A stretch of DNA of 64,000 nucleotides from the NCBI GenBank assembly GCA_045106415.1, contig JBGCEP010000043.1, forward strand, positions 1-64,000. Direction: 5' to 3'. Numbering within the stretch: position 1 is the first letter of the stretch; every line of letters starts with the position of its first letter. Made by a program: the position numbers and the translations under genes. Source of the DNA: Oligoflexales bacterium. GTDB lineage: Bacteria > Bdellovibrionota_B > Oligoflexia > Oligoflexales > Bog-1112. Of the stretch, positions 1-64,000 are shown piece after piece. The notes below the pieces were generated by a model. That model had not been told where the DNA came from and did not search any database. It worked only from the letters and a program-made list of their open reading frames with translations.

Positions 1-1
1 T

Positions 2-601
2 GAAATAAAAAAAAACACAGAAGTCAAAGTCAAAATCACTCAAGCGCCAAAGCCAAAGCCAAAGCCAAAGCCAAAGCCAAAGCCAAAGCCAAAGCCAAAG
101 CCAAAGCCAAAGCCAAAGCCAAAGCCAAAGCCAAAGCCAAAGCCAAAGCCAAAGCCAAAGCCATCGGAAAGAAAAGCTCCGGCAAAAAAGCCTCAAAAAC
201 CAGCTCAAAGAGTTCAGGGGCTCTCTAAAAACTCTTTTGTAAAAAAGAATGGAAAAGGCTTTAAAGCCCCAATTGGAAACACTCTCATGGAAAAAGACAA
301 AGGAGTTCGTACTGATAAAGTTGAAGATTTGGCCGCTGATGCACGCCTCTTAAAATACAATATTCCGACATACAGCGACCTAGCTCTCGACGCTGGCCTT
401 GAAGGAAAATTTATTGTGGATGTATTTGTGGATGCAACAGGCCGAGTCGTTGAAGTGGAGCTTAGAAAAAAAGTTGGATATGACATGGATCAGGCCATAC
501 TCACCGCAGCTAAAAACGCTATTTTCATTCCAAGGAAAAACTCTCGAGGCAAAACAATATCAGGGTGGGCGCAAATAACTTTCCGGCTACGGCTCCCCTA
601 A
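2..601 (+). CDS. tonB: TonB family energy transducer (5'-truncated by window edge)
   Basis: Frame +2 is open from nt 2 (EIKKNTEVKVKITQAPKPKP...). Pro-Lys linker, then TonB_C-like segment (PTYSDLALDAGLEGKFIVDVFVDATGRV...FIP...ITFRL). Confidence 0.85.
   Translation, partial: EIKKNTEVKVKITQAPKPKPKPKPKPKPKPKPKPKPKPKPKPKPKPKPKPKPKPSERKAPAKKPQKPAQRVQGLSKNSFVKKNGKGFKAPIGNTLMEKDKGVRTDKVEDLAADARLLKYNIPTYSDLALDAGLEGKFIVDVFVDATGRVVEVELRKKVGYDMDQAILTAAKNAIFIPRKNSRGKTISGWAQITFRLRLP
47..163 (+). repeat. Perfect hexamer tandem repeat (CCAAAG)19+CCA encoding (Pro-Lys)n
   Basis: Read directly from the sequence; in frame with tonB. Confidence 0.97.
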
Positions 602-949
602 TAGCACTTACAACATCATCATGGCTGGAAAATCCATTTTTTTTTGTACAACTCAAATAAGTTACCTTGCCTTTAGCTAGAACCAACACAAATCTTTTAT
701 ACACAAAACTCTCTTTTACTATCTCGGACCTAAAATAAGTAAATAAACACAACACACAATGGAAATTGACTGATATTTTTTGAAAAAAGCACATCTACAT
801 CCAATTGTAAGAAAAAACGATCAGCCTGGTATCATAAACATAAGAATGTTTGTGAATGCCCAAACAAAAAAACCAAGCACTTTTCTAAAACAAGTCATAA
901 AAGAAAAATGTCGTTGAAGAACAAATCAAAACACACAAAAACAAACTTT

Positions 950-1745
950 TTTACCGCGAGCATACTGCATCATATTCATGCCATAAAAGGATCTATACTT
1001 ACGCGTCGAATTTGTTAGAGTTTTCCTCTTCTATTCATCAACTTAAAGATCTTTTTCTCAAGGAGAGCGTGAAAAAAGAACCGATAACAAAAGATGTCAT
1101 CGACTGTATCAGCAAAGCTAACATATCTACCCAAGAGTATGTTCATGCACTCAAGATCAACTCAAACACCCGCCATAAAAAAGACTCTGTTACAATAATC
1201 AGCACCCTAGAATAACAGCACTCAAAATATTCAAAGTAGAAGGCAAAAGGAAGAAAAAACGACTCAAATTCTTATTGTTGGTAATGAGTCGGATATTTTA
1301 GAAATTCTAGAAAGCATCATTGTGTTCACAAACGGTCTGTAGATCGAGCCTCTCATGGCGCCGAAACTCTCACACTTGCAAAAAAAAAGTATATGGCATC
1401 ATTGTCACGGATTTACATATGCCACAAGTGAACAGCAGGAAATTCCAATTATTCTCCCTGAGCATATTTAGCAAAACTCTCTTGAATCATGCCTAGGTGC
1501 AAAGGTAACAGACTTCATTAACAAACCATTTCAAATACAAATCATTGAAAAAATTCTACACAAAACCATTTGTCTGTCCAAAATCAAACAAAAAATAGAA
1601 ATCATTAACAAGCAGACATCACTTGTTCAAAATACAATCCAAAGTTTAAACAATAAAGAATTAAGCCATGACCAAATCAAAGAAACGCAAAGCACTATGA
1701 GTGAAATTCACACACTTGCAGAACATCACTGCCTTGACAAAAAAC
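950..1745 (+). pseudogene. Degraded Hpt + receiver (REC) domain signalling gene
   Basis: Fragments in shifting frames: LHHIHAIKGS (965-994, Hpt-like), ILIVGNESDILEIL (from 1268), GIIVTDLHMPQV (~1395-1430), LGAKVTDFINKPF (~1493-1531). In-frame stops and frameshifts; boundaries approximate. Confidence 0.6.
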
Positions 1746-1751
1746 GTTCTG

Positions 1752-2207
1752 TCATGAAGCGACAAAAGCCAACCAATAAAACAAAAGACCAGTGATTGTC
1801 GTAAGACACAAACCATAGAAGGAGCTTTTAGCAATCCTGCGATGTGATTCTGGAAAGACTCGGGGGTCTTTTTTACGCACTCTCCACAAGGTCAGAGACC
1901 AAAGCACGATCGTGGCAATAGAACAACTCATATGACAATACAAAGCCGGGAACAACCAAGTCTCATAAAACGGCGAAGGCTGAGCAAGATGCCTCCACCC
2001 CCAAATGCGCATATCAACTTCGAACAGCAGAACAGCGCCAAACAACAAAAAGCTCACCAGTTTTTGTAAGCTAGCATGACGATCATGACGCCCCATACGC
2101 GCTTGATGAATACTAAAAATCATCAAAGGTATAATGCTTATTATTGCTATAATGATAAAATCAAATATGAAAGATGCTCTACTAAATGGGAAGATTCCGG
2201 AATACAA
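1752..2207 (-). CDS. DUF420-like membrane protein
   Basis: Four hydrophobic segments with His motifs (RH..LQ, LFEVDMR..GW, HRRIAK). Probable TTG start at 2207 with GAGG SD; the longer track ORF runs through the tRNA. Confidence 0.7.
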   Translation of the reverse strand: MYSGIFPFSRASFIFDFIIIAIISIIPLMIFSIHQARMGRHDRHASLQKLVSFLLFGAVLLFEVDMRIWGWRHLAQPSPFYETWLFPALYCHMSCSIATIVLWSLTLWRVRKKDPRVFPESHRRIAKSSFYGLCLTTITGLLFYWLAFVAS

Positions 2208-2230
2208 GTCTTTATTCCTCTGAAAATGTG

Positions 2231-2306
2231 TGGTGGAGGCTAGGAGAGTCGAACTCCTGACCTTTGGAATGCAAATCCAACGCTCTACCAGCTGAGCTAA
2301 GCCCCC
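2231..2306 (-). tRNA. tRNA-Ala(UGC)
   Basis: GGGGGCTTAGCTCAGCTGGTAGAGCGTTGGATTTGCATTCCAAAGGTCAGGAGTTCGACTCTCCTAGCCTCCACCA: cloverleaf, TGC anticodon, G3:U70 pair, encoded CCA. Confidence 0.97.
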
Positions 2307-2392
2307 CCGATCACGAAGAGGAATATCGCTCATTAAGTTTTAAAAGGCAACACTAAATGCATTGTAATCAAACAATTAAGAGGTATAAGAGA

Positions 2393-3946
2393 ATGAAAAA
2401 CCCACTATTTTTACTTTTTCTTTTATTTTCAGTTAGTTGCGGAAGCAAGAAAACTGCAAAAAAAACACAGCCACAGCGAGGATTGCCTCAACAACTTGAT
2501 CAAACAGCTCACGAATACAATCTACCTGTCAGGCTTCTTAAAGCTGTTGCTTTTTTAGAGAGCCGTGTTCAGCCAACATCTCACTCTATGGTTTATGACA
2601 ACACAGCCCTCAGCTTAAATAGAACTCAAACAGCACTAGGCCTATCCAGATCAACCTTAAACTTACACGAACAAGAGAATGCTGATGATCTTATCATCCA
2701 ATTTAAAGCATATGCCTCCTTTATGAGACAGAGATTACAAAATCAGAATCTACAATTTAGCAACAACCCTAAACAACCTGATGAGTGGTTTCACTGGATG
2801 TGGGAGATGGCGCAGGTCCATCGCCAAGGGAGCAGAACACGAAGAAACACTCATGTCATATTTGTTCGAGAGCTCATAAAAATATTAAACAAAGGTTTTA
2901 TTAAAACTCTACCCTCCGGCGAAGCTTTAACTCTAGAGCCTCAGTCCCCACCTCTCCATGAGAAAAACTTCAGCTCAGAACTGCAAAAATATTTAAAGCT
3001 TTCTAGCACGCGTAGCCCTATCGATGGAGTTCTTCACCTTAATTTAGTCGCTGATAATAGTTCAAACACACCTCTTTTAGCACAGTCTATTGAAGTTGTT
3101 CATTGTCCTTTTTCTTTATCCGCATGCCTTGACCTTCAAAGCCCCACACAAGATGAGTCCGTGAAATTACGAGCTCACTACATCATCCCTCAAGACGACT
3201 CACTCACTGGACTGCCACTAGAAGTCAGTCGACATGACTATGCTGTTGAACTGACCTCCGAAGATGGTCTCAATACCATGTCAGATAAGGTTGTTATTAT
3301 GCTTACAGGCCACTCAGGACAAGTCAGCCAAAGCGTCAGAGTAACAGCACATCCAACCTGGATCACACCGTGGCAACTTCAGTCAATGGCACAAGTGGTC
3401 CACGCTGTATGTCAACGCATGGCCTGGGACCAAAACACCTCTGCGGATAGCTGCTTACAACAAACTTCATTTCGCCATGATCAAAAATCATTACGGTGGG
3501 GTGACATTATGGACTATGACCCTCTCATTTTTAACGCTTACCTAAATGACCCTGTAGGCCTACCAGGAGAAGTCGCTATCGACATTCAAAATAAAGCAAA
3601 ACGCCTTAAAGCCGGTCAAGCTATTCGGTTACAGCTTAAGTTTCAGCCACAAGCACAACAAGTTGTCTTAGAAGAACTTACCCGGTGCGAAAAAGGTGAG
3701 ATGGTGTGGTCGCTTTTTTATAAAGCACAAGTTCGTAGCCAAACACATATTGAAACACAACCCAGCTTGTGGGACTCCGGACCCAACAAAGACGGCACAC
3801 ATTACTTTCGAATGAAAGCGTATAACAAAGAAGGGACCCTTTTAGGGTGGGACGTCACCAGCCTACTGCTTAAAGACTACGAAGACGACAGTCTTTCAGC
3901 GGCACCAGAAAGTTGTTGGCTTAAGGCCAGCGTAGGTACCGATTAA
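2393..3946 (+). CDS. Lipoprotein with lysozyme/SLT-like N-terminus and degenerate Amidase_2-like middle domain
   Basis: Lipobox FSVSC; AHEYNLPVRLLKAVAFLESR (SLT-like ES motif); IEVVHC...LRAHYII (amidase-like strands). Confidence 0.5.
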   Translation: MKNPLFLLFLLFSVSCGSKKTAKKTQPQRGLPQQLDQTAHEYNLPVRLLKAVAFLESRVQPTSHSMVYDNTALSLNRTQTALGLSRSTLNLHEQENADDLIIQFKAYASFMRQRLQNQNLQFSNNPKQPDEWFHWMWEMAQVHRQGSRTRRNTHVIFVRELIKILNKGFIKTLPSGEALTLEPQSPPLHEKNFSSELQKYLKLSSTRSPIDGVLHLNLVADNSSNTPLLAQSIEVVHCPFSLSACLDLQSPTQDESVKLRAHYIIPQDDSLTGLPLEVSRHDYAVELTSEDGLNTMSDKVVIMLTGHSGQVSQSVRVTAHPTWITPWQLQSMAQVVHAVCQRMAWDQNTSADSCLQQTSFRHDQKSLRWGDIMDYDPLIFNAYLNDPVGLPGEVAIDIQNKAKRLKAGQAIRLQLKFQPQAQQVVLEELTRCEKGEMVWSLFYKAQVRSQTHIETQPSLWDSGPNKDGTHYFRMKAYNKEGTLLGWDVTSLLLKDYEDDSLSAAPESCWLKASVGTD

Positions 3947-4277
3947 AATCAGAACTTTCTGGACTACTCTGACCAAAACGCCAAGCGACTTTTTCCTCTA
4001 AATTCAAATCATGACTAGGAACAAAAGTCGTTTGGCCATCCGCATTTTCAACTTGCAGCACATTCGGCGCGCGGTGTGAGATATGACGAACAGTCACCTC
4101 ATCACTTTCTTGCCATTTTTCATTGCGAGTATTTTTTAAGGAGACAACATCAGTGGGAAGCATTTCATGGTTTTTCGCAGGCGGGCGTCGACGAATAGTC
4201 TTTAACTCACCAGTATGAAAATCTTTATAAATCACCTGGTAAGGTTTACGACTAAAATGTATCGCTGATTTCGACAT
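3921..4277 (-). CDS. Hypothetical protein
   Basis: GGAGG SD before ATG 4277; 118 aa. Confidence 0.7.
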   Translation of the reverse strand: MSKSAIHFSRKPYQVIYKDFHTGELKTIRRRPPAKNHEMLPTDVVSLKNTRNEKWQESDEVTVRHISHRAPNVLQVENADGQTTFVPSHDLNLEEKVAWRFGQSSPESSDFNRYLRWP

Positions 4278-4298
4278 AGTAAACCTCCACGGATGGAG

Positions 4299-4326
4299 GT
4301 ATCGGATAAGATATTGGCAAAGATGA
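4299..4326 (-). promoter_or_regulatory. Sigma28/FliA-like promoter
   Basis: TCAT-N16-TCCGATAC just upstream of the 4277 start. Confidence 0.5.
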
Positions 4327-4365
4327 AAAATAAACACTCTTCATCTTTTATATCAAGGCGTTAAA

Positions 4366-4617
4366 CTAAACTATTTCTCTGCCTGCGATATAACCCGTTG
4401 AGCGTGTATTACACCCACAAGTCCTATTTCCAGCTGACTCAAAAGGCTGATGACACGTAATGCAGCAACGAACCTGAATCTTAATTGGAGCTAAGTCTGC
4501 CAGTCTGCGAGCTTGATTCTTAAGTTCGATATCTTTAACGACTGAGGGAGGGAGTCTTTTGACTTTATTTTCGTCGAAACGAGTAGCTTGATCCATCATC
4601 GCACCTGATTCTTTCAT
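4366..4617 (-). CDS. Small hypothetical protein with C-terminal Cys cluster (zinc-ribbon-like)
   Basis: RCCITCHQPFESAGNRTCGC. Confidence 0.65.
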   Translation of the reverse strand: MKESGAMMDQATRFDENKVKRLPPSVVKDIELKNQARRLADLAPIKIQVRCCITCHQPFESAGNRTCGCNTRSTGYIAGREIV

Positions 4618-4953
4618 TAACTTTTTTTGTTATAGCAGGGCTTACAATCAATTTTTTGATTTTGTCTCAAGCCTTAAACTCTTGGTCTAAACGAATGATT
4701 CATACTAAAAAAATCGATAAAAGCAACAACCTTGTATAACCTCAAAATTTTACTGTCAACACTTATCGCTGAAGTTTTTGCTTTCATAAAAGCAGCACCA
4801 CAGGGTTAGATTTATCGCATAAAACCAATTTTAAGTCAATATTTTTAGAAACTAACAGCGTTAGTCAAGTCTGCTTTTTTAATCGATAGTTGAAGATTTC
4901 GATGAAATAGGAAACAATTGCGATCATCTATTTTTTATTTTATTCGGTGCCAT

Positions 4954-5457
4954 ATGCAACTCAACACCCTTATAACAAAAGAACAAATAGCTGAGCGTGT
5001 CAAGGAGCTCGGCGAAGAACTCAGTAAAGAATATGTGGATCGATGTCCACTCGTAATAGGGGTTTTGAAGGGCGCCTTTATTTTCACAGCCGACCTTGTT
5101 CGTGCCATGAATACTCCTGTCGAAGTCGACTTCATCCGCTTCGCAAGCTACGAAGGGACTCAATCGACAGGAAACGTCAGACTTATTCATGATTTAACCA
5201 TCGATTGCGCAGGGCGTGACATTCTGGTTGTAGAAGATATCGTCGACACAGGCCAAACCCTAGAAGCTCTTATTCGCATATTAAAAACACGCCGCCCAAA
5301 ATCATTAAAAATATGCGCATTACTAGCGCATAAAGATCATGTAAATACGATAGATTTTGTCGGGTTTCAATCTCACGAAGGTTTTGTTGTGGGGTATGGA
5401 CTTGATCTATATGGACGCTACCGTGAGCTCCCTCACATAGCCAGCGTCCATTCATAA
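4954..5457 (+). CDS. hpt: Hypoxanthine phosphoribosyltransferase
   Basis: VLKGAFIFTADL, PRPP motif LVVEDIVDTGQT, FVVGYGLD. Confidence 0.95.
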   Translation: MQLNTLITKEQIAERVKELGEELSKEYVDRCPLVIGVLKGAFIFTADLVRAMNTPVEVDFIRFASYEGTQSTGNVRLIHDLTIDCAGRDILVVEDIVDTGQTLEALIRILKTRRPKSLKICALLAHKDHVNTIDFVGFQSHEGFVVGYGLDLYGRYRELPHIASVHS

Positions 5458-5470
5458 TAAAAAAACAAGC

Positions 5471-5710
5471 TCACTCTTGGCCTGTGATTTTTGGTCGAGA
5501 CGAACGCTTTAACTCCGTCATCAACTTATTAATCTTCTCTAAGCTCTCCTGCACATTAACCATACGCTCAGCCAAGTTTTGGCTTTCTGCTCCAACTCTA
5601 TGAGTTTTAAACAAAGGAGCTCTTCCTCCTCGAGCAGCAGCCACTTTGTGTTGTTTGCGTGCACGGCCTAAATCTATAACATTAGAAACTTGTATCTCAT
5701 TTTTTTTCAT
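5471..5710 (-). CDS. Small hypothetical protein (C-terminal coiled coil)
   Basis: 79-aa ORF with NVIDL and ESLEKINKLMTELK. Confidence 0.65.
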   Translation of the reverse strand: MKKNEIQVSNVIDLGRARKQHKVAAARGGRAPLFKTHRVGAESQNLAERMVNVQESLEKINKLMTELKRSSRPKITGQE

Positions 5711-5741
5711 TATCCATTTTCCATGGCACAGAGGGCTAACA

Positions 5742-5948
5742 TTACTTTTTTGTAATACGATATGAGCGAAGAACAGAACTGTTATTTTTAGAGCGCTCCT
5801 TTTGCAAACGAGATCTAATTTCTAGGTTTTTACGAATAGCATCCTCAAAAACATGCTTATCCACATCATAGGATGGATCTTGTTGTTTCTCTTTAACACC
5901 TGGTGATTTTGAAAAAATAGAAAAAACATTTTCTTCACGATTCTTCAC
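5742..5948 (-). CDS. Small basic hypothetical protein
   Basis: FEDAIRKNLEIRSRLQKERSKNNSSVLRSYRI; start uncertain (GTG ~5948). Confidence 0.6.
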   Translation of the reverse strand: MKNREENVFSIFSKSPGVKEKQQDPSYDVDKHVFEDAIRKNLEIRSRLQKERSKNNSSVLRSYRITKK

Positions 5949-6158
5949 AACAGACTCCACAGCAAAACATACAGAACATGAGCAACACAAACATCTACTC
6001 AAGAGTCATGCCAATGCCTTATAAAAAACCGTTCCCATAAATTTCAGCGACTTCCAAAAAAACCACAGCAATTCTCCCTAAAAAAGCTGATACCATACAG
6101 ACAGGTGTCAAAAAAAAAGACAGCTCCCTGTTCCAACAAAGTAAAGAAGGAAAACGCT

Positions 6159-6581
6159 ATGGATGTTCATCATATCTTCAAGTGGTTCTATCTCCATTTT
6201 GACAGAACAGAATGCAACCATGCAATAATTCATCATAAAAAAACAAAACCTCTCGGATCAGGCAGACATTTTCAAGCCTGGAGCCATAAGGAATTTGCTC
6301 TTTGTGAAGGGAAAAACCTGCCTCAAAATTGGAGCTCTTGGATGCAAAAAGTTGCATCACTAGGACCACAAAAACTTATCCCACCATTCGAACTTCTTAA
6401 CGATCACACCATTGTAATGCCAAAACTCCAGCACTGCCGTTCTGTTGCAGATAATAGCGAAGACTCAATCTATGTGAATGCACAGCTCAAAAAAATAAAA
6501 CTGCAAATCAACGACCTCCAAATCGGCACTTTCCAAGGCGTTCCTTTTGTCTATGACTGGTCAGACCTCAAAGCACTATGA
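6159..6581 (+). CDS. Hypothetical protein, possible minimal kinase-like fold
   Basis: AAGGA SD; LGSGRHFQAW and INDLQIG...GVPFVYDWS. Confidence 0.5.
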   Translation: MDVHHIFKWFYLHFDRTECNHAIIHHKKTKPLGSGRHFQAWSHKEFALCEGKNLPQNWSSWMQKVASLGPQKLIPPFELLNDHTIVMPKLQHCRSVADNSEDSIYVNAQLKKIKLQINDLQIGTFQGVPFVYDWSDLKAL

Positions 6582-7013
6582 GCACTGGTCAATCAGCTTC
6601 TGTAAGCCGCTAAAAAGGCCAGGCAAACTGGCTTTCGCAAGCTTATCTGTCACCTTTTTAGGCACTAACCCTCGAAACGATGCTTCCACTTGATACACAG
6701 CGCGTGTTTCACCCTGTTTATCAGCTTCTGAAAAAATCCATGACCCTTTATTGGTTTTCATCAAGTTTGAGTCCGCCAAGCTCCAGGAAATCTGATGAGG
6801 AGACGTTTCAAACATATCCAGAGTGTAATGAAAAGACTTCACTAGGTGAATTTCATACTTCACCTGACAACACGACCCTGCAACAACAGCCGGCAATATC
6901 TGCGTACTCATCACCCCAGGAACAAAATCCGGATAATCGCAATAACGAGAAACCCCACGAAAAACTTGATCAACAGCGCCACAAAATGTGTGTTCTTCCT
7001 TTAATTCAGCCAT
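6576..7013 (-). CDS. SRPBCC/START (RatA/Coq10/polyketide cyclase-like) protein
   Basis: VSRYCDYPDFVPGV, ISWSL..S.LMKTNKGSW; ATG at 7013. Confidence 0.85.
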   Translation of the reverse strand: MAELKEEHTFCGAVDQVFRGVSRYCDYPDFVPGVMSTQILPAVVAGSCCQVKYEIHLVKSFHYTLDMFETSPHQISWSLADSNLMKTNKGSWIFSEADKQGETRAVYQVEASFRGLVPKKVTDKLAKASLPGLFSGLQKLIDQCS

Positions 7014-7134
7014 ATGTTTCTTTCCATCCCTTCGCTTATCAGTTACACTAAACAATGTATATCTCGACTCGTTCGAGTACCGATAACATGGATTGTCTCC
7101 AATTGTGACTTTTTTTGCCAGAACGGAATGCCTT

Positions 7135-7392
7135 ATGAATGACCACGATGATATCTCCATGAAAGATCTGGTGGGGTTTATTGCTCGTGCCTTGGTCGAT
7201 GAAACAGAACGCATCGATATCCATGAAATCCAAGGAAACCAAACCAATATTGTTGAGCTTAAGGTAGCTAAAGAAGATATTGGTAAGGTCATTGGACGCC
7301 AAGGACGGACTGCTGACGCAATCCGCACGATCCTAAATTGCGCAGCTGCAAAGTCAGCCAAGCGCTACATCCTTCAAATTATTGATGAATGA
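7135..7392 (+). CDS. khpA: KH-domain RNA-binding protein KhpA
   Basis: ELKVAKEDIGKVIGRQGRTADAIRTIL. Confidence 0.92.
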   Translation: MNDHDDISMKDLVGFIARALVDETERIDIHEIQGNQTNIVELKVAKEDIGKVIGRQGRTADAIRTILNCAAAKSAKRYILQIIDE

Positions 7393-8368
7393 GATAGCAG
7401 CACAAGTCGTCTCGGGAGCTTTGTCTACGACGAAGATTTCCCGAGACGAACGTCACTTTTTAGAACGCTGGCAGCCTGCAGGCCTCACTCTTTTTCGCCG
7501 AAACTTCACTGAGTGTGAAAACAATGTCCTTGAACTCAACCTTGATATTCAAGGCTGCTACCACTCTTCCCACCCTGCACTTATTTCTATAGACCAAGAG
7601 GGTGGCAGAGTCCGTCGGTTACGCACAGTGGTAACAGACCCTGGCGCACCACTTCATATAGAAGAACGCTCGACAAGTCCTTCCGCACTTCAGCGCATTC
7701 AAGAACAGCAATATCATGTCGGCCAACAGCTCAAACAGCTAGGGGTTAATGTCAACTTTGCTCCTGTGCTCGACATTTGGAGTCATGACACTCACACAGC
7801 TATTGGAGATCGTTGTTGGGGTGAAGACTCAGATCACGTCACGAGAAGGGCTAAGGCAGCTCTTATAGGCCTTAAAAAGGCTGGATTAGCAACCTGCTTA
7901 AAACATTTCCCGGGCCAAGGCAAAGCACTCTTTGACACCCACATGAAAGGTGCTCAAATAGAGCTTAATAGAGGGGAACTAGAAGAACACCTACAGCCCT
8001 TTCGAGCAATGACTCACCTGGCGGATATGGTTATGATCTCACACGCATCATATCGCGCATTTGGAAGTACCGAGGCGTGCTTCAACCCTTACATCCTAAA
8101 TCACTTACTGAAGAGCCAGCTTCATTTTCAGGGCGTTGTCGTCTCTGACGACTTAACAATGGGAGCTATTGATCAACAGTCTCGCGGCGAGGTTGGAGTT
8201 GCAGCAATAGCTGCAGGCTGCGACCTACTTCTCGTTTGCGAGGGTCTTGAGCACTGGCAAAACCTGTGTGAAGCAATCAGCAAAGAAGCTGCAAAAAGCC
8301 CTGTTTTTTCCGCACGGCTGCACGACGCAGCCTCTAAAGTAAAACTTTTGCGAAGGAAGTTTACTTAG
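7385..8368 (+). CDS. nagZ: Beta-N-acetylhexosaminidase (GH3)
   Basis: IDQEGGRVRRL, NFAPVLD, KHFPGQG..DTH, SDDLTMGA. Confidence 0.9.
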   Translation: MNEIAAQVVSGALSTTKISRDERHFLERWQPAGLTLFRRNFTECENNVLELNLDIQGCYHSSHPALISIDQEGGRVRRLRTVVTDPGAPLHIEERSTSPSALQRIQEQQYHVGQQLKQLGVNVNFAPVLDIWSHDTHTAIGDRCWGEDSDHVTRRAKAALIGLKKAGLATCLKHFPGQGKALFDTHMKGAQIELNRGELEEHLQPFRAMTHLADMVMISHASYRAFGSTEACFNPYILNHLLKSQLHFQGVVVSDDLTMGAIDQQSRGEVGVAAIAAGCDLLLVCEGLEHWQNLCEAISKEAAKSPVFSARLHDAASKVKLLRRKFT

Positions 8369-9681
8369 TCAGAAGACTCTTCAACAGCAATTTCTTCTGA
8401 GGGGTCGATTTTTTGCATCACACGCACCTTTTCAATCCGCCGATTCTCAACAGATAAAACTTCCATCTCAAGGTGGACAGCTTCAACTTGCTGGCCTTTT
8501 TCCGGCATGTCGCCGTACAAAAGAACCAACCAACCTGCAAGAGTATCTATATCTTTACCAGTTTGACCTTCTGCTAAAGTCGCCTCATCAATATGAAAAT
8601 ACTCCCAAAAATCTTCAATATTCATAGATCCGGCAACTTCAAAAATGCCATCAGCCTTCTTGGTAATTTTTTCAGGCTCTGCATCAAATTCATCCTGAAT
8701 ATCACCAACAAACTCTTCTAGAATATCTTCCATTGTGACAACACCAGCGGTTGAACCATACTCATCAATCACAATAGCCATATGATTTTTCATCTTCTTT
8801 AAATCTTTAAATGCTTGCATCGTACTTTTAGACTCAGGAACAAAGATTGTTTCTCTCATCAAATCAGCGGCACAAAGCTTCTGCTTTTTACCAAGATGGG
8901 TCAGAAGGTCTTTAGCCAAAACAAGCCCGCGCATATGATCAATACTTCCTCGATAAACAGGAAATCGTGACATCCCAGTTTGAATCGTCATGGCCAGCAT
9001 ATCTTCAAAAGAAGTTTCAATATCAAATGCTATAATATCAGGGCGTGGAGTCATAATTTGACGCACTCTTGTCTCATCAAATTCAAATGCACCGTCAATA
9101 ATATTCTTTTTTAAATCCCCAATAATTCCTGTTCGGCCACCTTCATGCACAATAAATTCCAACTCTTCTTCTGTCATAAGGGGGGTTGAAGTACTTTTTC
9201 CACCACTTAAAAAGCGAATTGCTGACTCAGCTCCACCAGAAAGCAAACGAATGAGAGGCCACGAAAGGTAATACATGACCACAACAAAAGCTAACGCTCT
9301 TGGCGCCACCATTTCAGCATGTGTTTTAGCAAACGACTTTGGGACGATTTCACCAATAATCAAAACCAAAAGCGTCATCACACCTGTCACAACACCAATT
9401 GCAGCATTTTCAAAATAAACGGAAGCAAGCTGCGTCGCCAAAGCAGATGCTAAAATATTAACAACATTATTAAAAACAAGAATCGTTGTCAGAATTACTC
9501 CAGGCTCACTCACCCATAAACGAAGATGCCTATAAGCCTTTGGGTCAGACTCCAACATATGTTTAGCTTTAAGGTGCCCAAGAGAAGTAATTGCTGTTTC
9601 AGAAGCAGAAAAAAATGCTGAAAAACATAAACAAGCTGCTATAGAAAATAAAGGAACAGAAATATCACCATTCGCTGTCAT
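8365..9681 (-). CDS. CNNM/HlyC-CorC family transporter (DUF21-CBS-CorC)
   Basis: FFSASETAI, GEIVPKS, IMTPR, SRFPVY, DEYGSTAGVVTMEDILEEFVGDIQDE; ATGA overlap with ybeY. Confidence 0.9.
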   Translation of the reverse strand: MTANGDISVPLFSIAACLCFSAFFSASETAITSLGHLKAKHMLESDPKAYRHLRLWVSEPGVILTTILVFNNVVNILASALATQLASVYFENAAIGVVTGVMTLLVLIIGEIVPKSFAKTHAEMVAPRALAFVVVMYYLSWPLIRLLSGGAESAIRFLSGGKSTSTPLMTEEELEFIVHEGGRTGIIGDLKKNIIDGAFEFDETRVRQIMTPRPDIIAFDIETSFEDMLAMTIQTGMSRFPVYRGSIDHMRGLVLAKDLLTHLGKKQKLCAADLMRETIFVPESKSTMQAFKDLKKMKNHMAIVIDEYGSTAGVVTMEDILEEFVGDIQDEFDAEPEKITKKADGIFEVAGSMNIEDFWEYFHIDEATLAEGQTGKDIDTLAGWLVLLYGDMPEKGQQVEAVHLEMEVLSVENRRIEKVRVMQKIDPSEEIAVEESSD

Positions 9682-10211
9682 GACATACCCTTTGGTGCAG
9701 GGCTTCTCACACAACCAGGCCACACTTCATCTAAAACACCCATTATTTTTTTCTGTTGTTCAATCATAAGAGCTTCCTCCCCCGCCTCCTCGTGGTCATG
9801 ACCACACAAGTGTAAGACACCGTGAACGATCAGAAAAGCAACCTCCTGATCCAGGCCCTGACCAATATGTTCAGCATTTCGTTGTGCATCATCCAGCGAT
9901 ATCACAACATCACCCAAAGGCTCAGGTACCACACCTGGGTGATCAAATTCTACTGCTGACGGCGAATCCTCAAATAACAGAGGATTATCCCAATGGTACT
10001 GAGGAAAAGACAGTACGTCAGTTGACTTCATCAGGCCTCGATGCTCTGTATTAATAACCTGCATATGCTCAGAGGTTACAAAAGTAACATCCAATAAATA
10101 TTGCGCAACCCCTAAGTGGGCACACACCTTAGATGCGATCAGCCGTATTTGATCCTCTTGGATCACACAACGATCTTGTTCGTCAGTAATATAAATTTTA
10201 TTGTCGCTCAA
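9678..10211 (-). CDS. ybeY: rRNA maturation endoribonuclease YbeY
   Basis: STDVLSFP, LGDVVIS, HGVLHLCGHDH. Confidence 0.95.
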   Translation of the reverse strand: MSDNKIYITDEQDRCVIQEDQIRLIASKVCAHLGVAQYLLDVTFVTSEHMQVINTEHRGLMKSTDVLSFPQYHWDNPLLFEDSPSAVEFDHPGVVPEPLGDVVISLDDAQRNAEHIGQGLDQEVAFLIVHGVLHLCGHDHEEAGEEALMIEQQKKIMGVLDEVWPGCVRSPAPKGMS

Positions 10212-10537
10212 CTCTTTGGCTTTCTTTTCTCTTCTTGCTCAACTTGCGCGTCACTAGGAAACTGACGAACTTCAGCAACTTCCATCTGTTTTTTAACTGG
10301 GGTGTAGTCAGACACTTCTGAGCGCAAGTCTTCTAAAGAGGAAATTCGTGGTGCCCGTTGTTTTTGTGACAACAGCCAACGAGAAGCACTATTAAGAAGG
10401 TCCTCAGGGGTCATTTTCTCGCTCTGAGTCGAGTTTTCAGAACTTATTTTCGTCACATTCTGTATTTTCAAAACACCCTCGAAATACTCTCTTGCTCGAA
10501 GTATACCATATTTCAACTTACCGGTGGAATCCACCAA
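10208..10537 (-). CDS. Hypothetical protein
   Basis: Overlaps both trmB and ybeY, consistent with translational coupling. Confidence 0.6.
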   Translation of the reverse strand: MVDSTGKLKYGILRAREYFEGVLKIQNVTKISSENSTQSEKMTPEDLLNSASRWLLSQKQRAPRISSLEDLRSEVSDYTPVKKQMEVAEVRQFPSDAQVEQEEKRKPKS

Positions 10538-11199
10538 TGATTATAAATAGGTAAACCTTTCCCTCTAAATTTTCTTTCAAAGCTTGAAGAGTAATCCTCA
10601 TCGTAAGGGCTCACTGACTCTTGGCGCCTAAAACCGTGGCTCTCTAATATTTGAGCTGTATGCTGCGAATAATCACCGCAGTCGGTTTTGAACCAAAAGT
10701 ATCCTCCACAATTGAGCGCACGCTTGATCGCAACACACAAGTCATCTTGAAACAATCTCTTGTGTGTATAGCCTTTTTTATGAGTCCAAGGATCAGGAAA
10801 AAACATAATAACACCGTCTAGCTCATCTGGAGCAAATACTTGATCTAAAAATCGAGCATCTGCGAGTACAGCAGCAGCTTTTTGACCAAGGCCCTCTTCC
10901 TGCAGCCTCTTAGCTGTCGTCATCACGCGCTTAAAAGTAATGTCCATCCCAACACAACCTAAGCCTGCCTGCGTACGCGCCAACTCAAGTAAAGTGGCTC
11001 CTTTATGTACACCAATTTCAAGCATGAGTGTCTCACTACTTAAACGCCTTTTCCAGCACCCTGTATACTCTTTAAGCTCTTGACCAAACACCGCTGGAAC
11101 AGATGCGTCTTTACGGGCCTCATAAAGCTCTTTCGCATAAGGGTTGATATCAAAACTAAGCCCTTCAGGAAGATCCTCAAAAGGATTTTTTTGGTACAT
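10513..11199 (-). CDS. trmB: tRNA (guanine-N7)-methyltransferase
   Basis: LEIGVHKG, FFPDPW.KK..HKRL, FKTD, SSFERKF. Confidence 0.9.
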   Translation of the reverse strand: MYQKNPFEDLPEGLSFDINPYAKELYEARKDASVPAVFGQELKEYTGCWKRRLSSETLMLEIGVHKGATLLELARTQAGLGCVGMDITFKRVMTTAKRLQEEGLGQKAAAVLADARFLDQVFAPDELDGVIMFFPDPWTHKKGYTHKRLFQDDLCVAIKRALNCGGYFWFKTDCGDYSQHTAQILESHGFRRQESVSPYDEDYSSSFERKFRGKGLPIYNHWWIPPVS

Positions 11200-11226
11200 A
11201 ATTTGGACCTTTAAAAGTAAAGAAAG

Positions 11227-11587
11227 GGTTAGGTTCAGTAGTAAGCCGGATTCTGTCCCTCACAAAGAGGTGATTGTCATTTATCTAGGACTGTTGTTGC
11301 CAACAGCCTCATGCGACTGACCCGAGAGGCGCTAGGCAACGTCGAGCTTACGCTCTCCTCTCTGTTTAGTCTTGCTTCAGATAGGGTTTACCAAGCCTGA
11401 ATGTCACCATCCAGCTGGTGAGCTCTTACCTCACCGTTTCACCATTGCCGCCAAAAAATGGGTAGGCTGTCTACTCTCTGCTGCACTTTCCGTCGGATTA
11501 CTCCGCCTGGCCGTTAACCAGTATCTCGCCTTATGAAGTCCGGACTTTCCTCAACAATAAAGTTGCGACAATCCTCCGAACCTAACC
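11227..11587 (-). ncRNA. rnpB: RNase P RNA, type A
   Basis: GAGGAAAGTCCGGAC near the 5' end, ACAGAATCCGGCTTA near the 3' end, GGAAAGTGCAGCAGA, GGTAAACCC; terminal P1 GGTTAGGTTC/GAACCTAACC. Confidence 0.97.
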
Positions 11588-11751
11588 GCATAAAGCTTTA
11601 CAGCTTTTTTTTCACCCAATCAATGATTATCTTTCAAAACCCACAACCATTTATTTATAAACATATTTTTTTAATCATTTCATAATTTCACATGTAACCT
11701 GAACTTTTTAACCTCACTTGATTAAAAAAAAAGATATCCGATAAAGGGTAT

Positions 11752-13203
11752 ATGGAATCTATCAGACAAAAAACAATACTCTTACTGTCTTTGCTTTGTA
11801 TAACATTCTGCGCAAAGCCAGGCGCTGACGAAGCTGGAATCACGAACTTAGGTTCACAACAAGATATTACCGGCTCGATTAGAAGCGAAACAGGAGCTCA
11901 ATCTGATATGGTAGGGTGGAACATTGTTCTCTTCGACCAAAAAGGACTTATCGCCAGAATAGCAGAGGTGAATAGCGCAGGCATCTACACCCTTCCACAA
12001 GTTTACACATCTCAAATCTACACTCTGGCTCTTCTCTCTCCGACTTTTGTTCACCAAGCTGTTTTGTCTCAAATTTCGCAAACAGAAAGTCAGATTCATC
12101 AATATTTCACCATGAATTCAAACGTACTACCCACGTTAATCCATAAAGGCCCCATCATATCTTTCCAAGATAGCCGTGAGGTCGATTTCACAAAAGAGTG
12201 GGCATGGGCTGACGCCTCTGGAGTTCCCACTCCGTTACCTGCGCCAACAGCATTTCAACTTAGTGAAGGGGAGGTGAGCACAGTTGACGCCCCTGACAGT
12301 GACGGCATTCTAAACCATGAAGACAGCGACATTGACAACGATGGATATATCAACGTCATTGACCTCAACGATGACGGCGACGAGTTCCCAGACCTTATTG
12401 ATCAAGACGCCAACGGAGACACAATCACTGATATCAATCAACTTGTTTCAGATCTCCACTACCAAAAAGGTATCCAGTGGCTTGTCGTCAAATATGAAAA
12501 AATTCCGATCCCGGAAACAGAAACATTCACAACAACGTTAACCTTCTTAACCCTTCTAAGAACTCCACTTGAAACAACCCCTCGATCCATAAGCATCCGA
12601 GGTGCGAGTTCGCTTTTCAACGGAGCAACCGCAAGCTCTATTAACCCAGACACAGGAGAAGTTACAAGCGTCCCATGGGACGGTTTGTTGCTTGATGACG
12701 GAAACAATGAAGATGGAGCTGCAGAAGACCTTCTTTACGGAAGAAAAATTCAAATAACAACTCAGCCTGTCGCAAGACAGATGGTTTTTGTAGAACTAGG
12801 ATACGGCACAGACGAAGCGCCATGGGCTGATGCCTATGGTTATTCATTTCCAAACATAACACCGGGGAGCTTAGCACCATCGTACGACAGACTGTCAAAC
12901 ACAGTCACACTAACACAAGGAGACATTACAGATGTTTTCGGCAGCAGCGTTTCTGAATTTAGGTGGACATTATCAATTTATCTCGTTGATCTTGATGATC
13001 CAACAAAACACACTAAAGTTTTCACTTCTGGTCCGATTGCTTCTTCATCAACAACATGGAGCTTAGGCGAACAAGCTGACAGTATTTTAGAGGATGGGCA
13101 AACATATAAATACAAAGTCTCAGCTCAAGTTCTTGATCGGATACCAGGACACCCAGCATATCTCATCGAAAGCTTATTACTTGATATCCCGTCCCCTCTA
13201 TAA
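11752..13203 (+). CDS. Secreted/lipoprotein with thrombospondin type-3-like Ca-binding DxDxDG repeats
   Basis: N-terminal signal with Cys; DSDGILNHEDSDIDNDGYINVIDLNDDGDEFPDLIDQDANGD; LLDDGNNEDGAAEDLLY. Confidence 0.65.
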   Translation: MESIRQKTILLLSLLCITFCAKPGADEAGITNLGSQQDITGSIRSETGAQSDMVGWNIVLFDQKGLIARIAEVNSAGIYTLPQVYTSQIYTLALLSPTFVHQAVLSQISQTESQIHQYFTMNSNVLPTLIHKGPIISFQDSREVDFTKEWAWADASGVPTPLPAPTAFQLSEGEVSTVDAPDSDGILNHEDSDIDNDGYINVIDLNDDGDEFPDLIDQDANGDTITDINQLVSDLHYQKGIQWLVVKYEKIPIPETETFTTTLTFLTLLRTPLETTPRSISIRGASSLFNGATASSINPDTGEVTSVPWDGLLLDDGNNEDGAAEDLLYGRKIQITTQPVARQMVFVELGYGTDEAPWADAYGYSFPNITPGSLAPSYDRLSNTVTLTQGDITDVFGSSVSEFRWTLSIYLVDLDDPTKHTKVFTSGPIASSSTTWSLGEQADSILEDGQTYKYKVSAQVLDRIPGHPAYLIESLLLDIPSPL

Positions 13204-13210
13204 GGAGGGT

Positions 13211-13366
13211 CTAAGTATCAAGCCATCCACATTTATCCATCACAAACCCTAACGTCCAAGCCCCAATCAAAAAAGGTGCAACAAGACCAACAAACGGCGC
13301 GACAACGAGAAACGACATCAATTCCGGAGTCGACTCTACCTTAAAATCTTCTTCATTCCAGAGCAT
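13211..13366 (-). CDS. Small membrane protein (51 aa, below ORF-track cutoff)
   Basis: MLWNEEDFKVESTPELMSFLVVAPFVGLVAPFLIGAWTLGFVMDKCGWLDT; follows ccmG on the same strand; alternative ATG at 13378. Confidence 0.55.
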   Translation of the reverse strand: MLWNEEDFKVESTPELMSFLVVAPFVGLVAPFLIGAWTLGFVMDKCGWLDT

Positions 13367-13399
13367 AAAACCACCCATTCAAACTTCTTATAATCAGAC

Positions 13400-13951
13400 T
13401 TAAATCTCTTTTATCTTCTTCCAATAAGACTGTAGCATGCTTGATGAAATCGGCCCAGATTCTTTATGCCTCACCACCCCTTGACTATCAATAAAAAGAG
13501 TTTCTGGCACACCTGTGACGCCATAATTAAGGCTTGCATCCCCTGAAACATCTAAACCTAAAGGGTAAGTTTTCCCAAATCTTTGAGCAAAATGCCTTGC
13601 TGTTTCCGCATCATCATGAACAGCTATTCCAAGAATATGCATCTCATCTCTATGCTGAGACCAAAACTCTTCTAAGATATGAGACTCCTCCCTGCAACTC
13701 ATGCACCAACTTGCCCAAAAATTCAAAATCAAAGGTCGGCCTTTTAAATCCTCTAGCGAAACATGATCTTTATCTGAGAAATAGCTTTGCTGAATTAAAG
13801 GCACGTCAAAGTCCATAGCCTGCCTTCCCACCAAAGGGCTGACAATTGCATTCGGGTTTAAACTCAACCCTTTCGCCAAAAAGCCAATAATCACAAAAGC
13901 AACAGCTAAAAAACTCGACGTGGTTATGACATGGCGGTACCTTGATTTCAT
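13400..13951 (-). CDS. ccmG: CcmG/DsbE-like thiol:disulfide oxidoreductase
   Basis: N-terminal TM, LNFWASWCMSC, YGVTGVPETLFID; ccm context. Confidence 0.8.
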   Translation of the reverse strand: MKSRYRHVITTSSFLAVAFVIIGFLAKGLSLNPNAIVSPLVGRQAMDFDVPLIQQSYFSDKDHVSLEDLKGRPLILNFWASWCMSCREESHILEEFWSQHRDEMHILGIAVHDDAETARHFAQRFGKTYPLGLDVSGDASLNYGVTGVPETLFIDSQGVVRHKESGPISSSMLQSYWKKIKEI

Positions 13952-13959
13952 GAGTATTC

Positions 13960-14403
13960 CTATTTAAACAAAGATTTTTTTAAAAGCTCATGATCCAGAG
14001 AGTGCTCTGCATCAGGTTTTTGATATTCCTCAGAGTGCTTAACAAACAAAAGCTTTGACGTCATCTGCCGCCCACTCGGATCTAAGCGTCCTTCAACCAC
14101 AACACCTTGCCCTTCTTTAAACATATCCGGCGGTGTTCCTTTATGCCTCACTTGAATATCTGAACCCTCAAAATCAGTCACGACAAACGCAAGGGTTAAA
14201 TCTTCAGGCTTCCAGTCTACACTGCCCGCTTTCACCATCCCGCCTAAACGGATGTCTTGGTCTTGCACTTTCTGCGCATTCGCTATGGCTTCATGAGGCA
14301 GGTAATAATAAACAGCATAATCTCCCAACGTCAACAAAGACATCGCTGCAACTGCGCAGCCAATTACAATAATTCCAGCAATCCATTTATGTCGACTCTT
14401 CAT
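13960..14403 (-). CDS. ccmE: Heme chaperone CcmE
   Basis: IRLGGMV..GS, PDMFKEGQGVVVEG, heme motif KHSEEY. Confidence 0.95.
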   Translation of the reverse strand: MKSRHKWIAGIIVIGCAVAAMSLLTLGDYAVYYYLPHEAIANAQKVQDQDIRLGGMVKAGSVDWKPEDLTLAFVVTDFEGSDIQVRHKGTPPDMFKEGQGVVVEGRLDPSGRQMTSKLLFVKHSEEYQKPDAEHSLDHELLKKSLFK

Positions 14404-14534
14404 ACACCACTCCCTTTCAACACACTTTGTTTTTGCCGTAATTTTCTACGAACCATGACACCTTGAGCAGCCAATCCAAAAAGACCTATTCCACCCACAG
14501 AATATGCAAAAAAAATATAAAAACCCGACGACAT
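14400..14534 (-). CDS. ccmD: Heme exporter protein CcmD (44 aa, not in ORF track)
   Basis: MSSGFYIFFAYSVGGIGLFGLAAQGVMVRRKLRQKQSVLKGSGV: one TM with YxxxAY then a basic tail. TAATG overlap with ccmC and ATGA overlap with ccmE. Confidence 0.85.
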   Translation of the reverse strand: MSSGFYIFFAYSVGGIGLFGLAAQGVMVRRKLRQKQSVLKGSGV

Positions 14535-15226
14535 TACGACTCCTCTAATTGGGATAAAATATCATGCTCAAGATCTCTTTGAATCAAATGATTTGTTGCT
14601 CTCAACCAAATCAACCAAGCACCCACAAGAACCATCCACAGCAGGCTTGGGTATAACAATTGAAGCATTTCCGAAGACATCGTCGAGCCTCCAGACCTCA
14701 TCAAACTTGGTGGTTGATGCAATGTTCTCCACCATGTCACACTTTTATAAATAATAGGAACATCTATAAAGATCAGTATACCTAAGACTGCACATGCTTT
14801 ATGCCTCATCTTTTCTTGAGGCAAAGAATTCCACAACAAAATATAGCCACAGTAGAGCAGCGCTAATATCAATGTTGTTGTAAGACGAGCATCCCAAGTC
14901 CACCAAGTCCCCCATGTTGGGTAACCCCATATCGACCCTGTCGCTAAAGTCAACACTGTTAGCAACAACCCAACTTCCGCGTTTGCTTTTCCATAAAACA
15001 AAAGAGAACCATCAGGCTTTATCAAACTTTTCAAACTTACCAAAAAAAGTGTGAAAGAAAATAAAAATGCCGTTAAAGCACAAGGCACATGTAAATAGAG
15101 AATCCTATAAACATCTCCTTGATGCTTATCTGTCGTGACACCAAAAATCGCATAACACCAAAGTCCTATAAGAACAGACATCAAAAAAAGACCGACACCG
15201 AACTGCTTTCGATCGACAGCTTGCAT
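14534..15226 (-). CDS. ccmC: Heme exporter CcmC
   Basis: YRILYLHVP, WWD motif TGSIWGYPTWGTWWTWDARLT, SVTWWRTLHQ. Confidence 0.95.
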   Translation of the reverse strand: MQAVDRKQFGVGLFLMSVLIGLWCYAIFGVTTDKHQGDVYRILYLHVPCALTAFLFSFTLFLVSLKSLIKPDGSLLFYGKANAEVGLLLTVLTLATGSIWGYPTWGTWWTWDARLTTTLILALLYCGYILLWNSLPQEKMRHKACAVLGILIFIDVPIIYKSVTWWRTLHQPPSLMRSGGSTMSSEMLQLLYPSLLWMVLVGAWLIWLRATNHLIQRDLEHDILSQLEES

Positions 15227-15236
15227 TTTTACTCCA

Positions 15237-15905
15237 CTATGATGGCCCAATAAACTCTTCAAACAACAAAACACCAAGGGTAAAATATATCACATTAAAA
15301 CCTGCTACTAGCCCTATCCATGAAGACACATCACTTGTCCCTAAAACCTTCGTCCCAGCTAATCCTGCTAACAAAACAGGAATAGATAAAGGAAAAAACA
15401 GAAGCGGGAATAAAATTTCTCTGCCGTCTGCATGAAACGTCAACATCGCCAACAAAGTTCCCAGGCAAGAAAGTCCAGTACAGACTAGTAACAACAAGGC
15501 CCAAAAATCAAAAGACAAAAAAACCCAAACAAGGTTCGAATGAAGCACAAACCCCATAAGAACAACAGGAACAGCAACCGATAAACTCAAAACAAACGCT
15601 AAAGTACACCGAGAGCAGAACCAAACCCCACTAGGAAGAGGAGTCAATCGCAGCGCATCAAAAATACGATCTTCCTTCTCAGGTTCAACACTTCTATAGA
15701 GAGCCATTTGTGTTGCGAATAACAATGTTAAAAAAATCTGAGACGAAAATATTTCCAATACATTTTTATCCGCGTATCCCCCTTGGGCAAATGAAAAGAG
15801 CAATAAAACTGTTATAGAAAAAAGAATAGGAGACACCCATCTTTCTTTATCACAAAACAGTAATTTCAACTGATGAAGCGTGACTTCACAATAAAGATTA
15901 AGCAT
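15237..15905 (-). CDS. ccmB: Heme exporter CcmB
   Basis: Six-TM pattern, EKEDRIFDAL, LFPLLFFPLSIPVLL. Confidence 0.9.
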   Translation of the reverse strand: MLNLYCEVTLHQLKLLFCDKERWVSPILFSITVLLLFSFAQGGYADKNVLEIFSSQIFLTLLFATQMALYRSVEPEKEDRIFDALRLTPLPSGVWFCSRCTLAFVLSLSVAVPVVLMGFVLHSNLVWVFLSFDFWALLLLVCTGLSCLGTLLAMLTFHADGREILFPLLFFPLSIPVLLAGLAGTKVLGTSDVSSWIGLVAGFNVIYFTLGVLLFEEFIGPS

Positions 15906-16542
15906 GCTTCCATCTCTTTAATTCAACAGTTTCAACAGATAAATTCTTAAGTCCTTGAAGATCATGACTCACAAATAAAACAGCACCTTGATTTTCCACG
16001 TGTTTTGCAACCATAACGCTAAAATCTTTTACACCTTGTTCATCAAGCCCGTATAAAGGTTCATCTAAAATCCACAAATCTGTACTTAATAAAGAAAGCT
16101 TTGCAAATGCCAACCTTCTTTTCATCCCTGTTGAAAAGTAGGCGACAGGAAGTTCTGTTTGAACCAATTTTTGTCGAAAACCCCATTTTTTCAACGCTTC
16201 TTCGATCTGACACTGTGAGACTTCTACACGAGAAAACTTTGACCAGAACAAAAGATTTTCCATCGCGGTAAGCTTTTGAAATAAACCATTTGCTTCAGCT
16301 GGTAAATACTGCAACGATGATTTGGGGATAGGCTCGATCTCTTGCGATTGTCTTTGCTCTTGCCAGAACACTCGCCCAGAGCCAGGAGCTCTCAACCCTG
16401 CACAAATAGAGAGAAGCGTTGATTTACCACACCCATTGGGGCCCTCTATACGCATCATAGACCCAAGAGGAAGCTGAAACTGAACGTGTGAGAAAATAGG
16501 CCGCTGCCGATAAGAAAAACTTAAGTCTTGCACGACCAGCAT
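15898..16542 (-). CDS. ccmA: Heme ABC exporter ATPase CcmA
   Basis: GPNGCGKST, FSTGMKRR, LWILDEP. Confidence 0.92.
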   Translation of the reverse strand: MLVVQDLSFSYRQRPIFSHVQFQLPLGSMMRIEGPNGCGKSTLLSICAGLRAPGSGRVFWQEQRQSQEIEPIPKSSLQYLPAEANGLFQKLTAMENLLFWSKFSRVEVSQCQIEEALKKWGFRQKLVQTELPVAYFSTGMKRRLAFAKLSLLSTDLWILDEPLYGLDEQGVKDFSVMVAKHVENQGAVLFVSHDLQGLKNLSVETVELKRWKHA

Positions 16543-16613
16543 AATACATGTTCCTCTTTTTTATCAGCAATGACTTTATCATGTACTCACGAATATCCAG
16601 GGTCAACGATTTT

Positions 16614-17837
16614 CTAATTATCTAAAACATTAACGGACAGCACAGCTAGGTAGCGGCGTTCTGGCACAACTCTATTGTCAACCCCTAGGTCAACAGCCTG
16701 AGTAGCAACTTCTAATTGAACCAGCCCGAAGTTCAGGCCTACTCCCGCAGACGGCCCCACCGCACTCGCTCCCAAACGCAAACCAAACAAAGCCTCACTC
16801 CCAAAGCCACCAAGGTTCAACTCCATTGCGACTCGATATTTCTTCTCCAGTGAGATTTCCCTATTTGATAAGTTTTGCGCTTCAATAAGAAAATTAAAAG
16901 CTCCTCTTTTTCCTATACGAGGCGAAACAGAAAAACCAACAGTCACATCTTGCTGAATTTTCAATTGCTCTCTCAACGCAATTTCTTCCTCTGTTTCAGG
17001 AAGAGCCCCCTCAGCACCCAAAAGATAAGAGCTATCATAGTCTCTCACAACGACAGCAAGAGCTGGACGTCCTTTTTTTGCTAAAATCCACAACATACCA
17101 AAATTTGTAAGCTGTTTTGACTGTGTCGTTGATTTCTCTTTTAGAGTCTGCGTTCTATCCCCCACATTCACCACATCTAAGTACTCAAAGTCACCTTTAA
17201 ATTCTCTGCGAGACACCATCGAATGATACATTCCTAAATAAATCATTTCTTTTTTGTCTGTCACACTAAATCCAAAACCACCACCTGATGAGGATCTATA
17301 ATTTGCTCGAACCGAGCCTGAATCAACCTCTTCAGAGCTTTTAAACGCCGAGAGCTGAAGGTCATTGTGAAGCATCATCAAGGTTCTTCCATAACCAAAT
17401 GTAAACAAAGAGGAGGATCGACCGTATTGTCTTTTTCCAGCATTTGCATCAACAATTGCGTTCCCGACACCTCTATCTTCAGCACCTCCTAAATTTTGAA
17501 AATCCTGCTGGAGCTGCCTAGTATTCACGTTCACACCTCCCCCCACGTAAGGGAAATGCACTTGCCGTACTTTAGGAGGCCTTTGCCTCCCCCAGTGAAT
17601 TCCTCCAATACCCGCAGGGTTGTAATAAGGGGCATGCACTCCATCAGCAAGAGTAGACATAGCACCACCTAGACCCGCGGCCCTTACTGAAACAAAAGGA
17701 GCGGGATCTAAATAAGTTTGTACTCTTGCCGGGTCTTCAGCTCCCTCCACAGCAGTTGTTCCCTGCCCCAAAAGGGGTGAGCTCAATAAAACACCTAAAA
17801 AAACACGAATAATCAAAAAAATTCTAAACAAACCCAC
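16614..17837 (-). CDS. Outer-membrane beta-barrel (TraF/PorV/FadL-like N-terminal hatch motif)
   Basis: Signal peptide; SVRAAGLGGA.S.LADG..A.YYNPAGI; alternating beta-strand pattern. Confidence 0.7.
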   Translation of the reverse strand: MGLFRIFLIIRVFLGVLLSSPLLGQGTTAVEGAEDPARVQTYLDPAPFVSVRAAGLGGAMSTLADGVHAPYYNPAGIGGIHWGRQRPPKVRQVHFPYVGGGVNVNTRQLQQDFQNLGGAEDRGVGNAIVDANAGKRQYGRSSSLFTFGYGRTLMMLHNDLQLSAFKSSEEVDSGSVRANYRSSSGGGFGFSVTDKKEMIYLGMYHSMVSRREFKGDFEYLDVVNVGDRTQTLKEKSTTQSKQLTNFGMLWILAKKGRPALAVVVRDYDSSYLLGAEGALPETEEEIALREQLKIQQDVTVGFSVSPRIGKRGAFNFLIEAQNLSNREISLEKKYRVAMELNLGGFGSEALFGLRLGASAVGPSAGVGLNFGLVQLEVATQAVDLGVDNRVVPERRYLAVLSVNVLDN

Positions 17838-17886
17838 ATCCGCCTCACTATCATAAGCCTTACAGATCGTATCGGACTATTTCTTT

Positions 17887-18900
17887 CTATTTTGAAATTT
17901 TCTCTCGAATTTCAAGTTGTTTCAGACAACGCAAAGGAAGATAAACCCAACGGAACTGGTCTGTCTCATGACATTCTATCAACCCGATATCAGGATGAGA
18001 TTTCCAAGATTTTATCTTATAACGACAAGCACCCTCCATACCCGGAGGATTGGAAGCAACGCTGTGAAAACGCCAGCTTCCAGTTTGATACGTATATCGA
18101 TGAAACCCCTGCCATTTGTAAGTTTTTTTATTCATGAGCCGGCTAATCTTTAGGTTAAGACCGCCTCCTTTTTTGGGTTCTTTCACTTTAACTTCATTGT
18201 CGGCAGATGTTTCTTTACTCCCGTCAGTAGATGATTTCGCATAATATAAATTCGACGGTGGAGGAGGTTGATCCACAAGCTCATCACGGTCAGGAAAACT
18301 CATCGTCCATTTTTTTTGATTCACAAGTTGGATATGAACTCTTCTTGATGGGCCATTTTCAACCCAACAGTTGTTTATAACAATTGGATATGACGGCCCA
18401 GGCCACTCTAACCCCCACCTCACCCCTTTACCGATCAAGTATTGACTCTCCCATGTAAGCGGGACTCCAAAGTCAAGTTCGCTATCCGCCATACCCACAT
18501 TCCATGTCAGAGACCCCATTAAAGAAAGATCTTTAATCGTAAACGACACGTTTTGAGGCTCACAAATCATGAGATCTTCACGCCGTTTATCCGTATTAAT
18601 GTAAAGACATCGGCCTTTCGGTGGCGTGACATGGATGTAGCCCTTTAAGTCCCACGGCTGCACCCTATTGCTGTTATACAACAGTTCTTTATCATCGAGT
18701 TTGATCTTCTCGCCAGGCATTGGATTGAAATATTTTGCCATACGTGCGATTTTTTTTGCCTTCGGCTCTTCTACATAGGTTTCACCTTGGAGGATCTGAC
18801 TCGAGAAAAGAAACGTGACACAGGCAATCCAAAACGATAAATATCTGTTGATTTTTCGACTGCGTGTATCAAAGAAGTGTGACTTTCCCACTGCGGCCAT
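17887..18900 (-). CDS. Secreted hypothetical protein (several Cys)
   Basis: Signal-like segment YLSFWIACVTFLFSSQILQG; start uncertain, overlaps upstream gene. Confidence 0.65.
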   Translation of the reverse strand: MAAVGKSHFFDTRSRKINRYLSFWIACVTFLFSSQILQGETYVEEPKAKKIARMAKYFNPMPGEKIKLDDKELLYNSNRVQPWDLKGYIHVTPPKGRCLYINTDKRREDLMICEPQNVSFTIKDLSLMGSLTWNVGMADSELDFGVPLTWESQYLIGKGVRWGLEWPGPSYPIVINNCWVENGPSRRVHIQLVNQKKWTMSFPDRDELVDQPPPPSNLYYAKSSTDGSKETSADNEVKVKEPKKGGGLNLKISRLMNKKTYKWQGFHRYTYQTGSWRFHSVASNPPGMEGACRYKIKSWKSHPDIGLIECHETDQFRWVYLPLRCLKQLEIREKISK

Positions 18901-19727
18901 CTTTCATTTGCATCTGAGGTTTTCGTTAGCCATGTTCCTTGCCCTTTAAGGTCCACAACTCGTAGATCATACTGATATGTTTTCATTCCAATTCTACGGC
19001 TCCCAGAAAAAGCTATGAAACGCCCATCCGGACTCCATTTGGGGTCAGCTCCCCACCCTATTTGTTTCGGATCTCCACCGTCTTGACTCAAATAAATTTC
19101 TTCCGCATGCGTGGACCACACAATACATCGACCTTGTGGGCAGACATCAAAAGATTGGATCAAGCGAGTTTTTCCTTTTTTTTCATTCAGGTACTTTGTT
19201 CTTTGGGCCGCATTAACCCACAAAACCCCTTTCGGCGTCACAACATAAGATCCTTTAAATTTATCCATTCCAGGGGCTAAACCTTTAATTTTTAATTGAC
19301 GGCTATGAACACCATTCAAAAATGGCAAATAGATCTTCCAGGTTGCAGGGTCAAAGGATAAATGGCCGGTTTTATGTGGAAAAGATTCAAGGTCAACACT
19401 TTTATGCAGAACTCCATCCCAGGCTTGCAAATGGCTTGAAACAGATTTCCCCTGGCGTCTCAAAGTACGGTAGAACATTCGATAGCCATCTGGTGACCAC
19501 AGCAACGATGGAGACTTACCTAGTGGTGCAACACTCCAAATTTTTCTATTTTCTAAATTCAAAATTTTAAGTTTTTGGGAAGATTCCCCTTCAACAAACG
19601 CTAGATAACGCCCGCCTGGAGCTAACAACAAACGAGAAGGCTCAACAGGCAAACGAAGCCACGGCGTCCCTGCATCTATTTGTGGGGTGAACGAAAAAAT
19701 CAGAAAAACCAATAAAAAAAAACCCAT
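18771..19727 (-). CDS. TolB-like beta-propeller protein (PD40 repeats)
   Basis: WSPDGYR, PKWSPDGRFIAFS, ERWPQW; GGAGG SD before ATG 19727. Confidence 0.8.
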   Translation of the reverse strand: MGFFLLVFLIFSFTPQIDAGTPWLRLPVEPSRLLLAPGGRYLAFVEGESSQKLKILNLENRKIWSVAPLGKSPSLLWSPDGYRMFYRTLRRQGKSVSSHLQAWDGVLHKSVDLESFPHKTGHLSFDPATWKIYLPFLNGVHSRQLKIKGLAPGMDKFKGSYVVTPKGVLWVNAAQRTKYLNEKKGKTRLIQSFDVCPQGRCIVWSTHAEEIYLSQDGGDPKQIGWGADPKWSPDGRFIAFSGSRRIGMKTYQYDLRVVDLKGQGTWLTKTSDANERWPQWESHTSLIHAVEKSTDIYRFGLPVSRFFSRVRSSKVKPM

Positions 19728-19777
19728 ACACCACCTCCCGGTGAGTTTATTCTCCTTATCATGACTCAACTTGAGTA

Positions 19778-19838
19778 TCACGCCGACAGAAAATCATGCC
19801 GATAAGACTCTTTAGGAAAAAGCTATTCATACCGATAA
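19778..19838 (+). promoter_or_regulatory. Tandem sigma28-like promoter elements
   Basis: GCCGACAG (19782), GCCGATAA (19798) and ACCGATAA (19831) upstream of the cglF-like gene. Confidence 0.55.
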
Positions 19839-19860
19839 GATGTTTTTTAAGGGAGGTTCT

Positions 19861-20145
19861 ATGAAACTGTCTGTATTTTTACCATGCTTCATGACAGTGA
19901 TCATCAGCAGCTCTGGTATGAGCCAATCAAGTAAGGCTATTACTCGCCAAAAAGTTTTTGGTAATGAAAAAACAAGTATAGACTTCGAAGAAGTCGATAT
20001 TTCAGGACAAAGACGAGCACCTATAGGCTCCCTTATTCGGCAAAAAGCCGCTGATATTGAACATGACTTTGTTCGACTAAGAATGAGATGGCACCCTGAA
20101 ATGATCCAATCTGCCAAATCCTTAGAGTATGCTCCTAAAAATTAG
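19861..20145 (+). CDS. CglF/GltF-like small secreted gliding-motility family protein
   Basis: Signal peptide; KTSIDFEEVDISGQRRAP.G...HDFVRLR..W.PEMIQS recalls the myxobacterial CglF pattern; GGGAGG SD. Confidence 0.7.
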   Translation: MKLSVFLPCFMTVIISSSGMSQSSKAITRQKVFGNEKTSIDFEEVDISGQRRAPIGSLIRQKAADIEHDFVRLRMRWHPEMIQSAKSLEYAPKN

Positions 20146-20684
20146 TAACCACTTGTCTTATCTAAAAACTCCCGTACTTTCATGACATCTTCATTTTTCA
20201 TCTTCATGTATCGATGAAGTAGCCACCCATGTCGATCACAAATATAGATGGAGGGGAGGCCTGGGTTGTGAAGACCAGCAACTGTATCTTTCGTTGCTAA
20301 AATAGGGTGCTTTAAGCCATGAGCTTTTGCAAAACCTTCTACATCAGCCTGCAAATCATGCGCAAACAGCCATGAAAAAGTCATTCCTCTAGGAGTCATT
20401 TCTTTTTCTATTTTCATTAAATGCTTTAGCTGATTTTGGCAAGGAACACACCAAGATGCATATAGTATAATAATGTGCATATCGCCATTAGGCGCTTTCT
20501 GCGGAACTGCCTCACCCTGCAAGTTATACCCATAAACTTTAGGGCACTCCACCCACTCATGGACATAAGTAGCCCCCCCCTTCTTCTCTTTACCTGATCT
20601 TTTACCCCACCCTTCTGACGCAAAAAAAACAGAAAACAGCAACGATAAAAACCAGATACAGATAGAGCCTCGAGCGGTACACAT
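20142..20684 (-). CDS. TlpA-family thioredoxin-like protein
   Basis: Signal peptide, YASWCVPC, LPSIYICDRHG. Confidence 0.85.
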   Translation of the reverse strand: MCTARGSICIWFLSLLFSVFFASEGWGKRSGKEKKGGATYVHEWVECPKVYGYNLQGEAVPQKAPNGDMHIIILYASWCVPCQNQLKHLMKIEKEMTPRGMTFSWLFAHDLQADVEGFAKAHGLKHPILATKDTVAGLHNPGLPSIYICDRHGWLLHRYMKMKNEDVMKVREFLDKTSGY

Positions 20685-20785
20685 AAGCCCTCCTTTATCG
20701 AGAAATAAGAGTTATTGTATGTTAGCACGCAAAATATGACTAAGAAGATTCACTAAGAGCAACTCCACTAAAATCCAGTAATATA

Positions 20786-22072
20786 ATGAAGACTATGATC
20801 TTCTCCGCTCACAAAGGCTTTGCAATGAACAGCCATACAGACCCTCACGAAAGATGGAAAAAAGGACAAGCAAGCAAATACTGGAGCTTCTCCTGGGACT
20901 CGCTAGAAGTTCTCTTATCCGGGCGTTCTGCAATCGATATGCAAACCTTGCCTTTTTACGACTTTAATGATGCAACTCAGTTTTTAGAGAACTATGGCTA
21001 CCATTTAAAAAAAGAAAAAGATGCAAAACAAGCACACGCAATCCTTGTAGAGGCTATTTTTTTCATTAAAAATACCCTTCTCCCTGAAGAGTGGGCGTCT
21101 GGGTGTCAACCACCTCAAGAAATTTTCGAGTGCTATGACCCCCGCAGACTTTTACTTTGGGCATCTTCTCACAGCTCTTTATTACAAGATCACAGACTCT
21201 GGTCGTGTGCGATCTTGCGAGTCATGCATACAATTGCACATCTTGATCGCCTTGAGCTCCATCAAGAGCATGCACACGCTCGTCAACAGATACAAAATCG
21301 GTTCTGTAAATATTTCACAACCAAGGACAACCAAACATGGTTTGGTCAGGAGCACCAAAAAGTTCCACTCAAAGCCTTGGAGTGGAAGCGGAGAAAGTCT
21401 CGACACTCTATTTTGTTAAAACTTCTTCATAAACCAAGCAATGTGTCAGAGACTATTTATGACCACCTAGGAATTCGATTCACAACCCACTTCTTATCTG
21501 ATGCATTTGTCATCCTGAAACAACTTCTCGAATACAACCTCGTTACATTCGCAAGCACAAACCCTACTCGCGCGCGAAACACTCTTGTTAATATTGAGAA
21601 TTTCCGAAAAAAAATTGACGACTCTTTACTTTTGCACAAACAAGGCAAAATATCTGACGCAAGACTTCTCGACCAAATATCTGATTTAACAGATGAATCT
21701 TGTGGGATCCACATTCAAAACCCACACAGTTCAAGTGAATACAGAAGTATTCAAATTACATGCAGACAAAGAATTAGTTACCCAAATCCAGCTCTTTCAT
21801 GGATGAAGAAAATGCCTCAATCATCCATAGAAACTCCATGGTTCCAATTTATCAAAAATTGGCACGGCGTCTCACAAATGCAAGATATCCATGTCTTTTA
21901 TCCATTTGAAATTCAAATTCAAGACACTCAAGCTGCATCTGCCAGCTCAGAAAACGGGCTGGCATCACACGAAAACTACAAACAAGCACAGAAAGAAACA
22001 GCAAGAAAAAGGGTGGCTAAAGAATTGCTCGCAAACTTCAACCCCTCCCAAAAACGTCACAAAAAACGATAA
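20786..22072 (+). CDS. TIGR04552-like protein (RelA/SpoT synthetase-like C-terminal half)
   Basis: LLSGRSAID, WSCAILRVMH, KSRHSILLKLLHKP, IYDHLGIRF, YRSIQITCRQ, FYPFEIQI, ASHENYK. Confidence 0.75.
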   Translation: MKTMIFSAHKGFAMNSHTDPHERWKKGQASKYWSFSWDSLEVLLSGRSAIDMQTLPFYDFNDATQFLENYGYHLKKEKDAKQAHAILVEAIFFIKNTLLPEEWASGCQPPQEIFECYDPRRLLLWASSHSSLLQDHRLWSCAILRVMHTIAHLDRLELHQEHAHARQQIQNRFCKYFTTKDNQTWFGQEHQKVPLKALEWKRRKSRHSILLKLLHKPSNVSETIYDHLGIRFTTHFLSDAFVILKQLLEYNLVTFASTNPTRARNTLVNIENFRKKIDDSLLLHKQGKISDARLLDQISDLTDESCGIHIQNPHSSSEYRSIQITCRQRISYPNPALSWMKKMPQSSIETPWFQFIKNWHGVSQMQDIHVFYPFEIQIQDTQAASASSENGLASHENYKQAQKETARKRVAKELLANFNPSQKRHKKR

Positions 22073-22176
22073 CCCACTTTCAACATCATTTTTCTTTCAA
22101 GGAGTTAAAATCTCCTGGTTGCAACCCAGCGCTCATCGCGATAGGCTTCGGCGGCCTAGTGTAAGGAGCTTACATA

Positions 22177-24600
22177 ATGAAAAAAAGCGCAGACCACAGT
22201 CAAATAAATGAAAAACATAGTAAGACTCAAACCATTGACATCTTACCATTTGAAAATACAGTTCTTTTCCCGGGGAATACCATTCCCTTGACATCGCTGT
22301 CTGATTTAACGCCCAAGCAGCTCAAAGATATTCAAAGCCACGGAACGATCACAGGCGTCGTTTTACATGACGGCGATGGTTGGGCAAGCACAGGGACGTT
22401 TGCGAGCCTCACAGGCGTTTTAAAAACCCCTGAGGGGGGGCTCGGGGGGCTTTTTCGTGGAGAAACACGTTTTCAAGTCAAAAAAATCCGTGAAACACGT
22501 GACGGCAGGTGGGTTGCTGAGGTTCAGGAGATTGAAGATCGCCCTGCCCGGAGAACACAAAAAACACTCGGCATGACGAAAGCTCTTAAACACCTCATGA
22601 TACAGCTCCTCACTCAAAGTCCGCAGTGGGGCGAAGAGTCTCTCGCACTCGCAGGCGTTGTAGATGACCCTCATTCAATTAGCTATTTAATCACACCCAT
22701 GCTTTCTCTAACCCCCAGAGAAAAACAAGAAATATTAGAAAACCCTGACCCTCTTGCCAAAATGAAGCTTCTCACTCTTTTAGCAACAAAAGAGCTAGAG
22801 CTCATGAAAGCAGCGAATCAGGTTGAAGAAGAAGCCAAAAGCAGCCTTAATCAAAACATCCGTCGTTCATGGCTCAATGAAAAACTTCAAGCCATTCGCA
22901 AAGAACTTGACGAAGTCGATGGTGTCGAAGATGAAATCGAACAACTCGAGAACTCTTTTCGCGGACTCCCTTTAAGCCCTAAAGTTCAAGAACAAATTCT
23001 AAGAGAAATCAAACGTCTTGAGATGATGCCTCAAGGCTCATCTGAAGCGACAGTTTCTCTTACTTATCTCCAGGCTCTCCACGATCTTCCTTGGGCTGAA
23101 GACGAAGTTCAACCTGCACATCCCAAGCAGATTATGACTCACGCTCAGCAGCTTCTGGACAACGAACATCATGGATTAGAAAAAGTAAAAAATCGTGTTT
23201 TAGAGCACCTAGCAGTGATGCTACATCAACAAAAAGTGCCAGGGAAAACCCTTCTTCTCGTTGGACCTCCTGGGGTGGGGAAAACCTCGCTAGCAACCTC
23301 AATTGCACACGCTCTTCAAAGACCATTCGCAAGAGTCTCTTTAGGGGGCGTCAAAGATGAGGCGGAAATAAGAGGGCATCGCCGTACCTACGTTGGTGCT
23401 ATGCCTGGAAAAATCATGCAAGCCATTAAGCAGGCAGAGTCAAGATCTTCCGTCATTCTGCTTGATGAGATAGACAAAGTTGGCCGTGACCATGGACATG
23501 ATTTGTCTTCCGCACTGCTTGAAGTGCTCGATCCCGAGCAAAATAAATCTTTTCAAGACCACTACATAAACGTCCCTTTTGATTTGTCTCAAACATTTTT
23601 TGTTGCAACCGCAAACAGCCTTGAAAACATCCCAGCACCTCTACGGGACAGGATGGAAGTCATCGAACTTTCTGGGTATACAGATGTCGAGAAAAGCAAC
23701 ATTGCACAAAAGCATTTGATTCCGAAAATCAGCACAGAACTTGGTTTAGATCGCAGGCGTTTTCGGTTTAGCGACGACACCCTTGAATACATCATTCGGC
23801 ATTACACTCGAGAAGCTGGTGTTCGCCAGCTTTCTAAAACTTTAAGCACACTTGGCCAACGCATGGTTCGCCGTATCGTAGAAGGTAAAAAACAAACCAA
23901 GTTTGACACGACTCATATATCTCAAGAGTTAGGTCCTATGAGGTTTTTAGAAGAGCCAACATACGGAAGTCTACCTGTAGGGGTTGCTCAAGGTCTTGCA
24001 TATACAGCAATGGGCGGAGATCTCCTTTATTTGGAAACAAACCTCAACCCTCTCAGCGAAGGCCGAGGCCGCTTGCTGTTAACTGGGCACCTAGGAAAAG
24101 TCATGCAAGAAAGTGTACAAACAGCGCTTTCTTACCTACATGGTCGCTCCGGAGAGTTAGGAATCGAGCTTAAAATGTTTGAAAAAAATGATATTCACGT
24201 TCACTTTCCTGATGGAGCCACTCCAAAGGATGGGCCCAGCGCTGGTATCGCTGCTCTTTCAGCTCTTTACAGTCTATTTACAAAGCAACCAATTCCTGCA
24301 AACTTTGCAATGACCGGTGAAATCACGCTACGTGGGCAAGTTTTACCTGTCGGTGGTATCCGTGAAAAATTTATTGCCGCACATAGATACGGAAAAAAAC
24401 ACATTATCATGCCAGCTCAAAACTGGAACGACCTAGAAGAACTACCTAAAGATATCCGCAAAGATCTCCGGTTCTACCCTGTCCACGATATGATGGAAGT
24501 TCTGAAAGTCATTGGTCTGATTAAGGGGACAAGCCTCGGCCCTCAGACATATAAAGCTTTCACAAAAAAATCACATCTGCCTCAAGGAGAGCTTCATTGA
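22177..24600 (+). CDS. lon: ATP-dependent Lon protease
   Basis: GPPGVGKTS, GHRRTYVGAMPG, LLDEIDK, PKDGPSAG, GGIREK. Confidence 0.97.
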   Translation: MKKSADHSQINEKHSKTQTIDILPFENTVLFPGNTIPLTSLSDLTPKQLKDIQSHGTITGVVLHDGDGWASTGTFASLTGVLKTPEGGLGGLFRGETRFQVKKIRETRDGRWVAEVQEIEDRPARRTQKTLGMTKALKHLMIQLLTQSPQWGEESLALAGVVDDPHSISYLITPMLSLTPREKQEILENPDPLAKMKLLTLLATKELELMKAANQVEEEAKSSLNQNIRRSWLNEKLQAIRKELDEVDGVEDEIEQLENSFRGLPLSPKVQEQILREIKRLEMMPQGSSEATVSLTYLQALHDLPWAEDEVQPAHPKQIMTHAQQLLDNEHHGLEKVKNRVLEHLAVMLHQQKVPGKTLLLVGPPGVGKTSLATSIAHALQRPFARVSLGGVKDEAEIRGHRRTYVGAMPGKIMQAIKQAESRSSVILLDEIDKVGRDHGHDLSSALLEVLDPEQNKSFQDHYINVPFDLSQTFFVATANSLENIPAPLRDRMEVIELSGYTDVEKSNIAQKHLIPKISTELGLDRRRFRFSDDTLEYIIRHYTREAGVRQLSKTLSTLGQRMVRRIVEGKKQTKFDTTHISQELGPMRFLEEPTYGSLPVGVAQGLAYTAMGGDLLYLETNLNPLSEGRGRLLLTGHLGKVMQESVQTALSYLHGRSGELGIELKMFEKNDIHVHFPDGATPKDGPSAGIAALSALYSLFTKQPIPANFAMTGEITLRGQVLPVGGIREKFIAAHRYGKKHIIMPAQNWNDLEELPKDIRKDLRFYPVHDMMEVLKVIGLIKGTSLGPQTYKAFTKKSHLPQGELH

Positions 24601-25718
24601 GTGAAGTATACGTTGATTACAATGGAACAGCTCCAGCATCTCAGGCTCACTTTGAAGCATTAATGACGATCTTCAAAGGGGAACCTCTTGGGAACGCATC
24701 CAGCACTCACAGATGTGGTCGCAAAATGAGATTGCTCCGCGAAAACGCCCGCGATGCTATTTGCATTTCTTTAGGTGGTGTTGATGCTGAAAATATCTTT
24801 TTTACTTCCGGAGCAACTGAAGCCAACAATACTGTTCTTGCTGGGCTTAAAAAACAAGGGCGCCTGATTTACACAGCAGGCGAGCACGCTTCAATCGTCA
24901 AGCCCATTCAAGCACGCCATCTCCGCTCACAAGAACCTGTCGACTGTATTCCTCTAACACCCGAGGGCACCGTCGACACAGATAAACTCTTAGCAAAGGT
25001 CGATACAGAAACAGCTCTGGTTTCTATCATGCTGGTCAATAACGAAACCGGCTGCATCAATCCAATAAAAAACATCTCAGAGCAAATTCGCAAAAAAAAT
25101 CCTACCACTCACATCCACATCGACGCCGTACAAGGCTGGGGAAAAATCCCATTAGGGTTTATTTCTCAAGGATGCGTCGATAGCCTTTCTTTATCTGGTC
25201 ACAAAGTAGGAGGACTCAGCGGCGCTGGGGCTCTTTATCTTAAAAATCCAGAACAAATCTCATCACTCATCTTAGGCGGAGGCCACGAACACGGTTTTCG
25301 AGCTGGCACAGAAAGTATGATGAGCATAGTTTCTATGGGGCTACGAGCACAAGACATCGAAAAAAACCCAAAATGGCTCCAACACGTCATACCGATTCGT
25401 GAAAAACTTGCAAACGACTTAAAAAATATGGGATGTAAAATTTGGGAAGGCCCCAACCATACAGGCAACACAATTCGCGTCACTTGCCCTAATCACCCAA
25501 TAGAAGAAGTGATGCTTCAGTTAGAGATGAAAAAAATATCAGCATCATCTGGCAGCGCTTGCTCATCAGGAACCCCGACACCAAGCTCAACACTCTTATC
25601 CATGGGAGCAACAACCTGGGAAGCTTCTAACTCAGTACGAATCTCTTTTGGAGAAGGGAGCCTTGACGAGCACGGTTCTCAGATTTCTCAAGCATTTAAA
25701 GAGCTGTTGAAACCCTAG
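24597..25718 (+). CDS. iscS: Cysteine desulfurase (IscS/NifS family)
   Basis: DYNGT, FTSGATEAN, HIDAVQ, SGHK, SSGSACSS. Confidence 0.9.
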   Translation: MSEVYVDYNGTAPASQAHFEALMTIFKGEPLGNASSTHRCGRKMRLLRENARDAICISLGGVDAENIFFTSGATEANNTVLAGLKKQGRLIYTAGEHASIVKPIQARHLRSQEPVDCIPLTPEGTVDTDKLLAKVDTETALVSIMLVNNETGCINPIKNISEQIRKKNPTTHIHIDAVQGWGKIPLGFISQGCVDSLSLSGHKVGGLSGAGALYLKNPEQISSLILGGGHEHGFRAGTESMMSIVSMGLRAQDIEKNPKWLQHVIPIREKLANDLKNMGCKIWEGPNHTGNTIRVTCPNHPIEEVMLQLEMKKISASSGSACSSGTPTPSSTLLSMGATTWEASNSVRISFGEGSLDEHGSQISQAFKELLKP

Positions 25719-25726
25719 TGCTCGTC

Positions 25727-25754
25727 AAGACAGACGAGGGGTAGGTGCTATAAT
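25727..25754 (+). promoter_or_regulatory. Extended -10 sigma70 promoter with no ORF directly downstream
   Basis: AAGACA-N16-TATAAT with TG at the extended position (TGCTATAAT, 25746-25754). Confidence 0.5.
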
Positions 25755-26066
25755 AAGCACCCATGCGGCAGGATTCTTGAAGATAATGTGACACGCAGCC
25801 CGGTACTCAGCACATACGCGGTGATAGGTTTCTTTTATGTTTGTTCTTTTGAACAACTATGGGTTCGGAAAAACACAAGTCTCCATAAGAAAAGAAACAC
25901 ATAAAACCTTTTATTCTTATAATTACAAATACTTAAAAAAGACCCACCTTTTAAACACAAGCTCTTTAAATAATACTATTTTGAAAAAAGCCCCCGATTT
26001 CAGCGATTTCATATCGACAAGCCTTCTTCACAAAACACTCAATCTTTTTAAAAAAAGGTAATGTTC

Positions 26067-26096
26067 TTGACGGGTCATCTCCCCTCAAAGTACAGT
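26067..26096 (+). promoter_or_regulatory. Sigma70-like promoter of the lol-bam-lpx operon
   Basis: TTGACG-N18-TACAGT ~57 nt before the lolE start. Confidence 0.45.
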
Positions 26097-26152
26097 GCAA
26101 GGCATGAGGTCGACATGTTTCAAGTGCCATAGCATCTAGCAAAGGGACACTT

Positions 26153-27412
26153 GTGAAGACAAAAAAAAATTGCATATCTTGGATTGCATTTCGCCAGCTC
26201 ATGAACCGTAAAGGTCGTGGGCTTGGAACTATGACTTGGGTTTCCATGTTTGGAGTTGCTATCGGCGTAGCTGCTCTCATCGTTGTGCGTTCTGTTATGT
26301 CTGGGATGGCAATCGATTTAAAACAACGCCTTTTTCTTGGGCTTCCTCATCTTGAGGTTCTGGCTCACAATGCAACTGTTGGCTTTAGTCTTGATGAATT
26401 CCCCGAGGACGACATCAAAAAGCACCTGCCTGGAGCCTCAGGCATAGAGCCTTTTATACAAGCAGATGTCGTTGTGAAAAATCGCAGGCTTATTTCATCT
26501 GTGGCTTTATTCGGGGTACAGCCAGACCTCGGGGGGCAGTTATGGGGTTTTGGCTCTTCCATGATTGAGGGCGAAATCAAAGATCTTGCCTTTGAAGACA
26601 AAGATGGTCGACCGGGTATCGTTCTTGGAGAAAAACTGGCCAGCAGGCTTTCTGTTCATGTTGATGATGTTGTCACAATTTTAAATCCTCAAACTTCAAT
26701 TTCAAGCGTCTTAGGCGGAGGTTCAATCTCTAAAGATTTTCGTGTCATCGGATTCTTTCAGACGAATCTCCCTCGCTACGACAGTAAGTACGCTGTTGTT
26801 TCCCTTGATGCGGCCCGGCCTTATATGCACGACTATGACCCTTCATTGGATGAGGAGCATTACGTCACAGGTGTTGCTATGAATTTCCCAGACCCTGAAA
26901 TGATTCGTTCTTTCAAAAAGTTTGAACATCCACAGTTCCAAGTCAATACGTGGATTGATGTCAATCAATCTCTTCTTTTCGCTCTTGATCTTGAAAGAAT
27001 CTGTATGGGGGCTGTTCTTTCTTTAATCGTTCTGGTTGGCGCATTCTCTGTAAGTGGGACACTCATGATGACGGTTTATCACAGCCGCTCTCAAATCGCA
27101 TTGTTAAGAGCCCTAGGGCTTTGTCGACAAGATATTATTTTCATTTATATGATTCACGGAGCAGTGATTGGTGGGAGCGGTGCTTTTATGGGGACCTTTC
27201 TCGGTTTTATGATTTGTCTCTTTATGTTAGCTCTCCATGGAGATACACTGCCATGGGTTGTGCCGCATGACGCTATTTTACCAGTCGAAATTTTACCTTT
27301 CGATTCTGTTGTTATTGGTGTCTTAGCAATGATCTTAACTTTATGTGCTGCCTGTTATCCAGCCCTTGTTGCTTCACGACAAGACCCTGGAAAAGGCCTG
27401 AGGATTTTTTAA
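26153..27412 (+). CDS. lolE: Lipoprotein-releasing ABC permease LolC/E
   Basis: GVAIGVAALIVVRSVMSG, IALLRALG, YPALVASRQDP. Confidence 0.9.
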   Translation: MKTKKNCISWIAFRQLMNRKGRGLGTMTWVSMFGVAIGVAALIVVRSVMSGMAIDLKQRLFLGLPHLEVLAHNATVGFSLDEFPEDDIKKHLPGASGIEPFIQADVVVKNRRLISSVALFGVQPDLGGQLWGFGSSMIEGEIKDLAFEDKDGRPGIVLGEKLASRLSVHVDDVVTILNPQTSISSVLGGGSISKDFRVIGFFQTNLPRYDSKYAVVSLDAARPYMHDYDPSLDEEHYVTGVAMNFPDPEMIRSFKKFEHPQFQVNTWIDVNQSLLFALDLERICMGAVLSLIVLVGAFSVSGTLMMTVYHSRSQIALLRALGLCRQDIIFIYMIHGAVIGGSGAFMGTFLGFMICLFMLALHGDTLPWVVPHDAILPVEILPFDSVVIGVLAMILTLCAACYPALVASRQDPGKGLRIF

Positions 27413-28110
27413 TGGCAGATTTATCATCCAGTATTGTCCTCCAAGACGTTCATAAAATTTATCATATCGAAGCTCAAAAAGTTGAGGCTTTACGCGGTGT
27501 CTCTTTAACGCTTAAAAAAGGCCAAATGGTTGCCGTTACAGGAAAATCAGGGGCAGGAAAAAGCACCTTTCTTCACGTCCTAGGTACCTTAGATCGCCCT
27601 ACCCATGGAAAAATATTTCTCAATGGCACAGATGTGTCTTCCATGAACGACCATCTTGCTTCAACATTCCGAAACTCTACAATAGGGTTTGTTTTTCAAG
27701 GCCATAATCTTTTAAGTGAATTTTCCGCCCTTGAAAACATCATGCTTCCAGGCCTTATTGCTGGGCACCCCCAAGATCTTGTTGAACAACGCGCACACGA
27801 TATGCTCAAAGCAGTACAGCTCACTCATAGGAGTCGGCACAGACCCGGCGAATTATCTGGGGGCGAACAGCAAAGAATCGCTATTGCTCGAGCACTTTCC
27901 ATGGAGCCTCCCATCGTTCTTGCAGATGAACCAACAGGAAATCTTGACCAAAAAACAAGCCAAATTATTCAAGAGCTTCTGTTAAGCCTGTGCCACGACC
28001 GGCAGATGACAATGGTTCTTGTCACACACGACAGAGAACTTGCTGTAAAACTCCCGTACCAAATTGTTATGGAAGATGGACGCATTATTGAAAACGGAGC
28101 TCAAAATTGA
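27412..28110 (+). CDS. lolD: Lipoprotein-releasing ABC ATPase LolD
   Basis: [27 protein letters not shown]. Confidence 0.92.
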
Positions 28111-30416
28111 AAGATAAAAACTGGTTCAAAGAACTTTTTCTATGTTGCCTCTTAGGTGCTATGCCTTCTTATGCAGAAAAAATTCAATCCATCATCATTC
28201 AAGGCAATGCGAAAGTTGAGCAAGACGCTATTCTTCTTCTAATGAAAACCAAGGTAGGACAATCGATACAGCCTTCAATAGTTCAGCAAGACATCCGAGA
28301 ACTGTATACTCTTGGCTATTTTTCAAACATTCAAATCGATCAAAGGAAAACAACTCAAGGCCTAGAGCTTCGTGTCACTGTTCAAGAAAAACCTGCGATT
28401 AGTGCGATTGAATTTCAAGGCCTTGATCAACTCACAGAGGAAGATTTAGCTGACGTCGTTCAAACTAAAGTTTTCACCATTATTCATGAATCAACCATTA
28501 CAAATGACTTACAGCTCATTGAAAAGCAATATGCCCAAAAAGGCTATTACCTTGCCTCTATCTATTACGAATTAGTTAATGACGGAAAAGATAAAGTCAA
28601 AGTCGTTTTTCATGTCCATGAAGGACAAATTGTCAAAATTGGCTCTGTAGATATTTTAGGGAATCACAGTTTTTCCACCACACGCCTCCTAGAGAATATG
28701 CTTGGGAAACCCTCTTCTCGCTCAAGTGCTTTTGGTTCAGCCTCACTTTATCAAGAAGCTATGATTCAACGTGACGCTATGTTTCTTGATTTTTACTATC
28801 GAGACAAAGGTTACGCTGAAGTTAAAGTTGAAGACCCTCAAATTACACTCGACCCCGATCAAGCTCATGTCCGTATTGTTTATCAACTCGAAGAGGGACT
28901 GCAGTACACGATCGATCAAATCGAATTTCAAGGAGATCTTTTATACCCTAAAGAAGAACTTCTTGAGTGGATGCAATTAAAATCCAATGACATTTTTTCT
29001 CACTCCAAGTTTATTCAAGACATTGAAATGCTCAAAGATAAATACGGTGATTTTGGTTTTGCATATGCAGACATCAATCCCATCCCACAGTTTGATAGAA
29101 AAAACTCAACTGTTAAGTTGAAATACAATATCTCTAAAGGTGAAAAAGTATATTTTGGTCGCATGAAAATCACAGGAAATACGAAAACTCGGGACAACGT
29201 CATTCGTCGTGAGCTTAAAATTCACGACAGCGAACTATACAGTGGAACGAAACTCACGGAATCACGCCAAAACATACAACGCCTAGGGTTTTTCGAACAA
29301 GTCAAAGTCTTAAGAGAAAGAGACCACAACGACACTCAAAAACTCAACCTTAACTTTAAAGTTGAAGAAAAAAGAACAGGCCAACTTAATTTATCCCTTG
29401 GGTATAATCCGGCCTCTGGCGGCAATCAAGCGAATTTATTTGGGACAGGAACCTACGAAGAAAAAAATCAATTTGGGCGAGGATGGGCCGCCTCTGTAAA
29501 AGCTGAAACAGATGGCAAAAAGAAGAAAAAAATAAGCCTCGGATTTGCAAACCCCCGTGTTTACGACTCACACTGGTCTACACGTTTTAACCTTGCACTT
29601 GATCAAAGTACAATACGACCTCAAGACAAAGAAATTCTCCAACACACCCGGAGCGGAAGCACCCAGGTTGGCCGAACCGTGTTAGATCTTGCTCACCTTT
29701 CTTTTGGTTATGAATACCGCATTAAAACTAACCCTGAAAAAGTCTTTATTCTTGACCAATTCAATGTCTTCGGAACTTGGTCAAGCCTATGGAGCGAACT
29801 TCATCATCAAAGTTTAGATAACAACCTTGACCCCAACTCAGGGCTCGACATTGCTTTACGCCACACTCTCACAGGTGGACCTATTGGAGGTGACTTCCAA
29901 TATATGGAAACAAAGCTCGTCAGTAAATACTACATCCCTGTGCGCTTCACAGAGTCTTTTATTAACGTATTCCGCATTCATATGACGATAGGGCGCCTAT
30001 GGTCATTTGAGGGAGAACCTTTACCTGCCGCTGCTCGTTATAAACTAGGCGGCCAAGATGACATGCGTGGATTTAATATTCAGAGCATTGGGCCTACTTA
30101 CCAAATCCTTAGAGCACCAGGCGGTCCGAGTAGTTCTATTGTAGCTGGCGGAGACAAACACATTCTATTTCAATTTGAATACTTCATTCCACTCTTACCA
30201 GAGGCTGGGATTAAATCATTTTTCTTTGCTGACGTTGGACAGGTGTTTGCAAATCATCAACAATATAGCTTGAATTGGGAAAGCTATTACAAAGATATAG
30301 GTTTTGGGTTTCGTTGGATGACTCCAATTGGCCCCATGCGATTTGAATGGGCATATCCAATCCAAAACGATGGTCGTATTGGTGGAGCTGTTCCTATTAT
30401 TAAAATTGGTATTTAA
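28107..30416 (+). CDS. bamA: Outer membrane protein assembly factor BamA
   Basis: POTRA repeats (GNTKTRDNVIRRE), MRGF motif, RWMTPIGPMRFEWAYP. Confidence 0.95.
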   Translation: MKDKNWFKELFLCCLLGAMPSYAEKIQSIIIQGNAKVEQDAILLLMKTKVGQSIQPSIVQQDIRELYTLGYFSNIQIDQRKTTQGLELRVTVQEKPAISAIEFQGLDQLTEEDLADVVQTKVFTIIHESTITNDLQLIEKQYAQKGYYLASIYYELVNDGKDKVKVVFHVHEGQIVKIGSVDILGNHSFSTTRLLENMLGKPSSRSSAFGSASLYQEAMIQRDAMFLDFYYRDKGYAEVKVEDPQITLDPDQAHVRIVYQLEEGLQYTIDQIEFQGDLLYPKEELLEWMQLKSNDIFSHSKFIQDIEMLKDKYGDFGFAYADINPIPQFDRKNSTVKLKYNISKGEKVYFGRMKITGNTKTRDNVIRRELKIHDSELYSGTKLTESRQNIQRLGFFEQVKVLRERDHNDTQKLNLNFKVEEKRTGQLNLSLGYNPASGGNQANLFGTGTYEEKNQFGRGWAASVKAETDGKKKKKISLGFANPRVYDSHWSTRFNLALDQSTIRPQDKEILQHTRSGSTQVGRTVLDLAHLSFGYEYRIKTNPEKVFILDQFNVFGTWSSLWSELHHQSLDNNLDPNSGLDIALRHTLTGGPIGGDFQYMETKLVSKYYIPVRFTESFINVFRIHMTIGRLWSFEGEPLPAAARYKLGGQDDMRGFNIQSIGPTYQILRAPGGPSSSIVAGGDKHILFQFEYFIPLLPEAGIKSFFFADVGQVFANHQQYSLNWESYYKDIGFGFRWMTPIGPMRFEWAYPIQNDGRIGGAVPIIKIGI

Positions 30417-30425
30417 GGAGAAAAC

Positions 30426-30986
30426 ATGCGTCTTAACAGAAAAACTTGCAAAACCCTTTTGTCAGCTCTTGCTCTCAGCCTCTCTTTCCAGGCACAAGCA
30501 ACAACCCCTAAAACTGGCTATGTCAGCATGGGCCGGCTGATTCAAACCTCTACAGAAGGCAAGCAAGCACTCGCAGATCTGCAACAAGTCATCTCTCAGA
30601 AACAAGCAGATCTAGCCGAACAAAGAAAAGGCATCGAAGGCATGTTTCGCGAATGGGAAGAAAAACAAGCTCTTTTAAGCGAAGAAGCAAAAAAATCTGA
30701 AGAACGCGCTTTCCAAGAAAAAGTACAAAGAAAAGCCATGGAAATGAAACAAGCAGAAATGATGATTTCTGAAGAAGTTCAACAACGTCAAAGAGAAATT
30801 GCAGAAAAAATGCGCCAAAAATTAGAAAGTATGCTTGCTCTCACAGAGCAAGGCCGCAATCTAGACTTTGTCATTGACCCAGATACAGGTGCCATTCTAT
30901 ATGCAAAAAACGCTTCTTCATTAACAGATGCAATGATCGATCAGTACAATAAAAACTTTAAGCTCGCTCAGACTAAAGGAAAATAA
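30426..30986 (+). CDS. skp: Skp/OmpH periplasmic chaperone
   Basis: Signal peptide, GYVSM, long coiled coil, position after bamA. Confidence 0.85.
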   Translation: MRLNRKTCKTLLSALALSLSFQAQATTPKTGYVSMGRLIQTSTEGKQALADLQQVISQKQADLAEQRKGIEGMFREWEEKQALLSEEAKKSEERAFQEKVQRKAMEMKQAEMMISEEVQQRQREIAEKMRQKLESMLALTEQGRNLDFVIDPDTGAILYAKNASSLTDAMIDQYNKNFKLAQTKGK

Positions 30987-31423
30987 TGACTGTCGTGACT
31001 TTGCCACTAAATCGGCTTGATATTCAAAAATGGATTCCTCATCGAGAACCCATGCTGATGCTTGATCGCATTACAGAATATCATTCAGGTCACAGCATTA
31101 CCGCAGAAAAAATTTTCTACAACGAAGACCCTGTTGCAAAGGGCCACTTCCCCGATCATCCAGTTTTTCCAGGTGTTTTAATGATTGAGGGAATGGCTCA
31201 GGCTTCTGCTGTTTTTGGAGCTTTTGAAATGGATGGATTCAAAGAATGTTTACTTGCACAGGTGAAATCTGCTCGCTTTCGCAGACCTGTCACACCTGAA
31301 GAAACGATTGTTTATCAGGTTGAATTTAAAAAGCGTCGTCAAGATTTTAGTTGGTTTTTTGGTCGTGCAACAGTTGGCTCAACAACTGTTGCTGAGGTAG
31401 AATTTTCTGCACTGATTCGTTAA
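30986..31423 (+). CDS. fabZ: 3-hydroxyacyl-ACP dehydratase
   Basis: IPHREPMLMLDR, GHFPDHPVFPGVLMIEGMAQ. Confidence 0.95.
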   Translation: MTVVTLPLNRLDIQKWIPHREPMLMLDRITEYHSGHSITAEKIFYNEDPVAKGHFPDHPVFPGVLMIEGMAQASAVFGAFEMDGFKECLLAQVKSARFRRPVTPEETIVYQVEFKKRRQDFSWFFGRATVGSTTVAEVEFSALIR

Positions 31424-31437
31424 ACGGAGAGACATCT

Positions 31438-32271
31438 ATGACAATGACAGAAACACGAGTCCACCCCAGCGCAGTCGTTGATCCTAAAGCAGAGCTCGGA
31501 ACAGGTGTCCAAATTGGCCCAGGGTGCGTCATCGGCCCTGACGTCACCATTGGTGACAACACACGCCTTGATTCTTATGTCATTGTTTCTGGCAATGTTC
31601 AAATTGGCCAATCCAATCATATTTATTCTTTTGCAACTCTCGGTTCAGACCCACAAGATTTAAAATACAAAGGAGAACCGACCTCTCTTATTTGCGGAGA
31701 CCACAACCTCATCCGCGAATATGCCAATCTTTCTCTAGGCACGATACAAGGTGGCGGGGTTACAGAAGTGGGTAGTCATAATTTATTCATGGTTCATACT
31801 CACATTGCTCATGATTGTAAAATTGGCAGTCACTGTATTTTCGCAAATTCGGTCTCCCTGGGTGGGCACATAGAAGTATGCGACCATGTCGTTATGGGTG
31901 GACACGTTGGAGCTCATCAATTCGTACGCGTCGGCGAACACGCTATGGTTGGTGGTATGTCAGCACTCACTCAAGATGTCCCTCCTTTTTTCACAGTCCA
32001 AGGAAATCACGCTTCACCGTGCGGCCTTAATATCGTCGGTCTTCGAAGATCAGGTTTTGATTCTCGCAGAATTCAATGCATTAAAGACATGTACAAAACT
32101 CTCTACCGTTCCAACTTAACTATGGATGAGGCGTGTCAAAAAATATCGCAACAGTTTGAAGATGAAGACGATGCAAAAACACTTACAAGTTTTCTGAGTC
32201 AATCTACTCGCGGAATATGTCGACCTTCCATTCGTTCTCAGCCTCGCCGAGAAGGTGCGATGCATGCCTAG
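31438..32271 (+). CDS. lpxA: UDP-GlcNAc acyltransferase LpxA
   Basis: Hexapeptide repeats, PQDLKYKGE, HIAHDC, HQFVRVG. Confidence 0.96.
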   Translation: MTMTETRVHPSAVVDPKAELGTGVQIGPGCVIGPDVTIGDNTRLDSYVIVSGNVQIGQSNHIYSFATLGSDPQDLKYKGEPTSLICGDHNLIREYANLSLGTIQGGGVTEVGSHNLFMVHTHIAHDCKIGSHCIFANSVSLGGHIEVCDHVVMGGHVGAHQFVRVGEHAMVGGMSALTQDVPPFFTVQGNHASPCGLNIVGLRRSGFDSRRIQCIKDMYKTLYRSNLTMDEACQKISQQFEDEDDAKTLTSFLSQSTRGICRPSIRSQPRREGAMHA

Positions 32272-33388
32272 AACATCTCCTGAAATCTTCCTTTCCGCCG
32301 GGGAGGTTTCCGGGGATCGACTCGCCTCTGAACTCATCTTGCAGCTCAAAAAAAATGGTTTTCAACATTTTTATGGCGTCACTGGGGAGTTCATGAGAAG
32401 GCTCGGCGTCAAGACTCTCATCCCACAGGAAAAATTTCGAGTCATGGGCCTTTTTCAAGTTTTATTAAAGGCTTGTTCCATTTATCAAATAGAACAACAG
32501 CTCATACATCATATTCAAAAAAAACGCCCTGATCTTGTCATTCTTATTGACTTCCCAGGCCTTCATCTTCGCCTTGCAAAACAGTGCCGCGACCTTAATA
32601 TTCCTGTCTTTCAGTATGTATCACCAAAAGTCTGGGCTTGGGGAAAAAAACGAATTCGCAACTTAGAGAACGACTACCTAAAGGTTCTCGGTGTTTTACC
32701 TTTTGAAATCGATTTCTTTCAAAACACGAGAGTTCCTTATATCTTCGTAGGAAGCCCTCACTTAAAAAGAATTGATGACAACGAAACTCAACACTCACCG
32801 AACACAATCACTTCACCTTGTCTAGCTATTCTGTTAGGAAGTCGTCGTGATGAAATCACACGCATGCTACCCATTGTTCACAACACTCTCAAATACTTAC
32901 TTTCTCATATTCCAGATCTTAGGATCACAATCCCTATTGCCGCAAATGAGTTTGAAAATGATATAAAAAAGGGATTACAAGAGTATCCACAAATCACCTT
33001 TTTTAACGGTCAAAGCTTAGGTGTCATGAAAAATGCGCATGCTGCACTTGTTAACTCAGGTACCGCTACGCTTGAATGCGCATTAGTTGGAACTCCGATG
33101 GTTGTTTGCTACCGAATGGACCGTTTGACACACTGGGTGGCTTCAAAATTCATTCAAGTCAAATGGGCAAGCCTAGTGAATCTTATTCTACAAAAAACTG
33201 CAGTCCCTGAGTTTATTCAAAATTTTTCCAATAAAGAACTTGCCTATACTCTCCAACAACTTTTAAATCCTGAATCTTCTGAAGCACAAGCACAAATAAA
33301 ATCATTCATAGAACTTCGCAAACGCCTCTCTCCTCCAACATCTGGAGATGCGGCTACTATCATCACTGATTTTCTACAAAGACATTAA
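32264..33388 (+). CDS. lpxB: Lipid A disaccharide synthase
   Basis: AGEVSGD, IDFPG, YVSPKVWAW, LGSRRDE, SGTATLE. Confidence 0.95.
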   Translation: MPRTSPEIFLSAGEVSGDRLASELILQLKKNGFQHFYGVTGEFMRRLGVKTLIPQEKFRVMGLFQVLLKACSIYQIEQQLIHHIQKKRPDLVILIDFPGLHLRLAKQCRDLNIPVFQYVSPKVWAWGKKRIRNLENDYLKVLGVLPFEIDFFQNTRVPYIFVGSPHLKRIDDNETQHSPNTITSPCLAILLGSRRDEITRMLPIVHNTLKYLLSHIPDLRITIPIAANEFENDIKKGLQEYPQITFFNGQSLGVMKNAHAALVNSGTATLECALVGTPMVVCYRMDRLTHWVASKFIQVKWASLVNLILQKTAVPEFIQNFSNKELAYTLQQLLNPESSEAQAQIKSFIELRKRLSPPTSGDAATIITDFLQRH

Positions 33389-33390
33389 CC

Positions 33391-35136
33391 ATGCAAGATC
33401 CAGTATTAAAACTTTTATTTAAATTACTCTCCCAACAAAAAAAGACTATTCTATTCTCATTTTTTTGTTTGCTCTGGATGGCTTTAGGCCATGGAGCGCT
33501 TCTCACTCTTATGGGACCTTTTGTTCAAAGCCTCACAGGGCAGAACTCTGAAGTTCCCGCGTGGACACAGTGGCTTTTTAAAAACCAAAAAACATCTTGG
33601 TCTCTTCAAATTCCTTTCGCACTCATTTTCGCCGGAATCATTAAGTCTACAGGAAGCTATGGTTATCAATGGCTCTCATCAAGCATTGCCATACAGACAA
33701 CATCCCTTTATCGCACACAATTATTCAAAGGGCTTCTTTCCTGTGATTTTGAGGACATTCAAAAAAAATCGCCCGGGACATGGATGTCGATTCTTATGAC
33801 AGATGCACAAGTTTTACAAAAACAGGTTGTTGAGTCTTTAAGCGCCAGTGTTCGAGATTCAATCTTAATTTTAGCTTCATGGACAACGCTTGCATATGTC
33901 CATCCAGCATCAGCTTTATCACTTCTTCTCATAGGCCCTATTTTGGCTTCTATCATGGGAGTTGTAGGAAATAAAATTAGTTATTTTGCCGATAATTACC
34001 AAAGATTGATGAGTGAACTTGCAGCTATTTTTTTTGATCAACGCCAGCGTTTCGACATGATTCGCTCTCAACACGCAGAACAAAATGAGCTCAAAAGGTT
34101 TCATAATAAAAACATGCAGCATTTTCATTATGTCAAAAAAAGTATTTTCATTCGTGCATCATTTGCACCAGTTTTAGAGTGGTTTGGATTTGGTATTTTT
34201 GCAGGATGGATTTGGTATATTCAATCATCAAAAAACCCTCCTCTTCAAGGACAGGATCTTGTTCTTTTTTTTGCAGCCCTTGGATCTATGCTAAGACCTC
34301 TAAAAGGCCTAGGAGAACAGGTAGGAAAAATCCAGGAAGTAAGAGGTGTCTTAAGCCATGGCCGCTCTCTCATTACGCAAAAAGAAACGTTAAAAACGAA
34401 ACCAGTAAAAAGCACTGTTTTCCCTACTCACATTACTTCTATAACTTTAGAACGTCTGCAATTTTCTCTCAAACTTCAAGATTTAAAGCTCTCACCACGT
34501 ACAGTCGCAGTTATCGGGCGAAGTGGATCTGGAAAATCAACATTTGCTCGCATATTAGCACACCTCATCAAACCCACATTATGGGATTCTCAGCTTTTAT
34601 GGGAAGATTTTTGCACACAAGTCACAATGGTGAGTCAAAAGCCATTTTTATTTCAAGGTTCACTTTATGAAAACCTGATCTATGGCTTGAATTATACTCC
34701 TTCTCAAGAAGACATGGATCACGTTCTTTGGGTTGTTGATATGAAAGATCACATTGATTCCCTTGCCGATGGCCTTCAAACCTATATTACAGCACTGAGT
34801 ACAAATTTCTCAGGAGGACAAAAACAAAGGCTCACACTCGCTCGCGGACTTCTCAGCCGGACGCCTATTCTTATTGTGGATGAAGTCACTTCATCGCTTG
34901 ATCAAAAGTGTGAAAATCTTGTTATTTCTAGACTGATTCAAACTTGTCAAAATCGCAAACAACTCCTGATCGCTATTACACATCGCCTTTCTTGGCTGCA
35001 CCAAGTAGACGATGTTTGGTGGATGGAAAATGGAACAATACGCCAAAAAGGGCCCCATTATGATCTTCAAGGGAATTCATCTTATTGTGAATTTATTCAA
35101 GATACAGATAGAAAAACACATTTGGCAATCACGTAA
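33391..35136 (+). CDS. msbA: MsbA-like ABC exporter
   Basis: TM domain plus NBD (GRSGSGKST, FSGGQKQR, DEVTSSLD); sits between lpxB and lpxK; divergent. Confidence 0.75.
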   Translation: MQDPVLKLLFKLLSQQKKTILFSFFCLLWMALGHGALLTLMGPFVQSLTGQNSEVPAWTQWLFKNQKTSWSLQIPFALIFAGIIKSTGSYGYQWLSSSIAIQTTSLYRTQLFKGLLSCDFEDIQKKSPGTWMSILMTDAQVLQKQVVESLSASVRDSILILASWTTLAYVHPASALSLLLIGPILASIMGVVGNKISYFADNYQRLMSELAAIFFDQRQRFDMIRSQHAEQNELKRFHNKNMQHFHYVKKSIFIRASFAPVLEWFGFGIFAGWIWYIQSSKNPPLQGQDLVLFFAALGSMLRPLKGLGEQVGKIQEVRGVLSHGRSLITQKETLKTKPVKSTVFPTHITSITLERLQFSLKLQDLKLSPRTVAVIGRSGSGKSTFARILAHLIKPTLWDSQLLWEDFCTQVTMVSQKPFLFQGSLYENLIYGLNYTPSQEDMDHVLWVVDMKDHIDSLADGLQTYITALSTNFSGGQKQRLTLARGLLSRTPILIVDEVTSSLDQKCENLVISRLIQTCQNRKQLLIAITHRLSWLHQVDDVWWMENGTIRQKGPHYDLQGNSSYCEFIQDTDRKTHLAIT

Positions 35137-36151
35137 AGAACAAAATTTAGCTCTACAAATATTCACATACCCTCTAAGCTTGCTATATGAGAATATTTTA
35201 AATATCAGACGATTTGCTTATAAATATAAGCTTATCTCAACACACAAATTACCTGGAATAACGATATCTATTGGTAATTTAGTTGTTGGAGGTTCTGGGA
35301 AATCTCCAACAGCAATATGGCTTGCTCAAGAACTCCAAAAAAAAGGTTTGAACATTGTTGTTCTTAGCCGAGGCTATGGATCTAAAATACAAAAAAAAGA
35401 ATACCTTTGGTTTTCTCAGGGTAAGATAAAAAGAGCTCGCAACCGTCTTAAACTCAATTGCGATGAACCGTTAATGATTTCAGAACAAGCGAAAACCAAT
35501 GTTATTGTTGGTATCAACCGAAAAAAGGCAGCCGAGTGGTTTTGTTCTTTTCATAAAACACCAGACATTTGGATTTTAGACGATGGTTTTCAACATCTAA
35601 AGCTCGAACAAGACCTCCGATTTGTTCTTATTGATGGAGAACAAGAATTTGGAAATAAGCAGCTTTTACCTTCAGGTCCTTTGCGAGAACCTTTAACTGC
35701 ACTTAAAAGAGCAACTCACCTTTTTATGAGCCGCGCAAATAACTTTGAGACTACTACTTGGAATGATCAAAACATTACACCCATCTGCTCTGATATTGAA
35801 ATCAAACCTTATCAACTAACCCATCTTGATAAAAATTTCAAAAATCCTCTTATCGCCTCAGGCATTGCAAGACCAGAGCGTTTTTTAAATCAAGTTTTAG
35901 ACAAAGAAAAGTTTCAGAAATACCGTTCTTATTTTGTGGCTGATCATAGCCGTTTTGACAAGCATTTTCTTATTGAAACATCCAGTCAACATTCTTGCGT
36001 AATCACTACCTGGAAAGATTTTTATCGTGATAAATCATGCTTTCAACAACTCAACGCACCTTTATACATCGCAGACCTCATATGGGAAGTCTCACCTCAA
36101 AAAAAAGATGGGATCATTTCAGAAATCATAAAACACACAACTCATCACTGA
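35087..36151 (+). CDS. lpxK: Tetraacyldisaccharide 4'-kinase
   Basis: IGNLVVGGSGKSP, LSRGYG, LDDGFQH, LPSGPLRE, TTWKD; start uncertain. Confidence 0.93.
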   Translation: MNLFKIQIEKHIWQSRKEQNLALQIFTYPLSLLYENILNIRRFAYKYKLISTHKLPGITISIGNLVVGGSGKSPTAIWLAQELQKKGLNIVVLSRGYGSKIQKKEYLWFSQGKIKRARNRLKLNCDEPLMISEQAKTNVIVGINRKKAAEWFCSFHKTPDIWILDDGFQHLKLEQDLRFVLIDGEQEFGNKQLLPSGPLREPLTALKRATHLFMSRANNFETTTWNDQNITPICSDIEIKPYQLTHLDKNFKNPLIASGIARPERFLNQVLDKEKFQKYRSYFVADHSRFDKHFLIETSSQHSCVITTWKDFYRDKSCFQQLNAPLYIADLIWEVSPQKKDGIISEIIKHTTHH

Positions 36152-36273
36152 ATTTTATTTCTTACGCCATTAATAGACTTAGGTATAAAATTCAGATGCA
36201 AATAATAATTGATCATGAGGCATGTTATCTGTAGTTGATATCCATTACAAACGTATGATATCGATAACTCTAC

Positions 36274-37224
36274 TTACTCTTCAACTTTCGCCCACTGAAG
36301 ATCTTCTATAACTTTACGCTCTCCTTTATCTAAAAAGATTGCTTCAACACTATCAAAGGTCTCACCGTTTTCTTGGTAGACACGCAAGCTCCAGAGTCCA
36401 GGTGGCAAGAAATGAAATCCAAATTTACCGTCTTCCTTTAATCTTGATCCCGCAAAGCCTTGATCACACAACCTTCGCTCAACCCCTAGAGGACGACCTC
36501 TTTTTCTCGAAGAAGGTTTTCTCGCTTTTCTTTTAAAATCTTTTACGCGAGGATTCAAATTTTCACTAAAATCCTTCTCTATATCTGCATTTATTAATGA
36601 TAAATTTGTATCATCCCGATACGCACAGACGTATCCTTTTTCAAGACCTTCTTTAAAAACACCTTGAATAGATGAGGCGCGCTTCTTATGAATAGCTGAA
36701 ATAATAGGATCAAAAACATAGCTGCCATCTTTTTCTTGAAGCGAACTAAATAGATCCATATGCAGAATAAAGGTGCCTCCTTCTGTCACCTCTAGAGCTT
36801 CTTCAATAAAAAGTGAGTCCGTGTCTTCTTCTGTAATTCTAGGGATAAATTCTTCCCCTGATTTCAGAAAACGCACTGGCTTTTCTCTGGAGAAATTAAT
36901 AACATATCCTGTATAATTTCCTTTTGGTATAAGAGAGTTTTCTACAATTTCCTCTGTCAAACCGTCGCTCAATGACAATATATCTATAGGTTGTAAACCT
37001 TTTTCATTTAGCGCCAGATAAATCTCACGTCCATCTTCATGGACCATAGTCATCGATGTCATCGTAATAAAAATATTTTCAATGTCATCCAAAGGTCCAT
37101 CAGCAATCTCAATAGAAACCGCTAAAGATTCTTCATCTCCACCCCCTACATGAGGATTGCCAATTTCAACACCACCACAACGGAGAAGAAAGAATGTATA
37201 GATTAAGATCCAGGACGTTTTCAT
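36274..37224 (-). CDS. DUF4382-like lipoprotein
   Basis: LLRC lipobox followed by GGVEIGNP; IADGP.D..ENIFIT; IDILSL.DG; C-terminal carboxypeptidase-regulatory-like GKFGFHFLPPGLWSL. Confidence 0.65.
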   Translation of the reverse strand: MKTSWILIYTFFLLRCGGVEIGNPHVGGGDEESLAVSIEIADGPLDDIENIFITMTSMTMVHEDGREIYLALNEKGLQPIDILSLSDGLTEEIVENSLIPKGNYTGYVINFSREKPVRFLKSGEEFIPRITEEDTDSLFIEEALEVTEGGTFILHMDLFSSLQEKDGSYVFDPIISAIHKKRASSIQGVFKEGLEKGYVCAYRDDTNLSLINADIEKDFSENLNPRVKDFKRKARKPSSRKRGRPLGVERRLCDQGFAGSRLKEDGKFGFHFLPPGLWSLRVYQENGETFDSVEAIFLDKGERKVIEDLQWAKVEE

Positions 37225-38102
37225 TCGTCACCTCCAGAGACAATATCAGTATGAGTTAATGGGAAAAGCTGAATATTCACTTGCACAATATCGTCTGAAT
37301 GATCACAGCGATCTGCGTACTCCATGACTTTCTGACGAAACTCAGCTGTTAAGTCTTTCAAATCTTTCATTGATCCTTTAGGAACACTCACTGTCACCGA
37401 AGTAATATCTCTTAAACTTGGCTTTTCTTGAGATAAAGACTGACTTGCTAGGTGAATCATCGTTTGGTGATAACTCTGAACAGCCATCCCCCTGATTTCT
37501 CGCCCTGTTGAAAAACGATCTCGTGTAGGATACAAGCGTAATTTTTCTTCATCATAAGATATCCATTGCAAACTCTCTAACAACTCAAGAGAAGCCTGAA
37601 CCTTTGAAACAGGCACCCTAGGTTTTAAGACCGAAGCAATCCACTCTGGCTCATCTTTTACTCCATCAAGCCTCAGGAGCTCTAATATCGTCAAATGGTA
37701 CCACTCTGAAAAGATGTTTAAATTTTTCTTATCCCAGTGAGCACTTAAGCACCTCGATTTTAAATCTAGAAGACGACTCAAAGCTTCTTCTCTCTCTGCC
37801 GAGCTTTTAGCGTGCTGATAAACAACCAACTGCAGAAAATACTTTCGATTGTTACCCTTCATATTTAAAGAGTCCGCTAACTTTTTAGCGTTTTTAAAAC
37901 TCAAAGGGCGCGCAGAAATGACCACTTGATAAACAGTGTTGTTACGACCTAAGCCGCACAACTCAGTAAAATCAAGCCACGACATTTTTTTAACACTTTT
38001 CTTTAAAACACGATGGAAATCTTGGATAAAGATACGATAGTCCATATAGCTAGCGGCATAAACGGTATGATGTGTTTCTTCTATATCCGACTTAGTTACC
38101 AT
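37221..38102 (-). CDS. TIGR02147/DUF4423 family protein (N-terminal HTH-like)
   Basis: YMDYRIFIQD, FSEWYHLTILELL, EPEWIA, YHQTMI.LA, RDITSVT, VQVNIQLFPLT. Confidence 0.85.
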   Translation of the reverse strand: MVTKSDIEETHHTVYAASYMDYRIFIQDFHRVLKKSVKKMSWLDFTELCGLGRNNTVYQVVISARPLSFKNAKKLADSLNMKGNNRKYFLQLVVYQHAKSSAEREEALSRLLDLKSRCLSAHWDKKNLNIFSEWYHLTILELLRLDGVKDEPEWIASVLKPRVPVSKVQASLELLESLQWISYDEEKLRLYPTRDRFSTGREIRGMAVQSYHQTMIHLASQSLSQEKPSLRDITSVTVSVPKGSMKDLKDLTAEFRQKVMEYADRCDHSDDIVQVNIQLFPLTHTDIVSGGDE

Positions 38103-38123
38103 ACAGCCTCCCTTCACATTCTA

Positions 38124-38152
38124 TTATCGGCATAATTATGGATAAGATTTAG
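38124..38152 (-). promoter_or_regulatory. Sigma28/FliA-like promoter (near consensus)
   Basis: CTAAA-N16-GCCGATAA, followed by GGGAGG SD and ATG 38102. Confidence 0.7.
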
Positions 38153-38469
38153 TTTTTAAAAATCTATATATACAAGCACTTATCTCTTTATCTTAATTTT
38201 TTTAACAAAAAAGATGGATTTAAAAATCAAAAGAAAGACACGAAACATTATAACCAATTGATTTTAAATAAAAAATTATAACATAGGATTATAGCTCGTT
38301 TTAAAATCGTTACAAAAAAATCGCTAATATTATATCAGCATAACATTCAAATATCTGTTTTTATAAAAGATTAAAACTTTTTACTAATGCAAATAATATG
38401 AAGTTCCGATAAGAGCATCAGTTGTCAATGACGGCAACAAAAAACATTTTTTCAGAAAAAGGAATAACT

Positions 38470-39201
38470 ATGAAGATAATGAACAAACTCCCTTACTTTT
38501 CTATTCTTGTTCTCTCTATTGCTTGCGGACAAAACATCGATCAAACGAATGAAACAGACGAATCTCAATGGAGCGATATGTACGCCGAGTTAGAGCTAAG
38601 TAGTGAAGCAGAAGACAATGTTCTTCCAGCAGAGGTCGATATTGCTGTCAATGGCGTTAAAGACGAAGCTTCCGAACGAGTTCGTTTTGAAAGCGAAAAT
38701 CTTGATATTCTCAAACTTATCCGTCAAGACTTAAGAGAACAAAGGTTTGATATATGTGGGATTGATGGATCTATATCATCTGCTATGCGAGAAGAGTTAA
38801 ACACACTAAGAGATGATGAAAGCCTTACCAAGGAAGAAAGAAAAACAGCTGCTCGAAGCATTCTTGACGTAAATAAAGACGACCTTCAAGCACAAAGAGA
38901 AGCTTTCAAAGTATGCCGCGAAGAACAACCTGAGGCGTTAGATACTCTCCGATCGATCAAAGAAAGCTTCTCTGAAGTCTGTTTTGCAGGAAAAAACTTT
39001 GGGAAGAAAGAAAAAGTTAGAAAAAAAGGTAAAAAAGGCATGCACGGTGTCAAATCAAAATTAATGAAAAAAGGTAAAAAATCTAAAATAGACAGATCTC
39101 ACGACCATCAAAATACAAAAGCCGCGTTGCATACAGCAATTGATAGTTCTGAGTGTACACAAGCTATCGCAGATCATCAGGCAGATACTACTATCCAATA
39201 A
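38470..39201 (+). CDS. Helical lipoprotein, hypothetical
   Basis: Lipobox SIAC; Lys-rich C-terminal segment; TCCGATAA upstream at 38405. Confidence 0.75.
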   Translation: MKIMNKLPYFSILVLSIACGQNIDQTNETDESQWSDMYAELELSSEAEDNVLPAEVDIAVNGVKDEASERVRFESENLDILKLIRQDLREQRFDICGIDGSISSAMREELNTLRDDESLTKEERKTAARSILDVNKDDLQAQREAFKVCREEQPEALDTLRSIKESFSEVCFAGKNFGKKEKVRKKGKKGMHGVKSKLMKKGKKSKIDRSHDHQNTKAALHTAIDSSECTQAIADHQADTTIQ

Positions 39202-39235
39202 TTCCAGGACCAGTCTTATCACTAGATGTTTTCAG

Positions 39236-39263
39236 GTAGTTCTTTGAAAAAAGAACTACTTTT
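39236..39263 (+). terminator. Intrinsic terminator
   Basis: GTAGTTCTTT-GAAA-AAAGAACTAC followed by a T-tract. Confidence 0.7.
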
Positions 39264-39589
39264 ATTTCATTAGACATTAATCAAAAACTGCCTCCATCTT
39301 AATCTTTATTTACTCGTTTTTTTTAATTTACATATGTAAAACCTGGCATCATTTCTTCCCAAAATTATCCAATAAAAAACACAATATGAAATTGTAATAT
39401 GTTCATAAATCATAAAGTGACCGAAAAAATCGAACTAAAAATGTAACCTCTTATCTCTCACAGCATAATTTATAGATAAAAAATATTTAATAACTTTCAT
39501 TGCGAGAGCTGCACTGCGTAAAAAGAATTAAAGAGAGAAGAGTATTATCTGACTTATACAACTGCAAAGTCTACAAAATTTAATAAAAA

Positions 39590-40200
39590 AAGTTAATCCT
39601 TGCTCTTATGTACATAGAGCATCTTTGAGCCTCCTCAACTTTTCGGACACTTTTTCAACGTAGTTTCCGATACGGAAAAATAGTCCCAAGAAGAGGGTCA
39701 CTTATGGCATCAATCCCGTTGGTCTATTTCATTAAGTTGAACTCCACATTCATCTATATACAAGATATTTTCGTCTTTCTTCTATCAATCTTCTCTTAAG
39801 ATTATTTGCGTTTACTTTCGCAACAGTCTTTGCACCAGAAAGTTTTTTTTATTCGTAAAACCATTGCATTTTAAGTATTTGCGAATAGTTGATAACAAAA
39901 GACCCTCAATCTTCAGCTAATTATGTAGAACTTCTATATGGTTTTTCTTCTACAAATTTTTGAATCTCTTCCAGATCTTAAATTTTTCAGGCTTCATTGT
40001 GTCTGTTTCTTTCTTCTTCTTTTGCTTATTAAAGCTTTTTTTCCAGGATATTTTGAGTGTCTGACTCATGAAAGTAGCTGTGTATCTAAATTTTAAAGAA
40101 TGAATAACCTCCTCTTTCAAATCAATAAAGTAGATCTTCGTCATATATACTCCCCAATGATATTTAGATTAAAATGCTGAATTTAATTTGAAACATCACT
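39590..40200 (-). mobile_element. Degraded IS630-family transposase relic
   Basis: N-terminus MTKIYFIDLKEEVI...KKKKETDTMKP (cf. AYSxDLRxxVI...KKETG); LSTIRKYLKCNGFTNKK over an A8 run; LYIDECGV at 39763-39740; multiple stops; ends not resolved. Confidence 0.75.
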
Positions 40201-40664
40201 ATTTAGAATAGTTGAGTAAATAGGTCAAAGGAAAGTGATGCTATATCTATATAAAAAACTGAGACAACCTGTTAAAACAACAAAATTTGTCATCGGAAAA
40301 ATAAAGAAACAAGCCAATAAAAAATAGATTTGCAGAGTGTTAAAAGGTTTCTGGCTCTGCAGTGTATTGTTGATCATTAGAAGGACACAAGAGACGTTAT
40401 CTGAAAGCCGAAGATAAAACCCTTCTCCAAGGCGTAAATAGATAACTAAACTCAGAGCTAGATCATAAGACATAAATAACAAGCTAACCTCAAGCCTTTA
40501 AAGGCACAGTATTTTTCACACTAAATTTCCACACGAAATTCCCTTGGATTAAACCACTGATATTATTGACATCTCAACAGAACATCAACAAAACCTCATG
40601 CCTTCCATAAAATCATCCGATAGGCGTCGTGTCTCAATGACAATCACTACACTATGGACAGATC

Positions 40665-42782
40665 ATGCTTTTTCAACACTTTAAAATTTTAGCCCTTCTT
40701 TTTGCTTCATTGTTTATCATTCAATGCCGCAAAAAATCCCAGAGTGAAAGTGCAATTGTATATAACATGAATGCTGACGCTATAAGCCAGGGTCGGATTT
40801 TTTATGTTGATCACCCCGGTGCTTTGCTCACAACAGAAGAAGGAATCACACAGTTTTCTCAAGGAACAACTGATGATTCTTGGCTTAAAGATGACCTTGT
40901 ATGGATTGTTTTAAATAAAGAAAAATATCCAGACCTCGCAGCAGAAAGCAATCTCGACGGAGACATCAGTGTCGCCGTACGCTATAGTGACCTAAAATTC
41001 ATTGACACTCCTTTAGCTCTTGCTGCTCCGCGATCCGATGGACTTCCTCGATCTGGAAGCGAAGGAGTCATTCGACAAGATTCAACACCAGATCTAAGAA
41101 GAACTCAGAGTGATCCCTCCATCCGACAAGATAATATTTCTTACGAAACCACTCGCAACGACTCTCTGGGAAGTTCAAATAAAGATCTTCTTTCTCAAGA
41201 CAACTCTATCCGTAATATTTCTTCTGCTGAATCCTCTCGATCCGTTCTTCAACCCAGTATTCAAGTCAGTTTTCTTGATAAAGCCTCTGGATTTTTTAAA
41301 TCTATTCGCAGCTCTATCCGTGCTTTCTTTTCTAACATTGGAGCTACTTTTCAAAATTTTCTTACTCGATTTTCATCTAGAAATAACGCGTCAGCAAATA
41401 TTAACGACATAAGTGATGCCACAGCAAACGTTGCTCGGCTACAAACGACCAACCAAGGAACTTTAGTTCTTTCAAGACCCTTAAGAGACGACACAAGAAC
41501 CTCAAATAATGCCATTACCATTAGGGGACAAGGAAACTCAGAAGGGTCAACCCCTCTTAACTCATTCTTTTTAAATCCACTTCAACGCCAAGCTATTGCC
41601 GCAGCAAGAGTTGCATATAATTCTGACCTCACAGTCAAACGAGCAGATGTTGAAGCTTTTTGGAATATTGTGGCTCTCCCAAAAGGATCATCCTTACGGC
41701 TTGAAGATGCTTTACCGGGATTGTTTAATCGTACCGATGAAGTAAAAGCTCGAATCGCCCTACCTATCATTATTGAAGCAGCCACACGCATACAACAAGG
41801 ATTGCCTCCTACCGCAGATACAACGACAACATCACGACAACTTACTGAACAAAAACCAACAAAAAGTCTCACCTACGCTCCACTTGCTTCACGACTTCAA
41901 GAGGTCATAAGTGCAGCACCACGTGCGATTACAGTCGAAGGTTTGAATGTTCGTTCGGGTGATGCAGAAAGCACAGCTCGATTAGTTGAAGTCATTAGAC
42001 CCCAAGGAGAAAATTCCACTCCTGCGACAGATTTAGCTCGAACATTTGAAAACACTTCCTCCCGGGAGAACCAAAGTGAATCTTTAAGCCCTCGAGACTC
42101 AGAAGCCCTTGAAATCAGGGTTTTTGAAGATATTAAGCAAGGTAGAAAATGGCCTATTAAAGCACTCGCAAGCGTTGCAGCATTAAGTGCAGCAACACTT
42201 GCTATCGTTTATGCAAGCCTACCTAGCGATGAAGATGACCAGACAACAGATATTTCATTTATTGAAGACCCCATTAATAACATCACCGAAGAAGAACCTC
42301 CCACTGGAGATAAGGCAGACAGTGATGACAACAATGATAAAAATAAAGACGATGAATCAACAGGTGAAACTGGGAGCTCAGTCATTGTTGAAGATGAAGT
42401 CAAAGGCAACGAAGAGGAAGCAACACCTGAAGAAGAAGATGATGATGAAGTGGCTGAAATCGATAGTGAAGAAAGCATCAACGACATCTCACTTCCATCT
42501 CGTGACACAGAAGAAAATGTTGCGGCGTCAAAAGCAAATGATAAAGTCATTCAGGTCGGTGAGGGAGTCAACTCAGTAACGACTGAAGATGCAGTCGGCC
42601 GCACTATACTTATTGATGCAAACGGTATTCTAGGGTTTATTGCAATCCGCCCAGCTGGTGCCGAACAAGGAGCTGTGGACCTAAGCCGCGCCGTCCAACT
42701 CAAAGGCCGTATTCAAGCCCGAGATACAGGTTATAGCTTAGGGTGCTCAGTCGGCTGCTTGCGCCTTGTACCTCAAGAGTGA
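40665..42782 (+). CDS. Large orphan lipoprotein with internal hydrophobic helix and acidic linker
   Basis: IIQC lipobox-like; Ser-rich region; ALASVAALSAATLAIVYASL; long D/E tract; TCAT-N16-TCCGATAG upstream. Confidence 0.75.
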   Translation: MLFQHFKILALLFASLFIIQCRKKSQSESAIVYNMNADAISQGRIFYVDHPGALLTTEEGITQFSQGTTDDSWLKDDLVWIVLNKEKYPDLAAESNLDGDISVAVRYSDLKFIDTPLALAAPRSDGLPRSGSEGVIRQDSTPDLRRTQSDPSIRQDNISYETTRNDSLGSSNKDLLSQDNSIRNISSAESSRSVLQPSIQVSFLDKASGFFKSIRSSIRAFFSNIGATFQNFLTRFSSRNNASANINDISDATANVARLQTTNQGTLVLSRPLRDDTRTSNNAITIRGQGNSEGSTPLNSFFLNPLQRQAIAAARVAYNSDLTVKRADVEAFWNIVALPKGSSLRLEDALPGLFNRTDEVKARIALPIIIEAATRIQQGLPPTADTTTTSRQLTEQKPTKSLTYAPLASRLQEVISAAPRAITVEGLNVRSGDAESTARLVEVIRPQGENSTPATDLARTFENTSSRENQSESLSPRDSEALEIRVFEDIKQGRKWPIKALASVAALSAATLAIVYASLPSDEDDQTTDISFIEDPINNITEEEPPTGDKADSDDNNDKNKDDESTGETGSSVIVEDEVKGNEEEATPEEEDDDEVAEIDSEESINDISLPSRDTEENVAASKANDKVIQVGEGVNSVTTEDAVGRTILIDANGILGFIAIRPAGAEQGAVDLSRAVQLKGRIQARDTGYSLGCSVGCLRLVPQE

Positions 42783-43693
42783 TCTCTTACGATCCAGCGA
42801 GAAATTTTTTGCACTAGCGGTTGATAAAACTTTTCATCCTCAGCTAACAGCTCATGATAAGCACCTTCAATTTCACAATGCTCTAGATGAATATGTTTAG
42901 ATTTAGCTTTTTCTGCCCAACGGCGGCCCATTTGTGGATCCACAATTTTTTCACTTCCTGCTTGAGCCATAAAAACATCGACTGTTTTTAAAGCATCATA
43001 CATTTTTTCTTGATGAACCTCTTTCAAAGCTTTCACAGCTGAAACAACCCAACCAAAAGTTGGCTCTCCAATACGCCCCTCAAAATCCATCATCCTTTGG
43101 TAGCGCTTTAAACTGTGCGTCAAAGTATTTCTATCAAAATCAGGCATCTTCGTAGATGTACTTAAACTCCATTTCCCTAAACCAAGACGCATAAAAAAAG
43201 TACATAAAAAGGCAGCAACAATCGGCGGCCAAGGCTTCAAAGGAAGACCCAAGAAAGGCGCTGATAAAAAGAGCTTTTGCGGCTTCAATCTTCCGTGCAA
43301 AATGCTATGGAGAGCAATCAGCCCTCCCATAGAATGGGCGACAATAACATAAGGCCTATCCCCTAAAAAATTTTGAATCAAAGCCTCAGCATCTTTTCCA
43401 TAATCATGGAAATCAGAAACCCAGGCACGATCGCCTCCTGACAAACCTTGCCCTCTATGGTCCCAGCTCAAAAAACCTGCATCTTCAGGCAATGACAAGT
43501 CTTGAAATAGATCGAGATATTTTTCATAAAACTCTCCTCTACCATTCAACACAACCACACACAAAGAAGCTTCTTCTTGTGGGGCTGCATAACAATATCG
43601 TATTGAAGTTTGATCAACTGGAGATGAAAAAAAACCATAATCCAGCCGCTTCTTAAAGAGGTCATCTCTTTTTTGAGAAAGATCTTGGGCCAT
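42773..43693 (-). CDS. pldB: Lysophospholipase L2-like alpha/beta hydrolase
   Basis: GRGEFYEKY, WDHRGQGLS, AHSMGG, GAYHELL.E. Confidence 0.85.
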   Translation of the reverse strand: MAQDLSQKRDDLFKKRLDYGFFSSPVDQTSIRYCYAAPQEEASLCVVVLNGRGEFYEKYLDLFQDLSLPEDAGFLSWDHRGQGLSGGDRAWVSDFHDYGKDAEALIQNFLGDRPYVIVAHSMGGLIALHSILHGRLKPQKLFLSAPFLGLPLKPWPPIVAAFLCTFFMRLGLGKWSLSTSTKMPDFDRNTLTHSLKRYQRMMDFEGRIGEPTFGWVVSAVKALKEVHQEKMYDALKTVDVFMAQAGSEKIVDPQMGRRWAEKAKSKHIHLEHCEIEGAYHELLAEDEKFYQPLVQKISRWIVRDHS

Positions 43694-43697
43694 ATGT

Positions 43698-44135
43698 TTA
43701 GACTCTGTACCGTAAGCCAAACCAGGCATACTGAACTCCTTTTGCAATCCACATTTCCATATTTTCACCCATATAAAAATGCCCCCCTATCATTGCCTCT
43801 TGTCGCCATTCAAAATGAGATGGCGTCACAATTCCTTTAACTCGCCCAAGAACCCAAGGCCAAAAAGGTGTCATATTAGGAAATTGAACCCGAACCCCAG
43901 ACATGACAGTCCCTCGCTGAGACCCTTCAAAGCCAAGACCCACTTCCACAGAAATCACCTCTCGCACCCATGCACGCTTCACTAGGGATACTTCAACCAT
44001 GGGTCCAACCTCAAGAGCCACAACCATATCATGGTTTTTTGGCATTTCCGCCCAAATCGGTCTCAGAGTTTTTGCAGCAAACAGAGAATGCGTTGAGACC
44101 AACGTAAAAAAACAAACAATACGTAACAACATCAA
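43698..44135 (-). CDS. Small secreted beta-rich protein (possible OM barrel)
   Basis: Signal peptide; C-terminal AWFGLRYRV strand. Confidence 0.55.
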   Translation of the reverse strand: MMLLRIVCFFTLVSTHSLFAAKTLRPIWAEMPKNHDMVVALEVGPMVEVSLVKRAWVREVISVEVGLGFEGSQRGTVMSGVRVQFPNMTPFWPWVLGRVKGIVTPSHFEWRQEAMIGGHFYMGENMEMWIAKGVQYAWFGLRYRV

Positions 44136-45064
44136 AAATCATCTCCTAACATCACCAACACCGCAAAGTCAGAAACTTGCTTCAATGCCATTTTTTTTGC
44201 CCGGGGAGCCAAAAGGAGCTTACGGTGACGAGGAGAGCTCCACATTTGCTGCATCAATGCATTTAAATCGCCCCCAGACACTCTATTTTCACCTAGAATC
44301 CTATAGCGCGACACCTTTTTAAGCTCAGCATCTAAAGCTAAAAGAGCTTGATGATCATGATACAACCTCCCAGGGTGAAACAACGAATCCATCCATTCCG
44401 CAGTCTCTAGAGAGACAGGAGAAACACCTTGTTGACGACGCAAACTATTCACCCAGCGCAACCACACGCTTCGGCTAGAGCCTTGCTTATCAAAGTTTGA
44501 AAAATCAATATTCTGTTTGTTTTTCTCAATAAGATACCAAAGAACTGGGCCTTGATTTTCAAATGTCTTCTTCCAGCAATACACCCCAGTAACACCTTCC
44601 TCAAAAGGGGGGCCATGCCGCACAGCCTTTCTCACTTCGCCGTTCATAAGGGCAACATCCCAAGACAATCGAGAGCACCAACGTACAAGATCAACTTTCT
44701 TTAAAGAAGCAGGTGCTGGGGTTGTTACAACCCAAACAGATTGGTTTGGACAAACTCCCCACGCTACACCTTCGTGATTTCGTTTTTTCGCATATGAAAA
44801 AGCTAGATCTTTACCATTCACAACAGGTCGATGAAGACTTGCCATAACTCCAGCATCAAATATTTGTTGCTCTTGTAGCCAAGCACCAAGAAACTGTGGC
44901 TGCTGACATATTCCTTGTTCAAGTACAACCTTTAAATCATGGCGTATATTAATTCCAAACGCTGAAAATCCATACAAGAACAAGAAAAAAATCGCGTTAA
45001 GATCCCATAGTTTTATCGAGATATTTAAAGATTGTTTGCAACTGAAGGTTTGTTGTACCTTCAT
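44132..45064 (-). CDS. Secreted protein with C-terminal CAP/SCP domain
   Basis: WVNSLRRQQGVSPV, GENR, MWSSPRHRKLLL; start uncertain. Confidence 0.65.
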   Translation of the reverse strand: MKVQQTFSCKQSLNISIKLWDLNAIFFLFLYGFSAFGINIRHDLKVVLEQGICQQPQFLGAWLQEQQIFDAGVMASLHRPVVNGKDLAFSYAKKRNHEGVAWGVCPNQSVWVVTTPAPASLKKVDLVRWCSRLSWDVALMNGEVRKAVRHGPPFEEGVTGVYCWKKTFENQGPVLWYLIEKNKQNIDFSNFDKQGSSRSVWLRWVNSLRRQQGVSPVSLETAEWMDSLFHPGRLYHDHQALLALDAELKKVSRYRILGENRVSGGDLNALMQQMWSSPRHRKLLLAPRAKKMALKQVSDFAVLVMLGDDF

Positions 45065-46154
45065 AAAGCTTTCCAATTTTGACATCTCGATAAAATTTTT
45101 CAGCTGGAAATTCTTTAATAAATCCGTAACCACCATAGATCTCCAACGAAAGAGAGGCGACTTGCTCGGCGATTTCTGAGGCTTTGTGCTTTGCAATTGC
45201 TGCCTCTAGCTGAAAAGGTTTTCCCGCATCCTTCAAACGCGCAGCGTGATAAACAAGAAGCTGTGCTGACAGTACATCACTCGCCATTGAGGCTAGCTGA
45301 AATTGTAACCCCTGAAAATGCGTCAAAGCTTTTCCAAATTGAGAACGTTGCTTTGCGTAAGCCCAAGCTCCATTTAAAGCTCCATGTGCAAGCCCTAACA
45401 TTTGGGAGGCAATTCCGATTCGACCTTCATTCAAAGTCTCTATCGCAATTTTATAACCTTGGCCAATCGGTCCCATCACTCGGTTTGCAGGAACTCTTAC
45501 TTGATCAAATAAAACTTCACAAGTTGACGAAGCGCGAATACCTAGTTTCTCTTCTTTTTTTCCAAGAGACAAACCTTCTTGACCTTTATCCACAATAAAT
45601 GCTGTAATTCCTTTATAGCCTGCATCAGGATTTACGTTAGCAAATACCAAAAAAATCTCTGCTTCTTTTGCATTCGTTATAAAAACTTTTTTTCCACTCA
45701 CAATATAATCATCACCATCTTTAATCGCTCTGCTTGCCATGGCAAATGCATCAGATCCTGAGTCAGCTTCAGTGAGACAAAAGCATCCCACTTTTGAGCT
45801 ACATAATTGAGGGAGGTATGTTTTTTTCTGCTCTTCTGTTCCCCAATTTTTAAAAATATTATTTACTAAAGTGTTTTGAACATCTGCTACAACAGAGATT
45901 GCAGGGTCTACTTTTGCAATTTCAATAATTGCCAAACAAGCCATGAAAAAGCTACCACCTGCTCCTCCAAACTCTTCAGGAACATCAATTCCCATCAACC
46001 CCATATCAAAGAGACTTTTTAATACATCTGAGTGCATCTCTTCTTTATGGTCCATCTCCATGACGTGAGGTGTGATCGTTTCTCTAGCAAATCTTTCGAT
46101 TTCACTTCGGAATAACTCTTCATCTTCATTGCATGTTGTACTTGTCATATACAT
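44997..46154 (-). CDS. Acyl-CoA dehydrogenase (short/branched-chain-like)
   Basis: FCLTEADSGSD, KLGIRASST, LNEGRIGIA, R.QFG, KLYEGTTNLQ. Confidence 0.93.
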   Translation of the reverse strand: MYMTSTTCNEDEELFRSEIERFARETITPHVMEMDHKEEMHSDVLKSLFDMGLMGIDVPEEFGGAGGSFFMACLAIIEIAKVDPAISVVADVQNTLVNNIFKNWGTEEQKKTYLPQLCSSKVGCFCLTEADSGSDAFAMASRAIKDGDDYIVSGKKVFITNAKEAEIFLVFANVNPDAGYKGITAFIVDKGQEGLSLGKKEEKLGIRASSTCEVLFDQVRVPANRVMGPIGQGYKIAIETLNEGRIGIASQMLGLAHGALNGAWAYAKQRSQFGKALTHFQGLQFQLASMASDVLSAQLLVYHAARLKDAGKPFQLEAAIAKHKASEIAEQVASLSLEIYGGYGFIKEFPAEKFYRDVKIGKLYEGTTNLQLQTIFKYLDKTMGS

Positions 46155-46181
46155 CTCCGGGTCTATCGTTTGAAAATTCTA

Positions 46182-46955
46182 TCACCCAAGAGCTTTAGAC
46201 TCAAAAACATCGAACTGTTTCGCTACACCCAGGCTATCAAACATCAAAACTTCATTTTGCGTCTCTGAAACCCTATTCTTCATTGGCCCGACTGTACAGC
46301 TCATTTTTGACATTTGAGTTGCCCACTGTCTTTGTTCAAATCCTAAGTCAGGAACAGATCTCATAAGAATGTATTGAAAAGCAACAACCATTGGATTATG
46401 CAGCGCACTAGAAACATCTTGGCCGAGAGCCCCTTGCAGAGAGCCTGCAGCTTCACGCATAGTGGTTGCTACAACCAATACGCCATAACGCTCTTTTAAA
46501 TCTTCTGACAACGCCATTAATTGACGCTTTCTTTCTTCTAAATAAGAGCGAGTCTTATGCTGACGACTACGATAACTTTCAAGCTTAGTCACAACTTCAG
46601 GGCTTGAAGCTTCTTCCTGAGGAGAGCTTCCTATCATTTGTTGGATCAGCTTAAACCACATGGAGAGCGTATACGTTTTTTGATGCATTTCAAAAAAATA
46701 AAGCACCTTGCGAACAAACTCACCGGACCATTGAATTAAAGACAAATCATTCCGAGTGAGAAAAGAACGTCTCTTGCTAAATGCTTCTACAGCCTCTAGG
46801 TGTCCATCCATAGCTCTATGAACAAGCTGCGTTTGAGATTGAGCTTCACGAATTAAAGATGCTGTCTTTACACTCCGATGAGGATCAAAAGAGCTTAATT
46901 GACGCAGCTCTTTTTCAACTTCTTTAGCCTGTTTTTCCCATTCTCTAAACTTCAA
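46182..46955 (-). CDS. Hypothetical helical/coiled-coil protein
   Basis: 257-aa ORF with a 4-nt overlap to the upstream gene. Confidence 0.65.
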   Translation of the reverse strand: MKFREWEKQAKEVEKELRQLSSFDPHRSVKTASLIREAQSQTQLVHRAMDGHLEAVEAFSKRRSFLTRNDLSLIQWSGEFVRKVLYFFEMHQKTYTLSMWFKLIQQMIGSSPQEEASSPEVVTKLESYRSRQHKTRSYLEERKRQLMALSEDLKERYGVLVVATTMREAAGSLQGALGQDVSSALHNPMVVAFQYILMRSVPDLGFEQRQWATQMSKMSCTVGPMKNRVSETQNEVLMFDSLGVAKQFDVFESKALG

Positions 46956-47704
46956 GCACCCTCCCTATCTCCAAGTTGAATATTTCTAGAAACAACAGGG
47001 AAATAAGTTTTTAAACGCTCTTCTTGAATCATCAACCAGCGCTTCATCCAAGAAGTGTGATCAATTTCTGCTTGAAGCTCATACTCCATACGTTCAATAT
47101 GATCATTTTGTTCACATAAATTTTGGTAAATTCGCGACAAAATTTCCACAGGAGGACGATCCGACTCTCCTTTTTGAAGAACCTGAACAGCAATCTCTAA
47201 CTGCTTATAATCATGTTCCGTTTCAATAGTTTTACTTTCTATATTCGCCAGCATTTTCCTGAGTTTAGACAAGCGGAATAACACCACCCAGTCAAAGCCT
47301 TCGCCTGCTAATGCTTTTCGTACCCACACTGCTACTTGACCTGTTTTCTCAGCTAAAGACCTTGTGTGTACAGTTTGATTTTGGCTCCACTTCACACAAA
47401 AATTTTGTGCAGCAATGTCACACAAGTCAAGGTCAGGCACTTTTATACCTTCAGGCATTTGAGGTTTTGTAATCGATCGCATCGATTGCAACGTCGAAAG
47501 GAGAGCTTTCAAATGCCTTAAATTCTGAATCGATGACTTCACATGACGACGACCTAAAGACCCTTCTCGAGCCATTTCTTGCAATTCCACTTCAAGAGAA
47601 AGAATACGGTGCCTATACTGACGTATCACGTCAGCAGGAACAGATGTCCGGCGCTGAATCTTTAAACTCAAGGGTGTTCTCTCCCTTTTAACAAACCAGG
47701 ACAA
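46952..47704 (-). CDS. Hypothetical coiled-coil protein
   Basis: 250-aa ORF with heptad-like segments. Confidence 0.65.
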   Translation of the reverse strand: MSWFVKRERTPLSLKIQRRTSVPADVIRQYRHRILSLEVELQEMAREGSLGRRHVKSSIQNLRHLKALLSTLQSMRSITKPQMPEGIKVPDLDLCDIAAQNFCVKWSQNQTVHTRSLAEKTGQVAVWVRKALAGEGFDWVVLFRLSKLRKMLANIESKTIETEHDYKQLEIAVQVLQKGESDRPPVEILSRIYQNLCEQNDHIERMEYELQAEIDHTSWMKRWLMIQEERLKTYFPVVSRNIQLGDREGA

Positions 47705-47801
47705 CGGAAGGCATATACCGCTGCCTTGAATCAGGGTATGATTCTCAATACATTGTCACACGGAGATTGATGACTGTCGAACGCACAAAAGGACCTACTC
47801 T

Positions 47802-48860
47802 ATGAATTCTTCTCAAGAAAAATCTCTAATTCAAGCAGCATACGGGCACACAACTTCTCGTACCCCCATATGGTTTCTCAGGCAGGCTGGGCGATATTTG
47901 CCTGAATATCAAGAAATACGCGCACAAATGTCTTTTTTAGAACTTTGCCGTGATCCACAAAAAGCCGCTGAAGTCACCTTACAACCTTTACTGCGATTTG
48001 ATTTAGATGCTGCTATCATTTTCTCTGACATTTTGATCCCCCCAACCGTCATGGGCCAAGATCTCACTTTTGACAAAGGGCATGGTCCTCGACTGGCTCC
48101 CCCTATCCGCAGCGCAGAAGATGTTAAAAATTTAAAAATCGGTGATATTCCTGAAGAATTATCCTATGTCGGACAAGCTATTAAGGAAACAAAAAAAGGT
48201 TTAAAACCTCACCAAACCATGATTGGCTTTGCTGGAGCTCCTTTCACCGTTGCAAGCTATATGATTGAGGGCGCTGGTAGCAAAAACTATACGCATGTCA
48301 AAGAAATGATGTTTGGCCAACCTAAAGCATTTAGCCAACTACTCGATCAACTTGTTGCTACAACTATTGAATACCTTGAAATGCAAATCTCTTTCGGAGC
48401 TGAGACAGTCATGCTTTTCGATAGCTGGGCAGGCAATCTCAGCGATGCTGATTACCGACAATGGATTGTGCCCACAATTTCAAAACTAGCAAAACAAATC
48501 ACCAGCGTTCCTGTTATTTACTACCCAGGACAGCACCATATTGATGCACTTGAAGGACTCGAAGGTGTTGACGTTGTTGCGATCGATTGGCGTTACAACC
48601 TTCCAAACGCTGTCGAAACATTAAAAAATCAAAAGCTTGATGTCAGCATCCAAGGAAATCTTGATCCACAAGTCCTTATGGCTTCTGAGAGCGTCATCCA
48701 AGAAAAGGTTCGAGCTATTCTCCAACAAGGAGAAAATGCCCGGGGGCACATCTTTAATGTCGGACATGGTTTACTCCCACACATTCCACCTCAAGGTCTT
48801 AAAACAGCGATTGCTGAGATTCGAAAATGGGATCAAGAAAAATACAAGCAGCTGAAATAA
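47802..48860 (+). CDS. hemE: Uroporphyrinogen decarboxylase
   Basis: PIWFLRQAGRYLPEY, IIFSDIL, GFAGAPFT.ASY, IFNVGHG. Confidence 0.97.
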   Translation: MNSSQEKSLIQAAYGHTTSRTPIWFLRQAGRYLPEYQEIRAQMSFLELCRDPQKAAEVTLQPLLRFDLDAAIIFSDILIPPTVMGQDLTFDKGHGPRLAPPIRSAEDVKNLKIGDIPEELSYVGQAIKETKKGLKPHQTMIGFAGAPFTVASYMIEGAGSKNYTHVKEMMFGQPKAFSQLLDQLVATTIEYLEMQISFGAETVMLFDSWAGNLSDADYRQWIVPTISKLAKQITSVPVIYYPGQHHIDALEGLEGVDVVAIDWRYNLPNAVETLKNQKLDVSIQGNLDPQVLMASESVIQEKVRAILQQGENARGHIFNVGHGLLPHIPPQGLKTAIAEIRKWDQEKYKQLK

Positions 48861-48939
48861 AAGATTTTTTATTAGATTTCAAAAGCTTTTCTCAAGCTCT
48901 TCCTCCGAGATCCGAAATAGGTCTCGGAGGTTAGAGGTT

Positions 48940-49785
48940 ATGGTCTATAAAAAGTTAGCACTCCTGTGCGCACCGGTCATTTATATCACTTTAAGCTGTA
49001 GTTCAAGCGAGAGCGAGCCTCCAGTGGTTCCACTTGATCCTCTCACAGCATCTATGTCTCTTCCTATGGACATGCAAACACCCCTTCCTCAACTAACATC
49101 TCAGTGGCTTTACAAGAGCATGACGAGAAAAGGCCTCACTTCTTTTGGGGGAAACCCATCCCCGGAAATACAAGTCGAGTGCCACTTACAAGATTCGGAT
49201 ACTCCTTGCTACTTCAGTTCTCAATTTAACGAACTGCAAAAATTTCCAGAAAGTATTACAGAGCATCTATACAATTCAATGAGAGAGATGCGAGCCGACC
49301 TAGGTTCACACGGGATCATCACAGCCTCTATTCAATGCTCTGCTCTTGAGCCCCATGACCCACCCTATGAGCTTGAGAAAGTCACCTGTTCAGTCTTAAA
49401 AACAAGGCACCCTCGAGAGCATTTTTTAAACTCTGAGGTATCTGTCCATCTCACTGATAGCTTAATCGGAAATCACCCTTACCCAGATCAAGGTGTCTTA
49501 ACAGGTTCTTTACGCTGCTGGTGGAATGAGTTAGATCGACCTCGTTGTCTTACTCGTAAAGCGCCTAGCAATAAAGTCTCTGCTATTCCTCACATGTTGA
49601 GCAATGAGCTAGGAGAAGAGCTCTTATTTCTAGAAAAAAGGACATATGGTATGCAAAATCACGTAAAAGATAATGACAAACAACTCGTTGCAGATCTTTA
49701 TTGCGAAATTGATAATAGGCCTGCTAAAAAGAATCAACCTAGAAAAAGTTTATGCCGTATTCAGATGACTAATTTTAAAGGATAA
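48940..49785 (+). CDS. Lipoprotein with four degenerate Cys-pair repeats
   Basis: ITLSC lipobox; repeated helix + C..C modules; TCAA-N15-TCCGAAAT upstream. Confidence 0.7.
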   Translation: MVYKKLALLCAPVIYITLSCSSSESEPPVVPLDPLTASMSLPMDMQTPLPQLTSQWLYKSMTRKGLTSFGGNPSPEIQVECHLQDSDTPCYFSSQFNELQKFPESITEHLYNSMREMRADLGSHGIITASIQCSALEPHDPPYELEKVTCSVLKTRHPREHFLNSEVSVHLTDSLIGNHPYPDQGVLTGSLRCWWNELDRPRCLTRKAPSNKVSAIPHMLSNELGEELLFLEKRTYGMQNHVKDNDKQLVADLYCEIDNRPAKKNQPRKSLCRIQMTNFKG

Positions 49786-49834
49786 AAACAGCGGTAACCG
49801 TTCACATCTTTCCATAAAAACCACAGGACCGTTC

Positions 49835-51112
49835 TCACAAATAACCGCACGCCTTTGCATCAAACTCTAAATTTTCGCGATGTGAAGGATGTGCAATTCG
49901 AATCATTGCTCTTGCACGGTCTCTAATACTCAATCCACGGAGTGCAGCAACCCCATACTCTGTGATGATGGTATCTACATCATTACGGCTCACGCTTACT
50001 TTAGCACCTGCTTGTAAAGTTACAGTTATCTTCGATCTACCTTTTCGTGTTTGCGAACGCATAGCAATGATAGCTCGGCCATCCGAAGACAATTGAGCTC
50101 CAATGTGTGTGTCAGCAGCACCGCCAACTCCGCTTAACTCAAGGTGACCAATCGATTCTGAACACACCTGTCCTGTGACATCAACTTCTATAGCCGAGTT
50201 CACTGAGCACATACGATGATTACGGCCGATACGATATGGATCATTCACCACTGAAGCTGGATGAAGTTCGACGCCAGGATTACGATCTACAAAGCGATAA
50301 AGCTCCGCACTCCCGTATGCAAACGATCCAACAATACGCTCAGGCCATAAACTTTTCTGAGAGCCATCGATAGCCCCACTTAGCATAAGCTGCATCATTG
50401 TGTCATTAATCATTTCTGTATGAACACCAAGGTTCTGATGGTTTTTCAAAGACTTCGTTAAAGCATTAGGAATAGCTCCTATGCCAAGCTGAAGAGTAGC
50501 TCCATGCGGAATCAAATCAGCAATACGTTCTGCAATATCATGATCAACTTGTTGTGGTTCTTCTAGCTCTAAAGTTGGAATTTCGTGTTGTGATTCAATC
50601 AAACCATCAACATAATCTAAACTTACTGCTGTGGAACCATAGGTAAACGGCACAGATTCATTCATTTCGAGAAAGACTTTTTTTGCCTTCTTCAAAAGCT
50701 CATACTCGTAACAAACACTCGTCCCTAAACTTACATATCCTTTTTTATCCGGATAAGAACACGTCCCCCAAAAGATATCAGGAGGATTCGAAGCGGTAAG
50801 GTTTCTCACCCACTGAGAAAGATTCTGAGGTACATATTGAATATGAGATTTCTTCTGATGAAACCTTACAGAAGGCGTTAAAAACATAGGCAACACCTCA
50901 ACCTGACTTAAATCCCAGGATGAAGAAAAAATAGGGTATGCTTGCGAAGGGTTTGCACAGTAAATTTTAATATTTTTTAAGTGTTCGCATCGACGATGAA
51001 TTGCATGGTAAAAACTTTGAGGTTCAGCTGCTGCCATAGCTGTTATAATAATATCACCACTTCTTATACTATGTAGAGCTTCTTCAACATCCATCATCTT
51101 CGCTGCATGCAC
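49835..51112 (-). CDS. Acetyl-CoA hydrolase/4-hydroxybutyrate CoA-transferase family
   Basis: LQLGIGAIP, LGVHTEM, NSAIEVDVTGQVCSES, SGVGG..D, ITEYGVA.LRG. Confidence 0.92.
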   Translation of the reverse strand: MHAAKMMDVEEALHSIRSGDIIITAMAAAEPQSFYHAIHRRCEHLKNIKIYCANPSQAYPIFSSSWDLSQVEVLPMFLTPSVRFHQKKSHIQYVPQNLSQWVRNLTASNPPDIFWGTCSYPDKKGYVSLGTSVCYEYELLKKAKKVFLEMNESVPFTYGSTAVSLDYVDGLIESQHEIPTLELEEPQQVDHDIAERIADLIPHGATLQLGIGAIPNALTKSLKNHQNLGVHTEMINDTMMQLMLSGAIDGSQKSLWPERIVGSFAYGSAELYRFVDRNPGVELHPASVVNDPYRIGRNHRMCSVNSAIEVDVTGQVCSESIGHLELSGVGGAADTHIGAQLSSDGRAIIAMRSQTRKGRSKITVTLQAGAKVSVSRNDVDTIITEYGVAALRGLSIRDRARAMIRIAHPSHRENLEFDAKACGYL

Positions 51113-51121
51113 TCTTGACTC

Positions 51122-52549
51122 CTAAAACTCATGACTTGGAAACGAAGCTCTTATCGCACTTTGAATTTCATTCCAAATTTTTAAATACTCGCTGTTATGT
51201 TCCTCTACAGGATACAAAAAAATATCAGGAATATCCAAAGAATGCTCACAAGAAGCGCATAATCTTTTATCAGAACCCCGATAAAAACAAATGCTTTCTC
51301 CGACATCTTTTCCCCGCGAAAAAGAAACCAAATATTTATCTATATTTTTTTTATATAAATTTTCTCTCAAAGTTGACATAATTTTTTTTTCAATAACCGG
51401 ATATATTTGCACAGACTGTATCCGGGATGTCTTCAAAAGTTTTATTTGATCATAATACTGATGTTCATTTAAAGGATGATAAGATCTTTGTGCATTTAAT
51501 CTTCTTATTCCAAAACCAAACGTATACCACTCTAAAGTTTGAACAATATCTCCATGCTCTCTTCGTTCTATATTTGTCGTTTTTTCAAGTGACTTTAATG
51601 ATCCATACAACCAACAGCGCAAAGACAGCATCCAAAACCGTTGAAAGAATAATTGACGAGCTCTATTTCCTCTTAAAGTGGATCTTTTCTCCCTTCTATC
51701 CTTTGCTATAGCGTCAATGAACATCATTTTCACACACAAAAGAACATTCTTCTTATCCAATGATGCTAACCATTTATGAGCATCAGGTTGACTTAATGCT
51801 TTTTGTATAGATTGCTGCATACCATTTATAGAATAAATATTATGATCAAGTATAAAGAAACAACCAAATTCTTCTTCTAAAAATTTCATAAGATATGTCA
51901 ATCCATAATAGTCACTTCTTTTATATAAAATTTTAGCTTGTTCAAAAGATAGATCATCAACACGATCGATTCTTCCTTCGTTCTCGATGAAATTATAAAT
52001 CCATTTAAAAATTTTTTTATCAATTATTTTTTTTGAAACAATAACTCTTTTTTCATCATCATGCGGTATTTCAAACCGAGTATTAAGCAACATCACTTGT
52101 AAAGCAGAAAAACACACACAAGGATGCAACAACATATCAACGTCAAGTTCGTACACATCGTCACAAACTTTAAACACAATAGTTTCATCACTCTGAAACG
52201 ATTCAATATGATTGACTAATACTTCAAATGATTCTTCTAACTCAAGAAGTTCTTTCTTTTTTTCAGAGCAAGCCCGCTGAAGATCCTGCAAACGCAATTC
52301 CCCGAGTTTTAATGAATCTTCAATTTTTCTTACCATAGAAAAGCATTTCGATGAGCATTCTGCTTCTTTCTCAACACTTAAGCTTTGAATTTTTTTCTGT
52401 GCTTTTAAGCTATATTCATCGATTGACTTTTTAAGTTCCAGTTCTCTTTCTGCATATTGCTGTGCAAATTGTCCTGATTTTCCAAAAAGAAAAACTCCAT
52501 ATAACGGAGACGCACAAAAAAAAGTTATAAATACCCACTTGAGCATCAA
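51122..52549 (-). CDS. Secreted coiled-coil protein with BTB/POZ (KCTD T1-like) domain
   Basis: Signal peptide, coiled coil, then IVFKVCDDVYEL..DML...SALQVML...IDKKIFKWIYNFI..G.....LYKRSDYYGLTYLMKFL. Confidence 0.65.
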   Translation of the reverse strand: MMLKWVFITFFCASPLYGVFLFGKSGQFAQQYAERELELKKSIDEYSLKAQKKIQSLSVEKEAECSSKCFSMVRKIEDSLKLGELRLQDLQRACSEKKKELLELEESFEVLVNHIESFQSDETIVFKVCDDVYELDVDMLLHPCVCFSALQVMLLNTRFEIPHDDEKRVIVSKKIIDKKIFKWIYNFIENEGRIDRVDDLSFEQAKILYKRSDYYGLTYLMKFLEEEFGCFFILDHNIYSINGMQQSIQKALSQPDAHKWLASLDKKNVLLCVKMMFIDAIAKDRREKRSTLRGNRARQLFFQRFWMLSLRCWLYGSLKSLEKTTNIERREHGDIVQTLEWYTFGFGIRRLNAQRSYHPLNEHQYYDQIKLLKTSRIQSVQIYPVIEKKIMSTLRENLYKKNIDKYLVSFSRGKDVGESICFYRGSDKRLCASCEHSLDIPDIFLYPVEEHNSEYLKIWNEIQSAIRASFPSHEF

Positions 52550-52849
52550 ATTTCTCCAGAATTCATCACAGTATCATTCAGTATAGATACCATTCAAAAA
52601 AGGCTATGACACTCAAAAAAAAGAAAGACTTAAGACCCATCATACATGAATGAAAAAAATCAATTCGGCAGAGAATTTTTCAAAAACTTAAAAAATATTT
52701 ATTTCGCAATATCAAAAAATGCAGATGATTTTTAAAAAACACCTGATATTCAAATCGTTTTACAATAATTTTGAATAGAAACAGTGAAAAATATCCCAAT
52801 ACCTTCTATAACTATGAATGATTAAAATATTTATGATTTGGGTAATGTT

Positions 52850-54466
52850 ATGAAATCAAAGATCCGACGTGTCCTCACTGTCGTCATGGATGGTGTTGGG
52901 CTCTCCCCGCATCGATTTGGAAATGCTGTCGCTTGTGCATATACACCAACGATGGATGCTCTTATTCAATCACATTTGACGACTCAGTTATTCGCCCATG
53001 GCTCTTGGGTTGGATTACCAAGCAATCAAGATATTGGAAATAGTGAAGTCGGACACAACGCACTAGGAAGCGGTCAAACAATTGAACAAGGCGCCTCACT
53101 TATTAACACAGCTTTTAAAGATGGATCTTTATTTGCAGGAAAAACTTGGAAAAAAGCTGTTTCTTACGCCAAAGAACACAAAGGGTCTCTTCATTTTCTG
53201 GGGCTATTATCTGACGGAAATGTTCATAGTCACGAGCAACACCTCGCTCATTTGATTGAAGAAGCCTTTAAAGAAAAACTACCGATTCGAGTCCATATTC
53301 TTACCGATGGCCGTGATGTCGCAGATCCCTCAGCAGAAATCTACATTACAAAGCTCGAAATGCAGCTCAAAAAAATTCGTGATCTCGGCGGAGATGCCGC
53401 AATAGCTTCTGGCGGCGGGCGTATGGCAATGACTATGGATCGCTATAATGCAGACTGGGAGATGGTTCGAAAAGGTTGGATGACTCATGTCCACGGTGAA
53501 GCAGAACGTTTCCCTGATGCTTCATCTGCCTTAAAATTTTTCCGTAACCAAGGTTTCAGCGATCAGAACCTACCACCTTTTGTTATACATGACGCAAAAG
53601 GTCCTGTAGGAAAAATAAAGAGTGGTGACAGTGTTATTCTTTTTAATTTTCGAGGTGATCGAGCCATTCAGATTTGTAATACCTTTGAAAAAACAGAATT
53701 TGAACATTTTGACAGATCTTCTCACCCCAAAGTTTTTTTTGCAGGCATGATGCAGTACGACGGAGATGACAACATCCCTAAAAACTACCTTGTCTCACCA
53801 CCCATGATTGAAAAACCTCTAAGCGAACACCTAGCTCATCAAGGGATTCGTCAATTTGCCTGTAGTGAGACTCAAAAATATGGTCACGTTACTTATTTCT
53901 GGAACGGTAATCGATCTGGCTACTTTGATAAAAAAATCGAAAATTACACTGAAATTCTCTCTGATCACCCTTCAGAATTCCATCTACGACCATGGATGAA
54001 AGCTGTTGAAATCACCAACACAACTATTAAAGCTATGGAACAAAATCAATTCGATTGTGGACGTATCAATTATGCAAATGGGGATATGGTTGGGCACACA
54101 GGAAATTTTGAAAGCGCAGTTCTAGCTGTACAAATTATCGATCAACAACTTCAGCGCTTAATAGAGGCAGCACGAAAAACACAAACAACATTAATCATAA
54201 CCGCAGATCATGGCAACTGTGATGAAATGTTTATCACACAGGACAGCTCAAAATACCCTCTTTGGGAAAGTGGACAACAACGCCCTCCCGCAAAAACCTC
54301 ACACACACTATCAAAAGTTCCTCTCTGGATCGTGCACCCAAAGAATGATGATTGGTCTCTTCGGCAAGAAAAATGCTGTTTAGCGAACGTTGCCAACACA
54401 ATACTTGAATGCATGGGACTCTCAGCTGATCCCTCCTATGAGGAAAGCCTTCTAAAAAGAAAGTAA
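52850..54466 (+). CDS. gpmI: 2,3-bisphosphoglycerate-independent phosphoglycerate mutase
   Basis: VMDGVG, GNSEVGH, SDGNVHS, NFRGDR, DMVGHTG, TADHGN. Confidence 0.96.
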   Translation: MKSKIRRVLTVVMDGVGLSPHRFGNAVACAYTPTMDALIQSHLTTQLFAHGSWVGLPSNQDIGNSEVGHNALGSGQTIEQGASLINTAFKDGSLFAGKTWKKAVSYAKEHKGSLHFLGLLSDGNVHSHEQHLAHLIEEAFKEKLPIRVHILTDGRDVADPSAEIYITKLEMQLKKIRDLGGDAAIASGGGRMAMTMDRYNADWEMVRKGWMTHVHGEAERFPDASSALKFFRNQGFSDQNLPPFVIHDAKGPVGKIKSGDSVILFNFRGDRAIQICNTFEKTEFEHFDRSSHPKVFFAGMMQYDGDDNIPKNYLVSPPMIEKPLSEHLAHQGIRQFACSETQKYGHVTYFWNGNRSGYFDKKIENYTEILSDHPSEFHLRPWMKAVEITNTTIKAMEQNQFDCGRINYANGDMVGHTGNFESAVLAVQIIDQQLQRLIEAARKTQTTLIITADHGNCDEMFITQDSSKYPLWESGQQRPPAKTSHTLSKVPLWIVHPKNDDWSLRQEKCCLANVANTILECMGLSADPSYEESLLKRK

Positions 54467-54472
54467 ATAATC

Positions 54473-55276
54473 ATGACACCAGTATCGCAAGCACTTGAGA
54501 GTTTCCAACAGACTATCTCACAACTTCGTTCTAAAGATGGATGCCCATGGATCAAAAGCCAAGACCATCTCTCTCTCAGAAAGTTTCTACTTGAAGAAAC
54601 TTATGAAGTTTTACACGAAATTAACGAACAACGTTACGATAGCAGCTTATGTCATGAACTTGGCGACCTTCTTTTACAGGTAGTTCTCCATGCTCACATT
54701 GCTTCAGAAAACAACCGCTTCACATTAAAGGACGTCATCGAATCGATTGAGCATAAAATGCGACACCGTAACCCTCACGTCTTCGAGAAAAAGCAAAAAC
54801 TAACAATAGAAGAAGTTCATCAACAATGGGAAAAAATAAAAATGGAAGAACAACACTTCAACACGTCAAAAATTAAAAACAGTCTGCAAAAAATTTCTTC
54901 CTACGGCCCAGCAACATTGCAGGCAGAAAAAATTGGGGATAAAGCCAAAGAGCTCAATTTTGACTGGTCACACGTAAACCAAGTGATTGATAAACTTCAA
55001 GAGGAGCTAAATGAAGTCAAAGATGCACTCCAAACTGGAAATATGAAACACACACAAGAAGAGATTGGCGACCTCTACTTCACAATCGCACAGGTCTGTA
55101 GACACCTGAATTTCGATCCTGAAGACACAGCTAAAAAAGGGAATATAAAATTTCTAAAGAGATTTCAAAAACTGCAAGAACTGGCAGAAAAGGCGAACAT
55201 TAATCTAAAACATTCAACACAATCTGAACTTGAAACTTTTTGGTTAGAAGCAAAAAAACAAGAAACGCAACATTAA
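54473..55276 (+). CDS. mazG: Nucleoside triphosphate pyrophosphohydrolase MazG
   Basis: GCPW, LLEETYEV, ELGDLLLQVVLHA, second domain EEIGDL. Confidence 0.95.
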   Translation: MTPVSQALESFQQTISQLRSKDGCPWIKSQDHLSLRKFLLEETYEVLHEINEQRYDSSLCHELGDLLLQVVLHAHIASENNRFTLKDVIESIEHKMRHRNPHVFEKKQKLTIEEVHQQWEKIKMEEQHFNTSKIKNSLQKISSYGPATLQAEKIGDKAKELNFDWSHVNQVIDKLQEELNEVKDALQTGNMKHTQEEIGDLYFTIAQVCRHLNFDPEDTAKKGNIKFLKRFQKLQELAEKANINLKHSTQSELETFWLEAKKQETQH

Positions 55277-55315
55277 AAAAAGCCTGGTTCTCTATAAAAG
55301 AGACCAGGCTTTTTT
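55275..55315. terminator. Bidirectional intrinsic terminator between mazG and rpsT
   Basis: A7-GCCTGGT...ACCAGGC-T6 between convergent genes. Confidence 0.85.
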
Positions 55316-55330
55316 CATCTTGAAGAAAGA

Positions 55331-55675
55331 CTACTTGCGCTTACGCACTTGAGTTTTCTTACGACGAGATGTTGTACTTGCAACTTGCAATTCGCCTTTT
55401 TCAGCCTTAACAACCATCTTTGTCAATCGTGTGACATTACGAGATGCGTTATTACGGTGAATCAAACCCTTTTGAGCAGCACGCTCAAGAAGACTTTGCG
55501 CTTGCTTTAAAAGAGAAGAAGCTGTTTGAACATCTCCCTCACCTTTAATAATAGCTTCACCTGCTTGACGTACCGACTTCACAACACTACGCATATGGCG
55601 TAAGTAACCTTTGTTACGTTGGTTGCGCACGATATCTTGACGAGCTCGTTTTTTTGCTGATTTATGATTTGCCAC
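55331..55675 (-). CDS. rpsT: 30S ribosomal protein S20 (C-terminally extended)
   Basis: MANHKSAKKRARQ, KGLIHRNNASR; GTG start. Confidence 0.95.
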   Translation of the reverse strand: MANHKSAKKRARQDIVRNQRNKGYLRHMRSVVKSVRQAGEAIIKGEGDVQTASSLLKQAQSLLERAAQKGLIHRNNASRNVTRLTKMVVKAEKGELQVASTTSRRKKTQVRKRK

Positions 55676-55696
55676 TTCAAATCCTCACTGTGATTC

Positions 55697-55813
55697 TTAA
55701 GAAGATGCTTTCGCCTGAGAACCTTGCTTTAAACGCAACAGCTTCTCATGCTTTTTTCGCTGTTGCTTACGGCGGCGCATCTTACGTGTTAGTCTATTAT
55801 CTCCACGACCCAT
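55697..55813 (-). CDS. Small basic protein, candidate ribosomal protein (bTHX/bS22-like)
   Basis: MGRGDNRLTRKMRRRKQQRKKHEKLLRLKQGSQAKASS (38 aa); AGAGGAG SD; fills the rpmB-rpsT gap. Confidence 0.75.
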   Translation of the reverse strand: MGRGDNRLTRKMRRRKQQRKKHEKLLRLKQGSQAKASS

Positions 55814-55832
55814 TGTCGCTCTCCTCTATTTA

Positions 55833-56063
55833 CTACTTCAGTTTCAAACCGGCTCTGCGAGCGTATGCATCCAAACCCAACTTATCAATCGTACGAATAG
55901 CAGCTGCACTCACACGAAGGCTGATAAGACGACCAAGATCATCTGACCAAAATCTTTTACGCTGAAGATTTGGTAAAAAACGGTGCTTACTCTTGGTATT
56001 AGAGTGAGACACACGGTGCCCACTTTGCACACCCTTACCGCTTAATTGGCACACTCTAGACAT
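55833..56063 (-). CDS. rpmB: 50S ribosomal protein L28
   Basis: [10 protein letters not shown]...[21 protein letters not shown] at 56063 overlaps the rpsR stop. Confidence 0.95.
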
Positions 56064-56457
56064 CAGTCTCTCCTCGTTCACTAGATTCAGCGTCAGAACC
56101 TTCACGAGACTCTCTCTCGCCTTCTTCTGAACGTCGAACATTGCCACCACGACGGAAACTAGCCGCTGCAAACGTTTGTGCAACATTTTGCATTTCACCT
56201 GAGAAACCACGTTCTGTAACGTGAGCAACAGATGGAGCTAAAAGACCTAAGTAACGAGCACGTTTGATTGCAAGTGTAATCTTCGCCTGTTGTGCTTCAG
56301 TTGCACCTGAAATACGACGAGGAATAATCTTACCACGATCAGTTACGAATCGTTTTAAAATCTCTGCCTGCTTATAATCAATAATAAGCCCCGGATCTAC
56401 AGTGCGCTTTCTGCGCATCAAAAACCGGCGACGCTTTTTTTTGGCTGATGTTCTCAC
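56056..56457 (-). CDS. rpsR: 30S ribosomal protein S18 (no Cys, C-terminally extended)
   Basis: IDYK...[18 protein letters not shown]...[11 protein letters not shown]. Confidence 0.95.
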
Positions 56458-56715
56458 ACATCCCTCCAGTTAATCCTAGGTTGCGCTCTTTTCATCAAGA
56501 GCACGGGTTTACAACCCGGTCGAATGGAGACTCATATCCCATCTAGCAACTAATAACAATATATTTTTATAAAAAGCCGCTATAATTGAGCAAATAAGTC
56601 AACAGTTGAGCGCCCGTGAGAATTTAAGACAATTGCGTCAAAGTCACTACCCCCCGACAAAAGCATCTGGCATGATACACCTCGCTTGATAGCCTCGTTC
56701 GACAAGGAGCTTTAT

Positions 56716-58905
56716 ATGCCTGAAACATTCTTAGACATCGCTGTAAGCGTCAACCTCAAAAAGACGTTTACGTACACCTGCTCGACAAAAGTTGCCTCAG
56801 GATGCCGGGTTCTTGTCCCTTTTGCCAATCGAGTTCTCACAGGGGTTGTTTTAGGAGAAACTAAACAACCCGCAGCTACTATTAGAACAAAAGCAATTCA
56901 AAGTATTGTTGATGACTCCCCATACTTTCGTAGCTCTCTAGTCAGCATAGCAAAGTGGATGAGCGACTATTACATTCACCCCATTGGCACAACCTTTCAG
57001 ACCATGATGCCTGCAACTGTCCAAAAAAAGAAATATTGGTCTCTCACAGAAAAAGGAAAAGAACACATATCCACAGACCCAGAATCAAATTTGCAAAAGA
57101 TTTTCAAGAAAAAAAAGCAACTCACCCACACTACCTTCTCAAAGCACTGTAAAGATCTTGACTCCACACCAGAAAAATTTGAACGACAAGGGCTCGTTAC
57201 AAAGCAGTCTTTTTCAAGCATTCGAACAAAAGAGACAGCAGCGTCAAAAATTGAACTCAAAAAAGAGCCTCAAAAACAACTCACCACAGCTCAAAAAAAA
57301 GCTTTTGACGCGATCATCACCGCACCGTTAAAACCGACTTTACTCTTTGGAGTCACTGGGTCTGGAAAAACTGAGATTTACCTACAGCTCATTCAAAAAA
57401 CCTTAGATGAAGACTCTAAATCTCAGGTTCTTATGCTTGTCCCTGAAATCTCTCTCACCCCTCAAATCACACAAGTATTTGAAAACAGATTCCCAGGACA
57501 GGTGGTAACAACACATTCTCGTCTTACTGAAACCTCTCGTTTAGAGGCCATAGAAAAAATTCGCCATGGTCACAGCTCTATCCTTATTGGTCCTCGGTCT
57601 GCTTTATTTGCTCCTTTCCTTCATTTAAAACGAATCATTATCGATGAAGAACACGATCACAGCTACAAACAAAACTCCGGACTGACATACCACGGTCGAG
57701 ATGTTGCTGTTTTACTTTCAAAAATGGAAAACATTCCTATGACCTTAGGGTCTGCCACTCCCTCTATGGAGTCTTGGAGAAATGCACTGGAAGGAAAATA
57801 CAATCTAGTTTCGCTTGAAGAACGAGTGACTCAGCGCCCTTTACCTCCAATTGAAATACTCGACGCAACAAAAGCTTATCAAATGGCACAGACACTCCCT
57901 CAAGATCTGCAGCGTATGCAGGATTCATGGGTTCCTCTCCACCCGGAGGTTGTTGAAGCTATTGAGCAGAACCACAAAAACGATGGTCAAACGATTTTAC
58001 TTGTCAACCGAAGAGGGTATGCCTTTCACCTCATGAATCCGAAGACTAAAAAAACAATCCAATGCCCTCGCTGCAGCGTCAGCCTCACATTGCACAAGAA
58101 GAACTTCCAACTTCGTTGCCACTACTGCGACTTTCAACAATCCCTTGCAAAGGCTCGTGAGCAATATGGCCACCTTATCGCTGTAGGGTACGGTAGCCAA
58201 AAAGTGGAAGAAACTCTTAAAAAGTCTCTCTCGCCAGAAATACGAATTGCTCGCCTCGACTCAGACAACGCCAAAGAGTCTTTAACTCAGACTCTTGATG
58301 ATTTCAGGAGTCGCAAATTCGACATTCTCGTCGGAACTCAGCTCCTTGCCAAAGGGCATGACTTTCCACAAGTCACACTCGTCGTCCTGCTCGACATCAA
58401 CCAATCTTTACATCTTCCTGATTTTCGGGCTGGAGAAAGAACCTTCCAGCTATTAGTACAAGCAGCAGGACGAGCAGGACGCGGAGAAAAAGAAGGAAAA
58501 GTGCTAGGCCAAGGATCTGCAGAAGACCCCCGAGTTCAATTCGGGCTGGAGCATAATTTTCTAGATTTCGCTGCCCTTGAGCTCCAGTTTCGCAAAGCAC
58601 ACAACTACCCCCCTTACAGCCGCCTCATTTGCATAGAGCTCAACTCAGAGAATCGATCGTTATTAGAAAGACACTGCACTGCTATTCGCAGCTGGATCGA
58701 CAACCTCGAAATTCCAGAAACAACGATCGTAGGGCCCACGCCACCTGCTGTTGAAAAAATTCACCATAGATATCGTCAAACTCTTTTATTTTCATCCAAA
58801 CACCCCGGATATCTTCGCAGAGCAGTGCTTTATACACTTGAAAGCTGGCCACCACCCTCTCAGATTCGTATGATAGTGGATGTCGATCCACAAGACTTGC
58901 TCTGA
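56716..58905 (+). CDS. priA: Primosomal helicase PriA
   Basis: GVTGSGKTE, LVPEISLTPQ, DEEHD.SYKQ, SATPS, GTQLLAKGHDFP, QAAGRAGR. Confidence 0.96.
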   Translation: MPETFLDIAVSVNLKKTFTYTCSTKVASGCRVLVPFANRVLTGVVLGETKQPAATIRTKAIQSIVDDSPYFRSSLVSIAKWMSDYYIHPIGTTFQTMMPATVQKKKYWSLTEKGKEHISTDPESNLQKIFKKKKQLTHTTFSKHCKDLDSTPEKFERQGLVTKQSFSSIRTKETAASKIELKKEPQKQLTTAQKKAFDAIITAPLKPTLLFGVTGSGKTEIYLQLIQKTLDEDSKSQVLMLVPEISLTPQITQVFENRFPGQVVTTHSRLTETSRLEAIEKIRHGHSSILIGPRSALFAPFLHLKRIIIDEEHDHSYKQNSGLTYHGRDVAVLLSKMENIPMTLGSATPSMESWRNALEGKYNLVSLEERVTQRPLPPIEILDATKAYQMAQTLPQDLQRMQDSWVPLHPEVVEAIEQNHKNDGQTILLVNRRGYAFHLMNPKTKKTIQCPRCSVSLTLHKKNFQLRCHYCDFQQSLAKAREQYGHLIAVGYGSQKVEETLKKSLSPEIRIARLDSDNAKESLTQTLDDFRSRKFDILVGTQLLAKGHDFPQVTLVVLLDINQSLHLPDFRAGERTFQLLVQAAGRAGRGEKEGKVLGQGSAEDPRVQFGLEHNFLDFAALELQFRKAHNYPPYSRLICIELNSENRSLLERHCTAIRSWIDNLEIPETTIVGPTPPAVEKIHHRYRQTLLFSSKHPGYLRRAVLYTLESWPPPSQIRMIVDVDPQDLL

Positions 58906-58968
58906 TAGGTCTTGTTCTATTCGTACGTCACTGCTACGGTTATGGCCACTGTTCGCCTGGAGGTTTTT

Positions 58969-59562
58969 ATGTCACAAGAGTTTGCTTCTCAAGATGTTTT
59001 AACGCAAATGTACGAGTCCATTAGAGACAAGCGCCTGCTTGATGCTCGCTCCATATTTCTATCCGAGGGGGTAGATTCCAGAAGCTCACGCAGAGTTATT
59101 GCTGACCTTCTTATTTTGGATCAAGACTCTCATGAGCCCATTAACTTATTTCTCAACAGCCCCGGCGGTGAGATTAATAGTGGTTTTGCAATCTACGATA
59201 CGATTCGTTTTATAAAATCTGACGTTCGCATCATTACCGCTGGTCTTTGCGCAAGCATTGCAACCATCATCAATATCGCAACAAAAAAAGAAAACAGACT
59301 TTCATTACCAAACGGCAAATTTTTAATACACCAGCCGTTAATCATGGGTCATGTTCAAGGCTCTGCATCTGATCTCGAAATCACCGCAAATCAGATTTTG
59401 AAGTCTCGCGAAAAAATCAACAAACTTCTTGCTGAAGAGTGCAAACAACCGCTTGATCGAGTTGAAAAGGATACGACGCGTGACTACTGGATGACAGCTC
59501 CAGAGGCTCTCGAATACGGCCTTATCAACCGCATCATCACAAGCGTAGATGATCTCGCATAA
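58969..59562 (+). CDS. clpP: ClpP protease subunit
   Basis: NSPGG, CASIA (Ser), IHQP (His), RDYWM...EALEYGLI. Confidence 0.93.
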   Translation: MSQEFASQDVLTQMYESIRDKRLLDARSIFLSEGVDSRSSRRVIADLLILDQDSHEPINLFLNSPGGEINSGFAIYDTIRFIKSDVRIITAGLCASIATIINIATKKENRLSLPNGKFLIHQPLIMGHVQGSASDLEITANQILKSREKINKLLAEECKQPLDRVEKDTTRDYWMTAPEALEYGLINRIITSVDDLA

Positions 59563-59580
59563 AACAAGATAAAAAATGAC

Positions 59581-59623
59581 ATGGCAGTATTTGCTCGATT
59601 TTTCATCAAGCAAATACTGCCAT
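59581..59623. terminator. 15-bp perfect inverted repeat after clpP (terminator or stabilising hairpin)
   Basis: ATGGCAGTATTTGCT...AGCAAATACTGCCAT between convergent genes. Confidence 0.6.
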
Positions 59624-59694
59624 ATTTCATGTCACACTTGCAGTGTGATTACTTAAAAATTCAAAACTAAGAAAGCTTATTCACGCGACTGTGA

Positions 59695-60324
59695 TTAAAA
59701 CGCCCAACCAAACTCAAAACCAGGGCGGAATCGGTCTGCCATCTTGCGAGCGACCTTATTTCGAATCTCACTAGAGCTCTCTTGGATTTCATCATACTCA
59801 CCACCCACAACTGAATCTCTCACCTTCGCTTCAAAATGTTCAAACCCAAGATACAACCCAGCCATTACGCCCATATCACTCTGCATCCGGTAGCCTGCTC
59901 TTGCATTAAGCGTGTGCCCCTCTAGGTCAAGGGCGTATGTCTGAGCATCTTCTTCGACAGCTGAAAGCCCTTGAGTCACTTGCGACCATTTCGCAGCAGC
60001 CTGGCGGTAGCCAAGACCTGCGCCCCAATAAAAACCTGACATATTATGGCCGTAAGTATAACGCGACACCATAAAACGAACCTCTCTTGCCATGCTCAGC
60101 AAAGAACGCCCAGGATTTTCTGTTCTTTCTGTTTGAGTCAGATCTTCTCCAGCACTTTGTCCACCTAACTCAAAGGCAATCCCGCCTTTTTTCATAATAT
60201 TATACTCTGCACGCCCTGCCCATTCACGATCAACCGCAACCAAAGGTAATGTCACTAGAAAAGAGCTCGAAAAAGCCGCATGACTGAAACACAAACACAC
60301 AAATAAAAATTTAAAATTTTTCAT
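59695..60324 (-). CDS. Outer-membrane beta-barrel protein (DUF3575-like)
   Basis: Signal peptide; GFYWGAGLGY; C-terminal GFEFGWAF beta-signal. Confidence 0.75.
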   Translation of the reverse strand: MKNFKFLFVCLCFSHAAFSSSFLVTLPLVAVDREWAGRAEYNIMKKGGIAFELGGQSAGEDLTQTERTENPGRSLLSMAREVRFMVSRYTYGHNMSGFYWGAGLGYRQAAAKWSQVTQGLSAVEEDAQTYALDLEGHTLNARAGYRMQSDMGVMAGLYLGFEHFEAKVRDSVVGGEYDEIQESSSEIRNKVARKMADRFRPGFEFGWAF

Positions 60325-60418
60325 AGAACCTCCCGCTATTTAAGTCCATTCTATAAGAAAGCCTCAAGACGATAGTCGGAGGTTTTTGCTTAGCTCAAAA
60401 AATCACCGAAAGGACCTT

Positions 60419-61144
60419 ATGCTTAACATCGCACATAGAGGAGCCCTTACAGAAGCTCCAGAAAACAGCATGGAAGCTTTCCAAATTGCTTTCAACGTTG
60501 GTTCCGAACGTCTCGAACTAGACACACATCCCAATTTCGACCAAATCCCGTACGTCATCCACGACGAGACCCTGGATCGCACCACTCAGCTGACAGGGGA
60601 AGTTCGAAACAGCACAGTAGGCGAACTTGCTCAAGCCACTTTAAGCAATGGAGAGCCTATCCCAACACTCCTTCAAGTGATTGAGCGTTTTGCGCCTCAG
60701 ATGGAAATCAACATTGAGATCAAGGGAACGGAGGTTGATTTCATCAAAAACATTGTGACAATGTGTGAAATACATCGCCACAAAATCATTATCTCCAGTG
60801 AATTCCTTGACACACTCACTCTTGTTAAAAAGCTTGATCCTTTACTATCAATAGCTTGCCTTCTTCCTTGTCGCCAAAACAACAATACAAATGAAGAATA
60901 CACAATGGATGAAGCAATGGCTTTAACTCATGCAAAAATAGCTCACCCTGAAGCCAAGCTAGTGACCACAAGCATGATGGAAACAGCTCGAAGAAAAGGA
61001 TGGGACGTTTTTACTTGGATCTCACGTCACGATGAGGAAAAACAACCTGAAGATATCTGGGAAAAACTCCAAAACCTCGGGGTTCACGGCCATTGCACCA
61101 ATCAACCCCGATCTTTCAAGCGGTGGCTTGACTCACAAAGATGA
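60419..61144 (+). CDS. Glycerophosphodiester phosphodiesterase
   Basis: IAHRGA..APENS, ELD, VIHDETLDRTT, NIEIK. Confidence 0.93.
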   Translation: MLNIAHRGALTEAPENSMEAFQIAFNVGSERLELDTHPNFDQIPYVIHDETLDRTTQLTGEVRNSTVGELAQATLSNGEPIPTLLQVIERFAPQMEINIEIKGTEVDFIKNIVTMCEIHRHKIIISSEFLDTLTLVKKLDPLLSIACLLPCRQNNNTNEEYTMDEAMALTHAKIAHPEAKLVTTSMMETARRKGWDVFTWISRHDEEKQPEDIWEKLQNLGVHGHCTNQPRSFKRWLDSQR

Positions 61145-62779
61145 TTCACTCTGAATTTTAAGAGGAGATTTTGCATCGAAGACCATCGTACGAGTTGGGT
61201 ATGCAAAATCAACTTCCATCTCTTTCGCAAGCTTCATAATAGATAAGAAGATTTCTTCTCTGACTTTTAATTCTGCCTCATAATTTGACACATCCAAAAA
61301 GAAATACAACATAATATCGAGCGAAGAAGCTCCAAATCCATCAAATGCAACTCGAAGCACTTGAGGGTTAACCTCTGATCTTTCTTTTAAAAGATTTTTA
61401 ACATTTCGAATAAAAGCTTCAAGAGTGTCAGCCGGGGTACTATAAACAACTTGCAATGTTGTCACTGTTCTACGAGAAACTCTTTTCCCCATATTATCGA
61501 TTTTTTGATTCGCCATATCAGCATTAGGAATAGCAACTTCTGAATCATAAAATGTTCGTATACGAGTTGAGCGAAAACCAACTTCTGTCACCACACCTGA
61601 AACAGTTCCAACTTTGATATAATCTCCAGATTTAAATGGTTGATCCCATAAAATCATCACTGAACCAAACAAGTTTGCCGCAGTATCTTTTGCAGCAAGA
61701 GCAAAAGCTAAACCACCCAGACCAACTCCTGCCAATAACGACATGACATTAATACCTAAGTTTTGTAAAACCAGCAGCACACCAAAAATCACAATACAAG
61801 CACGCAAAGCCTTACTTAAAATGGGGACCAATTGATCATCTAAAGGAGAATCTGTTCGGCTTGCTAAAGAACGCAACACATGCTCAAGAAAATTAGAAAA
61901 TCGATAGATCAACCAAATAGAGGCCACGCTCAATAAGACTTGGGTTATCATTACAAAAAATTGAAGAGGATAACCATCAAAACGCAAAAGCCGGATTCCA
62001 ATCCACCAAGTTCCCGCGATCACCATCATTCCTAGCGGTGGACGAGCGAGCTCTAACGCTTCTAGCACTTCGTTGCTCGAAAAAGAAACACGAGACGCTC
62101 TTGCCCAAACAACAAAGAAAAGACCTCGGAACACAGAGCTCAAAAAAAGAAAGCTCAACACTCCCAACCATTGCCACTGAAAAAGACCTAAAAACTCATA
62201 CTGTAGCCACTCTGGAAAAGCAGCTTCAAACCAAGGTTTTTCATAAAAAGCTCCTCCCTCTGACACTGTAAAAGGAAGATGTTCTACTTTTTGATAAAAT
62301 TCTTTCGCTCTGCGTACTGTTTCTGGAGAAAACAAAAAATCTCCACCTCTTTCACCTGCCTCAACTTTCAAAATAACGATTTCAGTCTTCGGAATCACCC
62401 AACGTTGAAAATCTAAATCGCTACGATTCGGAGCCTGCATCAAAACCTTAGGATCTAAACGGTCCAAGATTTCTTTTAAAAACACTGCTGTTTCAGCTCC
62501 AACATCTGCTTTTAAAAGCGCGGGGACTTTTTCAAGATTCAACGCACGCACAGCATCTTTTATTCTTGCGCTTAACACTGGATTCTTCTCATGAATGCCT
62601 TTACGATAATCTTTCATAGCACTGACAAAACTCATAAGACTTTTTGCAGGGTTTGAAGTTTCAACAGGCTCCAAAGGGCCCCGCGAAAACCCCACACTGC
62701 ATAAACAAAAAAGGACGGTTATGACAACTGCACTTTTCAGCTGTACGAAAACTCGCAATATTTTACTTATCTTTTGCAT
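61133..62779 (-). CDS. MscS-family mechanosensitive channel with periplasmic N-terminal extension
   Basis: GLGGLAFALAAKD, PFKSGD, GFRSTRIRT, IPNA, FAYPT; GAGGA SD. Confidence 0.92.
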   Translation of the reverse strand: MQKISKILRVFVQLKSAVVITVLFCLCSVGFSRGPLEPVETSNPAKSLMSFVSAMKDYRKGIHEKNPVLSARIKDAVRALNLEKVPALLKADVGAETAVFLKEILDRLDPKVLMQAPNRSDLDFQRWVIPKTEIVILKVEAGERGGDFLFSPETVRRAKEFYQKVEHLPFTVSEGGAFYEKPWFEAAFPEWLQYEFLGLFQWQWLGVLSFLFLSSVFRGLFFVVWARASRVSFSSNEVLEALELARPPLGMMVIAGTWWIGIRLLRFDGYPLQFFVMITQVLLSVASIWLIYRFSNFLEHVLRSLASRTDSPLDDQLVPILSKALRACIVIFGVLLVLQNLGINVMSLLAGVGLGGLAFALAAKDTAANLFGSVMILWDQPFKSGDYIKVGTVSGVVTEVGFRSTRIRTFYDSEVAIPNADMANQKIDNMGKRVSRRTVTTLQVVYSTPADTLEAFIRNVKNLLKERSEVNPQVLRVAFDGFGASSLDIMLYFFLDVSNYEAELKVREEIFLSIMKLAKEMEVDFAYPTRTMVFDAKSPLKIQSESSL

Positions 62780-63578
62780 CATCATTCCTCTGTCATCTTC
62801 TGGAAAAAACACTTCAAAAATCATTCAAAACCTACCCGTTCGACTCTGCGTACAAACGTTCAACACATACGGACCATTCTACGGATCTAATCTCAATACA
62901 CGTATGCGCGCAATGGCTCAAGCATTGAAAAATCACCCTTGCCATATCATACACCTTCAAGAAGTCTGGCTTCCTTACCACAAACAATATCTTTCCGAAC
63001 AGTTCAAACAACTAGGTTTTGCTCAACACTACCCAAACAACGCTCACAAAAACATGGGACTCATGAGCATATTCCATACACAACCCCACCAAGTATCTTC
63101 TCTCCCATTTCAATCTCACGGTTTTTTCTTTAACCCGTTCGATTGGGCAAGAACTCTTTTCAAGGTCCGTAAAGGTTTCGGCTACGCAACAATTCAATGG
63201 CAAAACCAAACTGTCCACAGCTACAACACGCACCTTCACCCTATATCTTCTGTTTTACAGCAACAACAGCTACAAGAACTTCGCAATCACATCTCTCAAC
63301 ACCCTAAAAATGAAAAAATCGTCCTGGCTGGCGACTTTAATCTACCAATCACTCACCCACTGATCCAAGAGTTTCTCAAACAAACAAAGCTTTCAGCAGC
63401 CCCCGTGACCGAACCTACCTACGACAGTAGTAATCCATTTTATTGGGGTGGAGGCTCAAGAACCATCGACCATATTTTATATAAAAATCTCATAGTTACA
63501 GACACTGTTATAAACCTTAGGTCTCACGACAGCACTCCTTTATCTGATCATTTTGGGGTGCGAGCCTTGTTCAAGTGA
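62721..63578 (+). CDS. Endonuclease/exonuclease/phosphatase (sphingomyelinase-like) protein
   Basis: TFNT, LQEVW, NTHLH, LAGDFN, IDHIL, LSDHFGV; signal-like N-terminus. Confidence 0.88.
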   Translation: MTTALFSCTKTRNILLIFCIIIPLSSSGKNTSKIIQNLPVRLCVQTFNTYGPFYGSNLNTRMRAMAQALKNHPCHIIHLQEVWLPYHKQYLSEQFKQLGFAQHYPNNAHKNMGLMSIFHTQPHQVSSLPFQSHGFFFNPFDWARTLFKVRKGFGYATIQWQNQTVHSYNTHLHPISSVLQQQQLQELRNHISQHPKNEKIVLAGDFNLPITHPLIQEFLKQTKLSAAPVTEPTYDSSNPFYWGGGSRTIDHILYKNLIVTDTVINLRSHDSTPLSDHFGVRALFK

Positions 63579-63648
63579 ATTAACCCTTCCGCAATCATTA
63601 AAATCTGTTATAGGTTACGCCCTGGTCTCATGGAGAAGGGGTATAACT

Positions 63649-64000
63649 ATGAGAATTTTAGTCGTAGAAGATGATGTGGCTCTAGCCGACCTTTTAGGTC
63701 GCTGCCTTCGAGAAGAAAGTTACGCTGTAGACATTGCAAATGACGGCCAGAATGGCGAATGGATGGCTCATGATAATCCATATGACTTAGTCATCCTTGA
63801 TATCATGCTTCCTGTAAAAAATGGCCTCGACGTTCTTTATGACTTAAGAAAAGAAGGCATAAAAACCCCTATTCTCCTCCTCACGGCTAAAGACGGCACA
63901 TGCGACATTGTGGACGGCTTGGACAATGGCGCTGACGACTATCTCACAAAGCCATTCAGTCTTGATGAGTTGACAGCTCGTATCCGAGCTTTACTCCGAA
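63649..64000 (+). CDS. OmpR/PhoB-family response regulator (3'-truncated by window edge)
   Basis: MRILVVEDD, DLVILDIMLP, LLLTAK, GADDYLTKPF...ARIRALLR. Confidence 0.93.
   Translation, partial: MRILVVEDDVALADLLGRCLREESYAVDIANDGQNGEWMAHDNPYDLVILDIMLPVKNGLDVLYDLRKEGIKTPILLLTAKDGTCDIVDGLDNGADDYLTKPFSLDELTARIRALLR

Follow-up and report, generated by a model that had tools for sequence, protein, structure and literature searches.

A conserved 38-residue basic protein encoded between rpmB and rpsT in Oligoflexales, a candidate small ribosomal protein of an undescribed family

Comparison across related genomes shows that a 38-codon reading frame between the ribosomal-protein genes rpmB and rpsT of an Oligoflexales bacterium is a real, conserved gene under selection. 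The frame lies in the window, the whole stretch of 64,000 nucleotides of contig JBGCEP010000043.1 that was analysed. We think it moderately probable that the protein family to which it belongs is a small ribosomal protein, or one tightly bound to the ribosome, that binds rRNA. The family is best called undescribed, and its kind, that of lineage-restricted, tiny, basic ribosomal proteins, is already known. Its first residues resemble those of the ribosomal protein bTHX, and it is placed outside bTHX by every model tested.

A sequence-only reading of the window had described a 38-aa frame, preceded by a strong AGAGGAG Shine-Dalgarno (SD) sequence, in the gap between rpmB and rpsT; both the frame, here called the sORF, and its SD were recovered exactly there (Table 1). 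The ATG of the sORF occupies positions 55813-55811 of the minus strand and its TAA positions 55699-55697, and the translation is MGRGDNRLTRKMRRRKQQRKKHEKLLRLKQGSQAKASS. The genes are closely packed, with the end of rpsR overlapping the start of rpmB by 8 nt, the rpmB stop codon 19 nt from the sORF ATG, and the sORF stop codon 21 nt from the start of rpsT. The genes on either side of the operon both lie on the plus strand: priA, which is divergent, and a MazG-type gene, which is convergent. The hairpin listed in Table 1 is likely a bidirectional terminator that closes the rpsR-rpmB-sORF-rpsT transcript; it went unflagged by a consensus terminator scan because its stem is imperfect, and the leader-like matches that Rfam gave at this position all fell below threshold. 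The same scan of the minus strand found no terminator-like site among the four genes. Because the spacing is tight and an internal terminator is absent, we infer that the sORF is co-transcribed with rpsR, rpmB and rpsT.

Table 1. Coordinates of the sORF and neighbouring features in the window.
Feature	Position	Strand	Description
rpsR (bS18)	56056..56457	minus	Pfam PF01084 Ribosomal_S18, E 9.6e-22; first gene of the operon
rpmB (bL28)	55833..56063	minus	Pfam PF00830 Ribosomal_L28, E 1.9e-26; directly upstream of the sORF
Shine-Dalgarno AGAGGAG	55821..55827	minus	read in the sequence; 7 nt before the sORF ATG
38-aa basic protein CDS (sORF)	55697..55813	minus	ATG ... TAA; this genome's family member
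rpsT (bS20)	55331..55675	minus	Pfam PF01649 Ribosomal_S20p, E 2.3e-22; GTG start, directly downstream of the sORF
Hairpin GCCTGGTTCTC/GAGACCAGGC	55274..55315	no strand	A run and T run on its flanks; read in the sequence

The frame is conserved well beyond this genome. With the sORF protein alone as the query, a match was found in 40 of 41 related genomes, besides two extra weak matches, and at the 20 loci inspected the frame was open without exception, started with ATG (19) or GTG (1), and was in every case preceded by an SD-like motif; of 91 homologous loci in a wider set, 74 have such a motif upstream. A profile built from the alignment of 20 relatives (A1) matched 124 of the 131 genomes of the window's GTDB phylum, in one copy each, and 81 of the 83 that are at least 90% complete. 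The sequence-only reading had made its proposal depend on conservation of the ORF, and conservation across the phylum is what was found. The pattern of variation is that of a coding gene: in 62 distinct coding sequences compared across their first 22 codons, the column entropies at codon positions 1, 2 and 3 added up to 15.0, 14.7 and 31.6, respectively, that is, the homologues vary mostly at third positions. Among the same 62 sequences, pairwise codon differences read in frame were synonymous in 14143 cases and non-synonymous in 13316, as opposed to 2116 versus 27261 and 1353 versus 26990 in the two shifted frames. The synonymous excess is therefore restricted to the sORF frame and has no counterpart in the shifted ones. 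Finally, translation of the genome in six frames gives 5.9 million residues, among which the heptapeptide pattern MG[KR]GD.R with which the protein begins is found a single time, in the sORF.

Within the window's phylum, 31 of 36 distinct loci have the sORF downstream of the bL28 gene and in the same orientation, 14-110 nt away, and S18, L28 and S20 are all present with the sORF at 25 of the 36. The five loci that lack a ribosomal neighbour come from one genus and a relative, and one of the five encodes a protein identical to a Pigmentibacter entry that NCBI records as a 'hypothetical protein'. Across the window's whole order, the position in the ribosomal operon is stable. Outside that order, ribosomal neighbours are the exception for the family gene. 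In the second phylum to carry the family, which is of Bdellovibrio type, the homologue follows bamA (Omp85) and skp (OmpH) at 8 of 12 loci, and four loci with MGxGRK variants have it alone between convergent unrelated genes. In Kofleriaceae-type genomes its neighbours are bamA on one side and a 4HBT thioesterase gene on the other. At one locus (L097) the homologue follows the gene for HU. A separate ribosomal arrangement is found at three loci of a phylum other than the window's (L076, L123 and L125), where the homologue lies directly upstream of rpsR. Given two distinct ribosomal arrangements, along with lineages in which the gene has other neighbours, the ribosomal context is recurrent, not universal.

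The breadth of the family was followed with a motif and with a second profile. Scanning 185,579 species genomes for MG[RK]GDNR[LRK]T gave 44 confirmed loci, 13 of them with the rpmB-sORF order. Their record titles name Oligoflexales, Pseudobdellovibrionaceae, Bdellovibrionales/Bdellovibrionia, Bradymonadales, Kofleriaceae, Nannocystaceae, Myxococcales/Myxococcota and 'Deltaproteobacteria', the remainder being one 'Proteobacteria', one 'bacterium' and two probably mislabelled bins. A profile of the 118-member family alignment (A2) detected the family in 73 of 151 sampled genomes of the second phylum and in 60 of 201 genomes of a third, that of a Kofleriaceae locus, with 42 of these 60 matches spanning the N-terminal motif. 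The description of the protein as lineage-specific, offered on first inspection of the window, is thus too narrow for a family present in three GTDB phyla.

In public protein collections, the family accounts for 164 representative clusters at E <= 0.001 and 416 proteins at E <= 0.01. Wherever the source gives a name, that name is 'hypothetical protein', and none of the entries carries a precomputed Pfam domain; the nearest clusters in a protein atlas are likewise all 'hypothetical protein'. A Bacteriovorax stolpii 'hypothetical protein' at NCBI is identical to one of the MGxGRK-type members of the second phylum. The suggestion that gene callers had missed the protein holds in part: the window's exact protein is already recorded as a called gene and many relatives are on record too, but they stand there only as 'hypothetical protein'. 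No systematic longer or fused forms of the family were found, the one 147-aa protein encountered being probably a gene-calling fusion. A description of the family was not found in open-access papers or bioRxiv preprints.

The family consensus reads MGRGDNRxTxKMRRRKxQxKKKxR and is followed by a variable tail rich in Lys, Ala and Pro. Among the 118 aligned members, conservation is strongest at M1 (118), K22 (115), [TS]9 (114), G2 (113), D5 (111), N6 (111), K11 (109) and R7 (108), followed by [RK]3 (99), [RK]24 (99), [MV]12 (96), G4 (93) and Q18 (89). Some members from the second phylum start with MGMGRK or MGKGRK; as the Asp-Asn is missing from them, the family does not depend on the motif. Given the 118-sequence alignment, AlphaFold2 returned coil for residues 1-9 and one helix for residues 10-37 (mean pLDDT 92.1, pTM 0.53), figures that say little when the object is one isolated helix. 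On this model, the protein is predicted to comprise a short N-terminal loop and a long basic helix.

Searches of domain and structure collections place the family beside nothing familiar. At E <= 10, Pfam and NCBIfam yielded no relevant model for the sORF protein, for the 20 relatives or for the 118, and the scattered matches that did appear were chance hits of single members. Against 177,635 distinct PDB chain sequences, profile A1 and a further profile, A3, matched nothing at E <= 10, and the single sORF sequence had bL20c as its sole match, at E 9.1. A solved ribosome from these phyla was found neither by PDB sequence search nor in open-access papers and bioRxiv preprints, in which no structure of a Bdellovibrio or Myxococcus ribosome came up. 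The protein atlas also pointed to DUF6800 (Pfam PF20607; score 0.90), which was rejected as an identity for the protein: there was no match in this genome or among the 118 members, the single true DUF6800 protein that was met is unrelated to the family in sequence, and no mention of DUF6800 was found in open-access papers or bioRxiv preprints.

Codon usage served as a proxy for expression, a look-up of sequencing runs for positions 55300-56500 having listed none of RNA. Each gene was scored as the mean log2 ratio, per codon, of ribosomal-protein to genome-wide codon frequency, the reference sets being 21 ribosomal-protein genes of one contig of the genome (C37) and all ORFs of at least 200 aa. 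The sORF scored 0.236, compared with 0.144 for rpsT, 0.105 for rpmB and 0.091 for rpsR, and with a genome median of -0.109. When codons for the same amino acids were redrawn from genome-wide usage, the score was -0.151 +/- 0.109 and 7 of 10000 draws reached 0.236; when redrawn from ribosomal-protein usage, it was 0.149 +/- 0.109. The codon choice of the sORF agrees with that of the genome's ribosomal-protein genes, and the gene is probably highly expressed.

Coupling this codon usage with conservation and operon context, we find the ribosomal role that the sequence-only reading proposed to be the best reading of the gene; its more basic claim, of a small gene within a ribosomal-protein operon, is borne out by conservation, coding signature, locus order and codon usage together. 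The gene has the traits of a ribosomal-protein gene in its conserved ribosomal-operon setting, its single copy per genome and its codons. The genome encodes both bS21 and bL36, which would make the protein an addition to the ribosome and not a stand-in for either of these two; replacement of bS21 or bL36 was rejected on the same ground. If the protein does bind the ribosome, we propose that its N-terminal loop would sit in an RNA pocket, that the basic helix would run along a groove and neutralise phosphate charge, and that the variable Lys/Ala-rich tail would be exposed to solvent.

A role away from the ribosome should be weighed against this proposal. The protein could be a small basic nucleic-acid-binding protein, non-stoichiometric to the ribosome, whose only tie to ribosomal genes is an operon shared in one order; a nucleoid-associated peptide, an RNA chaperone, or a ribosome assembly or hibernation factor would be examples. 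Its composition and single basic helix would suit DNA binding equally well as RNA binding, no chain of a solved ribosome matches it, and its contexts vary by lineage, from bamA-skp, the thioesterase gene and the HU gene to monocistronic loci. Variable neighbours weigh less than they might, as many genuine small ribosomal-protein genes adjoin unrelated genes. Against a non-ribosomal role stand the rpmB-rpsT position, stable across an entire order, the second and separate adjacency to rpsR, the ribosomal-protein-like codon choice, and the near-universal single copy in the window's phylum. We regard a role away from the ribosome as unlikely, albeit one to be kept in mind.

The relationship to bTHX is more intricate, as the two share a beginning and little else. 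That bTHX starts with MGKGDxR, as had been stated from the window alone, was confirmed on fetched sequences: searching the third phylum with the Pfam Thx model (PF17070; cut-off 29.7 bits, with HMMER filters that can lose weak matches) uncovered three genuine bTHX genes in Myxococcota-type genomes (L126, L127 and L128), which read MGKGDxRTKRGKIxxGxxG..., and a profile of the three matches the Thermus Thx chains at E 1.6e-11. From this reading, the first seven residues of bTHX share their pattern with the MG[RK]GDNR of the family, in which the Thr comes one position later. When the family was aligned to the three bTHX sequences with hhalign, only columns 1-8 were aligned (probability 40.6%, E 2.9e-4), and none of 300 composition-matched shuffles of the bTHX columns with Met1 kept reached the score of 20.3 (null 7.7 +/- 1.8, maximum 14.6), in a comparison chosen post hoc, after the likeness had been noticed.

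Membership of the family in bTHX did not survive. At E <= 10, the Thx model gave zero matches for the sORF protein, the 20 relatives and the 118 relatives, and the sORF's own genome gave none; across the phylum, 0 of 131 genomes exceeded the cut-off and, among the weak matches listed, none lay at the sORF locus. The NCBIfam library likewise gave no bTHX match for the sORF or its relatives, and where bTHX has a Gly-rich body the family has a predicted helix. The family is therefore outside bTHX by every model tested, and its bTHX-like start may go back to a remote shared ancestor or reflect an RNA anchor of the same type. Positional orthology was rejected as well, as neither bamA-skp nor ribosomal genes lie beside the three bTHX loci, whose neighbours are instead a Na/Ca exchanger, a SAM hydroxide adenosyltransferase, a MoxR-type ATPase, a histidine kinase, a lysine-decarboxylase-like gene and a PEP-utilising enzyme. 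No literature treating bTHX and Bdellovibrio together was found among open-access papers and bioRxiv preprints.

These results bear on whether the family might nonetheless descend from bTHX. On such an account, it would be a strongly diverged bTHX homologue, seated in the h41/h42 pocket near uS13 atop the 30S head, in which the N-terminal anchor is retained and the Gly-rich body has turned into a helix. Favouring descent are the start common to the family (where Asp5, Asn6 and Arg7 are all strongly conserved), bTHX and Thermus Thx; the hhalign E value, unequalled in score by any shuffle; the uniqueness of the motif in the genome; and a similar size and charge. The two families were also not seen to overlap, the phylum being devoid of Thx matches over the cut-off and the three bTHX-bearing genomes lacking a family match at E <= 1; with three such genomes, this complementarity is not significant. 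Weighing against descent, the alignment covers a mere 8 columns at a probability of 41%, the GKIxRGxxGxxRP core is missing from the family, some variants lack Asp5-Asn6, the genes of the two share no neighbourhood, and the Thx and NCBIfam models are silent on the family, as described above; the comparison was, moreover, picked after the resemblance had been seen. Descent from bTHX thus strikes us as rather improbable. Were it true, the bTHX lineage would be far older and wider than the picture of a protein of Thermales and Bacteroidetes, two phyla of predatory bacteria would gain a new ribosome subunit, and the h41/h42 pocket would be occupied in Bdellovibrio-type bacteria and part of Myxococcota.

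The sequence-only reading had also seen in the sORF a core of the bS22/mS38 type (KKKHxKLLR, as it was stated there) and hence a possible link between bTHX and bS22. This one sequence does read RRRKQQRKKHEKLLR, and a protein-atlas cluster with 26% COX24_C members was returned with a score of 0.81, under the tool's own lead threshold. The KKHEKLLR stretch, however, is peculiar to this sequence: position 22 is His in 2 of the 118 members and Lys in 115, and position 26 is Leu in 5, so the bS22-like core is not conserved and is no feature of the family. The corresponding model (Pfam PF08213 COX24_C, cut-off 23 bits) matched neither the sORF protein nor any of the 20 or the 118 relatives, and its two weak matches in the genome lie elsewhere than at the sORF. 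In the PDB, no bS22 or mS38 chain was matched by profile or by single sequence, bL20c again being the sole hit. Compared with the profile models of both bTHX and bS22/DUF1713, no member matches either, and the proposed link between the two fails; with its core unconserved and PF08213 and PDB matches lacking, a bS22 relationship is effectively refuted at the sequence level and we consider it very improbable. Least credible of all, to the point of being negligible, is that the sORF does not function as a protein, being an ORF that arose by chance or a frame that regulates rpsT from upstream, as its shortness and its place directly before rpsT might suggest: the amino-acid sequence is kept across three phyla and at least four different gene contexts, the synonymous excess is limited to its own frame, and it has a strong SD of its own, and the chance-ORF reading is ruled out by phylum-wide conservation, the coding signature and the occurrence in three phyla.

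In conclusion, the ribosomal reading that we favour carries consequences of several kinds. Should the protein be located on the ribosome, a subunit named in no database would be present in Bdellovibrio-type bacteria and part of Myxococcota, and hundreds of 'hypothetical protein' entries would acquire a function, along with a family model for Pfam and NCBIfam. The start shared with bTHX provides a concrete, testable hypothesis as to the binding site, and the family bears on how tiny ribosomal proteins evolve, possibly with the anchor kept and the body swapped. According to NCBI records, cultured carriers exist in Pigmentibacter (P. ruber, WP_268892502.1) and Bacteriovorax stolpii (TDP54249.1).

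Among known systems, bS22/mS38 is one comparison. Both it and the family consist of small, Arg/Lys-rich helical peptides, and the window's sequence happens to read KKHEKLLR; the two are nevertheless set apart by the absence of a model or PDB match and by a likeness confined to one sequence. A parallel in kind is offered by the cyanobacterial proteins bS23 and bS24, which a recent preprint describes as phylum-restricted, absent from E. coli and long uncharacterised, and which illustrate that cryo-EM continues to add small ribosomal proteins confined to particular lineages (bioRxiv 10.64898/2026.07.03.736309). The proteins bS23 and bS24 resemble the family in being confined to some phyla and annotated as uncharacterised, whereas their standing comes from structural and mass-spectrometric proof and that of the family from genome comparison; we claim no sequence relation between them.

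A further comparison is with bTHX itself; Thermales and Bacteroidetes are the only groups in which the same preprint calls it ubiquitous (bioRxiv 10.64898/2026.07.03.736309). The two differ in what follows the start, for bTHX has the Gly-rich body (K/R)GKIxRGxxGxxRP and the family the predicted helix KMRRRKxQxKKKxR, their sequences being unrelated from residue 9 onward, and they differ in gene setting, the family gene lying among ribosomal genes in the window's lineage and the bTHX genes studied here beside unrelated ones. They share a tiny size (about 26-38 aa), a very basic composition and the MG[KR]GDxR start, followed by a Thr whose place differs by one residue. A published account describes bTHX as small, basic and buried within the 16S rRNA at h41/h42 in the head of the 30S subunit (PMC5737520), and a position of this kind, enclosed by rRNA, is what we propose for the family.

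Two ribosomal protein genes of the small gene's operon encode products that outrun their Pfam models. The bS18 protein (133 residues) carries a long C-terminal extension past its S18 domain (residues 24-73), acidic and rich in Glu, Ser and Arg; the end of its gene and the beginning of rpmB share 8 nt. The bS20 protein (114 aa) continues past its match (residues 2-88) in a basic tail, roughly 25 residues long, that ends STTSRRKKTQVRKRK. Between rpsT and the convergent MazG-type gene sits a probable bidirectional terminator; the consensus terminator scan did not flag it because its stem is bulged.

Features in the window and in other genomes
Feature	Location	Strand	Note
Terminator	window 55274-55315		probable, bidirectional; between rpsT and convergent MazG-type gene
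bS20 gene	window 55331-55675	-	Pfam model match
bS18 gene	window 56056-56457	-	Pfam S18 domain
bTHX gene	L126:1501-1596	+	PF17070 match
bTHX gene	L127:1483-1578	-	PF17070 match
bTHX gene	L128:1468-1572	-	PF17070 match
DUF6800 gene	L129:1483-1650 (genome G301)	+	PF20607

In the phylum of genome G337, family variants at eight loci (L130, L131, L132, L134, L135, L137, L138 and L139) begin MGMGRK, MGKGRK or MGRGRK in place of MGRGDNR and retain the helix KMKxRKxQAKKKARI. Their genes were monocistronic in all four loci inspected, with a PNP_UDP_1 gene on one side and a TPR/periplasmic-binding gene on the other. In one genome, an HU-type DNA-binding gene (PF00216) lies directly 5' of the small gene (L097:959-1447, +). 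One protein cluster at 90% identity (cluster 7; P0195, P0270, P0273) groups 45-aa family members and much longer proteins (837-839 aa) annotated as leucyl-tRNA synthetase, which suggests that the small gene adjoins leuS on some metagenome contigs and that gene calling fused the two.

The L129 protein, small, basic and beginning MGIKRGERRGELARRRKRSMKVGKL, is a true DUF6800 member, found in one of the 201 genomes sampled, and differs from the small-gene family. Three high-GC genomes of the phylum with the Kofleriaceae locus carry genuine bTHX genes (33.8-42.4 bits against PF17070; PDB Thx matched at E 1.6e-11); bTHX genes were present in 1/201 and 3/151 genomes sampled. A 2026 preprint gives the range of bTHX as Thermales and Bacteroidetes (bioRxiv 10.64898/2026.07.03.736309), and these three genes lie beyond the range described there.
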